DNA of 63,654 nucleotides, counting the filler, from Lenisia limosa (taxonomy: Eukaryota > Protista > Breviatea), in assembly GCA_001655205.1 (NCBI GenBank). It is 7 parts of 7 records of this genome, joined end to end, with 100 filler letters (N's around TTAATTAATTAA, not from the genome) between each part and the next. Parts side by side here need not be neighbours in the genome. Positions count along the whole stretch, not along the records: positions 1 to 19,609 come from LPNZ01010137.1; 6 more parts are not named here. The stretch is one strand, 5' to 3'. Positions 1 to 63,654 of the stretch are shown here, one piece after another (position 1 is the stretch's first letter; each line of letters starts with the position of its first letter). Below the pieces are notes generated by a model that saw only the letters and a program-made list of their open reading frames with translations, had not been told where the DNA came from and did no database searches. Position numbers and translations under genes: made by a program.

Positions 1-3000
1 CAATTACCTCTACCAATCAGCAGACGGTTCTCATGTCTTTGGCATTGCATACGGCATGGCGTACCAAGGGCGTGGGGGGGGGGGCAATGCTTTTATAATC
101 GTAATAATGTGAACAGGTTTTTCTCTATTTTGTGTTCACATTGCAATATTGATATTGTAGAAAACGCAAACATCATTTGGGACACAGCCACGGTGGCGTC
201 AGCTGACAAGTGGACTGGCCAGTGGATCTGTAAACAAGCTACATGGTTTATTGCTGCTCGACACGACCTCCGCAGGGCCGAATACCCTGATACTGACAGC
301 CTCTTTCCGGTGCATGGTGACGTGTGGAGCAAGGCGTCTGAGTCGTCGTTTAACTTGAAGTGGGTGGGGCTATGATTGAAAGGTTCTTTGATTTTTATGA
401 GAGACCAAATTAATATAATAGTAAAGTATATGATATGATATTATATCTATATGCTCAAGGGCCAAAATTATGTCATTAATTATTTACGGTCGCCAAATCA
501 GCTATTCTCCTTCAAAACAGTGTTATATTTCTGAGATATTCACACTTTATTTGTTTTTGAAGGGAATCAAAGAAAAAAAAATTACCTATATAATTTTTCG
601 GTTTTTTTTTTTGCAAGNNNNNNNNNNNNNNNNNNNNNNNNNNNNNNNNNNNNNNNNNNNNNNNNNNNNNNNNNNNNNNNNNNNNNNNNNNNNNNNNNNN
701 NNNNNNNNNNNNNNNNNNNNNNNNNNNNNNNNNNNTTGCATTTTTCTCATATTATATGTTCTTTTTCACGAGTAAAATTGTTGTGAAGTTGACCGTATCA
801 TGAAAAAGAGAGTCACAGAAAATTGAATTAGCGACAATAATTCGAATTAACGACATAGTTTAGGACATATACAATTATGTAATAGCTATATCATATCGAT
901 AGGTAAGATATATGTACTATATATTATGATATATTTGAACCCTGCAGTTGGGCAGCCCAAAACTGTCCTGAAGACCTCGACACCATCGCGTATTTCTACA
1001 GAAACTCCATCTATGTTGACACGTTTGCGGGGGGGGGGGGGANNNNNNNNNNNNNNNNNNNNNNNNNNNNNNNNNNNNNNNNNNNNNNNNNNNNNNNNNN
1101 NNNNNNNNNNNNNNNNNNNNNNNNNNNNNNNNNNNNNNNNNNNNNNNNNNNNNNNNNNNNNNNGGTCTCAGAAAAGTAAAAACAATTCACAAACCGAAGC
1201 AAACAAAAGAAACATATGTATACTACATGTATATGGACAAGAAACATGTCAGATAGACAGATAGACAAGACACGGAAGAGCTAAGAAACCATAACTTTGA
1301 CAATCTCATTCAAGGATTTGGATACCCAAGTTCGGGACCAGTTTTCAGATGGGAGGGGAAGGCAGATGGAAGCGGTGTAGAGACGACCAATGCAGAGGCG
1401 TGACGCCCAGACAGATTTCTTGTTGCATTTGTATCGCTGAAGAAAATCAATACACTTCAACACAAAGAAGACAACTATCTACTATTTTTATTTTTATCTT
1501 TCGGTTGAAGGGCTTGTAGTGGAAGGCCCAGAAAGACAGTAAGAAAAACGATAAAGTGATTGATAAAAGTGATAAACCAGTGGCTTACCTAACAGAAAGG
1601 TTAAGGGCCCGTAGACAGTCCAGCAGGTGGAGTGGAGCCTTCGAATAAAGCCTCGACAACCTTGAGGATAGTAAAAAAGTAAAATAGATGCCAAATTTTA
1701 AACAAAGAAACATTACCCAGCGTACCAACAACTCCAACTCTGATGGCCCCTGATGCACTGTCCACTTGAAATCTCGTTGGCAGGGTTGAAGAGGACAGCT
1801 AATAATGAACATGAATTGGTAGCAGCAGTGCACGCCCTCACTTGGCAACGCGGCGTTGGATCGTCGACATCGACGGGAGACCGGGGTACATTTCGGTGAA
1901 AAGGCCGTAGTGCCATGTCCATGGGGGGAAACCAGAAGGAAACCCCATTTGCACTCCTCATTTGTTTGCAGTAGTTGCGAGGCCCCTTCCGTGAGTGCCG
2001 GAACTCCATGTTCAGCTTTCCTCGGGCTACAGCCTGCTACATTTGGAGAGCATCAGCGGACCAACACCCAACATCCACGACAGCAGCGGGATACTTATTA
2101 TTGTTATCAACAAGGAAAGACAACAGAAGACAGTTTCTAACAGCTACGAACGAGTAAGGGAAAAGAAAGGAGAAAAAAAAAAAAAAAAAAAANNNNNNNN
2201 NNNNNNNNNNNNNNNNNNNNNNNNNNNNNNNNNNNNNNNNNNNNNNNNNNNNNNNNNNTTTTTGAGACTGAAGGACCATTCTCGGGTATGTGGCTAGGTA
2301 TGGCTGTCTTTTTGAGATGCGCACCCACAGAGTAGTTGATACTCTTTTCAGATTTCAAACTGTTTTTAGTCTTGGGGAGTTTCAATTCACTTCGCCTTTG
2401 ACCCATTTGTAGGAAGTACGACTTGTTGTTCCCAATGGCTAATGCGAATGCCCCAATTTCCGGCCTGGCAGCCTCAATGCAGGTTCTTCTCGAGCCTTAC
2501 CCAGGTGGGATCAATGGATTCACTTTGGGCACTATGGGATTTATCAACATATGAAAGCTTCATTTTTAAAGACTTATATCAAAGAATTCTGATTTTCTGA
2601 ATTTTCTTGTTTGAAATTCATTCATTCAAAATCTATCATAAAAAATTACAGAACTGCTTCTCACCATCCCATATTCCTCGCCGTAAAGCATGCTTTTCAC
2701 CTCTCCAGACTATCCGACTTTTGAGAACGGTCCGCTTGGATTAACAACGGTATTCACTTCAGCTGACGACGCTGAGCGGGCGGCTTTAAAGTTAAACGGT
2801 TGGGACTGTTTCAAAAGAAAGTACTATATGATATGTGATGTGATATTGCATATCGATATAGTCATAAAGTAATAATTTTTCTATTGTAATACACTATACA
2901 GTAGTCTGCAACTTGGGAAAAATGTTGTCAAAACATGCACACCAATTACCAATTTTATCTGACACAATGAACACTAACACTCTCTCCACAGTAAAACAGC

Positions 3001-6000
3001 ATTTTTCATATCCATTAGGAAAATGATTTCCACAATAATACCAACTGGTGATGGTTTTTTCGTCTCACCCCCATCAGGAGCCGGCGCGCCCGTTGAGAAC
3101 TTTTCAGTAATGTGGCGTGCCAAAGGTGACGCGCGTGGCGTGGATGGCGCAACCACAGCCAAAATGCACATGCTGTCTTCGTACTCCAGCTACGGCTCTC
3201 AGGTGGGGGCGTTTCATTTCAAAGAGACACAGAATGTATCTTTGTGGTGCTGAAGCGAGTGGTTTAATATTCAATGGTCCACAAGCAATATTGTGGTTCT
3301 TGAGACGGTAGTTAAATTAGACGAGTATTAAATGCTTTTGATATGGTATGCATTTGTGTTTGTACAGGCAAACACTGTGATATGATATAAATAAGCTGAG
3401 AAACACCTTATATTTTATTTGATAATATGATAGTGAGTATTTGTTTATGCAAGATTCCATGTGTTTTATTTTCATAACCAACGTAGGTTTTCTCTCGCTT
3501 CACAGGGTCGGACTATATTCAGGTTTGCATATATTATACATAGTATATATATATATTACTATAAGTGGCAGTGATTAGACTGACACTATAGACATGTGCA
3601 CAGAACTACACTACTTACTTAGGGTGTTGCTCAATTCAAGGAACTTCGTATGGTTTCATGGAACAGTTATATTATACCTCAGCTTTTCAGAGTTGTAAGA
3701 CAATGATTGGATGAATTATATCTATACTACAACGAACATCTTGTATCAGGGTGATGGTATGGATAGCTTTGACCAAACTTTATCTTGTTGTCTCATCACA
3801 CACCATTAACAGCTTCAGATGGGGAGGCAAAGACGAATGGCACCATATGGCGATTGTATTGGATTCTGACGCCGGCCGCCTCAGATGCTACCTCAATGGA
3901 ATCGTGGGCTTTGACTTGGGGTGATCCATCTTTTGTTTGACGCATTCCTTTATTTGACGGTTTTGGTCAATTCCCATTACCTTGGCAGTATATTTCCGAC
4001 GGAAATGTTGGTGTTGGAGCGACGGTCCCGGACCAAAGTCTTGTTATCGGTTCTGGATTCACGGGACAGCTTTCTGACTACAAGTATGTCAGTAGTCTTT
4101 TTTGATAGCACTGCGTTTGGTTGTAGATCTAACGTACTATCAGGGTGTTCAATGAGGTCCTCTCGTCCGAGTCAATCAAAGCTATTTATGACGCTGAACC
4201 GTCCATTCCAGAACCTGTTGGGGAGGGGGCTTGTATGTATTAAATTCAGTTGGACAAGGGAGATATTAACTTGCTTGTATGGTTCATCAATATACTTGGT
4301 TTTATGGACCTCTTTTGTTTTATTTCCTCGGCTGTCCTTAAAAAAAACATCTCATACTCCGTAGGAACCAGTAGTGATGAAGAGCACTCTCCCCGCAGCG
4401 GTGCTGTCTGCAGCCTCAACGTGGGGGGCATGGTATAGTATGTTGTTTACAGGGTGATTTTGTCTTTTCATGTAGTGGTGTTCATTATGGCAAAGGACAA
4501 GGAGTTATAGCAAGATTGTGACTGTCTCATTGCCGCAGAATCAAGGCGTGTGTCACAAGCTTTACAGGAGACTTTGATGCAAGTGGCAATTTGATTCCTG
4601 GTGGGGGGAGGGGTGGATTTTAGTGACACAACTGGGACAGTCACAGACCACATATCGCTCCGCCCTGAGAATATTAAAGTAGATATCATATCATATTTTT
4701 GGGTACTTACTTTTTTAGAAATTAATTGTGATGCGAGTGTCACGGTTTCGTCACCTTGTAGCGTATCAGCTAATACCAAGGGCCTCAAATTTGAGGGACT
4801 GAAGAAGTGGGGGTTAGGTAATTTAATCTTGTACTATGTAGACACCAGCGTAATTGCATTTAGCTGTACTTATGATGGTCTTGTTGCATCCCTCTCAGTG
4901 AGCAAATCAGCACCCAAGGTCGTCTCATGGTAAGATGTGATACTATATCATATGTATGATATCTGACAACAACTCTTCTTCTGTTTGGTGTAATCGATTT
5001 CCTTATAATAGTGGTAGTTCCAAAAGTACAAACATCGCTATTTCAGACATACAGGTGTCTGCTGAAGATGATAATACAATGTATTCTCACGAGCAAGGTT
5101 GATTGATGGACACGATTTCCCCCTCTACCAAGCCCCTCTTGGTGCCACCTTATTTGGCATTGGATTGGAGGTTGGTAACATGCTTTTGAGCCTTGTGGTT
5201 TGAAATGATGCCACGTAGGACTATTTTAATATTCTTCCTGTTTTTTTTTAACCGTGGTTTTGAATTTCCTCTCCTCCTCCGCCTCAATCAAGTTGATTCA
5301 TGGCTTCATTCGCATTTCATTCGCCAGCATCCTTCAGAGTTTATGGGTGCTCCCCGCTGGGTGTTCCCCGCATCAGGATCTACTTACTTCAAGTTGGTGA
5401 GGAGTGTAACATTACTGCAATGTATATGTACATATCATAGTATATTATATTTGTCTCCACAATACATTCGTCTTTTAACTCCCGTCGCAGGACTGGGTGG
5501 GACTATCCCGAAGCTCTACACTTGACTTTCCTTTCCGCCCCCTTCTACGTCGGTAAGCTAAGCCGGCAGCGATGGTTCAGTTCATTTCTGAATTTGCGTA
5601 ATACAAAACACGCATTCTTGTCACTTCAATTCACTCTGATAAAGTGAAAGGGCTTCACTCTCTGTAGCCAACCATCAGCACCTGGACCAGAACAGTTTCC
5701 AGCTCCACTACAAGGAGCCACTTTTCCTCGATAGTGGTGGGGGGTTTGGCGTGCTGATGTGTTTGATATTTTAAGAACTGGTTTCAATGAAGTATGTGCT
5801 GACATTGTCAGGAAGCTACAACCCCACGAACTATGGCAGTGACCATTGGCACAACTACTACCGCCGAAGTGTTGCACACAACACCATCGTTGTGCGCAAC
5901 GGACAAGATGACGTGGGGGGGGGGATTTCCACTTTAATGGGGCTCGTCTTGATATTGAAGTTAATTTATTCTAATATATTGGGGTACCAGATTTGGTTTA

Positions 6001-9000
6001 ATACTACAGGTGCTGAGGACAACTCAGGACGGGGGACAACGAGACTGTTTCTCCAAAACCCTGGAGGATATCAAACCAGGAGGTTTGCTTTTTTGGAATC
6101 TTTTTAAAAAATAAAAAAATTCGGTACCTGTACTTGACTTTGTTGACAAACCAGGAGACTGTATTCTTGAGGGACTGGTCCAGACATTTATTGGGTATGA
6201 CTTCAGCCATTCAAGAGGCGAAGCCGGCATGTGAGTGGAAATGGGTTGCACAGGGGTTTCTTCCTTGAGATAATTGATATGATATGTTCTGTCATATTTC
6301 TAATGCTGAGAGGCAGCCATTCAGTGATTCTGAATCTAGTTCGTGGATCTCTGGGATTACCATTTCAAATATCTGCATTAGCAGCTCCGTGACTTTCTAG
6401 GGCATACAAGCCTGAAGTTTTGCGAAGATTCGGGAGAGACGTGGTGCTGTTCCATAAAGATGGTTGGTCATTGCTGTCTGCTATCATAAAGATGGTTGGT
6501 CATTGCTGTCTGCTATCATAAAGATGGTTGGTCATTGCTGTCTGCTAAAGATGGTTGGTCATTGCTGTCTGCTAAAGATGGTTGGTCATTGCTTCTGGGG
6601 GTCATAGGGAGTCTTATTTACATGATGCATCTCACCCACTCCAGGATTATTATTCACTCCTCACGCAGACGAATTCAGCGCCACCAAGCCAGGCCTGGTC
6701 CTTCTCTACGACTCCGTCACCGCCAACGCCACCGACTCGCCGATTCAACTCCTGCACACCAACTTCCAACCAATAAAGGTCAGACTTTGAGGGGGGGGGG
6801 TGCTCGGAATATGGAAATCTCTCACTGCGTGTCATATTTATTGTTTCAAAATTGCACAATATGAGTTGTTATTTTATATGTCCCTACAATATGAGTTCTG
6901 TACCATGTGCATCTGATATTCTATTAGCAAATCAGAATTAGCTGTATCTATATTAAAATATTACAGATAATAGAAATTTGGAAACCAGTTCTCACCCCTG
7001 AAGGTTGATGACGCACACTATACCTTCACTACAACTCAGGTAGGGGGGTCACATCTCCATCTGTACACGCACACATTCAATGCTTGAAAGGGGCAGGATT
7101 TGACAGTCCAGAGCAAGGTGAACATTCGACATTGGGCTGCCGGCGGGACGACCCTGTCCTCCATTGTGGAGTCAAGACGGTTCTGGAGTGACGGCACGGA
7201 CTGGAATTACTCCGATCCTGGAGGAGGAGAGATAGCGGAAGCAGGTAACGTAGGCTGGGCACCATATCATTCACCGATATTATGAAACTGTTGGATAGGC
7301 GTTGTTATTAAATAGAACGGAAGGATTGTTTTTACTGGCAAAAGATCCTTCAATTCTGAAGAAATGCAGTTTACCATATCGCCTGCATATTTTCTGGACT
7401 CACAATTGCAGTATCGGCTTGAGACGACCTTCTCCTCCGACTCGACTGTCACTTCCGCTCTTACTGCCATCACTGTACTTCCGGATGCTGCGGCGGACGA
7501 CTGGGAGGTGGGATCTTTGTTTTGATATCAGACTAAGTGTTATTCTGTGGCTTCGCATTTGACTGGACAGATTGCAGCTTTGGAGTGTTCATCGACAAAT
7601 ATATATTCTGCTAAAGTTTCCTACAAAACTGGTGGGTACGTCTCCATTGTAACTTGAATATGGGGTTTTTTTGAACTGTCAAGATAGAACAAGAGTAATA
7701 CCGGTTCAAAAGAATGAAAGTTTTTTATTCTTTTCTTTCTAGCCTAACCTGATTTAGACTTGCCATATTTGGTAGTTTTCAACAGCCACCGCCACAACGA
7801 AACTGTCACAGAGTCTATATTAATCGCAACTGGGTAAGTCTTGTTCATGCTCTTAATAATACCGAATCACACCAGTAATTATTTTTACTATTCCTGCAGA
7901 GGAATGAACAGCTCTTTTAAAAATGATGAAAGTGATCCAGCCAGCTGTTGCTATTTCTTTCTCGAAGCTCACCTTTCAGATCAATGAAAACGTTCAATCT
8001 GGCTCTTTTCGGTTTCGGTTTGTGGGTTTTCTGATTTGAAACGCTGAAGTATCTGGTCCTGTGTCCTTTCATTGAACCACCTCTTCTACTCGCCCCAAAG
8101 GGTTATGAACTTGTGCCTGAATAAATGATTTTAGGTCAAAACACTAGAAACAATATAAGCAATGAGAAATAAAAAAATAAGGTAGTATCTGACCGAAGCC
8201 TTCCACACCATCACGCTTATAGGATTATGGTATAATGTTAATTCACCCAATCGTTTGCCTGACAACTCTGTTTACACAGCTTTCTGCGTTCCTCCCCAGC
8301 ATACAAAAACAGAGAGCGAAGATATATCATACAAGACACTATTTTGATGTGATATATTTTTTTTAGGAAATGAACAACACAACTTGTGGAATTTATTCGA
8401 CTGGTGTTCCAGTTTTGACTGTTTAGAGTCTTCTGTTTCGATCTGCCACCCTAATGAGTCGGGGACCCTGACTGTCAAAATGGGCTTTGAGGATGACAGT
8501 GGGCTGGAGGATGCGTTTATGTTGAACATACAAGTATCTTTTATTAAAATGGATATTTGCGGCAGAGGGGAGGTCCAATCAAGTCTTTCTAATGGCCGAG
8601 TTAATATTGTGTTTTCAGTATCAGTGTACGTATAATTAATTCAGCTTTCCCATGCAAGTCATTTTCTTCTGAAGATGCAGTTTCTACTGTTATTCCATGT
8701 AAGAGGGATTTCTTTCTCACAGTTCAAGAGAATCACATCCACAAAAAAACATGAATAAAATGGTTCATTTTTCTGCTTTTTTCGGGGAACATAGTGTAAT
8801 GGGGGTCTACATGATGATGGGTTGTACCAAGGGTATAGTCGCAATTTCCGCGAAAATTATCGATATTTGGGGAAAATATTGCATCGGAAATGAAATAGAG
8901 GGTTCAGCTTTCGGTTATGGTCGGTCATACTCTGGGGGTCATCGCGCATCCCGTCTGCTCTGCGAACGCAAGCCCCAGAAGGCCTTGGTAGTACTGACGT

Positions 9001-9388
9001 CGGAGACGAGTCGGGAAGGCAGGGTACTGTAGTTTTGTTTTCGTTTCTTTTTTATGCAATTTCTTTTTGCCCTTCCCTTCCTCCCTTCCTGACCCCTTCA
9101 GCTAATATTCATTCATGGTACGACTTCGGGGAATCGGAGTCTTCTGTCGACAAGACGAATGCGGATGATGAGTCGTTTTCGCCTGTCTACGGTTCGGAAT
9201 ATGTCTTCATTTATCCTGCACTGTGACATATGACTGACTCATTTCATACTGTTTTGTCAGCTTCACCTCTATCAAGGTATCCTATCACTTTGACCCTCGC
9301 AGTAGTAGTTCCTGTTCTGGCTGTTGGTGCACTTGCAGGTGCCGGGATGTTCTTCATGAGAAAGAGCAAAAAGTCCGGAGCAATGTAG
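1..9388 (+). CDS. Multi-exon heparinase II/III-like polysaccharide lyase (PL21/HepII-like) with internal LamG domain and C-terminal TM anchor; 5' end lies outside the window
   Basis: Spliced exons give ...RRAEYPDTDSLFPVHGDV (~260-330); TGWDYPEALHLTF (~5492); NHQHLDQNSFQLHYKEPLFLDSG-SY...YGSDHWHNYYRRSVAHNTIVV (5668-5912); AYKPEVLRRFGRDVVLF; PGLVLLYDSV...LLHTNFQP; FWSDGTDWN. These are colinear with Pedobacter HepII motifs as I recall them (RRPDG..GGDV, RTGW, NHQHQD, RTIAHN). The last exon reads ITLTLAVVVPVLAVGALAGAGMFFMRKSKKSGAM* with TAG at 9386-9388. Whether all exons form one gene is unproven. Confidence 0.75.
3813..4220 (+). CDS. LamG / concanavalin A-like lectin domain exons within the lyase locus
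   Basis: WHHMAIVLDSDAGRLRCYLNG ... LVIGSGFTGQLSDY ... IRVFNEVLSSESIKAIY matches the LamG-3 pattern WHHVAV..DG..LYVNG / F.G.IDEVRIYNRALS. Confidence 0.8.
6453..6593 (+). repeat. 27/32-bp tandem repeat x5 that duplicates an exon end and 5' splice site
   Basis: Unit AAAGATG|GTTGGTCATTGCTGTCTGCT(ATCAT) is visible five times. Confidence 0.95.
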
Positions 9389-9799
9389 GGGGGGTGGAGT
9401 TGAATTGTATCTTCTCTTCAAAACGAGAGACTCCTCTTGTGGTGAAGATTAGATTGATACAAATCTGTACACACAAAGCTCCCGAATTAGCTTCTTACTT
9501 CTCATAGGAAGTCACAGGAAATGGCCAATCGGTTTTAGTTCTAATATTATTGTTTTTTTTGTTTTGTTTGGGGGTGAGTCGGGGTATTAGTTGTATTTCT
9601 TTTGAACTGGGAGTATTATTGATTTAGTTTTCTATTGCTACTCATTTACCTCACTTTAAAAAGGTTGAATCCTCTATGAAAGATAATACATTTGGAACAC
9701 AATCCAAAGGACAAACATACTGCTATACATGAAAGAAGATAGCTACCTGACTGTCTCTCACATCTTGCTTTTTCAGCGCATCTTTAGAATGAGGCGCTC

Positions 9800-12170
9800 T
9801 TATATTCTGTGGAAAGAGTCCACCATAATCTTGAGGTGCCGCAGCACGTCTGAGGCAGAAAGGGACACTGGGTGTTCGTGTGCCGCCATGTATGAGGAAT
9901 ATCTGGGAGGTCTGTCAAAGGAAACTAAACTGTCCTGATTATTTGAGCTATTGGTGAAACTGTTCTGAAAACAAGCAAAAATATCATAATTATTAGGCCT
10001 CCGTGCAATATTGAAAAATATTTCCTAATTTGAAGTGGGCCGTATTGTAATGGGAATGCCATTTCAGACACTAAATATTTTGTTGAAAGAATTATTTCAT
10101 ATAAAATATGTGGCATGAAAGGGATTTTTAACAACTGCCATGTCCATTACCTTAGTAACGAGGGGCCCAATGTGCAAACGTCGTGAGTGGACTGTCCGTG
10201 ACCACTCCCTGCCATAACACCAACAAGGAGGTCGCCTGATAGTAAAAGATATATCTAAGCACATCCTCATTTGGGGAATTATTTCAATTTGTCTTTCTGT
10301 CATCTTAGTATGCCATTACTGAACAACTTGAAAAGAACAGACACTCCTATTTTCCACTTCACAGCCACTCCTATGTTCCAGATGCGACAAGACAGCCCCT
10401 ACCTAATCCGGAGCAACGTTTTCGTGTTCCTGGGATGCTAAGCTTCAAATTCTACATCAGTAAGAGGGGTAAGGGCGAAGCCTTTGTCCTAGTTTTAGCT
10501 ACTGGAAAGAAACTGCAAAATAAGCTGAAATCTTCGCATCAACCACTAACTATAAGATCCCGGCCGGGAAGTGAGACTTCATCCACGTTGCCCTTGGCCA
10601 CTACGCAGCAGCCAAAATGCTAGGTTTGGTAAGATCCATCAATGGAATGTCATCATAAATACTGAAATTCCCAACAGTATAGTGGGAGCATCATCACAAC
10701 ACTTATGCACATTACGCACCCTTGCAACAGCCTCGGTCTCTTGCACCAAGTTGGGGAACCGCTTGAAAACACCTGATTAGTGTTAGTGAGGATATCAGAT
10801 CATATTTATCAACCAAGACTCCAATCAGTTCTCTCTTTGATCTGATCCAAACTGAGGGAAAACAAATAAACAGGTCAATGATTTCAGCTGAAATTCAGTT
10901 CTTGAGTTCTTACCAAGCATTTCACCTCGATTTGGTGTCATAATCACTTTCTCATGCAGGCTTTTATGGGACTGAACTCTGAAGGCTGGTGAAACCCTCA
11001 AAACAATAGGACAGCGAGCAAATATCCAAATATATACTGAGCTTGTGAGCAAGACAGCTCAGACTTTCAAACCTGACGTAATCTGCGTCAAATATGACGG
11101 GTATGTTATGTTTGAGAAGTACCTCCGTGGCCTCATGAACCTCCTATACAATTAGACTTCTCCATATTACTTTATATATCTAGATTTTTTCCTTGCCCAA
11201 GTCACCTTCAACACTTCGTCGGACATCATGCCAAGGCCAGGGCCCACAATAGCAAATGTGGCTCTTGGTACAAAGGGCTGTGAACTACGCATCGTTTGTT
11301 GGGGTACATATTCACCCAGGAAATTCCCCGAAAGTTGTTGATAAAAGCTGCTTTTTTAACACCACTAAACCAACTGGAATGAGGTGAGAGGCAAAACACA
11401 GAGGTCTGGCGAAAGGGCCTTGAGGGAAGACAATGCCAGGGTAGATGGGGTGAAAACATGGCAAATCTCCGCGCCTAAAGATTGCTTGATGCTGTGGCAG
11501 GGAAAGTAGCAGTACGACAACTCTTTTAAGAAGACATTTTTTAAGAAAGACAAAATCTCAATATTTGGCGACTATCCAGACTTCTTCAATTTCCCAACTA
11601 CCTGAAATGAGAGCAGCTGTACCAGCAAAGTACGGGGCCCCTAAGAAAAATGAACAGGCAATAATAAAACACTTGACGAAAAGTTTCAGTAACTTGTAAT
11701 AACAGTTCGATTAAAATAGCCTACCAGTGAAGCTGTCCGAACCTCCAATGATCACCACGCGGCCTAATAAATCAGATTCGCATTGAGAGATACCAAAGAG
11801 TGACGTTAAACCCGTCTAAGCAGCCTATAGCCCTTACCTCCAGCTCCTTTTCGAGAGGACACTTCCTTCTTTTTCATCAAAAAAGCCACAGCGTTTTGAT
11901 CATGATGTGTTAAGACACTGGTGGACAGGAGCTTGAAGAGTTCTGCGTGTCAGATGTATACACAACAAGGGGGAAGGTCTATGATAGATTGATATGATGC
12001 TGATATCAACCCATAACCCGGACTCGGCCAGACTTCACCCACGCTGAATTCCAGTTGTTGCCAGTTTCTCTTGTGTCTGTTCCCCTAGCAATTTCAGAGA
12101 CGCCGTCCTAAAGAGTACCGAGTCATTGGGAATGGTGTTTGGTTTCCTTCAGCCGACAAGATACGGGGGA
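9800..12170 (-). CDS. NAXD: ATP-dependent NAD(P)H-hydrate dehydratase (CARKD/YjeF-C), multi-exon; start uncertain
   Basis: Exons give GRVVIIGGSDSFTG-GAPYFAGTAAL, GAEICHVF...KALSPDLCVLP, IVGPGLG, IPVIFDAD, VIMTPNRGEM, CVVAKG, RKRCSGLG-GDLLVG, and a last exon ending VDSFHRI* (stop 9800-9802). Confidence 0.9.
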
Positions 12171-12659
12171 GGGATAAGCGAAATGGGGGAAGAACTGTCC
12201 TAGATGACAAAATCTCTAAAATTTAGCATATAAAGGGGAGGAGAAGAAGGAAGCAGCTACACCAAGGCCGAAACACAGCTAATTCTACTACTATTGGTTA
12301 ACCAAGCTCTACCAACTCAAAAGTATCTAATAATATGATTTAAAAGATGTTTAAGAAACAGCTTGTCCCAAAAGCTTACCAATTAGACATTGTTAACCTA
12401 TTCTGAATACTGCTCCTCTTGAAACTGGCACTTGCCTGACAATTCAAATACAATACAATCAGAAATACCAGTTGACGTTTAACAATACCGTTTTTATTGT
12501 TTTTTGGAAGGTTTTTTGTTTTCTGGGCTTTTTTTTTTTCCTAGGTTTTTTTTAAAAATTGTTGAGGTTTCCATTTCACATTGACATTTACATGTAATAA
12601 ATACTGATATTAAATATATAATATATATAATAGCAAAACTGAAGACAACTCATCTTTGT

Positions 12660-15650
12660 TCAGAAGAAAAGCAATCGTATACATTGAAATACACTTAGAC
12701 CTGACGACAAAACCTATACCATACCCATTAGACCAGACAGAACATCCACAACCGCCATAGGCGCCACTATCTCAACATTTCCACTGAATTTTGACAGCAC
12801 ATTGTACATCCACTGTTCCGTTGAGGTGAACATCTGCAATACGTCAGTTAAACTTTGCAGGAGTTAATTTTGAGACGGTTCTATTTCAAACTCCACATAA
12901 ATGGTCCCAGCTGCCATACCATTCCTTCACTGAGATAGAGCTCATACTGAGAGGGGAATATCACTACGCCCGAATTGAATTCTAAACAGTAAACAATGAA
13001 CCTTCCAAGTGGATTAATTTGGTCTGATAAATTAATACCCCCTCACCCTTTCCATAGATCTCAGCGATACAGCAGTTTTGGAATGCAAAGTCAAAGTCAT
13101 GCATTTTGTTTCGAGTGGTGCAGAACTGCACTACGGCGAGGTTTGGAGACTCCCATCTGATGGAATGGTTATGATGCGGTAATTGTTAGACAGGTTATTT
13201 GAGTGCTCTGTGTGAAGAGAAAGATACAGATCATCATCATCATCATCATTGAAGATAATGTAAGCTCATCTTTAACCGATACGCCGTGTTCCAACCTGGC
13301 CTGAGCCTTGAGCACAATGTCCTTTGCTTCATTGAGGTAGCCAGGGGTGATGGGTGCCAGCCCATGGAGACGCAAAGAGCCTGGAGAATGAGTCGTAATA
13401 CATGGGGAGAATGAGTACTTCACTGTGGTCCATTGACGTTGTCCCATGAATGTAGGTATGAGTGTCTTTAAAAGACATTTTTCGACACCCCCCCCCCTCC
13501 CGCGCGCGCAAAACTAGGCCCACCCTTAGATAAACAGATATCTTGTGAGCAGAACAGGTTTTGTCGTTTCGAAATCTAAGGCGTTATTGCTGGTAACCTT
13601 GCGATTCAAATCTCATTTACATATTCTCTCCTCACCCTTGGACAGAGCTTCACGATGGCACTGAGGAGATCTCTGGAAGGCCTGAGCGTTTTGTCGAGAT
13701 GGATGTGCCGAATGTGGCTCGGAGGGTTAGAAGGTGGGATTGCTAAGCTTAAAAAAAAGTTATCATATAATATGGTGTATTACAGAAGGGAAGCAAATCC
13801 CAGTACTCATTAACTTGGATTTGTCAGACAGCAATAAAAACAAGACTCTCTTTGTCAACACCATATGTCCATTTGTTCTTGGCTATATTTTTTCTGGATT
13901 TTGGACCATTGTAATATTCTCAAAACAAAGACCCATGGCATACTAAGGGATGAGTCCAGTGTCTTGGAAGTACTTCAGAACTTCATTTGGTTTTTCGGGT
14001 CTAATAAATAGTCAAGCAAGGAATACTGAATAATTGGTCAAGGGACTATAGAATAAATAATAAAAAAAAACCAGATGAGTATTACGCCCGCATGGATTCA
14101 GACAAACAACACTAACTTTGGGTAAGGGGCTTTGGAGAGGTATTCAGCAACAAAGGCACTTTGATCGTAATCCAAGAAGATGTACAACTAAAATGTCAAA
14201 ACAATCCATTTATCTATCCGTGATACTTAAAAATAATAATGTGTTTCCCTTCATGCCGACAAATCACGGTCTATAAACTTTATCCTACTCTGGCATTGCC
14301 ATCCAGATCTTCAAAGGTATCGGCCAAGTCACACAGTTCAGATTTTCGTTCTTGCGATTTCTCTGCCCTGCCAAATTGTCTAAAAAATAAGTATTCTATC
14401 TGGAGGTGACAAGAACATGAAATGTTGAACCAATATGAATGAAGCAAGGTAACAATAATAATCCACTTCAATATGCATGTTCTATCAATATTACACTGCA
14501 GTATATTTCTCTTTTTTACAAGGGTCCATATCCACTCTGCTCACCTTTGGCATCCAGCAGCCATGAGGTAGTACTGTGCATCATCAATGATGAGGGTGCT
14601 TCCGTCTCGGTACTCTACATCACCAATTAGCCTCCATCCATGTCATAACATCATAAGTATGATACTATATCTGCTTGATCTGCTCAAGACAAAAATCTAT
14701 TCTGAAATATAGAAGAGACTTCACTTTGTCAAAGTTTCACTTACCCGTTGAGGAGGCGGAAGGCTGTACTGTAATATGACCGCTCTTTCCCTATGGGGTG
14801 AAGAAGTTCTTTCAAGGAATACCACAACTTACCTCGGCAGTTCTCCGTACGGGACCTTGAAATCTAAACTGTCATTTTTATTATTATTATTTTTTTTTTT
14901 GCAAAACGGTTCCATTATTAGTCCAAAAGTCCAATTGTTGAATCAAAGACTCACCCTAGTTCTAAAAGCTTCTGTCTCCCTGAGGAAAAGGGTTCCACAA
15001 AAGTGATCTGGGAAGGTGAGATATACATAGCTTCACTTCGGTTCAAAAAACACCGGTAATATCGATAAATCGTAGAAAACTATCGATATTTTACCGGTCT
15101 CTTTTGAACCGAAGTGAAGCCCTAAATATACTTGTATGAAAATGCATAAAGAATAAAAGATTGTAGATTGGCCAACGCCATCTACACCGTCCCATTAATT
15201 GGTGATATCGATTACTTTTGTTTTGACAAGTACACACCTTTTTTCACAAACAGTTAATGGGTTACCCACATGATTACTTTCATAAAATAATTTCGATATT
15301 TCTTGGTCACACTTGTCCACATACTTGTGACGGGCGCAAGTTTTGAGCAAGGTTTGTTGCGAGGACAGATTTTCCACTTCCGGCTGAGCCAGTAATGACA
15401 GTCACTGTATCGGTGGTGCTGAAGGGTCCATGAGTAAGCAGGTTTTATTATCGTACACAAGAACTAACCAACACCCCAGAGCAGTGAAAAAGAGTGGACA
15501 GCACGAACATTTCAAGCTGGTGTCCGATTTGCCTCAGTTTCTCATGGTGCCTCACAACGGCAGACTGACGTTCGTCCACCAAACAGCATGACTCGAGGAC
15601 ACAAGCAAGATCGTCTGCGTTCCTGTCGTCATCATTGATAGATGCTGCCA
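12660..15650 (-). CDS. Divergent SF1 (Schlafen group III / UvrD-like) P-loop helicase domain, multi-exon
   Basis: Walker A VITGSAGSGKSVLA (~15350-15400), motif II TLIIDDAQ (~14575-14600), motif III LYIFLDYDQS (~14160-14188), motif IV HIHLDKTLRPSRDLL (~13670-13712), LAVVQFCTTR, and motif VI-like WMYNVLSKFSGNVEIV (~12770-12820), all in correct order. The central exon phases are not fully resolved. Confidence 0.6.
15028..15124. mobile_element. hAT-type MITE family 1, copy with symmetric internal halves
   Basis: TAG(gg)CTTCACTTCGGTTC...GAACCGAAGTGAAGCCCTA; flanks gatataca/aatatact (6/8). Confidence 0.88.
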
Positions 15651-15839
15651 ATTGACTTAAATCATTCCAATAACACTATTGTTGCTGCTTCTGAAGAAGA
15701 ACAAATGATAGAATCCTTCTTTGGAAAGATCAGAGAAGTGGACCATGGGTCAAAAAATAAAAAATAAAAAATAAAAAATAAAAAATATATGATATACTAT
15801 ACATATATACTGTGATTGTATAAAAGTCAACCAGCAAAC

Positions 15840-18800
15840 TTTGGCCGTTCTCTCTGTGTAACATCTGCGGTGTACGTGGTGCTAGAGTGAGCGACAAGGG
15901 GCCTTAGGACAGCCTCCATTGAAGATATCGTGTGGTCTCCTGACTCTCGACTCACTACAACGTCGGAAAAACACCATTGTAAAAAAAGGTGATATCAAAT
16001 GAGATCATATTGTAAGTAAGGCAAACCAACCTGTGCGCTTCTTGGTGAGCCACGGTGTAGAGCTGGCCAAAGCCACAGCCTCGTGCCATTCTTCGGGGGT
16101 AGACATAGCCCGGGCTGGGATGACAAGCTCTGGATGCCGCCCGAGGAATTTCTGCGGGCAATTAAAAAATCTAACAGTTTTGAAGGGGGCGCGGTGAGGG
16201 GGGGGGGGGTCAAAATATTACTGGATGGGNNNNNNNNNNNNNNNNNNNNNNNNNNNNNNNNNNNNNNNNNNNNNNNNNNNNNNNNNNNNNNNNNNNNNNN
16301 NNNNNNNNNNNNNNNNNNNNNNNNNNNNNNNNNNCAGCCAATAGATCCCACTTTTGATCCATCACTCGACTCCCTGGTTCTTTTTCTGTCCACGGCAGTT
16401 GGCAACCCTCCAAAGAGCGATGAAGGCTTGCTGATTCCTTTGCCTGAAAGGTCACAGCTGAGAGCTTCTTGACCCAATGGATAAGTAAAGGTCTTAATTT
16501 TAGAGGATCCAATTTGGTCAAACAATCCGAGAGGACCAATTTGGTCAAAAACAAAACAAAAAACAATAGCATTACAGGGAGAAATGAGAAATACAAATAT
16601 CTGACAGAAGACATCATTTGCCACATAGAGCATATTGCAGGTACATCCAATACCATTCTTCCAAGCCAGGCTGCCACCAAAGAGAGAGGGGGAACCAAGG
16701 GGAGATGGTGATGGCGTGGGGAGCGGAGGTGACGGTGTGGCGGCGGGGGGCAATGGGTCAAATGAAGAACCCACAGACTGCTTTGCGTCAGTACTTTGTT
16801 CCACAATCAGACCAAGAGCCAATAGTAATACAATGCACCATATTGATATCATATCATATAATATATTACTTGGGTATATTTGTATATAGGGCCTCACTTC
16901 GGTTTGGAAATAATCGGGAAAATATCGATAGTTTTCGAGGATATATCATGAAATTCAGTCTTTTTTCAAACCGAACCTACTTGTATAATCGATATTGTAT
17001 GATATACTATGTAAATGTATAGTTAACATCATATCTACACCAGGTTAAGTGAAAACAATTTTCACCTGTAATAATAGTCAACCCTGGCCTTTGTTTGTAA
17101 TTTCATATCCCACTCCAGAGTCTTCATAGGGGTTGCTGCCGTTGGTGGTGGGGCTTTGCTGCCAAGGTGGGAGGGGCAAGGGCTCCACTTTCTCCAGGAT
17201 TAGACCAGCGGGAGGCTTGTACATCTGTAGGTTAATATTTAGTAGCGGAGCCATTTTTGAAAGGAATAAGCTAATATTTCGTTAAATGCTTTGAGTAGGC
17301 TGTATTTAAACTGAACCTTTCCAATGACAACAACAAGATCTGTAATTTCTGAATCCATTTCCTTCAAAATGTTATATCATAATTTCAAATTGAAAACTTC
17401 ATGTAAAGCGGCCAAATATATAGTACGCTTGCAGCTTATCTAACCTGGTCAAATGGGATGCACTGGGCGACAGGGGGCATGACTTCCTTCTTATAAACGG
17501 GGTCAACCGCCTGAGAGGCTCCTGAGAAGTTGAGGCGACGGCGTGGCTTTGCAATGGTTTTTGGCTTTTGCGGTGAAGGGGACACCGTCATGTCATCATC
17601 TGTCGTCAGACGCGAGAGAAGATCGGAGAGAATCTTGTCTGGGTTTTTGCTCTGAAGCATTATCATATGGGTGCGAGAGAGAAGACTGTTTTGGGGGCTG
17701 ATTTGATAGTATTATAACTGTACAGAGTTCCGCAGCCTACTTTTATCTTGCCGGGGGGCGTTGTGGTGTGGCTAAACTCAACAACCCGCTCATTTGATTT
17801 GGAATCCAGGAGCAATCCTTCAATGTGCTCAGTAACCTTAAGGGGTGAGAAGAGTGTACTTCATCCTTTCGAAATCTACGAATATTTATTCTAACTTCGA
17901 ATACATGACCACCCAAACCGTTTCATCCTCCATTTCGGTGAAGCTCAATGTGAGGTTGCTAAGTCTCTCCAACTCCGGATCCTAAACTGTGAGTACGGAG
18001 CAACTCAAGGTACTTGGGAATTCAATAATGGGTATTGATCTTCGGCTAGTATCAGTCTTCTTTTATTGTTCAATGTTATATTTTGTATCATATACAACAT
18101 TTCTTAATCTCACGAAGCTTTTAATTGCAAAAATCGACGTTATGCTCAAGGACCACCCACATCTTCATCAAATTTGTGGTCATCAAGAAGTACAGCCAGA
18201 CACACGTCCACTTTACCGTGAATGGGAATCTAAAATGTGAAGACAAATTCCAATATGGGGTGAAAGGGTGTTAAATACGCTCTAACAAATACCTCCTTTT
18301 CAGCGAAATAGTTCACTAAACTGTAGTACGATGTCAATGAGGAGGAGAACGCTTTATTGTGAGATAGATAAGAATAGAGCACAGAAGGTGCAAAGCTGCT
18401 CCAACCTTCAGAAAGATCGGATTTCCTCTTGGCAGGCTGGACTATCATCAAAGTGGCATTTTTATCAGCGACTGGATCGGATCGTTGTAAGCCAACAAAG
18501 AGAACTGATTCAACCTGGAAGATGAACATTTGATTATTTGCATTAATTCATATTAAAGACTAAATGATGCTGTTCCAGTGAACCACCCTTCTCCCACATT
18601 TGAGGAGTCTTTAATGGTCTTATTTGTGCGCTTCTTTGATGAGCTATGCAGGGAAAGTACAGTCTTTGCTCCAACAAAAAGATCCTAAACGTTGAATTAC
18701 AATATCATTCTGTTGAAATGAAAAATCAATACGATTAGCGCGAAAAAGCCTCCCCCACCCTACAAAAGCTAAAAACGGTTTATTTTCTATTGAGGAAGCT

Positions 18801-19135
18801 GAAACTTTGTGCAATGATGGGAGGCCACTGAATTCCTTCTTTGCAAGACGAATGAATTCAGAACTATTTGGTCAGATTTTTAATTGAGAGATAAAGCGTG
18901 AGAAGATCGGATGACTTCACAAGAGGGTCATAAACCTTCTACAGTGATAATACACGAAGCCGCTAAGAATTGTCAAAACTGAATTACCACTATAAATCTA
19001 CCCAATAGCTAAAAAAATAACACTCTACCCTCAAACTCATCATTAAAAGCTGTCGACACATAATGGGCCATTAGCTTGTTTTGAAGAGTGCGATCTAAAC
19101 GTTAGTTTAGGGGAAGCGAAATACTCACCGGCCAT
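15840..19135 (-). CDS. Uncharacterised exons with a Pro/Ser-rich middle; possibly the N-terminal part of the helicase gene
   Basis: Candidate start CCAAGATGGCCG|GTGAGT at 19135. Open exon-like blocks lie at 18270-18520, 18130-18200, 17900-17985, 17445-17660, 16640-16800 and 16035-16160, with GT/AG borders. No family recognised. Confidence 0.4.
16887..16979 (-). mobile_element. hAT-type MITE family 1
   Basis: TAGGGCCTCACTTCGG start; right TIR has an internal deletion; TSD tttgtata/cttgtata. Confidence 0.85.
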
Positions 19136-19350
19136 CTTGGTCTGCTGATACTATTAACAACCAAATTTAGGCGACGTTACCCATAGAGGGGTCCAAAGAA
19201 GAGTGCTCAACCTGGGTATAGACTCAAGATTGTTGTCTTGCTTTCTGTGTAAGCTACTTTCTATTTTTCTGAACCTTTGTAAACATCCGTCATCACTGAA
19301 TGTTTCTCTTTTCTTCACCCAATTTCAACATAAATCCTCCAATTTCAAGA

Positions 19351-19609
19351 TTGTTTTTCTAGGTGCGTGGCTCGCGCGCCATGCGTGAGCCAGGCTTCCG
19401 CCTGTCTTACGCTGGTTGCCGCCTCGCCGGTAGCCGCCCAGTCCGACGTGACCTGGACTGGCTTCGACAGCCTCCATGCCGGCATCAACGCTCTTGGCGT
19501 GGCCGTGGTTGTCAACGACGCCAACGGAAACGAGATTGTGGTCACCTGCGCCGACTACCCGGTTGTTGAGATCTTTGCCACCAACTCGGCCGGAGCCAAG
19601 ATGGCAGTG
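19351..19609 (+). CDS. GC-rich exon, filamin/Ig-like repeat candidate, truncated by linker gap
   Basis: SPVAAQSDVTWTGFDSLHAGINALGVAVVVNDANGNEI resembles the filamin-type pattern S.V.G.GL..A.AG....F.V...DA.GN. Confidence 0.4.
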
Positions 19610-19709
19610 NNNNNNNNNNNNNNNNNNNNNNNNNNNNNNNNNNNNNNNNNNNNTTAATTAATTAANNNNNNNNNNNNNNNNNNNNNNNNNNNNNNNNNNN
19701 NNNNNNNNN
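19610..19709. other. Assembly linker (44N-TTAATTAATTAA-44N); identical spacers have their 12-mer at 25642, 36050, 38540, 42888 and 61714
   Basis: A 12-mer with stop codons in all six frames, centred in 100-nt gaps, occurs six times. Confidence 0.95.
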
Positions 19710-19899
19710 CCCCTCACCCCCCCTATACTGCTGTATTGCAGAAACGCAGGCAAATGCACAGTCCGCCTTGTGGTCTTGCGCCACATGTGGGATGGCGTGG
19801 AGGGAGAGGATGCCTTCGTGCAATAACCCCTGGGGAGTAAAATGGGAAAATTTAGAGGGAGAGTGTGGGTGATGAGACGAAAGGGGGCTTGTCTTGAAA

Positions 19900-22800
19900 T
19901 GAGGTGGAATGTTTGGAAGCGTCAGTAGTAGCAAAAAAAAGGGCCTTGTTTTATTTTTTTCATAAACAATCTCCGTTTATCCCTTTTTTTCATCTCCAGA
20001 CACAAAAACAATACGACGGNNNNNNNNNNNNNNNNNNNNNNNNNNNNNNNNNNNNNNNNNNNNNNNNNNNGAAACCTGGCTCGGTCGAAGTACAAATTGA
20101 ACGGAAACTGATAGTTGTATACTCCTTGGACCGTGTGAAAAAAATATTAAAGAGTGACATATTGAAAATAAAAACTCCATTTCTGACACTTTAATTTCAA
20201 AAATTAGAGTATACTTCCTACCTCTGAAGGTGGTGGAGAAGTCATAGCGGTCCTATGTTGGATGTCTTCATGGGTACGACCGCCACTCTACTCTTAATCC
20301 AGAGTCCTGGACTACAGGTGTTAAACAAGACAAAGAGAGAAACACATGGATGTTATCACTATGACCTGGGAGGGGGCTGTTGAAGGTTTGAAGAGCTTGT
20401 ACCTTTCCAAATGCCCTCTAATGGAGGTATTTTGCTATGATCCTCGATTTCATCCACCAACTGTATTTATGCCTCACCTGCCACGATCGGAGCTCCACTT
20501 GATAGGCTCTGGAAGGGAGAGGGGGAAGAGGAAAGGAGGAGAAAGTATTATTATAATGTATTATATCTATATTGTTGATGATGAGGGCAGAAAAGGTCAG
20601 AAAGAGAGCAGCAAAAAAAATGAAAAGAACATTTACATTATACTTACATTTGTTACATTTGCTTGAAATCGTTGTGTTTGGTTTCCCCGCCGGAAGGACG
20701 AAATTACTCCGGGATGACTCAAAATCCCATGCGGGGTCTAGATGTTGTTTTTAGACACTTATAAACTCACAACAGGAAGCATGCTCTTGTTCACCTCCCC
20801 TCCACCCCTCTTCGCATATAACAACAGAGATGTACAACAACCACTGAAATCTAAGCACGTCTGCGTGGGTGGGATGTACTGCTCCGTATCAAATGTTCTT
20901 GCCATTATTCATCTTTTATCACTTTCCATTACTCACTCAGGGGAACTAAAAGAACAAAAGGACATTGTTTTTAGGCAACACAGCTTGGCGTCCTCACATG
21001 GAGGGAAGTTGGAGGGATTGAGAGGATGTTCTGTTTCATGAATGTAGATCTTACCCCATTTTTGCGTACCAAAAATAATAAATCTGCAATAAAAATGCGT
21101 GGTTTTAGCCTCCTGGGACTTAAGCGGGTTTCACAGTGGTTTTTCTGAGGTGTTTTGTAAGTTTTAGTGAGTGCGTTTCTACTACCAGCAAATAATGTTT
21201 TGAGAGTTGTTGCTTGCTATTCTTTTTGAACTTTCTACCCACCCCCCCACCAAAGAGAAAATCATTTGCTATACTACTCACAAATGGATTTGATTGGTTT
21301 TTTGTTGTTGTGTCTTCACACCTCCGTACGCTGAAGCGGTGGGATACGTTGCTACAGAAGCAACTATCCTGTTTTTATTTTTGTTAATAACCCTCGTGTG
21401 TTTCTAGCCAACAGGGTTAATTATGGGTACTTCATGAATTTTCCATGTTTACCTCACTGTGGCTTAATTACCGCCTGGGCTTTGTTTTTCTTTTGTTATC
21501 AATCCTCGTGTGTTGTCAGCCAACAGAGTTGATTTTGGGCTTTTCTTGTTTCATAATTTTTCAATTTTACTCCCCCCCCCTGCTGCAGAAGCCACTGGCC
21601 CTTTCTTTGTTTTGGTGTTTTAATCCCTTGAGTTTGCTTTATTTTTTTTCATAATTTTCCAATTTTTTAAAACATTTCAGAAATGAGCATTCCCCTCCTG
21701 GTTGAAGAGATAATTCAGGAGCACAACGCCCAACTTGGTGTCCTGATAAATGTAAAGGGATTGTTGGTTAAATGGGTTACCAATAAAGCTGATTAATAAA
21801 GAGGGTGCTTAGGGGTTGCTAAATTAATCTCACTTTTGCTTCCAAAAAAGGCTGAATCTTCAGTAAATCCTCGATAAATATAGAGCTTCACTTTCGGTTC
21901 TTAATTAATGGAAAAAATCGATGTTTATCGAGGATTTATCGAGACTGAAGTGAAGCCCTCGATAAATATAGTTTTTGTATCAGTCTTCTGGAAAATGGAC
22001 GGGGTACTTCTGATATAATAAAGGATGGTGGGGATACTGAAAACGGTTGTTGTAAATGTATAATAGGTCAAATGTGGGGGAGCTTGTCAACGGAAAAAAG
22101 GAAGCTAATCAATGGGGGGGGGGGGGGNNNNNNNNNNNNNNNNNNNNNNNNNNNNNNNNNNNNNNNNNNNNNNNNNNNNNNNNNNNNNNNNNNNNNNNNN
22201 NNNNNNNNNNNNNNNNNNNNNNNNNNNNNNNNNNNNNNNNNNNNNNNNNNNNNNNNNNNNNNNNNNNNNNNNNNNNNNNNNNNNNNNNNNNNNNNNNNNN
22301 NNNNNNNNNNNNNNNNNNNNNNNNNGCACTAATGCTTCAGTCTGCCACCCTGGTCGTCACCGCCGATTTGGCAGAGTTGGATATCTCCACGGCGGATCTG
22401 GAGGCTCGGATAGAGGTCACTCTTGGCGGAACCCGAATTGTGAGCGTGAAGCAGCTTCTAATGCAAAGTTGTTGTCTCATTTTTTTTTTACTCATTTCCT
22501 TACTTTATCAGAAAGGAGCACAGCAGATGTTTGACAGTGTGCATTCACTTTTGCTCAAGTAGGTTGAAAAGGGGATTTTCGACATTTTGAACAAGTCATT
22601 GTTCTTTTGTAATCTTCACATTCGGTCCCCCGGGAAGCGAGAAGTTGTTTTTTCTCTCACACATACATGTCGATGTCGTTCACTCATTCATTAATCCCTT
22701 GAGTATTTTTATTTTTATTTTTCAAATGCTCTCTCTTTTTCGGGTTCCTTGCTAGTCAATAAGATAATTGACATCACTAAGCACATTAATACCTGAACGG

Positions 22801-24800
22801 GCATAGGCTGGCTGTTGTCCGGCTATAAACATAATATATCGATATGCATATAATACATGTAGTATAGTAATATATATTATGTTGATATGTGGTTAATACT
22901 TACACACCTCGTCGTTGAATACTGCTCCATACACACCATGATCCACAATGATTGTGACGGTTGAAAGCTAGATTGAAATTAGATAAGTCAATGTAATACA
23001 GTCCCTTCGGATTCGAACGTGTAATATACAGTGTTTGGGCGACCAACACCCCATTTCGGTTCGTATATGTTGCCACTGAGAGGTTGACGTTTGATGAACG
23101 CAGCCCTGAGTCACTCAATTTGATGACGAGTGGTGGCTTCAAATGTCGTATCCCTGTGAACAGAATTAAGCGGTCCCGTTACTGCTTGCAGTAACGCTAT
23201 AGGGGTTAGGATTACAGACACTTGGCAAACCTTTCCCATAATTTCTCCTTTTGCTCCATATCCAAGAAAGTGACAATGGCTGTAGCTGTAGCTGTAGCAT
23301 TGAGCTGCCACATTTCAAGGCGGTCACCGAGGAACTGTTCAAATCGCGAGCCAAGCAAGTCTGCTTTCTAGCACTGGAGAATTACTGAGTCTCAAAATAC
23401 AGCCACTTACATGGATAAAGTCAGCATTGTAGCGGCTTTCGAAATGTAACCTTCCTTCTTCAGCGAGGGCCCACTCACAGTCCTCTTGAAGGTAGTCACT
23501 TCATGCAGTCCCAAAGAATCAAGCAACTTGTCAGCAGTAGAGATAAACAATACTAAGAAAAATCCTCACTTATAGTAACGTAAATCGTGGTTCAGTCTTG
23601 AGAGACGCTTAATTTCGAGATGGGCTTCTCGGAGCTCCCTTCGCAGGTTGGTTGTAGTAGACGACTGGAAAATCAAAATGAATTTCCTCTTCTCAGAACA
23701 CACTGAAAGTCAGGGCCAATCATGAAAGTTCAACACAATCTAATCTATAATTTCTTTCATCTTTCCACTGCTATGCTATAAGATAAACAAGGAACTAGAA
23801 ACTGCTCTGCTATAAGATAAACAAGGAACTAGAAACCCATTTTGTTGATTTACTTTCTCTTTGGGGGTTTATTGTAACACATATTAGCAATTATCATCAT
23901 CACCCCTCTTGATTTCTTTCAAGAATAATAATCTTGTAAACCAATATTGTGAATTCAACATGGTGAATGGTTAGAGTGCACCCTTTTTATTACAACTAAT
24001 AACATATTCTCTCTTGATTTTGATACATACTAAAACTAGAGCTTCACTTCCGGTTCCAAAAAAGACTGAAATCTCGATAAATCCTTAAAAAAATGTCGAT
24101 TTTATCAGGCTTTTCGAATGTAAAGCCCTAACTAACACTGACCACTCCAGCAACAGCAGGGCATACGCTGACCGTTTCCAAGCGGCAATCTGCCAAAAAC
24201 TACTAGGGCTGCAATGACAATATCCGTGTTTCTGTTCCACTACTGTGACAATTGTCGTTCTTCTTGGAGGGTGTATACGTCTTCTTGAACGGCCAAGAAG
24301 ACGGCGTTTAGTATGGGTCACTATGGTTTTTGTTTTGTTATATATTGTTTGTACCTTGGAATTTCCTTCACAGCTGTAAAGAGGCCTAATAAGCTGGTGT
24401 TGGGATTTATCGATAATTTAGATGAAAGTGAATTTCTACATTATGTAAGAGAGCGTAAATCTCATCCAGTGTGTGATTGTTTTTATGTTATTAGAGCTTC
24501 ACTTTCGGTTCCAAATGGCATGAAAAATATCGAAATTTATCAAGGATTTCTCGAGAATTCAGTCTTTTTGGAACCGAGTGGCTTTAGTTATTATAATAGA
24601 GCTAGCTCTTTTATGTTAATTTCTGTAGACTATGTAGTTCAATTCAAATTCAAATAATTTTTAAAGGAGAGGGCACTGTTGGAATGTTAGGACCAAGGTT
24701 CGACGACTGCTTAAATCAGGTAACAACAAACCGGAAGAAGATTCGGCAGCAACCGAGCCTCTGCAGACTTTGTCTTTTGTTTAACGAAATTAACCAGATT
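19900..24800 (-). CDS. Uncharacterised multi-exon gene(s) with a coiled-coil segment
   Basis: Exon-like reads ILNAVFLAVQEDVYTLQEER (~24250-24310), NLRRELREAHLEIKRLSRLNHDL (~23585-23655), ADKLLDSLGLHEVTTFKR and LVDEIEDHSKIPPLEGIW. The model was not assembled. Confidence 0.3.
21881..21960 (-). mobile_element. hAT-type MITE family 1, nested in an older copy
   Basis: TAGAGCTTCACTTTCGG...GAAGTGAAGCCCTC; perfect TSD gataaata; the left flank (~21828-21880) is itself family-1 sequence. Confidence 0.85.
24037..24130 (+). mobile_element. hAT-type MITE family 1
   Basis: TAGAGCTTCACTTCCGG...AAAGCCCTA; TSD actaaaac/actaacac. Confidence 0.85.
24492..24586 (-). mobile_element. hAT-type MITE family 1, degraded
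   Basis: TAGAGCTTCACTTTCGG...GAACCGAGTGGCTTTA; TSD not clear. Confidence 0.8.
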
Positions 24801-25379
24801 ACTTTGCATAATTCAATATCACACATCAACTATATTTATATTACTCTACTCTTGTGTTAATTTCTTGAAGCAAGGGACAAAAAATTACAGTCTTCTTCCG
24901 GTTTGGCACCCTGCAAAAGTAGGGTCAACAGAAACTGGCTCCTATAACCCACAATTACCGACAGTAGCTTCCGTGATTTTTACTACTATAAAAGCAGATT
25001 TGGAAGCAAGAGAACAAATGTTGTGATTATCATACTGACCAAAATCATCTTTAAATTAAAAGTAGTTGAAAGATGACGCCAGTAGGGTGTACTTTTACTG
25101 TTAATATGAATGTTTCATTTGTTCTTCTGAGGTAGTCCCAACAACTTCCTTTTTGCAAAGTGTAAAACTCAGCGTAGCTTTTCATTTTACCAGTAATACT
25201 AAATAGAAGGAAATTAACATTTGTGTACACTTTATTGCAAAAAAGAAAAAAAATTGATCGTTTTAGTAAACATCGTGATTTGAGAAATAAGGCATTCATC
25301 AACATTCACATTACAACAACCCCCGAACAAAAGAACAGACAAAAAGAAAACCCAAACTACATAATAAACTCACGCCAAT

Positions 25380-25454
25380 TTACTCCAGGTATGACTCTGG
25401 AATGAAACCTGTGGAGGCGCCCATTTTGATCTTGACCCAGCCGTCTCCGTCAGC
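25380..25454 (-). CDS. Terminal exon of an SH3-domain protein; the rest is lost in the gap
   Basis: TTAG|ADGDGWVKIKMGASTGFIPESYLE* carries the SH3 C-terminal signature GW....G..G.(F/I)P..Y(V/L). Confidence 0.72.
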   Translation of the reverse strand, partial: ADGDGWVKIKMGASTGFIPESYLE

Positions 25455-25479
25455 CTAAGGAGTGAGGGGGAGAGTAGGA

Positions 25480-25538
25480 TGGTGTGTGTGTGTGTGTGTG
25501 TGTGACAGAGAGATAGCGACACACACACACACACACAC
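25480..25538. repeat. Inverted microsatellite pair (GT)n ... (AC)n
   Basis: A GT tract and an AC tract of about 10-11 units each, separated by ~14 nt. Confidence 0.9.
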
Positions 25539-25786
25539 CGAGCGACAGAGAGAGAGATAACAATACCCTGAGATAGCAAACAAGACAACTATATCCCNNN
25601 NNNNNNNNNNNNNNNNNNNNNNNNNNNNNNNNNNNNNNNNNTTAATTAATTAANNNNNNNNNNNNNNNNNNNNNNNNNNNNNNNNNNNNNNNNNNNNTGC
25701 TCTTTTCAATCAGAAGAGTTGGGCTTCTGGCTCTGAGAAATGATAATTGATAAAAATTCAATAGAAGCTCCATCGATTAGCTGAGA

Positions 25787-28323
25787 TCACTCTTTAGATT
25801 CTGTCGAACATTATTCGGTCAAATTGGAATGCATGAAAAGTAAAATAAAAGCAAGAGAAGATGGAGGAACCACATCACCAACGTTTGTAACGGGAGGGGA
25901 CGGAAGCGGCCCACTGGAGGTGGGTGAAGGAATATTGGCGTAGTCGTCTGAAGGAAAGGAAGATTCTGAAATGAGACAGAAGTCGTCCACCTCACAAATA
26001 TCCTGCACGTATGAGGAAAGGTGGGGGGGGGGGGTGCAAATGAACCACAAAAAAATGCAAAAAGTGGAATGGTTACCCATCACTATCACTAGTCAGCAAA
26101 CACACATGCTTTCCCATTTTAGTTGCACCAATCCATCGGTGACCAACCCTGTATTCAGGTGCCTTTTGGACCACAGTGAGGAAAGCGGAGTCTCTATATC
26201 GCTTTATCATCTGGGAGAATTAAATACAAGAGATGCCGACCATTTTAATGCAGTTTTCAAGGCAGAGGATTTCGTTTTTGTCCTTAAGCAAGAAGACCAG
26301 ACAGCAAGAGGGGTCAATGTCTTGGAGATTCATCAAGAACGAGTATTCAGAGTAAACTGTCTATAATAATGATACAAGGGAAATGAGCAAGAGTAATGGT
26401 AATCTTGAATAAAAGCGATTATCTACTTCAATCCTGAGTGGGGAATACAAGATTAATAAGTTTAATGGCAGCTCGCATTCTGTGTAGGGCATTACAGCAA
26501 AGTGCGAACTGCCTTCATCGCTCACCTTTAAGTCACTGTTGAGTAGCTCAGCATCAAGTTTGGGCTGTATCGTGTGCGGATCCAAATAGGACACCTCTTT
26601 GTCTACAGTATGAGCGCCTTTTCTCCTACTAAAGACAGACATACTGTGTTCACTGAAGAAGTAGAACGACTTCCTATTGACGCCACCCATGAGCCCAGAA
26701 AAAGTCGGCCAATGCATGGCCTCGGCAAGGGGATTCACAAACGAGCTATCTAACTGATGCAGCTGTGGTATTAGAAGAACAGTTCACAAAGAAGGAAATG
26801 GTGAGCAAAAGCCTACCCCTAATCTCAAAGGAAAGAGCACAACAGTCTTCTTCCAGGGTTCCAGCTACATTGTAACAGTATGCACCTTGATATATTTATG
26901 ATATGTAATTTTTGAGATTGCCTTCAAATGCATGAAACACAAATTTTAAAAATAACCTATTGATATACATTGGATAGCAAATTCAGGAACAAACCTGAAA
27001 GTGGTTTCTCATACCTAAATCAACCCCTACCTGGTCCAATACCAATTGTCCGTCTGAAAACTCAAGAATTCGTGTTGGAAATGTGTCTTTGTTTTCCGCA
27101 ATATCCCTAAGTTGATGACACTTTTTTGGAAAGTCTCAACAAAACTAGCTCAAGTGGTTTAAAACAACAAATTGTAGATGCAATACAGTAGTTGTCCTTT
27201 TTATTCACTGAATATTCTTCGCACCCGCCAACACAAGAGCTCGAGTCACTGAACTTGGCCCCATCCAGTCTCCAAGCGGTCTGCCGTAGCTCAAGCCGTT
27301 CAGGGCTGCAAAATGAGAAACATCAACATCTATAGCTTGTTGGAATCCTTGGTATGAAGAAGCATATAAGCTCAGTATTAAAAAATACGACAGGATGAAC
27401 AATGTTCTGGGGCCTGTGGCTTCGTGATGGCTTTCAATGGTATCATTCTTCATTGAGCTTACCAATGGAATGGATAGAAAGGGGGGCATGAGGACTGTCA
27501 AAGAAGAACGTCACAATCTAAAGAGGGCTAAGTGACAACCCGAATAACTGTGAAATGCGGACAGCTAATTAACTACATGATGGTTATCNNNNNNNNNNNN
27601 NNNNNNNNNNNNNNNNNNNNNNNNNNNNNNNNNNNNNNNNNNNNNNNNNNNNNNNNNNNNNNNNNNNNNNNNNNNNNNNNNNNNNNNNNNNNNNNNNNNN
27701 NNNNNNNNNNNNNNNNNNNNNNNNNNNNNNNNNNNNNNNNNNNNNNNNNNNNNNNNNNNNNNNNNNNNNNNNNNNNNNNNNNNNNNNNNNNNNNNNNNNN
27801 NNNACCTTTAGCAAAAGCAATACTGGCCCAGGCATTCGCAATGGCCATTTGCCCAACCCTCATCATGCACCCCCAATGCGCATCACTGGCCGGGCCTTTG
27901 GCTCCTCCTAAATGATAACTATCAATGTACATTTCCCCACATCCGAGAATCCATCGACAAAGACTCCCCGCTCAACATGATGTGTCAATACCAACCTATT
28001 GGAGAGAAGTTCCACCTGAAAATCAATCAGATCAATATGTGATGCTTCAACATATGTACAACAAGGCTACAATCAATAAGCAGTCGTCCCCCCCCCCCCN
28101 NNNNNNNNNNNNNNNNNNNNNNNNNNNNNNNNNNNNNNNNNNNNNNNNNNNNNNNNNNNNAGATTTTCTCCAGGAGGGGATAAAGCTCCGAATCATTCGT
28201 GGTATGGAAGACATCAGATCCCTTGGCTTAAGTGTGAGAGGGTTTTGATTTCAACTGAGAACCAACTTGGTCATCATCCTTCGTGGAGGGCGTATTAGGC
28301 TTCTTCTTCCCACCACAGATCAT
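25787..28323 (-). CDS. ATG4: Autophagy cysteine protease ATG4 (peptidase C54), multi-exon
   Basis: RWNFSPIG, SDAHWGCMMRVGQMAIANA (catalytic Cys), GRPLGDWMGPSSV, KTVVLFPLRLG, GLMGGVNRKSFYF, VSYLDPHTIQ (Asp/His) and IDPSCCLVF; putative start MICGGKKK at 28323. Confidence 0.93.
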
Positions 28324-29266
28324 TGGAAGACAGCGGCAGTCACATCTTTATTTAAATCGAAGGGAAGAAGGGGAAAAGGACGGTTTTTGTTGGATGAGGT
28401 GAGATGCTGAAAAATGGTAATAGCAAAATTCTTTGTATTATGAAAGAGCGGTAGTGTTAGGTGTTAGTTTTATGAATTAATTAAAAAGTGTTAGAGTTTG
28501 AAAAGCCGGCCTTTTGCTTTATTTCTGACTGAGATTTGTGATTGTGGGGGGGGGGGGACAGGGGAAAAAGATCAAGTGGGATAAAGTGTGCTTTGCTTTC
28601 TTGTCATCTTTTAGCCAATGGGGTGTTATATCTTTTACCTTTTAGCCCTTTCAAAACTTATGTATCATATGTATATAATGTGAATATGATATATAATTAA
28701 TATAAATACATATCATATGGGAAGAACTTGGTAAAGCTGGGAAATTGGGTTTNNNNNNNNNNNNNNNNNNNNNNNNNNNNNNNNNNNNNNNNNNNNNNNN
28801 NNNNNNNNNNNNNNNNNNNNNNNNNNNNNNNNNNNNNNNNNNNNNNNNNNNNNNNNNNNNNNNNNNNNNNNNNNNNNNNNNNNNNNNNNNNNNNNNNNNN
28901 NNNNNNNNNNNNNNNNNNNNNNNNNNCCAAAAGGAAGTCGTATCCTACGGCGCACTTTATCCTGTTCTACGCACTTTGTTCTGGAGCAGGAATTTCCGGT
29001 CCCGTGATTTTGTGATTGTGATTTGATTAGTCTAAATCTAAATCTAAAGACGCCCCTGGCCCCGCCTCTCTCCCTCACGAAATCAAAACCAAAAATTTGA
29101 TTTTTTTTTGGATCACACAAGCATCAAGAGACTACGAATAACGAAATGACTCAAAAGAAATATAAACAGCTATCTTAAAAATATACTAAATGTATGTACA
29201 TGTACACACTCATAAAACACATCGAAAAAATAATACACCTAGAATTAGACCTTTAACAATTTTCAC

Positions 29267-30643
29267 TTAATAATCGGGGACATCGCCGTAGACCAGGTCT
29301 TGTCGAATGTTCCACCTGGATGCTAAGAGTCGAAACACCCACAGTACACATTATGAAAATAAATGAAAATTGAAAAAAAAAAAAAAAAAAAAAAANNNNN
29401 NNNNNNNNNNNNNNNNNNNNNNNNNNNNNNNNNNNNNNNNNNNNNNNNNNNNNNNNNNNNNNCTGTTGGAGGTACATAGGAGTTGCGCGGGGCTACCGGT
29501 TTGGATGGTGGTTGGTAGCTTTCGTCATTGAGATAGAGATTAGCCCTGTTTGTGTCACATGATTCAAAGAAAAGTGACAAAAATGTTTCAAAAGTCGCAA
29601 GATATCAAAATGGAAATGGAAAAGAGTCCCTACCTTATTCCCCAGCGTAAATCATCCCTTCTCCTATCGGGAGGGGGGACGTAATTTGAAGGAACAGCAG
29701 GTTTTGTCCTTGAAGGTAAAAAGCGTCCGTACACTTGAATACAAGAGAAAAACCAATGTGCAGTTTTTGTGGGACCCTACTGGTAGCTATTTGGAATAAA
29801 GCTGATAGAGATAGTTTTTGATAAAATGGTGGTTTGTGGACAATATATCATATAATCAAAGACTGTTCTTAGTTCAGAAGACCATACTAGTGTACAATTT
29901 ATCATTTCAATCCGAACCAACTTTGGAGTAATGTGAGGTTGCGTCTCAGCTCTCTGCCTTTCAACGATATTCTCCTTCGGTCTCCTTGACAGTAAGAAGA
30001 AGAAATATAGATATATATCATTTTCAACCCACTTTTTGCTGTTCTTCAGATACTGGTCATTTTTCCATGCTGAGTTCCATTGTGCATGTCTACTGACAGG
30101 GTCATGCAGGTTTGCCCTAAAATGGTTATTCAAAGTCAAGTAAAAGCTGGAGAGGGTGCATGCTGCAAATACCTTGACGAAGCGGCCGTTGTGGGGCGAC
30201 GAGAGGGCGTGCGAATAACTACATCCTTAAAATCCATCGATGCATAAGATTGACGACGGTGCATCAAGTTGACCCCAACCTCCTGTAACGGGTCGTCCAG
30301 ATGAAGTGTACTGAATCGGTGCAGTCACTGGTCGTTGGTGAACAATGACTTCTTCCGCTGCTTGCTCATAGGACCGGTCATTTGATGTGGATTCATAATA
30401 CTGGCGTGTTGAGGTTGATGATGGCGATGAATGAGTAGCGGAGACGGGTTTCGAGACGGAAAGATTGTCCATTGAAGGAATTGGTGAAGAGCGGTCACTT
30501 TCTGGTGAGGTGCTACAATTCATTACAACGGTTCTATCCAAGAACGCCTTACGATTGAGTTTTTGTTTGTGGGCTAGACGGGGAGGATGATGATGGAGAC
30601 GATACGTGCACCACACGTCGTGCTTTGCCTTAGGAATAAACAC
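29267..30643 (-). CDS. HYLS1: Hydrolethalus syndrome protein 1-like centriole/basal body protein (HYLS1_C); start approximate
   Basis: HDPVSRHAQWNSAW, then SNYVPPPDRRRDDLRWGIR, then RNSYVPP[gap]SRWNIRQDLVYG. This mirrors HYLS1 DPVAKY..KRDW / ELRWGVRE / [25 protein letters not shown]. Confidence 0.75.
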
Positions 30644-30899
30644 AAATATGGAACCAAGCGGAACTTTGTGAAATAAGGAGAAAACTGGCTGCTTATAAAG
30701 GATAAGAAAACTGGCGGAAGTATTCTAAGAAATACTATTTCGCCAGCGTTGATTGTCACCAGGTTTTTAAAACAACAGTTTCAAATCATCAAATCGGATT
30801 TCACTTCTTTTTAGTTGAAGTTGCTGTCAGGTTTTCAATCCCCGTATCGCAAAGTTCCCTCAGACCGGTAAGGCCAGTGGACACAGGTGACTGCACCGA

Positions 30900-33800
30900 A
30901 ACGTTGGACCTGCAACTGTTAGCTTCAACACTCCAAGATTACACGAATTAGCTACTGTTGCATTGGTATTTCGAACCTAATTGGAGTCTGAACATGGTAC
31001 TGATAAGAGCGTTGTGCTTGGACATTACCTAAACTCAATAAAAACGCTCTTACAAACAACACTGACGAGATCAAGGTGTCGCTTACAAGGAACCGTTACA
31101 GTGTGCAGCCTCGGCTTGCACTGGTCAGCGCCAGGCACCTGGTACCAGAGGTCTCGACTCCTCGGAATTTGCTCCGTCAGGTTGTGGCCTCGCATCTGAG
31201 CCAAAGCTTCAACATCCATATTGCTGACTTCTGTCAAATCTAAACAGAAAGAATGCCGCACAATGATATGATATGACTTATCCAGATCAGAATTATGCAG
31301 CCGTTATTTCACTTGTGCTCTGTGTTTTACTTTTTTATTCTTCTATTAAACCCAATTATACCATGAATGAGAAAAGAGAGATAAAATTTGTGAAAAATGG
31401 TTAAATACCTGCGCCACCGTACCGTACCTCTTTTTACCGCCCTCCCCCTCTCCCTCTTCACCGTTTCTTTTTCGTTATTAAAGAGTAGTTGGAAGAGTAT
31501 TAAAAGCATAGTAGAAGAAAGAGACGAAACTCTTCTTAGAACGTCAAATTCTTGTCGGAATGTAGTCCAACCACTTGTCTGCCCTGACTGACCACCTCTA
31601 AACACCATTCCACAATGCGGACTTCGCATTTTCTCAGGACTGCCTCACCCCTGCCGTCGCCCCCCGCGCTCAACAAGTCCGTGCAGGGCAAGGCTGGCCC
31701 TGTCTTTATCACAGCAAAGCCCGCAGCAGTCGAAGTGGCTGAGCCTTCTCCCATGGCCAAGACTCTGAAGTTCAAGAGCAAAGAGCAATTCTCAACGTCT
31801 GTTAACCAAAAGAAAAAAGCAAGTGTCTTGCAGCATAGTTCAAAGATTCTTCTTTCCCACTCAACTGCCGTTAATAACAATGTGGTAAGCCTGAGCTGGG
31901 TTGGAATAAACCGTTTTTCGGGAGCATTTATCAAGTTTTTTAGAAGGCAAATAGTCATACCATCTAGATATAAGGTTTAATTGTTGTTGTTTCCCTCTAA
32001 AGCATCTTGTATCTCATTGTTTTTTGTATCCACAGCCGAGACTGTATCGGCCAAAGCCCACAGCCTCTGACCTAGCCCCCCCTGTCTACATGCACGCTCC
32101 ATCCTACGAAAAGAGAGTCTGTCAAACTCAGCAAAAGAGCCCCAAAAAGAGCCCGTTGTGGCTCTCCACCGACCTTCCCATTGACCTCACCCCTCTGCCG
32201 CTCAGCTCTGACCCGACGCCAACCTCGGTGCCCATTTATCCGATCGCTTCTGAGCCGTCAGAAGTGTTTCATAAGATAGTGACGGGAGAGACCTCACCCC
32301 TTTTCGAAGGACCAATTTCAGCCGATGTTTTCCTTACTCCAGCGCCGCCGGTACCTTCTGCTCGAGTGTCTCCGGTGGGTGGTGAAGTTGGGTTGTGTGT
32401 GTGCAGTATATTATAACTTTATTAAATTTTCTACATTTTAACCCTGATCGATATCTACAGAGATATGATCATATTACCTACTTTTGTGAAATGATAAACG
32501 AAAAACGCGAGGGTTCACCCGGAGTGTATCAGAGTGTCATTGAGACGTGTCAGTCGATTACCATACGAGTGGAAATGAGTTATCGTATCACCGCGTGGAA
32601 AATGATAGTATGATGAGATTATTCCATTTTAAGAGCACATGAGAAATGTTTGGATTAATAATTGCTCATTATCTGTTATTTAGCTGAATCATGATCGCCC
32701 TCAGTTCCTCTCAACTTTCCATGGGTAGTTCTTTTGACCTTCCGATGTAGTGAATTGAATCGTTGATTTGCTTTTTTTTNNNNNNNNNNNNNNNNNNNNN
32801 NNNNNNNNNNNNNNNNNNNNNNNNNNNNNNNNNNNNNNNNNNNNNNNNNNNNNNNNNNNNNNNNNNNNNNNNNNNNNNNNNNNNNNNNNNNNNNNNNNNN
32901 NNNNNNNNNNNNNNNNNNNNNNNNNNTGAGGAGGTTACTGAAAGGTCCCAAATGTGGGTCGAAGCTCGAAAGCATTTTCCATTTCGCATCTCAAATACTT
33001 ATTCCTTAGCCAATTGTCGTCGTACAAAAACCTTAACAATAGTATCTAACGCTTTTAGCTCTCAAAGGAGTCAGAAGTCGCACCTTATTGGACAAATATC
33101 CTCAAGATCCGTGAGCTTTTCTCCTTCAAAACGAAGCGAGCCACCCAGCCCCATGTCTCCCTCGTCTAAAAGGGACCGAAAAGACAAAACAGTACTCCCT
33201 GCTGCGGAACCAAAGGTGTCCGTTTTGAGCCCTTTAAAGGTTGGTTCTTTGTCATGCCTGTGTAACCTCGAGATATCCCACCGCCAAGCCTCGACAGTGT
33301 CGAAACGTTCCGCCCTTGGCCCTGTTCCGGCCGAGTCAATGCCGAACCTCCGGCCGCAACCTGCCTTATCCGGCAGAAGTGTCGGAAGTGCCACGTCACG
33401 TGGTCAGCGAACCGAGCCAATCGCCCAGGAGAAACAACCTTCTTTTTTCGAGATGGCACAGAACATGATAGCTGTCGACTCTTCTGAATCCCTCAAGCCA
33501 AAGGTGGGTCGAGTGCTTTATTGTATTAGTTCTTCAATCCTATTCTGACAGCCAAGACTGCGCGTAAGATGTCCCCCCCATCAAGGCGGCCGCAGCCCCA
33601 TCCGAGCCCGTCACCACCCAAGGCCAAACCGGTCCCGGATGCCATGCCATCAGCTGCACCGCTGGCCGTCTCACAGCCCAAGCCCACGAAGGACTCTGAC
33701 CATGACACTCGATCTGAGGTTGGAGTGACTGCGGGGGTGTTTCTCTGTATTGCACGTCCGCGCATACAGTCATGCTTCAGATCCTGTCACTTGATTTGGA

Positions 33801-35637
33801 AACAGTCTCACACGCACAACCTCGGATCCAAAAGGAGGACCGTCTCGACTGGGTGTGGGAAGACAAAAAGAGCCGTAACGTGACTCTCAAGGTCTGATAA
33901 GGAGGGAAGGAGCCATAACGTGTCTATCAAGGTCTGATAAGGAGGGAAGGAGCCATAACATGTTTATCAAGGTCTGATAAGGAGGGAAGGAGCCATAACG
34001 TGTCTATCGGTCTGATAAGGAGGGAAGGAGGGTACTTTCTAGTATATATTGTCTGACCTCATCCGTAGCCTGCTCCCCGAGCCAACACAGTTCCGTTGTC
34101 GATTTCGTCCTTGGACATGCATGAGGAGGCCGACTCGGAAGCTACACTGCCTTATCTGGATGAGGCCATTGCCGTCTTGAGCCAGACCACACGACGGAAA
34201 CTGTGGGATATCAAAGTTGTTGCTGTTGAGTTTGATGACGGTCTTTTGAACCACTTGTTCTTGGCTTATCTCCGCATACCTTCGACCAACATTTCAGTTC
34301 AATTTCCTTGGGAGACAATGATGCGAATGAGGTGTTAGAGAAGCTAAGGACCCCTATTCCATCACCCCGTCGGGGCACTCAAATGACGCCAATCTCGAAA
34401 TACTTTGGTGGGGGGGGGGGCTCAGGATTTTCGAGCGGAGTCCCTCCATAAGAGACAAGTTGCCGAATTTTGCCTACAATAATAACACTGGAAACTCGTA
34501 AATTTCTAAATGATATTTTTAGTCACGATTGACGTCTTGTATTTGCTTCTTGCATGCTGTAGTAACTTCACTTAGCCACTCACTCTATCTCCTCCTCAAC
34601 ATCGTCATCATCCTACGACATAGACGAAGATGATCACATGCCCAGCAAGTCCGTGCCAAACCGTCTCTTTGCCAGGTTTGCTGCTTTCTTGTGGTATCCC
34701 GCAACTTCCATAGATTCTTAACCCACTGTTACCTTGTAGGCAACGCACCCATTCCACTCCAGATCTTCCCTCCCAGGTAAGGATGTCGTTTCTATCACAT
34801 GTCCTTGGTGTTCATAATCTCACTGTCCAGTCGGACCTCATGAAATCCGGTGGCTCAGCGCTCCGGAACCAAATTGACCAGCTCTCTAGTGACCTGGACA
34901 CGATCCCATTGCCGAAGCTGACAATGGCTGATCGGTCTACGCGGCCGCAGTCGGCAGTGGCCAACATGGGCACCGGGATTAGTGTCAAAGACGCCATCCG
35001 CACCATGGACAGCAAGCCGATCAGGCGGGCGTTGGGGCAGAAGGTCGGCAAGGCGGAGCGCGGCCTTTCGGGTTCTGATCTTTTGGAGCACAAATCAAAG
35101 TATCACAAGGAGCAATTCGAGAAGGCGTCAGCCGCGGAGAAGGCGGCTCAGAACCGCCTCCATAGGACCCGTATTGAAGTGGATGAGAGACGGCGGAAGG
35201 GTGAACTCGCCATGATGAACTCCAAAAGCAGTGGAATGCTGCACCATGCTCAGAATAGTTCGCCCACCCTCCAAAGAGCCAGCCCTGAACGCAGTTTTAC
35301 TCCAAAGCCGACCAAGTCGAGCCCTAAGCCCATCCGAACCACTAAACCTACCCGATCAAGTCCCTTGCTCAAACGTGCCGACCAGCCAAGAACCTCTAGT
35401 CCAATGCAGAAACAGGCTTCCAGTGGTGTCATCCCCACCCGCACTTCCACTCCCTCACGGGGCAAAAGCCCGAACCCCCTGCGGGCCAGCGTGGCTGCTA
35501 AGGATACACCGCGCGTAAAAAGCAAGATGACCCCGCGCACGCCCCGTGTGGCTGCGGTACCGCCTGGTATCGACGGCAGGCTATCTGAAGCTGCAATCAG
35601 GTTGGCGGGCCGGTTATCTTGTCAGTGGCCAGCTTAA
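30900..35637 (+). CDS. Large Ser/Pro/Lys-rich, probably disordered, uncharacterised protein, multi-exon
   Basis: Long open blocks at 31590-31880, 32030-32380, 33070-33500, 33550-33720 and 34820-35637 (284-aa ORF ending TAA), with GT/AG borders. No domain recognised. Confidence 0.5.
33869..34030 (+). repeat. 40-bp minisatellite x4 (probably intronic)
   Basis: Unit GGAGCCATAACGTGTCTATCAAGGTCTGATAAGGAGGGAA with small variants. Confidence 0.95.
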
Positions 35638-36356
35638 AAGGTGTTCAGTGCGCCATAATGTGAGTCACGTTTCGCCATCAGACAGTTACTAAGTGAAAAG
35701 AGCTGTAATAGCTACACGCTCTTTTTTTTTTGAAGTAATACAATCAAGAAATGCTGTTCACTTATTTACCCCATAGTTATGCATCAATTTGTCCCGTCGC
35801 TTCCAATATTTTTGCGGCAGTCGCAACGGAAAAAAGTAGGCTCAAAGCCGTAGTGTAATATTGGAAGGAGATTGGCCAATTCCCTTCTAATTTATCTGTA
35901 GGTACTTTCCATCAGGCTACTGAATGGTTCCATGAACAGTATGCTAAGTGGTCATCTTCTCCAAGTGTCCCACAGGTTGGCAGAAACATGATGGGAGGAG
36001 ATCTTNNNNNNNNNNNNNNNNNNNNNNNNNNNNNNNNNNNNNNNNNNNNTTAATTAATTAANNNNNNNNNNNNNNNNNNNNNNNNNNNNNNNNNNNNNNN
36101 NNNNNGGGGGGGGGGGGGGGGGTATTGAAAACATTTGGGGGAATGTGAAGGATTGTCTTTTTTTGAGGTCCAACCCCCCATATAAAAAAGCAATCCTTTC
36201 GCTTTGTCAAGCCTAATAACATATACCATATCCATATGCCATATAACCAGTAAATAACAATTTTGGGTAAATATGATCGCACTCAGGGGGGACGACCTAT
36301 TTCGATATAACCATATTCAAAATAGCAATATAGCCATAACCATATAACGCCTATAG

Positions 36357-38328
36357 GTCACCAACGAGCAGCCCGAGGGTCTCCGAGCGAACGTCATGCG
36401 CTCTTTGATGGAAGTTTCCCAGGACGAATTCAACTCCACTGCACAGAAAGAGGCCTGGCAGAAGGTCTGTTAGCTTTCACATCTTCTCTCCCTTCAACTT
36501 GTTATCACGTTGATAGGAGTAATTAATTTTCTATTTTTCCTCCCCCAAACCCCCCAAACCCGTGTGTGTGTTACTAGCCAACAGATTTTGTAAATTATTA
36601 TTAATATTTTGTGACCAATTTTCGTTTTGTACGAGTGCGGTGTTTGCCAACAGAGTTGATTTTAAGCCTTTTTTTTTTGTTTCATAAATGCTCCCATTTC
36701 ACACCCCAGCTTGTCTTTGCTGTGTCCTTCTTCAACGCCCTGGTGGTTGAACGCAAGAAGTTCGGACCACTGGGCTGGAACATTACCTACGATTTCTCGT
36801 GCGGGGGGGGGGTGGTATGNNNNNNNNNNNNNNNNNNNNNNNNNNNNNNNNNNNNNNNNNNNNNNNNNNNNNNNNNNNNNNNNNNNNNNNNNNNNNNNNN
36901 NNNNNNNNNNNNNNNNNNNNNNNNNNNNNNNNNNNNNNNNNNNNNNNNNNNNNNNNNNNNNNNNNNNNNTTCTCTTTGCTATATATATACCGTTTCACTC
37001 CGCTAACCCCCCTTAGAGCAGCCGACTGGGAAGTTGCGATGCGCCTCCTCAAACAGGCCGTGGATCGTCCTGAGGGCATCAGGTGGGGGCAAGAGAAATG
37101 ATACTCATATGATATTTATTTATTAATATTTGATTCTAAGGAAAGAAATAAATACATAGGGATACCATAAACAAATTACCAAACTTCCGCGCCCACGCTC
37201 CTTCATGCCCTGGGGAGGGGTGTTTAGNNNNNNNNNNNNNNNNNNNNNNNNNNNNNNNNNNNNNNNNNNNNNNNNNNNNNNNNNNNNNNNNNNNNNNNNN
37301 NNNNNNNNNNNAGGGGTGTTTAGGAGAAAGTCAGGGCTTCCCTACGGTCCCAAAAATGACCGAATTTCCTGACAATTCTTGGATAATATCGACACCTTCT
37401 CGGACCGTAGGGAACCCCTATATAGAGTACTGATAAAATATATAAAAAAAGGGGGGGAGGGGCAACTGAGTTGAATTTTGGGGGCTTTGTTTTGTAGTTG
37501 CTTGATGTTTTTTTCCAATTTCACCNNNNNNNNNNNNNNNNNNNNNNNNNNNNNNNNNNNNNNNNNNNNNNNNNNNNNNNNNNNNNNNNNNNNNNNNNNN
37601 NNNNNNNNNNNNNNNNNNNNNNNNNNNNNNNNNNNNNNNNNNNNNNNNNNNNNNNNNNNNNNNNNNNNNNNNNNNNNNNNNNNNNNNNNNNNNNNNNNNN
37701 NNGCCAAGTTCTTTCGCAGAACGTGCTTGCCCAGGGCTTTACATTCGACCCCCAGGGTATCTACCGCGTTCCCAGCCAGGTTTGTGTGGTGCCTTCTCAT
37801 TCTATTTTCTAGATCCGAAAAATAATAAAACTTCTCAAAAATTACAAAAAATGACGACTTCAGGGCTCGACCCTACAGGATGTGCGGCGAATCGCGTCGT
37901 GTCTGCCCGATGATGATGGCCCGGAGGTCTTTGGCATGCATCCAAACGCGGCCGCAGCGGCTAGACGGTGAGGGGGGGAGTATCCCTATGTATTTATTTG
38001 TTTCCATAGATTTCTACTATATTATTTATAACATGGATATATTGTATCAGAACTCTATTGCTGGTACTTTAATTTCTTTCTAATATTCTTCATCGAATTA
38101 TCCTTCGTTTTACTCAGCCAACAGAGTTGATTTTGGGCTTTATTTTGTTTCATAAATTTCCTTCGTTTTACTCCCCCCAGACGAAACGGAGCCGTTCTGA
38201 TAAGGACTCTTCTGGACCTTTCTCCCCGAGACATCTCCTCGGGCGGCCCAGGTGCGGCAAACGAGGAACTCAGTACCTTGGCTAACAGCCTCCTTGATCG
38301 ACTCCCTGCAGAACTTGATATTTCACTG
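36357..38328 (+). CDS. Dynein heavy chain fragment (AAA6/C-terminal region), probably axonemal
   Basis: [74 protein letters not shown] and LLDLSPRD...[10 protein letters not shown]. The contig is bounded by linkers on both sides. Confidence 0.93.
37332..37420 (+). mobile_element. hAT-type MITE family 1, subfamily B
   Basis: CAGGGCTTCCCTACGGTCCC...GGACCGTAGGGAACCCCTA in a dynein intron. Confidence 0.85.
38101..38180 (+). repeat. Dispersed repeat family 3; other copies at ~21391-21580 (two units) and ~36559-36709 (two units)
   Basis: Shared GCCAACAGAGTTGATTTTGGGCTTT.TTTTGTTTCATAA...TTTTACTCCCCCC. Confidence 0.85.
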
Positions 38329-38595
38329 GTGAGCGGACCGTCCTGGCGTTTTTCTTTTTATGAGACTTGGGATTTATGAAGGAAAATTGAATTTATAGCT
38401 GAAATCATACTCCATCACCCCCAACACCCTAAATAATACCTCCATCTCCTCTAATGGGATGCGGCGCTGCAGAAGTGACTGGCCTGGGCTTTGTTNNNNN
38501 NNNNNNNNNNNNNNNNNNNNNNNNNNNNNNNNNNNNNNNTTAATTAATTAANNNNNNNNNNNNNNNNNNNNNNNNNNNNNNNNNNNNNNNNNNNN

Positions 38596-38650
38596 GTAGA
38601 GCAATCGACTGCAGATCGATAGGTCTCGAGTTCAATTCTCGAACTGCCCT
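38596..38650 (+). tRNA. tRNA-Cys(GCA), 5' end lost in gap
   Basis: GTAGAGCA D-arm remnant, anticodon arm ATCGA-CTGCAGA-TCGAT, T arm TCGAG-TTCAATT-CTCGA, acceptor 3' half, then a T-run Pol III terminator. Confidence 0.9.
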
Positions 38651-38734
38651 TTTTTTTCTAATTTTTTCACCCCAACCCAAAAAACCATAATTTTTATTGA
38701 AACAAGTACCAACAAAGCCACCAAAATGAAATTT

Positions 38735-41000
38735 TACGTCACAATATTTGAATCCAATGATTTGTATGGAGCAAACTGACAGAGATACTGATTTCTGGGG
38801 GTATCGGAGTATATCATCAGTTTTCCAAATTAGTTGCATAAACTATGACTATAGTAGTCTGAGGTGCGTGAAATTAAAACGCAGTCTTCAAAACAGCGCT
38901 CCCATTCACCGGTATTATTGTTTTAGTTTTGTAACAAGCTGTTGGAGACAATGAACGAATGAGAAGGAAAATCCCGGAGTTTCCCTTCAATTTTGTTATA
39001 TATCTGCCTAATACGCGTGGCAATCATGAATACAGCGATAGAAGAGGGCTACACGGTGCAGAAGTACTGAAGATCAGCGATCCCCTCTTTTACTAAGGGT
39101 GTCATTCCCCCTATAAAAGCTGAGCTGATAAAAGCCTAATAGATAGATGATAAATAAGTATAACAATTTTAGTTTAGAATTCCGCGTTTAAGACGCATTT
39201 CCAGCTTTGGGTCGTTTTTGGCTACCTCCTAAGACGATGTGGGCTGATGTTTCGGAGCTCCACAACGTTTTTTCACAATGCCAAACAACTCCAATCAGGC
39301 GAAAGAACTCCTGGTTGAAAAACCTAACAAAGCAGGTTCGCCCAACACATTCCGCTTGCCCTTCTTACATGAAATAGGCGTTACTGTGCGGATATAGGGT
39401 TTCTGAAGTGGCGCCCCACCCAATATTCATTCTCAAAACGGTCCCACAGGCAAGCGGGAAACTGGAAATAGTCCGCCATTGATCATGGTATTGTATTAAT
39501 TTATTACATCTTCTTGAACTTGTGTTCCAATGGTCTTCTCTGTGTTATTCTTCAGATTATTTTTTTGTTAGTGACCTTCTACATTTTCAATGAGTCCGAA
39601 TTCACTTCCCCGATCCAGTAAGCCGTGGATGTGTTTGACCTGTGTTGTTGCCAGCTGGAACTCAATTGCACTTAAACTTCCCGATTTTCTGCTGAGCTTT
39701 CAATTGCAAAGTGTTTATTAACATATTATGTGGTATTTTACACATTGTTTCATAATGAGGCGCTGTCATCCTAATCCCGGAAAGGAATGTGAGTCGCTAA
39801 TTAGCAGATATCTGATACTTTAGCCGTTTGGCGATACCCTCGTCTGAACTATCGACAGCAAAGCAATACCTTGTCGTTTTCTCGCTATCTGGTATTTTGG
39901 CCATAATCCTGACGCTGCGTTCAAGTATTGTAGCTTCTCCCACGCTTGAGGTGTGTCCGGGGTTGGGTATCTTCTGCTAAGAGATGCCTTTTTTCGGTTC
40001 CAAACAGATGAATTCTTGATGACAATGAATATTAAAGTTAATCAGACTTTTCCTAAGTGGGATCCCTCCAGATATGGAATCTCACTCCTTCAGCGCACAC
40101 ATATATACATCTTCCAGTCATTCTGGGTTTGTATGGCCTTCATCTGCAGCCCTTGGGTCTTACCCCTTCTGCAAGTTTCCGTGGTCGCACCCTTCTTCTG
40201 CTTCACTAATGATCTAGTACCCGGGTTGGAGGGGGGGGGGTAAAGACAATGGAATTTCAATGATATCTGGCTGATATATAATATATGATACTATATGTAC
40301 ATCGGATTAATTGGATTGGATAGGTTGAAAAGTAATTGTGTAAATTTCTATTTTGTCCCTTGACCATCCTTGGAATACATGTTTTTCACCCGCTCTCCCT
40401 GCAGACTTATAACGCACGTTGAGTTGACCTGTTTTGTGACACATGCGCCATTGGCGGTGGCAGGTGTTCTAAACACAGTAGCCACTGTTGGCATGGCCAT
40501 GTTGTGGATATCAAGGTATGTTATGGATATCGAGGTAAGCTGCCATGTTGTGGGAATCTGTGGCAGTGCTGTTTTGGACCTTGTATTTAATCTAAAAAGT
40601 AACACCTGAGTATTCTGTTTTGACCAACCACCCTTGATAACCAGAGAATTCTGCTGTGATAGCTTGTAGTCCACCTCTCTGTGCAACTTACCTATCCAGT
40701 GCTGTTCCATGCAACCCTCATAGAATGGCGTTCTTTTCCTCCTGTCAGGTATGATATCCTTTTGTTTTAAACGGAGTCATTTCTCATTTCTTTGTAAAAC
40801 ACCAAATTTCCACTAACGTAACCCAGGTCTACCCCAGCCTCTTTCTCTATATCATCACAGTGCCAATGATGATCTTACTAAGACACATGCCTGCCATTGC
40901 TGTTTGGGTAAGTTCAATAGCAATAATGCAACGCTACTGATATCCCACATTTTAATGTTATCGCAGCTAATTCTAAAAAAATATGGTGGTGGTTGAAGAT
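38735..41000 (-). CDS. Possible uncharacterised multi-exon gene
   Basis: Exon-like reads LSAIEFQLATTQVKHIHGLLDRG, GEATILERSVRIMAKIPDSEK and RKRTPFYEGCMEQHW. Strand and model are tentative. Confidence 0.25.
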
Positions 41001-41090
41001 TGGTTTGGAAGAAAGAGATTATTCTCGGACATAACATAGTATATTATTGTTTTTCATGACTAAATATCACACACTTAGCCCCTGTTTGTC

Positions 41091-42270
41091 ATGGCTACTC
41101 TGACGGGCGTGTATGTCCACTATATTTTGCCGTACTACCGCCCCAGTGTGAACGCATTTGTGGGAGGGGGGCTTCTAGGAAAACACATTTGCCTCTTTAT
41201 TGTTTTTATTAAAATATGATTTTCATTTGCGTTTTGACCAACACAATGCATTTGCAGTTTAAAAGTGGAGTGTAGAATATTCAATTGTCTGGATAAACCC
41301 AAAGAAGATAATTATTATCATTTGGATGTATTCATGTATTTGTTAGTATTAACTGATCTTTAGGTCGTGGGTCAAATGGTCTACCTTTCCATCCGTTCAC
41401 TCCTTGCCATTATTGGACTCTGTGGGTTTTGATTATCTAACGTGCAATTTTTGGGTGAATTGAAGGTGTATTTTTTTTTGAAAGAATCGGGAACTTTTAC
41501 TCTGAAATTTGAAATACTTATGAGTTGCTTATCAACATTTAATTCCAATTATCCCATATTAGTCCTGTCATTTACCCAATACAGTGTTCCCTCTGGACTT
41601 CTTTGTTGACATTGTGGTACCGGATTATCTCTCTGGAGCCCAAGCTATGGTGGTACCTGGGCTGCTATCGTCAGTCGCAACCATGTTTGCTGTTTTGACA
41701 TGTATGTGGGATGGTTTCATCCTTTTGTATTTTTCTTTCCATGTTAAGCAGATAACCTTTTAGATCGACACAACGTCCATCTTTTCAACATGTTTCTAAA
41801 CTTTGTGGCTGAAAATCCCAAAAGAGGGGATGAGGTGGGTTGGATATCGGCTGTTGTTGTTGCTATGCAATATTATTGTACGCGGAAATCTCACGTAATG
41901 TATTGATGATTAATCACATACAATATAGTATACTTAGGGCTTCACATCGGTCCCAAAAAAGACTGAATTTCTCGATAAATCCTCAATAAATATCGATATT
42001 TTACCGGTCTTTTTAACCGAAGTGAAGCCCTAAGTATACTGTATTTTCTATATGTACTAGGGTGTCCACATTTCAAATCACATAAACAAACTCCCCCCCC
42101 CCCCAAGGCCGCAGCTCTTCGTTTTGTCCACGCTGTTGGAAGTCCCACAAACCTAACCGTAATGACAAGGGTGTGGCAAAAGGACACGGTGGGACGGCAA
42201 GGGTATATTTCAGGAACAGAACATTTCCTGCTGCCCAAATATGGAATACCCGTCTTTTTGCCTTACCTGA
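41091..42270 (+). CDS. Small (~150 aa) putative membrane protein, 6 exons
   Basis: Phase-consistent model MATLTGVYVHYILPYYRPSVNAF|VVGQMVYLSIRSLLAIIGL|LFPLDFFVDIVVPDYLSGAQAMVVPGLLSSVATMFAVLT|YRHNVHLFNMFLNFVAENPKRGDE|AAALRF... with hydrophobic segments. Confidence 0.4.
41935..42032 (+). mobile_element. hAT-type MITE family 1
   Basis: Intact TIRs; perfect TSD agtatact. Confidence 0.93.
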
Positions 42271-42943
42271 GTAGTCTCAAAGAGTTCTCAACTATTTGGA
42301 GGCTGTTTTCTCAGCAACAAAGCGAGCTAAACTTGTAAGCAGAATATTTATTTACATTTAGAATTGATTCTCATATTTCTTTATTGTTTGGTAGAGTGTT
42401 TCTCACGAATATCTTTAACGATGGACTCTTCTCCACTCTTCCTGAAATAATTGTCACTTTTCATTCTTCTGCTTTTTGAGTTTGACTCTCTAGGCAACAC
42501 CTTCTTCATTTTCGGAATTTTATCTTCAGTATCTGCTCTTCCTCATCTTGGTCAGAAAGAACGATGTGGTGTGTGGGATACTGTCGCTGATTTAACCCCT
42601 GTTTTTTCTTTGTCTTCTTATTCCCTAAGGATATTCTCCGGCACATTCGGATGAGTCTCGGCCCTCGAGGCCCTCTAGCTAACCTTGGTTCAAACCTAGC
42701 CCCAACCGCAGGTGTGTATCCAGTGAAGTAAACTGACTGTTTTGTTCATGCTATTCCAATGTTTTATTTGTATATCGCCAGGTTACCTTAATGCTTATTT
42801 CCGTGCTCCTCCTTTGACGACCCACCAGCCTATTCGCGACGATNNNNNNNNNNNNNNNNNNNNNNNNNNNNNNNNNNNNNNNNNNNNTTAATTAATTAAN
42901 NNNNNNNNNNNNNNNNNNNNNNNNNNNNNNNNNNNNNNNNNNN

Positions 42944-45900
42944 TACGGCGCACGTGCCATGTTACCCGAAGGAGCTGAAAAAACCGATAATCCTGTTGGA
43001 GGAGTAGAGGTTGTTTTAATGATGCAAAAGTTAGATTTGATAAAATTACCATTTTAATAACTAATTGAAATCTTCAATTAAAATCACTATCCGCACCAAA
43101 CAAGCTCATATTTCCAGAAATTTGAGCAGGTGTTCATCCCCGCCAAGCCAGCAGCGCCCTTCAGCAAAAGTGAACTTCTTGGTCTTGACGTCTTCGACTC
43201 CTGGGCCAAGCCGGTTTTCAAGGTTGGCTTCGACTAGGGCTTCACTTTGGTTCGAAAAAGACCGGTAAAATATCGATAGTTTTCGAGGATTTATCTTGAA
43301 ATTCAGTCTTTTTTCGAACCGAAGTGTAGCCATAGCTTCAACCTGTTGTTTGCTGGAGATGTTATGTGGTGGTGTTCCTTTTTTTGCCAAGCTGAATTAA
43401 TACTTTTAGGGCTACAAGTCTCTCAACAGAATCCAGTCAAAAGTCTTCAACACAGCATATCACACTAACCGCAACATGCTGGTGTGTGCTCCAACTGGTT
43501 AGTGGGGTAGGCATCTGCCAAACTCCAACTGGTTAGTGGGGTAGGTATCTGCCAAACTCAGGGCAATTCTCTTCTCAATGCTGTGTAATAGGGGCTGGTG
43601 TTGAATATGATGTGTTGTTATAATTTTTGGTCTTTCGTTTCTCGTATCTAATCCTATCCCCCGTGATCCCATAGGTGCTGGTAAAACAGACATTGCAGTG
43701 ATGACTGTGCTTCAAGAGGTCAGCAGACACATCAAAAACGGCTACCTTGACCCTATGGAGAGGGAAACCTTCAAGGTTTGCCCCTTATATTGCTGAAAAT
43801 GTCGGGTGATAAAGGCTCTGAAGGTTGCATATGTTGTTGACAAGCCCTCACTTATTAGATTATCTACGTTGCACCCATGAAGGCGTTGGCTTCTGAAATT
43901 ACGTCGAAATTCTCGAAGCGGTTTGCGGGCGACCTAAGATGGCCAGCTATCTGACCGTTTAGTCTGGGATGTCTCGGAATTGTCTGCAAGGAGTTGACGG
44001 GTGATATGAAGCTCACGAAGAACGAGCTAAAAGTAGGAAGTTAAGGACCTTTTCTTCACCAATCTTGAACTCTCTTTCTTCATGTTTTCATCTACTCATT
44101 CTTTAGACCACACACATCATCGTCACCACCCCTGAGAAATGGGACGTTATAACACGCAAAAGTGGCGACGTGGCGCTCACATCGGTAGTTTATTGCTTCT
44201 ATCTCAGTCTTATTTCTGACCCCCCCCCCCCCNNNNNNNNNNNNNNNNNNNNNNNNNNNNNNNNNNNNNNNNNNNNNNNNNNNNNNNNNNNNNNNNNNNN
44301 NNNNNNNNNNNNNNNNNNNNNNTGACAGAGGCCCAGTCATTGAGAGCCTGGTCGCTCGAACGCTTAGACAGGTACGTGGGGATAATGAGGGTTAAAGTTA
44401 AGTGCTGTGTCTAGTCAAGGAATTGCTTATGCCAATATGGAGTGTAATACTTGAAGGGAATAGATAGGCCATATCGCACTGCAGTATAACGCTCCTGCAG
44501 GTCGAAGCCACGCAAACCCCCATCAGAATCGTCGGGCTATCGGCAACCCTGCCCAACTACAAGGACATTGCTGAGTTCCTCAAGTTCGCCAAATTTATCG
44601 GAATAGCTTCTTATTCTGATAAATAACCTGGCTCTTTTGCTACACCTATTCGCCAATTGATGTCCTAGGGTCGATCCAAACAACGGTCTGTTCCAATTCG
44701 ATAACACCTACCGTTCCGTCCCGCTCTCCCAAACATTCGTCGGAATCAAGGTGAGGGGGGGGGGGGGNNNNNNNNNNNNNNNNNNNNNNNNNNNNNNNNN
44801 NNNNNNNNNNNNNNNNNNNNNNNNNNNNNNNNNNNNNNNNNNNNNNNNNNNNNNNNNNNNNNNNNNNNNNNNNNNNNNNNNNNNNNNNNNNNNNNNNNNN
44901 NNNNNNNNNNNNNNNNNNNNNNNNNNNNNNNNNNNTCTGTTTTGACAAGGCTGTTGAAGCTCTCAGGAATGGAAAGCAGGTTTGTTCTTCCCCTCCCCCA
45001 TGTTAATTTGAAAAATCCCTGATGTTTGCCCTGACCCCTCAGATTCTGGTCTTTGTCCACAGTCGAAACGAAACAATGAAAACGGCAAGGGCGGTTGAGG
45101 AGCTAGCCAAGCTTCATAAGGAGGAANNNNNNNNNNTTTCACAGTTAGTTAATCTTTTATCATCAGGCTTCATTGTTATAGGAGACCAATCATTTAACAA
45201 GTTGCGATTTCCCCATTGGCGTTTTTCTGTTAATCTTGCTCTCATTCCATCCGCCAGACCTCTTCAAATGCAGTGACGCTGCCGGATTTGACGCCTCCAA
45301 AAAGGACGCTGAACACGCCCGGTCCGGTATCATCAAGGAGCTCTTTCAATGTACGCAACGTGGTACTATTTGCGCATTACGAGCATGACCCATTGAAATA
45401 CCCTTTATACATGTGGTATTGAAAGCTTTGCTACCTGTTTCAATCTTTTCATTCTGAAAGCTTTTGAAAAACACGGTGTCAAGGGCGTCATCATTGTTTG
45501 TTCGAACCATCATCTTTGTAAAAGCCATGACTGCGCATGTCTCATTGTAACATCCAGGCGGTCTTGGTATCCACCATGCTGGTCTTCTTCGGTCGGACCG
45601 AAACCTGTCAGAACGCCTCTTTCATCGCGGGCATATCAAGGTGGCGTGGGGTGATTTGTACATTAATGATAGTGTCATCCAATACATGTGTATTTCATAA
45701 TGTCGTGATGATGTGGCAGCTTCGGTCAGATACAACCTTGTTTTTTTCTCATTTCTCAACATTAAGTCCAATAGTCTGGAAGGGGTATTGAAGGAGCAAG
45801 GCATAATGAGTGGATGACGCAGTGGTCGTGTTGTGACCTGTCCAGATTCTGTTCTGCACGGCAACGTTGGCGTGGGGTGTGAACCTCCCTGCCCACACCG

Positions 45901-48900
45901 TCATCATCAAGGGCACCGACCTCTATAACCCTGAAAAGGGCCAGATGATCGACCTCGGCATTCTAGATGTGCTACAAATCTTCGGGTATGAAGGGAGGAA
46001 TTCGCTTCGAGTGCGCTATTGTCCCGTTTGTTTTTTTGTTGAATTATCTAAAAACAACTCAGTGTTTTTGGAACCTAAGGTCTCTTTATAAATACACTTT
46101 GATAAGCGGTTTGAGTGGAGCCTTCTCATTGGAGCCGTTTCTGGCCCCTTTGACCACCTGGGAAACTGACATTTCAGTCGGGCTGGCCGGCCTCAGTTCG
46201 ACTCTTCCGGACACTCCATCCTCATAACCATGCAGAAAACTGTGGGACTTGATGGTGCTCTAATATCGTAAAGTGTATTTCTATTCTCAAATGATGATAC
46301 CATACATGATACATAATATGCGTGTGATCTTCTTTTTGATACAAATAATACGTACCTGTTAAAACCAACATTACCAGCTGGCACATTATCTGAGGCTGAT
46401 TTGCCACCAAATGCCAATTGAATCCAAGTTCCCAAGGCACCTCGCTGACAACCTGAATGCCGAAATTGTCCTCGGTGAGGGGTGACACCAAAGATGTAAA
46501 TGAGGAACCACTGCTGCGACAATCACGCCACAGGTACCGTGACGACAATGGAAGAGGCCGTGCGCTGGTTGAAGTACACATATTTCGATATCCGCCTGCA
46601 GAAGAACCCGCTTCATTACGGCTGCGAAAGAAGCCAGGCTGTGGGGGGGGGTTGCTATCTTAGTTTCTTTTTTCAGAACTTCAGCTGCCGGGAGGATTTT
46701 TAGCATTCAAGAGCATTATCTTACATTATACTCTACCTTCCCCCATCATAATGCTATGAGGCCTTTTTTAACCACGGTGCAGGCAGACGGTATGTTACTG
46801 AATGCTTTCCGTCGAAGTTTGCTGGACGCTGCAGTCAAGAGCCTCAATGCCTGCAGAATGGCTAAGTTTGGCAAGGAGAAGAAGGGTGAAGATGTGAGTG
46901 GGCTATTATTATTGAGAGGGAACTATTCTTGAATGAGGGTAATTTGAGAAGGAGCATCTTTCTGTCTTTAATTGGACATTTCAGATGTCTGTGTCATCCC
47001 CAGGTGCCATGATGCTCAGTCAAACAGAAGCCGGTAAGGGGGGGTATACACATAATATGGTGAATTAAATCTGTAAGTGGCCTGTAGCCGTTCAACTTAG
47101 TAAAGGCGGATACCTGCTACCCAAAGTCTGTTGCTATTTCAAATATTTGCAACACAATGCTGCAATTGCTATTTTGATATACCCAAGGCCGATTTAAATG
47201 TTAGCGTTATTTGAATAGGGCGCATTGCTTCGCACTACTACGTCAACTACCACACCATGGAGATGTACATGAAGGGAGGTAGCGGACTCACTCCAGCAAT
47301 GTCGGACCAGCACATCTTCAACTTGATCGCAAGAGTAGGTCTTCATTGTTTCAAACTTCCACCCTTCACTCATGGACGTCTTTTTTTTTACGAAATATTG
47401 ACCCCTCAGTCTGGTGAGTTCCAGCAGCTAAAAGTGCGGGAGGAGGAGACGTCTGAGCTTGACACACTTCGCCATGAGTCGTGTCCGGTGCCCCTTGTCG
47501 GCGAGCAGGACAGCAGTGAATGGAAGGCCAATATCCTGATCCAGAGCTATCTGTCCAGAGGTGGGGGTCTGTTGTCAAAACCCCACTGCAAGCATTGTCG
47601 GTGTTCTAACGATATCAGCCCAAGTCAGCTCCTTCGCTCTGATCTCCGATCTCAACTACGTCGCTTCCAACGCTGGCAGGTACACGGGGTGCCATGGCCT
47701 AATTGGTCCGCTGGACTGACTTTTGACTATGCAGACTTTTCCGCGCTCTCTTCAATCTTGCTCGGATGCGAGGCTTCTCGGGAACCGCTTCAAGGATCCA
47801 CCAAATGTGCCTTGTGGGGGGCAGTGTGTAAGGGCCTTCTGGAGAGAAGAATTAGACGCTGATCTTTTAGATGGTTGATCATCAGCTTTGGGAGTCTGAG
47901 ACTCCCTTGAGACAAGTAAGTTTCAATATCCTTGTTCTTTTTCTTCACTCCTTTCTCCAATGTGTTATTAAATCAGTACAAATAGCGATTATTTGTGTTA
48001 ACTATCAGGCCATCCCACACCTGAAGGAGCACATTTACCTGAAGCTTGAGACTGTAGCAGCCCGTTCACACCAAATGGTAGATGGATGCTACTGTGTGAC
48101 ATGTCTGAGATAATTGTAATATTAGTACTTACAACTGTGTGGAAATTGAGCTGTAATGAGTGTTATCCTGTCCTCCATCCAAGCGCACGTGACACTATAG
48201 CCCTCCCTGGGCCAGATCTCTGACATGACCACGTCGGACTTGTCACGAATCATCCACATCCCCGAGGCCGCGAAGGATATCAAACTCGCTGCTTCTAGGT
48301 GGGTAAGAGGCCTTCATGAAGAGTGGAGATGACGGATGGATGAAGCGATGGTGAAAGAGGGGTATTGGCTTGTAACAGCATGACACGACCTGACTTTTCA
48401 GACTGCCCAATGTGTTAATAGACGTTGTTGCCCAACCTGTGACGCAAACCATTCTGAAGCTCACCCTGACCCTCACACCCAACTTCGTATGGCACGACAG
48501 AATGAGCGGAAACGTACGCTGTCTTTTGACTCACGGTGATTTTTTTATATTACTAGGGCTTCCCACGGTACGAAAAAGACCGGTCAAATATCGATATTTA
48601 TCGAGGATTTACCCAGAAATTCAGTCTTTTATGGGACCGTGGGGAATCCCTAATTATTACCCATGCCATCAACCTAGTCAATCCTCTTCACTATTGTTCA
48701 TTGGATTCAGTTTCCTTTGTATCACTTTACAGGTTGAACCTTTCTGGATATGGGTGGAGGACTTCGAAACAAACAAGCTCTACCATGCAGAGGAGTGGCT
48801 TCTTCACAAGCTCGAAATGAGGATGGGTGAACCCATGAAGGTTGTTGTTGTCATCAACGTACCTGAAAACGCCCCGAGTCAGTTCAATATCCAGGTTTGT

Positions 48901-51900
48901 GACCGAAAAAGGGGCATGCTGTGAACAACACTCTTTGGTACACACTCATGGACTGATGTACCCCTAGGGTCATCGTGGATACTAGGGCATGCTAGTGTGG
49001 ACACTCCACTCCCCCTACCCCATCCCCTCTGGGAGGGGAGGGGGACCTTAACAAAGACTTCATACAACCATTATCACCACACCCCAGATTGTCAGTGACC
49101 GATGGTTGGGAGTGGGATCCGAGGCCACTGTTTCGTACCAGCATCTCATTAGGCCCGAAATCCGAAGCCAGCCCACCGCCCTTCTGGAACTCGAGCCGCT
49201 TTCGGTGGGCTACGCTACTGGTCCAATTTCTCTTATAAGCTTGATAGTGTGAACGGCTTCGACCAGATACAACCTCGTTTTATTTCTCCCTTTTAGTTTT
49301 TATTTGTTGCCTGGCAACTTATTTTCTAGACCAAAGCCCTGCACAACTCCAAATATGAGCAGCTGTATCCCTTCAAACACTTCAACGCTCCCCAAACACA
49401 GGTGCTGTGCTGTTAAGACCATCACCTTTGAGATATTCATTATTGTATATTAGGCAGACACCTATGTATGTACCTCTTAGCTTCCATATCATATTGTGCA
49501 TCTTCACCCCCACCTCTATCATATTTTTAATCTTTTAGCTCTTCCACGTGGCTTACCATTCTGACGACTCTCTCATTGTCGGTGCCCCAACAGGTTAGTG
49601 ATCATTGTATTCTGTAAATACCACAATATATATGAATAAATAAATTGCAATTAATGATCGCTATATAACTTAGAAATTGAAATGAGTTTCTCATATTCCA
49701 ACTATATTATCAACCCCCCCCCCCCAAGGATCCGGAAAAACGCTTGCTGCTGAATTGGCCATTTTCCGAGAGTTCAACAAGAAGGACTACCTTGGAGGAA
49801 ACGGTTTCAAGGTTTGAACGGTTCTATAGTTGATTTTGATATTGTGCTGTGTATTGAGAAGTCAAATGTCAGATATAACGCTACAGTGCGTCTACGTGGC
49901 GCCTCTTAAAGCACTTGCTAAGGAGCGGATGAAGGACTGGAAGAGAAAGGTCCGATATTATTGCTCTTTCCCGCTCTTTTAACCACCTTGTTTTCCCAAG
50001 CAATTCATCCTTTTTAGTTCTCGCAACTCGGAAAAACAGTGGTGGAACTGACCGGAGACGTAACACCCGATATCCAAGCCCTGCACAGAGCTGACGTCAT
50101 CATCACCACTCCGGAGAAATGGGATGGGGTGTCTAGATCCTGGAAGCAGAGAGGGTGAGAAATGGGATGGGTGTCTAGATCCTGGAAGCAGAGTGTCAGA
50201 AACCAGTGTACCCTCATCATATGCTCAGTCCTGAATTAATCATCTATTTGGTAATTCACATTTCTAGTTACGTGTCCAACGTGTCTCTGGTGGTGATTGA
50301 CGAAATCCATTTACTTGGAGAGGACAGAGGTCCAATTCTCGAAGTGGTGCGAGGGACTCTCAAGCAAAGCCATTAGAAGTGTTTTTCATATTTATTATAC
50401 TTTTTAATTCATCTTTGTTACTGCCCAGATTGTATCCCGTCTCCGCATAATTGGAAGCAGCACGGGTCAGAGAATCCGCATTGTCGGCCTTTCTACAGCC
50501 CTGGCCAATGCACTTGATCTCGCTGACTGGCTACAGGTAAGTGCACTGACAATTAGGGCTTCACTTCGGTTGGAAAAAACACTGAATTTCTCGATAAATC
50601 CTCGAAAACTATCGGTATTTTCCCGAACCGAAGGGAAGCCCTACTGACAATACTGCTGGAAGACCCCAGAATAAGCATCTCATGTCCCAGATTCCGAAGC
50701 ACTGTGTCTTCAATTTCGGCCCACAGATCCGACCGGTTCCAATGGAGGTGTGTGATTAATTGCATTGGTCTCTCATTCTTTGTCTTTTCCTAACCCTTCA
50801 GATTCACACGCAAGGCTTCCCTGGCAAACATTATTGCCCCCGCATGGCGACTATGAACAAACCGGCTTATCAGGTGGGCTATTGGTGGTGGTGATGATGA
50901 TGATGATGTTTTAAAGAGACCCGCTTGACACATCAGGCCATTCTGCAGCATTCGCCCACCAAGCCCGTCCTGGTCTTTGTGGCCTCAAGACGACAGACTC
51001 GGCTCACTGCTCAAGCCTTCATCTCCCACCTTATGCTTGAAGTGGGGGGAGGTCCTGATATTGTCAAATGAGAGAATGATTGAGACAGTTATGTTACATG
51101 GTGTATAAATGGCCCTTTTTGATGGTTCAGAACAGTGCAGAGTCACGCTTCCTCAACATTTCCCAAGACGATCAAGGTGACTTCCTGAGACAGGTTTGCC
51201 CGGTACCTTTTTATATTACGTTGCCATACCCCCTCCCGTCACTGCTCAGGTTGAGTCCGTTCGCGACAAGGACCTTCAGCAAGTTCTGCCCTACGGAATC
51301 GGTAAGTATTAGGTCCGTTGTTTTGCCGCTCCCCTTCTCCTGTTTCTGTCGTTTTCTGTGGATGTTTCTTTTGTGTAGTCAACCGCTGGATCACTATGAT
51401 CTGACGATACAGGAATGCATCACGCTGGTCTGTGCGAGAAAGACCGGGTTTTGACTGAATCGCTGTTCTCTGAAAACAAAATCCAGGTTTGTCTTTTTTC
51501 AGCCTTCCTATAGTGAAGGCTGCATATTTCCTTTGTCACATTACAGATGGTATTTATTTTCTGATCTTGAGACAAGCATTACCCCCCCCCCCAGGTTCTT
51601 ATTTGCACCAGCACCTTGGCATGGGGTGTCAATCTGCCTGCACATCTCGTCATCGTCAAGGGCACCGAGTACTTTGATGGGAAATTGGGACGTTACGTCG
51701 ATTTCCCAATGACAGACCTACTGCAGATGATTGGTCGAGCGGGTCGTCCACAGTTCGACGATAAGGGTGGGGAGTTTGAAAAACAATACAAAGGTCTATA
51801 AGTCTATCATCTGTGATTGTATTTGGAGTGACGCTCCAGCTGTGGCAGTGGTTTTGGCTCTGGACAGCAATAAGGACTTCATCAATCGCTTCCTGCACTC

Positions 51901-54900
51901 CCCCTTCCCTGTCGAATCGTCTCTGGACAGCCAACTGCTGGATCACATCAATGCTGAGGTAGGGGTCTTTCACTGCTCGCTTGTTTATTCAGCAAAATAT
52001 CAGTATAACAGCAAAATGCCCGGTTCATCGAGGGTAATAGATGAATTCAGCCCCATCAGCTGTCCTAATGATGTAGATTGTTGGCGGCACGATTTGCGAC
52101 TACTCTGATGTTGTTGACTACCTCAACTGGACATTCCTCTTTAGAAGAATTCATATCAACCCCTCGTACTACGGCCTGGAGTCGAGTGAACCAAAAGGTG
52201 AGTTGTCTTCACTGCTCCCTTACAGTGACCGGGATAAGTCTTGACCGATTTTCCTTGGGAAATCACATAGCAAATCGGTCAAGACTTATCCCGGTCACTG
52301 TAAATGGGGCTTAAATGCCTAACATTCCACCGAAACGGTCCTCTCACGGCCTTTAGACGTTAACGCCTATCTCTCACGCCTCGCGTCGGAGACCATCGCC
52401 GACCTCCAAAAGTTCAATTGTGTCGAAAAAGAGGTTTGTACTTTTGTTTCCTCGTTGTTAATGTGGGATTTTTCTTATCCACGTATTTCAGTTAATGTGT
52501 CCGCTATTAGTCATCCCATCATTCTATCAGTCATCCCATAATGGTTCCCACAGTCTTCTCATCATAGTTCTATTAGTCATCCCATCATGGTTCTATTAGT
52601 CTTCAGAGTTTTACCGAGTTGACTCTTTAGGCAAACAACAACTCCTTCAAGCCCACCCACTTTGCGGGGATTGCGTCGTACTACTATCTCAGCCCACAAA
52701 CAGTATTTGACTTTGTGTATGGAGGGGTAGGAGCTTGAGAGTCTTTTTTGCTCCAATTGCCCTCATGTACCCCCAGGAACAACCTATCTTCGGATTCTAC
52801 TGGATCAGACATTTTCGATATGCTCTGCCACGCAAAGGAGTACGCAGAACTCCCCGTTCGCCACAACGAAGACTTACTCAATGGTGGGGGTGTCTTTGGA
52901 AGAAAAGATAAATCTTTTAAATAAATTCTACGCTAATAAGAGTCCATAATGCCCACTTCTGTATTGATAATGATGCCCCACTTCTGTATTGAGAATGATA
53001 CCCACTTCTGTATTGATAATGAAAAGGAGAAGTTGATTTCCTCCACCCCTCCATTTCTGACTTTACAGCGGAATTGGCCAAATTAGTCCGCCTGCCTGTC
53101 TCAAAGAACACCCTGGGGTCTGCCGCTACTAAAACGAATTTGCTGCTCCAGGTGAGCTTGGTCAATGTTTTATCTTTTTTTTTTTTTTATCTTTTTGATC
53201 TTTATGATTGATTCGATACTTGGTCATTTATTGAATACAATCATTTTACCAAACATTTCGGGATCAAGTGGGCTCATATACAGCATTTATCACCATACCA
53301 AGTACAACAGTACAGCTAGGGCTTCACTTAGGTTCAAAAAAAACCAGTAAAATATCGGTAGTTTTTGAGGATTTATCGAGAGATTCAGTCTTTTTTCGAA
53401 CCGAAGTGAAGCCCTAAATACAGCAGATTGTTAACACCCGATAGGCCCATCTTAGTGGTACGGCCCTCCCGGTCAGCGACTACATAACAGATACCAAGTC
53501 TGTTCTAGACCAGGCTATCCGAATCCTGCAGGCAATGCTCGATGTTGCTGCTCTAATGTGGGGCGAGGAACCCATACCAATATCAACACCCATTGATGAG
53601 GATTCTAACAGCTTAGGGGACATATTCTTCCTGCCATCCGCATTGTCGTTATGATGCAGGAGATCGTCGGTGCTAGATGGGCTTCTGATGGTGCGTGCCC
53701 CCATGTTTACTATACCAATACATTGTGATAAGGTATCACGTAACCCTCCAGGATCCATTGAAATGATGACTACTTTGGTGACCAAAGACGTCGCCACCCA
53801 TATCTATAAGAAGGGCTGGTGCGACGTTCCATCGCTTCAGGTGACTGGGCCCAATTGCTGCACGGTTTCTTTCTTCGATCTCACCCCCCCAGAATGCCCC
53901 ACCAATGGAGATCCGAAAAGCCTTCACCTCCGCCAATCTCAGCTTCCAACAAGTCACTTCGGTAAGCCCCCGGGTATTTTTGTTCCATCTGACCCCCAGG
54001 TTATGATGTCTCTCAAATCAATGCCGGTGCTCAATATCGCCGTCAGCAAAGAAAAGCAGAAGGACGGCTCTATCAAACTCCAGCTGTCAATGCTGCGGAC
54101 AAATGGAAAGCCCGTGGGTACTGGGTATTGTGTACGTTTTCATAATGACCATCTGTATCTGTTTTTTTGCATCTTGACAGAAGCTGTCTCACCCCATAGC
54201 CTCTTCGTCTCCCTTCAACAAGATTTGGGAAGGCTCGTGAAGAGGGCTGGATCATCATAGTTGCGGTTAACGAGTGAGGAGGTTCATATTGGTTCCCATG
54301 TGTAACTATCACATTTCCACCCAAATGCTAGGAAAGTGGTCTGGTCATCTTTGTAGCAGCACGGAGGTTCAAGATGATGTCGGGGACGGAGCTGATCTCT
54401 GTCAGCCTTCTGGAAGAGTGGGGGGATGTTCATCATGACATAATATGTAGCAATGACATAATACCAATATAATACCCTATCGTGCTGTGTGATATGGCCA
54501 GTAAGGTTTCATTGAGTAATTGGCCTGATCTATATTGAACCTGCTTCAATAACCAAATAGCTTGCGGCCCTTCGGAGAGTTGTAGGCAAAGACGACATGG
54601 TTGTCAACCTCAAGATCCCGAAAGAATTCGCTCAGGGTGGGTCTTTCTCGCTTGCCTCGATTGTGACAGAGGTCGTTGGATTACAATTTTCGCTCATTTT
54701 TGTGTCTATTGGAGTGACAGTTTAGATGCGGATATTGCAACTGTTTACGTGCTGTCCACAGCTTGGATGGGATTGTATGGGGGTCCACAGCTGAAGCCAT
54801 CCATACCATCACGCTATCAGAGATATTGGATTATAGTATAGTATTAATTCACCCAATCATAGAGGGTCGAGTAACAAAATGCAATTTCTCATCATTCAGG

Positions 54901-54930
54901 GATCGAGTTGAAGAGGTGCTGCTTAACTAG
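42944..54930 (+). CDS. ASCC3: ASCC3/Slh1 (Ski2-like tandem DExH + Sec63 helicase), dozens of exons; N-terminus upstream of or within the 42844-42943 gap
   Basis: First cassette: [97 protein letters not shown]. Second cassette: [55 protein letters not shown]; it ends LLN* at 54930. The MLPEG lead-in and [11 protein letters not shown] favour ASCC3 over Brr2. Confidence 0.95.
43235..43334 (-). mobile_element. hAT-type MITE family 1 (ASCC3 intron)
   Basis: TSD gcttcgac/gcttcaac. Confidence 0.92.
48554..48652 (-). mobile_element. hAT-type MITE family 1, subfamily B variant (ASCC3 intron)
   Basis: TAGGGCTTCCCACGGT...ACCGTGGGGAATCCCTA; TSD tatattac/attattac. Confidence 0.9.
50554..50643 (+). mobile_element. 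hAT-type MITE family 1 (ASCC3 intron)
   Basis: Perfect TSD ctgacaat. Confidence 0.93.
53317..53416 (-). mobile_element. hAT-type MITE family 1 (ASCC3 intron)
   Basis: TSD agtacagc/aatacagc. Confidence 0.92.
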
Positions 54931-55130
54931 TGTTCGTTTGATACAAATGGACAACTTTCTCGTTGCCAAACTGGACATGTATTGAGCTGATAGAGGTTTA
55001 TTGTGTAGGTAGCAAAGCCTGATAGAGCGGTGTTACATAATATGTATCAGAATTCGATTCCGTTCAAAAAAGGGAATAAAACGGACTTCCTTCAAAAAGA
55101 TAAACTGACATGAATCGAGTGTTTCTTGTG

Positions 55131-56449
55131 TCATTTCATTTTCAATGCAGCTCGGGGGACTTTCCTATGGCATTAAGGGAAATAGAGAGATGGGACACAC
55201 CTTGGCGGTGCTCTCCTCGGCCCTTGACTCGTCCGAACAACAGGTGCCTGCAGAGTCAACAACGAAGAATGTGATAGTCTTGGAACGCAGTGTTTTAATG
55301 TAACCACCCACCCCTCCCGGAGTCTGTTTCTTCCAAGTCTGGGGTTCTGTCCGGGGTGCTGACAGTGAAACTGGTGGAACCAGTGAACTGTTTAGTTTTG
55401 ACGCTCTCAGAGTTGCCGCTAATAGAACCTGGGGGGGGGGGTATCACCTCCCGCTCAGTATTGGATTGTTTTCATGCAAGATAAAACCCTCTCACATCAA
55501 AAATCGAATCCATAGCATGGCTCTGTTTTAAAGAAAACATATAGTGCTTTTCAGTGGTGGGGTTTGCTACAAGGTCAACAATGCAAGGGAGCACTTACTA
55601 AACAAATTATCGATGAGAAAAGCGTTCGCCTGAGAAGAATAAGATAACTCATCAATAGAGAGTAATGAATTGCGAAACAGTCCAGCCCAAGCTTCGCTCA
55701 CTGGTTTATTTCTCAGAAGCAGGAGTTGCACTTCATCACCTACACATTCATCTTCAATTGGAATATAAGTAACTGAACTTTCCAGCCTTACACTAACCTT
55801 CAGATCGAGAGAACGAGATGGTGTCAGGACAAAACGCTGCTCGGAATCCCTGGTACATCAGGGGGTATAATATGACAGTCAAAATGAAATGGTTGCAGGA
55901 AATGAAAACGACCCAAATATTTATGACGTGATGTCACATAATCAGACTCATAACTGATACCTCGTAATACTCCGCGCGGTTTTGGACTGTTCCTTTAACC
56001 TGATTCGTCAAATGGCGGCCAGAATACTTCTGACAGAATTGAAAGCCTCACCTCATCCCCCCAATGAAAGGGTTCGACAACAGCGCTGTAAATCTGAAAG
56101 GTGTTATGGCAAGGGTTCAAAATTGCTTCAAAAAGAAAATCTTGACGTTAAAGAAAGAGTGAATTCCCATTATTTCAGAAAGGCTGTCCATAAGTTAAAA
56201 TTGAATACTGGATACAGTTCCTTGGTCACCTTGTTGGTAGCAGTGATGACAACAATCCGCCACGTCAGGTTGTCAACCGTGGGCGCTGCCTTCTTCGGAG
56301 GTGACACCTACTGATGAGCAACGGGTGCGATGAAGAACGAAGAGAAGAAACTCCACATCCCTCCCAACCTGGCTCACGAGCACTGCCGGGGTGCCAAATA
56401 GTGTTACCTGTGCAGAGATATCAATTACAGCAATGATTGTGTCCTCCAT
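55131..56449 (-). CDS. ~200-aa protein with ~11 micro-exons; XRCC4/XLF/PAXX-superfamily-like candidate
   Basis: Phase-consistent splice model: MEDTIIAVIDISAQVTLFGTPAVLVSQ|VSPP...TWRIVVITATNK|IYSAVVEPFHWGDE|VKGTVQNRAEYYE|GFRAAFCPDTISFSRSE|GDEVQLLLLRNKP|ANAFSSIICL|SHAMDSIFD|VLLAATLRASKLNSSL...|APVVRTSQGPRRAPPR|KVPRAALKMK*. The CDS is fairly secure; the family call is tentative. Confidence 0.55.
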
Positions 56450-56811
56450 TCATTTATTTAAACCACCCAAAATATACCCAAAATATACCCAAAATAAATC
56501 TCAATTTTCACATACCTGGCTGAAAAGATCCCCTGTAAGCCGTGAGAGCTGGGATTCCATCGGAAATTGGGGAAAGTGAGAAGAACCTTGACTTCCCAGC
56601 TTTCCTGATCAATAAAAAGGTTTATAATACAAAAGTGTTTCAAATGCAAGGAAAGATAGAGAGGGAAGCGTGAACGGTTTTTTGGTGAAAGTGCGTCCTG
56701 TAGGGTTTATATGGTATAAAAAAGCAAAACAACAAAGATTGCATTTGTATTGCATGGATCAACATGTAAATATAAGCAGAGACAGTCAATCCATGAAGGA
56801 CAAAATCTGAA

Positions 56812-59800
56812 ATGAGCCTCTTTAGCCTGGTTGACCAAACCGATCAAGATGTCAACAACCCCCCTTCCCCACAGCCTCCCCTTCCAATCCCTTTACCACC
56901 ATCAAACTCTATTTCTAAGGATGATGAACAGAAGGCTGATACCCCCCCTCCAAGCGCTCGGAAAGCCCATTTTTCCAAAGAGGTATCTCAGATTTAATAG
57001 TTCTGTTTTGCTACTTTTGGTTTTTTATGATAACTTAACGATGCAATTGATCATAATGTTCAAAATATATCGAAAATATTTCAATAATAACCAATGTTGA
57101 GTGTAGTTTGTTTGTATCAACAAGAATATCACTGAATACCCCCCCCTCCTTTGTTAAGAATACCCATGACCAGTTTTCTTCTTTCTTTGGGATACCTGGC
57201 ATCATGTTACCTAAATACTCTTTTTCATCCATCCAAAATGAAATTGTTACATCAACAGCCATTCTGCGGCAATGTTTCGATCCTAACCCCCAGGTGACAA
57301 TGAGTGATGGTGAAACGGTGTCCCGAGCGTTGGTGCGTACGTCGGACGGCAGGCCCAATCGCAGCACTAAAACGGCGATTTCTCCCAAGTCCGCAGATCA
57401 TCCGAAAAAGAAGAGGAAGCCGAAGATGCTGGTTGCCAATCTCTTTGACTGTCGATACGAAGTTGGTATGTCGGGGATTTTCTCCGCGGCTTTAGTGTCA
57501 AAGAAGTGGGATGTATTTGGAGAACTCTTCGAGAATTTAATTAGGCCTATTGAAAGTTACAATTGTAGTGAGATGGGCATGTAAGCAGCGTGGAATGCGT
57601 ATTGCTGATAAGGATGAGGTAGGCCTTCATGTTGCCTATTTGGGGCTGTTTGGACTGCAGACTAGCTGCCAATCAATTTCCCGTTGTTATATGTGAAGAA
57701 ATACCATGTCAGCGCATTGACAGTACAGGAGCCATGGACCCTGTATTGGACAGACACATCAGTTGGACTGGAGAGAGTAGCCGATATGGAGCCCTACCAG
57801 GTAACCAACAACTAATGCTAACATGCTTGCTTTTCTTTTCATCTAGCTAATTTTATATCGTATTTGTTATTATTTTTTTTAGTAGTTGTGATATGAGGTA
57901 TACTGTTTTGATTTAACTGGACCATTCATTTTGACACCTTTAGCGCATTAACCACTTCCCTGGCATGATTGAAATCACACGAAAAGTTGAGCTACACGGG
58001 ATAGTTTTGTCCACTCGCTCTTTTCTTGGCCTTATACTATCCATTTTATGTTAAGAATCAATTTTCTTTTGGTAAATTGTTCAGTTTTATGTTTAATATC
58101 AATTTAATTCAATCCTTTTTGTTAAGCAGCGCCCCTTCCTCCACTGACCACCTTAGAACATGCTGGCACGTAACCTCAACCGAATGGCCAAACACAACCC
58201 AGCAGCGTATGAGTTCTTTCCACGAAGTTGGAACTGCCCTGCTGAGTACCGGGGGGGGGGGGGGNNNNNNNNNNNNNNNNNNNNNNNNNNNNNNNNNNNN
58301 NNNNNNNNNNNNNNNNNNNNNNNNNNNNNNNNNNNNNNNNNNNGTTTTTCCGATCTGCAGTCTTATGCGCGCAAGAAGAAGGGAACCAAAACGTACATTG
58401 TCAAGCCCGAAGCTGGGGCACAGGGAAGAGGTAAATCTGGCCTTGAAATGGTTCATTAACTGGTGATCAGGTTCACACAACTTTTTAATAAACATGTCTG
58501 ACAAAGTAGGTATATTTTTGACTAGATCTTTGGCGGATTTGCCTCAGGAACGTTGTGTTGTACAACAGTATCTCAATAAGGTCTGCACCGTTCTTTTTGT
58601 CATCGCAATTGCTTTGAAGCTCAGGCGTGTATCATAGTGGATATTGTACCTCTGGGTTGAGCGTTTCGTTTGCTCCTCTAACCTTAACCACATCTTGTGA
58701 CATTCTTCAATGCATCTCTTTATCCTACTATTATTATGGGCAAACGATTGGGTGAATTAATATTATACTATAATCCAATATCTCTTAGCGTGACGGTGTG
58801 GACGGCTTCGGCCTGATACAACCTATTTTTTTCTTCTTCTTATTGCTATATATTATGTGTGAACCCTCACAAGTGTAGCCCTTCCTGCTTGACGACTTCA
58901 AATTTGACCTCCGGGTCTATGCGCTGTGTCTCTCTTGTAATCCCCTCCGTGTTATGCTGTATGACGATGGATTGGCGCGTTTCGCCACTGTGCCCTACCA
59001 AGACAAGGCCATGAATATTGTATGTAGGATGTTTAAGCAGATCTCAAACTCTTACACCATCTTTGGGGGGGGGGGGATCGGAATAAGTCACTTTCATCCA
59101 AAGAAATGACCTTTCAGGATGAAATTTGCATGCATCTCACCAACTACTCGATCAACAAGAAAAGCGACCAGTTTGAGCACAATACTGATGCTGATGACGA
59201 TGACACCGGTTCCAAGAGGTAAGTGCATGGTTTTGTTGCATTGTTGCTAAAATGTCTTTTGTAAAGTTGTCATATTCTTCTATTGCCCAACTCCAATTGT
59301 ATTGATTCTTCAGAACAGTTTCCTCGGTGTTTAGCGAGATGAAACGAAGGGGGCATGACACAGATAAGCTGTGGCAAGAAGTTGGAGTCTGCGGGAAGGA
59401 TGCAAAAATAATGTGGAATTGCTGCTCTTTATTATTGTGACATCGTTCATCAATTAGGATGTAATCATTAAAACGCTTATGGCTATCGAACCGAATCTCA
59501 GTCATCTCTACAACACAGCGTTTCCAAACGATCTTGAGGGAGCATCTTGCTTTGAGGTCAGCACTCTGCTTTGATTGCTTACTTTTCTCATTTGCTAATC
59601 TGACCCTCTCAATCTTTGACCTTCTAGATTCTTGGCTTTGACATTCTGATAGACAACAAACTCAAACCCTGGCTTATTGAGGTATGGATTCATTCTGTCT
59701 TAGTTTTGAACTCTCAATATGAAAGCGTTCCACCAACCTCTTTGTGTAAACATTTCTAGGTGAACCACAGTCCTTCATTCACGTGTGACTCTCCCCTGGA

Positions 59801-61669
59801 CAAAAAGATAAAAAGAGGGGTCATTACTGACACCCTTAATATCGTTAATATCTGTCCCAGTGACAAGAAAAGGTAATTGGCTTTGTTAACAATGCTTATC
59901 ATACGAGTATAATAACTATAAGGGTATTCCTCCTACAGGGAAAGATGGAAGGGACGAAGGGGAATAATGATTCAACTCTTTTATGCCTTCTCAAAGGCAA
60001 CATTCCTCAAACTCCTCAGATACGTTGCGGGTGAAAAGGCTCGAATGGCCAGAAGGCTGCTTGGAGCACAGAAGGCGGCTGGATTCTCTCTGGATGCTGT
60101 GGGTGATCTTTTCTGTTCCTTATGAGTATCGTCATTGACGTTTAAGGAAATACCCAATACCCCCGAGTCTGAGAAGCTTCGAGAAACAAGATACAAACAC
60201 CAAGATGCACACAAGGTAAGCTTGCCGTTTGAGGAAATGCGAATATGCATCGATACAGTATGCATTGATTCCCAATGGCATTTTTGACTCATCAAGGGAG
60301 GTTTCCGACTTATTCACCCAACACCACGCACTGTCGAAGCTTTTGGCAACTTGTCCCACAGTACAACTTCCATATTAGGTAATTGGGATGGAATGTCTCG
60401 CTGCTCATCTACTTCTTTGTCTATTAGCAAGAAACATTATTCGATCAGTTGAGTAGTAGTTCAATAATCCCATAGGCGAAACTTTAGCCTCAAAAGCACG
60501 AAGGGAAGCAAATAACGCGAGAATCCAGCAAGCCAAAGATGCAGAATTCAAGCCGCCTGAGCGGAAGGAGAGAGAAAAGGTTAGGCCATCTTATGGTTCC
60601 TCTTGCGGTAACCAATTTTGACTGTTTAGTCTGTCACACCAACTGCTGAAAGAAAACCAACTTCGCAGTTCCGCTTAGAGAAGTTTCAAAAGTATGCGGT
60701 TGTGTTGAACTTCCGACATTTCCCGCGGTATTTTCGGTCCCATTGCGAAGCCATGCGTATCCAGTCGTTCACAATTTAGGACTGTGAGGGATCCTTCAAG
60801 GCTCTACAGCAGGCCTTGGGCAATGTGAGCATTGGGGAGGCGGAATTCTAACCTTTTAGAAATAAAGTGAATCTTCAAGGTGAAATTCGCAATCTTCTGG
60901 AATCATTGGAGCCTGGTATGTCATTAAGACATTAGCACCATGACTAAATCAACTATCATCTTAAAGTTGCGGTCACCCCCCTTACCCCCCACCCCCAGGA
61001 CTTCCAGAACATCATCGCCTGTCACCGGCAATTGAGGAAGCATCACACTTATTCTGCCCGCGACCCATCCTGACTGATGATGAGCGACGAAGGATTGGTT
61101 GGCGATTGGGACTGAGACCAACAGTTAGGGCTTCCCTACGTTCCCAAAAAAAGACTGAAGTTCTCTATAAATCCTCGAGAAATATCGATATTTGACCGGT
61201 CTTTTTCGGGCTGTAGGGAAGCCCTACCAACAGTACAATGCGAGAACTGTAGTCTTTATACTGACGGGTTTCTTTTGCACTTCTTTTACTAATACACACC
61301 AAATTGAAGGTGTAGGTAAAAATTTCGTTTTGGGGATTGAACTTGAGAGTAACATCACAGCGCAACTCTTGGATACCCCCTTTTTTATATATGATATGAC
61401 TAGTGGTGATTTTCCTTGATTATTCTACTATATACTGTATACTACATGTACAGTATATATGTATATATCATCTAATATAGTATATGCATATGATATACTA
61501 TATATATCATATATAATATCATGTAATCATATAATATTAGTAATATACTTGGAACCCTCACCCTTCAGCTGAAATGAGACGTCGCGCGTTTATGGTGCGC
61601 CAGTCAGGCCTCAGGGAGCGGCTTGTCAAGGTCCTGGATGAGGTGTGTTGGGAGGCTTGTCAAGGTCCT
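56812..61669 (+). CDS. TTLL6: Tubulin polyglutamylase, TTLL6/TTLL13 elongase class; 3' end truncated by linker
   Basis: LVANLFDCRYEV, WTLYWTD, RINHFPGM, FFPRSW, YIVKPEAGAQGRGIFL, FKFDLRVY, GLARFAT, MHLTNYSINK, CFEILGFDILID..LKPWLIEVNHSPSF. Confidence 0.93.
58736..58814 (+). repeat. Dispersed repeat family 2 (~75-85 bp); other copies at ~3690-3776 (+), ~8190-8275 (-), ~54789-54858 (-)
   Basis: Shared core GATTGGGTGAATTAATATTATACTATAATCC...AGCGTGA(C/T)GGT(G/A)TGGA.GGCTTC. Confidence 0.85.
61126..61226 (+). mobile_element. hAT-type MITE family 1, subfamily B (TTLL intron)
   Basis: TAGGGCTTCCCTACG...TGTAGGGAAGCCCTA; perfect TSD ccaacagt. Confidence 0.93.
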
Positions 61670-61999
61670 NNNNNNNNNNNNNNNNNNNNNNNNNNNNNNN
61701 NNNNNNNNNNNNNTTAATTAATTAANNNNNNNNNNNNNNNNNNNNNNNNNNNNNNNNNNNNNNNNNNNNTAACATGATTGTTTGAAAATAAAATATCAAA
61801 ATTGGGTAGTGGGGTGTTATGTAATTGTTTCCCTAGTTTTATAATATGTATTAGTAAAACATTTGTTCTCAAAAAACAATTTATTCCCCTTCGTCACTAA
61901 TTGCAGATAATTGAATCCCTTACACAAGATCCCCCCCTCATCATGCAATTCAATTATCTACAGTTAGGGAAGGGGAATCTATGTACACATATATTTGGT

Positions 62000-63654
62000 A
62001 AAATCTAGGAGACCAAATAAATACACTTATCATGAGTAAGGTAGATAGATAACATATAAAAAAAAAGGACGCTGAACTGAAACCGAGACACAAGGTAGAG
62101 ATAGTAACTGGACTTTTCTGCCCCCCACCCCCCACCGCCTCCCCGCACCTGTAATCTTAGTATGATATACAAAATCAATGTACATATATGCATAGAGTAT
62201 ACTGCATGATATACCTTTAGTAGATATACAAGCGCACCTGTAAACAATCGCTCGAAGTTCATCGTGCGAAAGATGCTTATGTAAGTGGCCAATTCTCTGC
62301 TGGGCAAACGTGTCAACATAGTGCTTGTCAAGGTGGACTCCTGCGAGCAGCGAAACCGAATCGCATTGGCACATTTGAAGGCCAAGTGGAACGCCAGAAT
62401 TGAGAATTTCATCAACAAACGGTCTTGTGGTGTCGATATTGGAGAGAGTCAATGATGATCTGGAGGGTGAGACTTGCCTTATTGGGAAGGGCTTGCCTTA
62501 TTATAACTCAAAAATGAAAGCATTTCTCATAGAAATAATAAACACTCCTCAAGTTAAAAAACAAAGTTGGGCATACCTGAGAAGGGAACGGAATATCTCT
62601 TCGGGAAGGTATCGGCTGCTTTTTGTGTCCACCATAACTACATGGAGTTACAAGGGTCGTAATAATAAAAAAACTATCTGTTCCGCATTATTATCTTGGT
62701 TTAAATTATTATCTCATATTGTTAGAATTCAACACGTTCAAATTATTATTATCCATCATATTGATGTTGCTTACATGACGGATCGAAGAACACGGAGCCC
62801 ATAAACTTGGCTACTTCCGCATAGAACAATTTGAGGAACGTCACAATCGGAATCCTAAAGGAGGTAAAACAGAGAACGCTGTGCATTCATGAAATAGAAT
62901 TATCCGTTTTCTCATTCCTTGAGGATTTGAATGAATCTTAGCGCTTCACTTCGGTTCGAAAAAAAGGACTGAAATTCTCGATAAATCCTCGAAAACTGTC
63001 GATAGTTTACCTTTTTTTTGAACCGAAGTGAAGCCCTACTGACCAGTTATCCCTAAATTGGACATTTGTGAAATAATTGAGGTCGTTGAGTCCTGCCAAA
63101 ATTTCGGTCCAGTTTTCAAGGGTGGCTCGTGTGTTACGCGACTGTAAGCGCCATCCATCCTTCGATGTAAGTAATAAGGAGAAATAATAACTCATTGTAG
63201 GTTTTCCTACGGTCCCAAAAAAGAAATTTTCTGGATAAATAATCGATAAACATTGATATTGTACCGGTCTTTATAGGACCGTAGGGAAGCAATAGAAATA
63301 ATAAAATGACCAAAACCGTCCACACCAAAGGAAAATCATTCTACCTACCGGGGTAGCAGTAGGGGCAGTGTTGTCTTTGCCTTGGACTCCCCTTCGTAGA
63401 TCTCCAATCGTGAACCTGGTGGAATTAAATATGATGCATTAGTATGACAAACAATATCATATGACTTCGGTAAGCTATATATAATCTACTAGATAGTTTT
63501 CAAAGATTTATCGAGAATTTCAGAGCATCAATAATGCAACACATGCTCAGATAATATGGGTATACTTCAGAACCAACCGCTCAATCCATGACAGCACGTA
63601 AACGATGCGCATACAGGCTGAGTCTTCCCTATCTAAAATCAAGGTGAGAGTTGT
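62000..63654 (-). CDS. Uncharacterised multi-exon gene entering from the right edge
   Basis: Exon-like reads DREDSACMRIVYVLSWIE, DSDCDVPQIVLCGSSQVYGLRVLRS, VMVDTKSSRYLPEEIFRSLLR and LSNIDTTRPFVDEIL. Confidence 0.3.
62939..63038 (+). mobile_element. hAT-type MITE family 1
   Basis: TAGCGCTTCACTTCGGTTC...GAACCGAAGTGAAGCCCTA; flanks do not match as a TSD. Confidence 0.9.
63198..63294 (+). mobile_element. hAT-type MITE family 1, subfamily B, degraded
   Basis: TAGGTTTTCCTACGGTCCC...GGACCGTAGGGAAGCAATA. Confidence 0.85.

What the first reader, a model, noticed from the sequence alone, without database searches (positions are those of the whole stretch)
1..9388. Split heparinase II-like lyase: LamG-containing insert between the alpha-toroid and beta catalytic domains, anchored by a C-terminal TM
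Seen: exons at 1-1400 resemble the end of the HepII alpha/alpha domain (GIAYGMAY; RR..PD.....GDV), and exons at 5330-7500 resemble the central/C-terminal beta domains, including the NHQHLD His motif. About 3.5 kb of extra exons with a clear LamG domain lies between them. The final exon encodes a hydrophobic helix and a short basic tail. Known: in bacterial HepII/III (PL12/PL21) these domains are adjacent and form the active-site cleft together, and the enzymes are soluble or periplasmic. Inference: this is a cell-surface glycosaminoglycan/sulfated-polysaccharide lyase with an in-built lectin module, an architecture I do not recognise as described in eukaryotes.
Basis: partly seen in the sequence, partly recalled or inferred. 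Interest (0 to 1): 0.78.

Follow-up and report, generated by a model that had tools for sequence, protein, structure and literature searches.

The report
Eukaryotic heparinase-II-like gene with LamG insert
An intron-rich, expressed gene of a eukaryote encodes a relative of bacterial heparinase II, a sugar-chain-cutting enzyme, whose two catalytic halves are separated by an extra ~300-residue segment containing a probable lectin-like domain, and which probably ends in a membrane anchor; I found this layout in none of about 140 bacterial relatives.

Summary
A second, gap-free assembly (L001) closes the three N gaps (really 79, 51 and 40 nt, non-coding in appearance). It adds 5.4 kb upstream, with a start codon and signal peptide. 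A profile of 43 bacterial "heparinase II/III family" proteins hits ten exons. All are on the + strand, in strict order (profile 29 to 632), and all score above about 1,190 decoys. Every conserved residue I could check is present: the HepII Tyr257 and His406 equivalents, the HxH..D..AHN motif and DGGQ. Profile positions 371 to 445 span 66-103 residues in all 46 relatives but window 345-5489 here. That is about 300 extra residues, holding a weakly supported LamG domain, placed in the alpha-beta linker. PolyA RNA contigs prove GT-AG splicing of LamG, beta-domain and stalk exons. Not shown: RNA continuity over 3850-6680, the last junction to the transmembrane exon, and any activity. The joined protein was not searched or folded, by rule. 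Verdict: a real new domain arrangement of a known enzyme kind, probably of bacterial origin.

The parts
1..71 (+). Alpha-domain exon (i). It begins 9 nt upstream of the window (L001:5355). It encodes ..SADGSHVFGIAYGMAYQG, which holds the equivalent of the HepII catalytic Tyr257.
   Evidence: Family HMM positions 297-319, 4.3 bits, above all decoys. tblastn to P0027 residues 291-308. P0027 Y304 aligns to HepII Tyr257. The donor GTGGGG at 72 fits the reading frame.
161..359 (+). Alpha-domain exon (ii): NIIWDTAT..RHDLRRAEYPDTDSLFPVHGDVW.. It holds the invariant family G-D of the 'FPxxGD' motif.
   Evidence: Family HMM positions 324-371, 9.2 bits, i-E 0.02. The donor at 360 scores 8.6 bits. The exhaustive 1.8-billion-protein search found only its own unspliced ORF.
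618..735 (.). Assembly gap 1 (N). Gaps 2 and 3 lie at 1043-1163 and 2193-2258.
   Evidence: L001 reads through all three with 79, 51 and 40 nt. The flanks are 99.8-100% identical and the gap sequence shows no coding look.
948..1022 (+). Inferred exon (iii), WAAQNCPEDLDTIAYFYRNSIYVD, taken as one of the last toroid helices.
   Evidence: It is in frame with exons (ii) and 2413-2504 through GT-AG sites. There is no profile hit. The position matches helices at 375-410 of the P0027 model, which is an inference.
1164..2192 (.). Transposon- or retroposon-like insert in intron 1023-2412.
   Evidence: It has a poly(A) tail and inverted 14-mers at both flanks. Its A-rich composition differs from the surroundings. 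No Pfam hit.
2413..2504 (+). Inferred exon KYDLLFPMANANAPISGLAASMQVLLEPYP, taken as the last helix and the start of the interdomain linker.
   Evidence: The frame fits on both sides, with donor GTGGGA and an acceptor carrying the TGAC motif. RNA contig 9 must extend about 122 nt upstream of 2709, by arithmetic.
2709..4216 (+). LamG-like block. Exons: 2709-2820, 3019-3202, 3487-3522, 3592-3647, 3819-3903 (or -3917), 3989-4083 and 4144-4216.
   Evidence: RNA contig 9 joins 3202>3487, 3522>3592 and 3647>3819 with GT..AG. Pfam Laminin_G_3 E 8.9e-4 on 3715-3921. The end motif 'FTGQLSDYKVFNEVLSSESIKAIY' was matched by eye. The other borders come from frame logic and my own gene-model script.
4365..5097 (+). 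Unresolved stretch of small candidate exons, about 90 residues, between the LamG block and the beta domain.
   Evidence: This rests only on my own splice and codon model. There is no RNA contig and no homology here.
5338..7507 (+). Central and C-terminal beta domains. Exons: 5338-5392, 5491-5552, 5668-5736 (NHQHLD..LFLDSG), 5812-5912 (..NYYRRSVAHNT..), 6010-6082 (QDGGQR), 6155-6230, 6401-6462, 6645-6778, 7004-7039, 7112-7249 and 7412-7507.
   Evidence: Family HMM hits at positions 445-464, 463-489 (37 bits), 488-514 (44 bits), 527-554, 577-599 and 602-632. PDB HepII. Pfam Hepar_II_III_C. NCBIfam HepB. RNA joints 6778>7004, 7039>7112 and 7249>7412.
7571..9191 (+). Ser/Thr/acid-rich stalk exons: 7571-7631 (inferred), 7776-7833, 7980-8017, 8427-8498, 8645-8698 and 9102-9191.
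   Evidence: RNA contig 12 joins ..7833>7980, 8017>8427, 8498>8645 and 8698>9102, and ends at 9182. The frame chain is open and in frame with the last exon.
9303..9388 (+). Probable terminal exon: a transmembrane helix plus a short basic tail and a stop codon.
   Evidence: Translation and Kyte-Doolittle mean of 1.77 over 19 residues. Acceptor 7.5 bits (97th percentile) with the TTTGAC motif. Donor at 9192 only 1.6 bits. Not covered by RNA contigs.
8917..9035 (+). 5S rRNA gene copy inside the RNA-verified intron 8699-9101. It is not part of the protein.
   Evidence: Rfam RF00001, 61.3 bits. T-runs follow it. Contig depth about 1,240 against about 35 for the flanks.

Best explanation
One nuclear gene of a eukaryote runs from an ATG 2.0 kb upstream of the window (L001:3335) to the stop at window 9388. 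My model has about 40 small exons and about 1,035-1,100 codons.

It encodes, in order:
- a signal peptide;
- an (alpha/alpha)-toroid;
- about 300 inserted residues containing a probable LamG/ConA-like beta-sandwich;
- the central beta-sheet domain with the catalytic and metal-binding motif;
- a C-terminal beta domain;
- a Ser/Thr/acid-rich stalk;
- probably a single transmembrane helix with a short basic tail.

The enzyme core belongs to the heparinase II (PL21-type) lineage. Its nearest detectable relatives are bacterial 'heparinase II/III family' proteins (Massilia, Duganella, Verrucomicrobiota and others).

Shown: homology and colinearity of both halves; presence of the catalytic Tyr and His406 equivalents and of the HxH..D..AHN motif (HepII His408/Asp425/His451 positions; their zinc-ligand role is from my memory of the HepII structure papers); the extra segment sits where relatives have a 66-103 residue junction between the last helices and the first strands; splicing and polyA expression of three blocks of exons.

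Inferred: the toroid and beta domain still close around one cleft. The inserted module hangs from the interdomain linker and binds or positions an acidic polysaccharide. The catalytic part faces the outside of the cell or the lumen of the secretory pathway (type I topology). There it cleaves uronic-acid polysaccharides by beta-elimination (my odds about 55%) or, like the DS-epimerases of the same fold, epimerises them (about 20%). The gene probably entered this lineage from bacteria long ago and then gained introns, the insert and the anchor.
For: Gaps and upstream sequence:
- L001 closes the gaps and supplies the upstream part with ATG and MTPLTKIIGLLLLGGLLPSFCLAS.

Colinear profile hits:
- With the 853-state family profile, the ten best of 671 hits are all + strand, inside the gene and in strict order (positions 29-48, 205-242, 297-319, 324-371, 445-464, 463-489, 488-514, 527-554, 577-599, 602-632), at 4.3-44 bits.
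- The best of 526 off-gene or minus-strand decoys and of 665 reversed decoys scores 1.2 bits.

Link to HepII:
- Family member P0027 matches PDB heparinase II at E 5e-52.
- The catalytic exons hit HepII and HepB directly.
- Active-site residues His202, Tyr257 and His406 are taken from PMC10656541 and PMC12088678.

Conserved residues:
- Of the 19 invariant family columns, 17 fall inside exon alignments I could inspect, and all 17 are matched there. G483 (our LFLDS|G) is completed only by the inferred splice 5736>5812. A573 is matched.

The insert:
- The junction between profile positions 371 and 445 is 66-103 residues in all 46 relatives. Here it spans window 345-5489.
- In the P0027 model (pLDDT 83) the helices end at 405-423 and the strands start at 427.

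Expression and genomic context:
- RNA contigs give ten GT..AG joints on the + strand.
- Contig 9 (536 nt) has about 418 nt 5' of position 3487. That is more than LamG exons A and B together (296 nt), so LamG is joined to further upstream exons.
- My own dynamic-programming gene-model script finds an open chain from the ATG to the transmembrane exon.
- A Nop14 gene lies directly upstream.
Against: - No RNA contig covers 3850-6680, 7495-7810 or 9183-9399, so LamG-to-beta continuity and the transmembrane junction are not observed.
- The donor before the transmembrane exon is weak (1.6 bits). A model ending at the TGA at 9224-9226 scores only 4 bits less.
- LamG has a single sub-threshold Pfam hit and no other support.
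- The His202 equivalent ('KGHDR', L001 ~4745-4760) aligns at only -2.9 bits, although in the right order.
- Exons (iii), 2413-2504 and those in 4365-5097 have no homology or RNA support.
- The gene-model script was trained on this same gene, so its score is not independent.
- The whole protein was never searched or folded (rule).
- No activity data exist.
Confidence: 0.72

Rival explanations
1. There are two or more separate genes on the same strand. One is an upstream 'toroid + LamG' secreted protein. The other is a downstream 'beta domain + stalk (+TM)' protein.
For: No RNA contig bridges 3850-6680. The exons in 4365-5097 are only model guesses.
Against: - The catalytic residues are split between the two halves: Tyr257-type in exon (i), His406-type in 5668-5736.
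- No start codon or signal peptide was seen before 5338.
- An open, in-frame GT-AG chain exists.
- The exon and intron style is the same throughout.
Confidence: 0.1
2. The gene has the same structure, but the protein is secreted rather than membrane-anchored. The open reading frame ends at the TGA at 9224-9226, and the hydrophobic 9303-9388 frame is not used.
For: RNA contig 12 stops at 9182. The donor at 9192 is weak (GTTCGG, 1.6 bits, 67th percentile). The alternative terminal exon 9102-9226 scores within 4 bits.
Against: - The acceptor at 9302 is strong and carries the genome's TGAC-type motif.
- The frame fits with exactly one carried base.
- The exon encodes a clean 19-residue hydrophobic helix followed by RKSKK and a stop.
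Confidence: 0.28
3. The architecture is the same, but the enzyme is a polymer-level uronate C5-epimerase (DS-epimerase-like) or a non-catalytic polysaccharide receptor, not a lyase.
For: - DS-epi1 has the same fold, the same His/Tyr/His catalytic set and a metal site, and is a membrane protein of the secretory pathway (PMC8006597).
- PMC11848413 says multicellular eukaryotes generally use hydrolases, not lyases, on such glycans.
Against: - The residues at the metal positions are the HepII type (His/Asp/His), not the DS-epi1 type (His452/Glu470/Asn481).
- The catalytic exons hit HepII/HepB, and no DS-epimerase chain appears in PDB at E up to 10.
- Sequence alone cannot separate the two chemistries.
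Confidence: 0.25
4. It is a decaying relic of a bacterial transfer, or bacterial contamination of the assembly.
For: All detectable relatives are bacterial. No eukaryotic relative was found.
Against: - Many GT-AG introns and spliced polyA RNA.
- A Nop14 neighbour on the same contig.
- Single-copy depth equal to the flanks.
- An open chain with all inspected invariant residues kept.
Confidence: 0.04

Closest known systems
Heparinase II (HepB) of Pedobacter heparinus, CAZy PL21 (PDB 2FUQ/3E7J)
   Same: - The (alpha/alpha)-toroid followed by a beta-sandwich, in the same order.
- The NHQH..D..AHN motif. This covers His406 and the His408/Asp425/His451 positions; their zinc-ligand role is from my memory of Shaya et al. 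2006.
- The Tyr257-type 'G..Y' motif, DGGQR, and the C-terminal 'RFW..NY..G.YR.E' pattern (last item by eye).
- Direct exon hits, and E 5e-52 through the intermediate P0027.
   Different: - HepII is a soluble periplasmic bacterial protein of 772 residues with adjacent domains.
- Here about 300 residues are inserted at about HepII residues 364-373, and there is a stalk and a probable membrane anchor.
- A profile of 88 close HepII homologues recognises only the two catalytic exons, so this is not a close PL21 member.
Uncharacterised bacterial 'heparinase II/III family' clade (e.g. P0008 Massilia, P0013 Duganella, P0027, metagenome L123:379-3345)
   Same: The best sequence relatives: 33-45% identity over the catalytic exons and ten colinear profile hits across both domains. 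All inspected invariant residues are shared.
   Different: - These are bacterial, without introns, and have no insert at profile positions 371-445.
- Their own variable site is elsewhere (positions 54-130). It carries CBM_4_9 in P0034 and Laminin_G_3 in P0023.
- That accessory domain shows no similarity to the eukaryotic insert.
Dermatan sulfate epimerases DS-epi1/2 (metazoan)
   Same: The same fold and catalytic His/Tyr/His logic, in a membrane-bound protein of the secretory pathway with a lumenal catalytic domain. The DS-epi1 paper explicitly raises an evolutionary link to bacterial lyases (PMC8006597).
   Different: - DS-epi has two C-terminal transmembrane helices, a His/Glu/Asn metal site and no LamG insert.
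- No sequence match from our catalytic exons.
Other toroid + beta-sheet lyases (PL12, PL15, PL17, PL33, PL35, PL39; ulvan lyase Uly1040, PDB 9VTK)
   Same: The shared fold and the 'Y..D...NYYR...AHNT' stretch (Uly1040 E 0.063; loci L122, L125).
   Different: These are more distant than the HepII-type clade, all are bacterial, and their domains are adjacent.

Membership tests
Heparinase II-type lyases (Pfam Hepar_II_III_C; NCBIfam HepB; CAZy PL21 and relatives) | Beta-sheet domain with the catalytic His and the H-x-H ... D ... A-H-N motif | tested here: met
   - Exon 5668-5736 against HepII in PDB: E 1.1e-3.
- NCBIfam HepB: E 2.9e-6 and 0.021, colinear.
- Pfam PF07940: E 3.7e-4.
- Family HMM: 37 and 44 bits.
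- The residue mapping to His406/His408/Asp425/His451 comes from the printed alignments. The role of His406 is from PMC10656541. The zinc-ligand role is from memory.
Heparinase II-type lyases | N-terminal (alpha/alpha) toroid carrying the catalytic Tyr (HepII Tyr257) | tested here: met
   Four colinear profile hits in the N-terminal half, at positions 29-48, 205-242, 297-319 and 324-371. GIAY aligns to P0027 Y304, which aligns to HepII Tyr257.
Heparinase II-type lyases | Second base His (HepII His202) in the toroid | tested here: inconclusive
   'VYVTKGHDR' aligns to the near-invariant family 'G-H' at positions 257-258. The order is right, but the score is only -2.9 bits.
Heparinase II-type lyases | Toroid and beta domain directly adjacent (short junction) | tested here: not met
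   The junction is 66-103 residues in 46 relatives. Here about 300 extra residues lie in it (window 345-5489).
Heparinase II-type lyases | Whole-protein score above the curated family cut-off; CAZy/dbCAN family call | not tested
   Single exons stay below the whole-protein cut-offs.
Heparinase II-type lyases | Beta-elimination activity on a uronic-acid polysaccharide | not testable with these tools
   This needs a biochemical assay.
LamG / concanavalin-A-like lectin domain (Pfam Laminin_G_3) | Profile match at or above the gathering score | tested here: inconclusive
   One exon gives 19.9 bits, E 8.9e-4, against a cut-off of 27.6. The other LamG exons gave nothing in Pfam, NCBIfam, PDB or the ESM Atlas.
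Dermatan sulfate epimerase family | Sequence similarity to DS-epi1/2 and the His/Glu/Asn metal site | tested here: not met
   No DS-epimerase chain appears among the PDB hits of the catalytic exons at E up to 10. The residues at the metal positions are His/Asp/His.
Type I single-pass membrane protein | N-terminal signal peptide plus one C-terminal transmembrane helix in the same transcript | tested here: inconclusive
   The signal-peptide-like start and the hydrophobic last exon were seen by translation and hydropathy. No dedicated predictor was run. The junction 9191>9303 is not covered by RNA.

The most novel reading that the evidence does not exclude
A bacterial heparinase-II-type gene was taken up by a eukaryotic lineage. 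It was domesticated into a membrane-anchored, lectin-equipped enzyme that remodels or builds the host's own acidic glycans. This would be an independent, still HepII-like (His/Asp/His metal site) counterpart of the step that may have produced the animal DS-epimerases. It would bear directly on the open question raised in the DS-epi1 structure paper about the lyase-epimerase link.
Probability: 0.15. Interest if true: 0.8.

Novelty: new variant of a known kind. Interest (0 to 1): 0.6.

Why it matters
Toroid-plus-beta-sheet uronate lyases are regarded as microbial tools. Eukaryotes are said to use hydrolases on these glycans, and to have only the related epimerases (PMC11848413, PMC8006597).

An expressed, intron-rich eukaryotic member with the catalytic set apparently intact would extend where this chemistry occurs. 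So would a domain inserted in the interdomain linker and a probable membrane anchor.

It would also give a natural test of whether the active-site cleft tolerates a module in the hinge. And it would offer a candidate intermediate for the lyase-epimerase relationship. The enzyme could also have a new substrate preference set by the inserted module.

Tried and rejected
Single-exon searches that gave nothing:
- Pfam, PDB, NCBIfam and ESM Atlas on alpha-domain exons, most beta-domain exons and most LamG exons.
- Word search with LamG exon B: nothing. The length window excludes longer proteins.
- Exhaustive search with exon (ii): only its own unspliced ORF, plus three repeat-protein artefacts.
- The search for related loci with exon (ii) in bacterial genomes and in metagenomes: nothing.

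Profiles that did not help:
- A profile of 88 close HepII (PL21) homologues recognised only the two catalytic exons. These were selected through the motif itself, so the profile is biased towards it.
- A profile of the bacterial accessory insert (positions 54-130) does not match our LamG exons.
- A search seeded with the LamG region of P0023 found no relatives from which to build a LamG profile.

My own errors, corrected by RNA:
- The hand-drawn exons 3623-3694, 6974-7039, 7091-7249, 7316-7507 and 8367-8533 were wrong.
- The first run of my gene-model script over-called exons inside the transposon-like insert and the 5S gene.

Other points:
- Bacterial contamination is rejected on introns, polyA RNA and the Nop14 neighbour.
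- DS-epimerase membership is rejected on sequence and on the residues at the metal positions.
Full report
**Nature of the sequence and the gaps**

The window is about 40% G+C with no long open frames, only short stop-free pieces on the + strand.

The exhaustive protein search with the longest alpha-side exon returned one true hit, P0001. It is an unspliced ORF of the same genome. Looking up its contig gave L001, an independent ENA assembly contig of 11,801 nt without N.

blastn shows these correspondences:
- L001 5364-5980 = window 1-617
- L001 6060-6366 = window 736-1042
- L001 6418-7446 = window 1164-2192
- L001 7487-11801 = window 2259-6573

Identity is 99.8-100%. The three gaps are therefore really 79, 51 and 40 nt. 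Their sequence is T-rich or low-complexity and holds no exon-like frame. The flanks are continuous.

L001 also adds 5.4 kb upstream of the window. It holds the 3' part of a Nop14 gene (three colinear Pfam hits). About 400 nt further on there is an ATG followed by MTPLTKIIGLLLLGGLLPSFCLAS, a signal-peptide-like start.

**RNA evidence**

One polyA RNA run of the same study holds four contigs on window 3400-9399. All joints are GT..AG on the + strand:
- 3202>3487, 3522>3592, 3647>3819 (LamG block)
- 6778>7004, 7039>7112, 7249>7412 (beta domains)
- 7833>7980, 8017>8427, 8498>8645, 8698>9102 (stalk)

These corrected several of my hand-drawn exons.

Contig 9 is 536 nt long. About 418 nt of it lie 5' of position 3487, more than the two upstream LamG exons together (296 nt). 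It must therefore continue into exons upstream of 2709. I could not see that part, because only one read-laying run is allowed.

Nothing covers 3850-6680, 7495-7810 or 9183-9399.

Depth in the DNA run is single-copy (about 35) across the gene, except in intronic repeats.

**Beta half**

- The exon 5668-5736 (ANHQHLDQNSFQLHYKEPLFLDS) matches heparinase II in PDB at chain 379-406 (E 1.1e-3) and NCBIfam HepB (E 2.9e-6).
- The next exon, 5812-5912 (..YGSDHWHNYYRRSVAHNT..), continues colinearly.
- From the printed alignments, the conserved residues correspond to HepII His406, His408, Asp425 and His451. His202, Tyr257 and His406 are the published active-site residues (PMC10656541, PMC12088678). The zinc-ligand role of the other three is from my memory of the HepII structure papers.

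**Getting relatives without typing protein sequence**

I turned residues shared in tool alignments into degenerate DNA patterns.

- The first pattern fetched 120 bacterial HepII-type loci. Their profile saw only the two catalytic exons, so this gene is not a close PL21 member.
- The second pattern found L123 in a metagenome. It encodes a 989-residue protein much closer at the catalytic exons.
- The word search seeded with L123 gave 46 bacterial 'heparinase II/III family' proteins.

**The decisive test**

I built a profile of 43 of these proteins (853 positions). I ran it against every stop-free piece of both strands of L001 plus the window.

The ten best hits all lie on the + strand, inside the gene, and in strict order:

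| Sequence | Profile positions | Motif |
|---|---|---|
| L001 3696-3755 | 29-48 | HPRL |
| L001 4498-4608 | 205-242 | the 'YDW' helix |
| L001 5362 to window 67 | 297-319 | DG..G.aYG |
| window 169-345 | 324-371 | FPxxGD |
| window 5489-5548 | 445-464 | |
| window 5658-5738 | 463-489 | |
| window 5808-5894 | 488-514 | |
| window 6016-6087 | 527-554 | DGGQR |
| window 6396-6464 | 577-599 | |
| window 6686-6775 | 602-632 | |

Scores are 4.3-44 bits. The best of 526 other-strand or off-gene hits scores 1.2 bits, and so does the best of 665 reversed-sequence hits.

Family member P0027 matches PDB heparinase II at E 5e-52. Its Tyr304 aligns with HepII Tyr257 and with the first Y of our GIAY.

Of the 19 invariant family columns, 17 fall in exon alignments I could read, and all 17 are kept.

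**The insert**

Between profile positions 371 and 445 every one of the 46 relatives has 66-103 residues. In the P0027 model (mean pLDDT 83) this stretch contains the last three helices (375-410), a coil, and the first strands from 427.

In our gene the same interval runs from window 345 to 5489. Frame-consistent GT-AG exons at 948-1022 and 2413-2504 (56 residues) plausibly supply those last helices. The exon 5338-5392 (..APRWVFPASGSTYF) supplies the first strand.

Everything between is extra: 2709-4216 plus the unresolved 4365-5097, about 300 residues.

The bacterial family has its own insertion hot-spot elsewhere, at positions 54-130. It carries CBM_4_9 or Laminin_G_3, and that module is unrelated to ours.

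**LamG**

- Only exon 3819-3917 (..EWHHMAIVLDSDAGRLRCYLNG..) hits Pfam Laminin_G_3 (E 8.9e-4, 19.9 bits, below the cut-off).
- After about 44 Pfam pieces tested in total, this is suggestive, not proof.
- The following exons read like the usual end of such domains (by eye).
- Other tools gave nothing.

I rate LamG/ConA-like as probable.

**3' end**

RNA contig 12 gives an open frame through a Ser/Thr/acid-rich stalk up to 9182. The hydrophobic last exon (9303-9388) fits the frame with one carried base. Its acceptor is strong, but the only compatible donor, at 9192, is weak. A stop at 9224-9226 is the alternative end. My odds for the anchor are about 70%.

**Gene model**

I wrote a splice and codon dynamic-programming script, trained on the confirmed introns and exons. 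It finds a complete open chain from the ATG to the transmembrane exon, with 39-45 exons and 1,035-1,100 residues. It is not independent evidence, and several stretches remain uncertain (L001 3740-5350; window 4240-5330).

**Interpretation**

This is a new domain arrangement of a known enzyme kind, in a eukaryote. All detectable relatives are bacterial. No eukaryotic relative was found in the searches I could run.

An old transfer from bacteria, followed by intron gain, is the simplest history, but it is an inference. Whether the protein cuts or epimerises, and on what substrate, cannot be told from sequence.

Noticed in passing
window 8917-9035 (+): A complete 5S rRNA gene (Rfam, 61 bits) followed by T-runs lies inside the RNA-verified intron 8699-9101, on the same strand as the host gene. 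Contig depth there is about 1,240 against about 35 nearby, so it is one copy of a dispersed or multi-copy 5S family.
   Followed up: partly
window 8000-8400: The intron 8018-8426 holds a very high-copy repeat. Depth in the DNA run is 3,600-11,000, with many loose ends and rearranged joints.
   Followed up: no
window 1164-2192 (L001 6418-7446): A ~1 kb insert ends in a long poly(A) run and is flanked by inverted near-identical 14-mers. It is retroposon- or transposon-like and explains the unusually long 1.4 kb intron.
   Followed up: partly
window 6445-6597: An intronic tandem repeat, period about 32 nt, about 5 copies. The independent contig L001 ends inside it.
   Followed up: no
17 introns across the gene: The splice signals are unusual. 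Nine of 17 donors start GTGGG or GTAGG. Most acceptors have TGAC or TCAC 8-14 nt before the AG. RNA-verified introns are as short as 69-72 nt.
   Followed up: partly
L001 734-2950 (+), upstream of the window: A Nop14 gene (three colinear Pfam exon hits) ends about 400 nt before the start codon of the lyase-like gene. This is ordinary eukaryotic nuclear context.
   Followed up: partly
window 19334-19609 (+): An open frame with a signal-peptide-like start (..ACLTLVAASPVAAQ..) runs off the end of the piece. No Pfam hit.
   Followed up: no
P0023, P0034, P0037, P0039 (bacterial relatives): The bacterial family has an insertion hot-spot right after the N-terminal HPRL segment (profile positions 54-130, 0-646 residues). 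It carries CBM_4_9 or Laminin_G_3, so accessory sugar-binding modules were added to this scaffold at least twice, at different sites.
   Followed up: partly
window 1027-1042, 72-84, 5913-5925: Long poly-G runs sit next to an assembly gap and at several donors. L001 confirms those it covers, so they are real sequence rather than only sequencing artefacts.
   Followed up: partly
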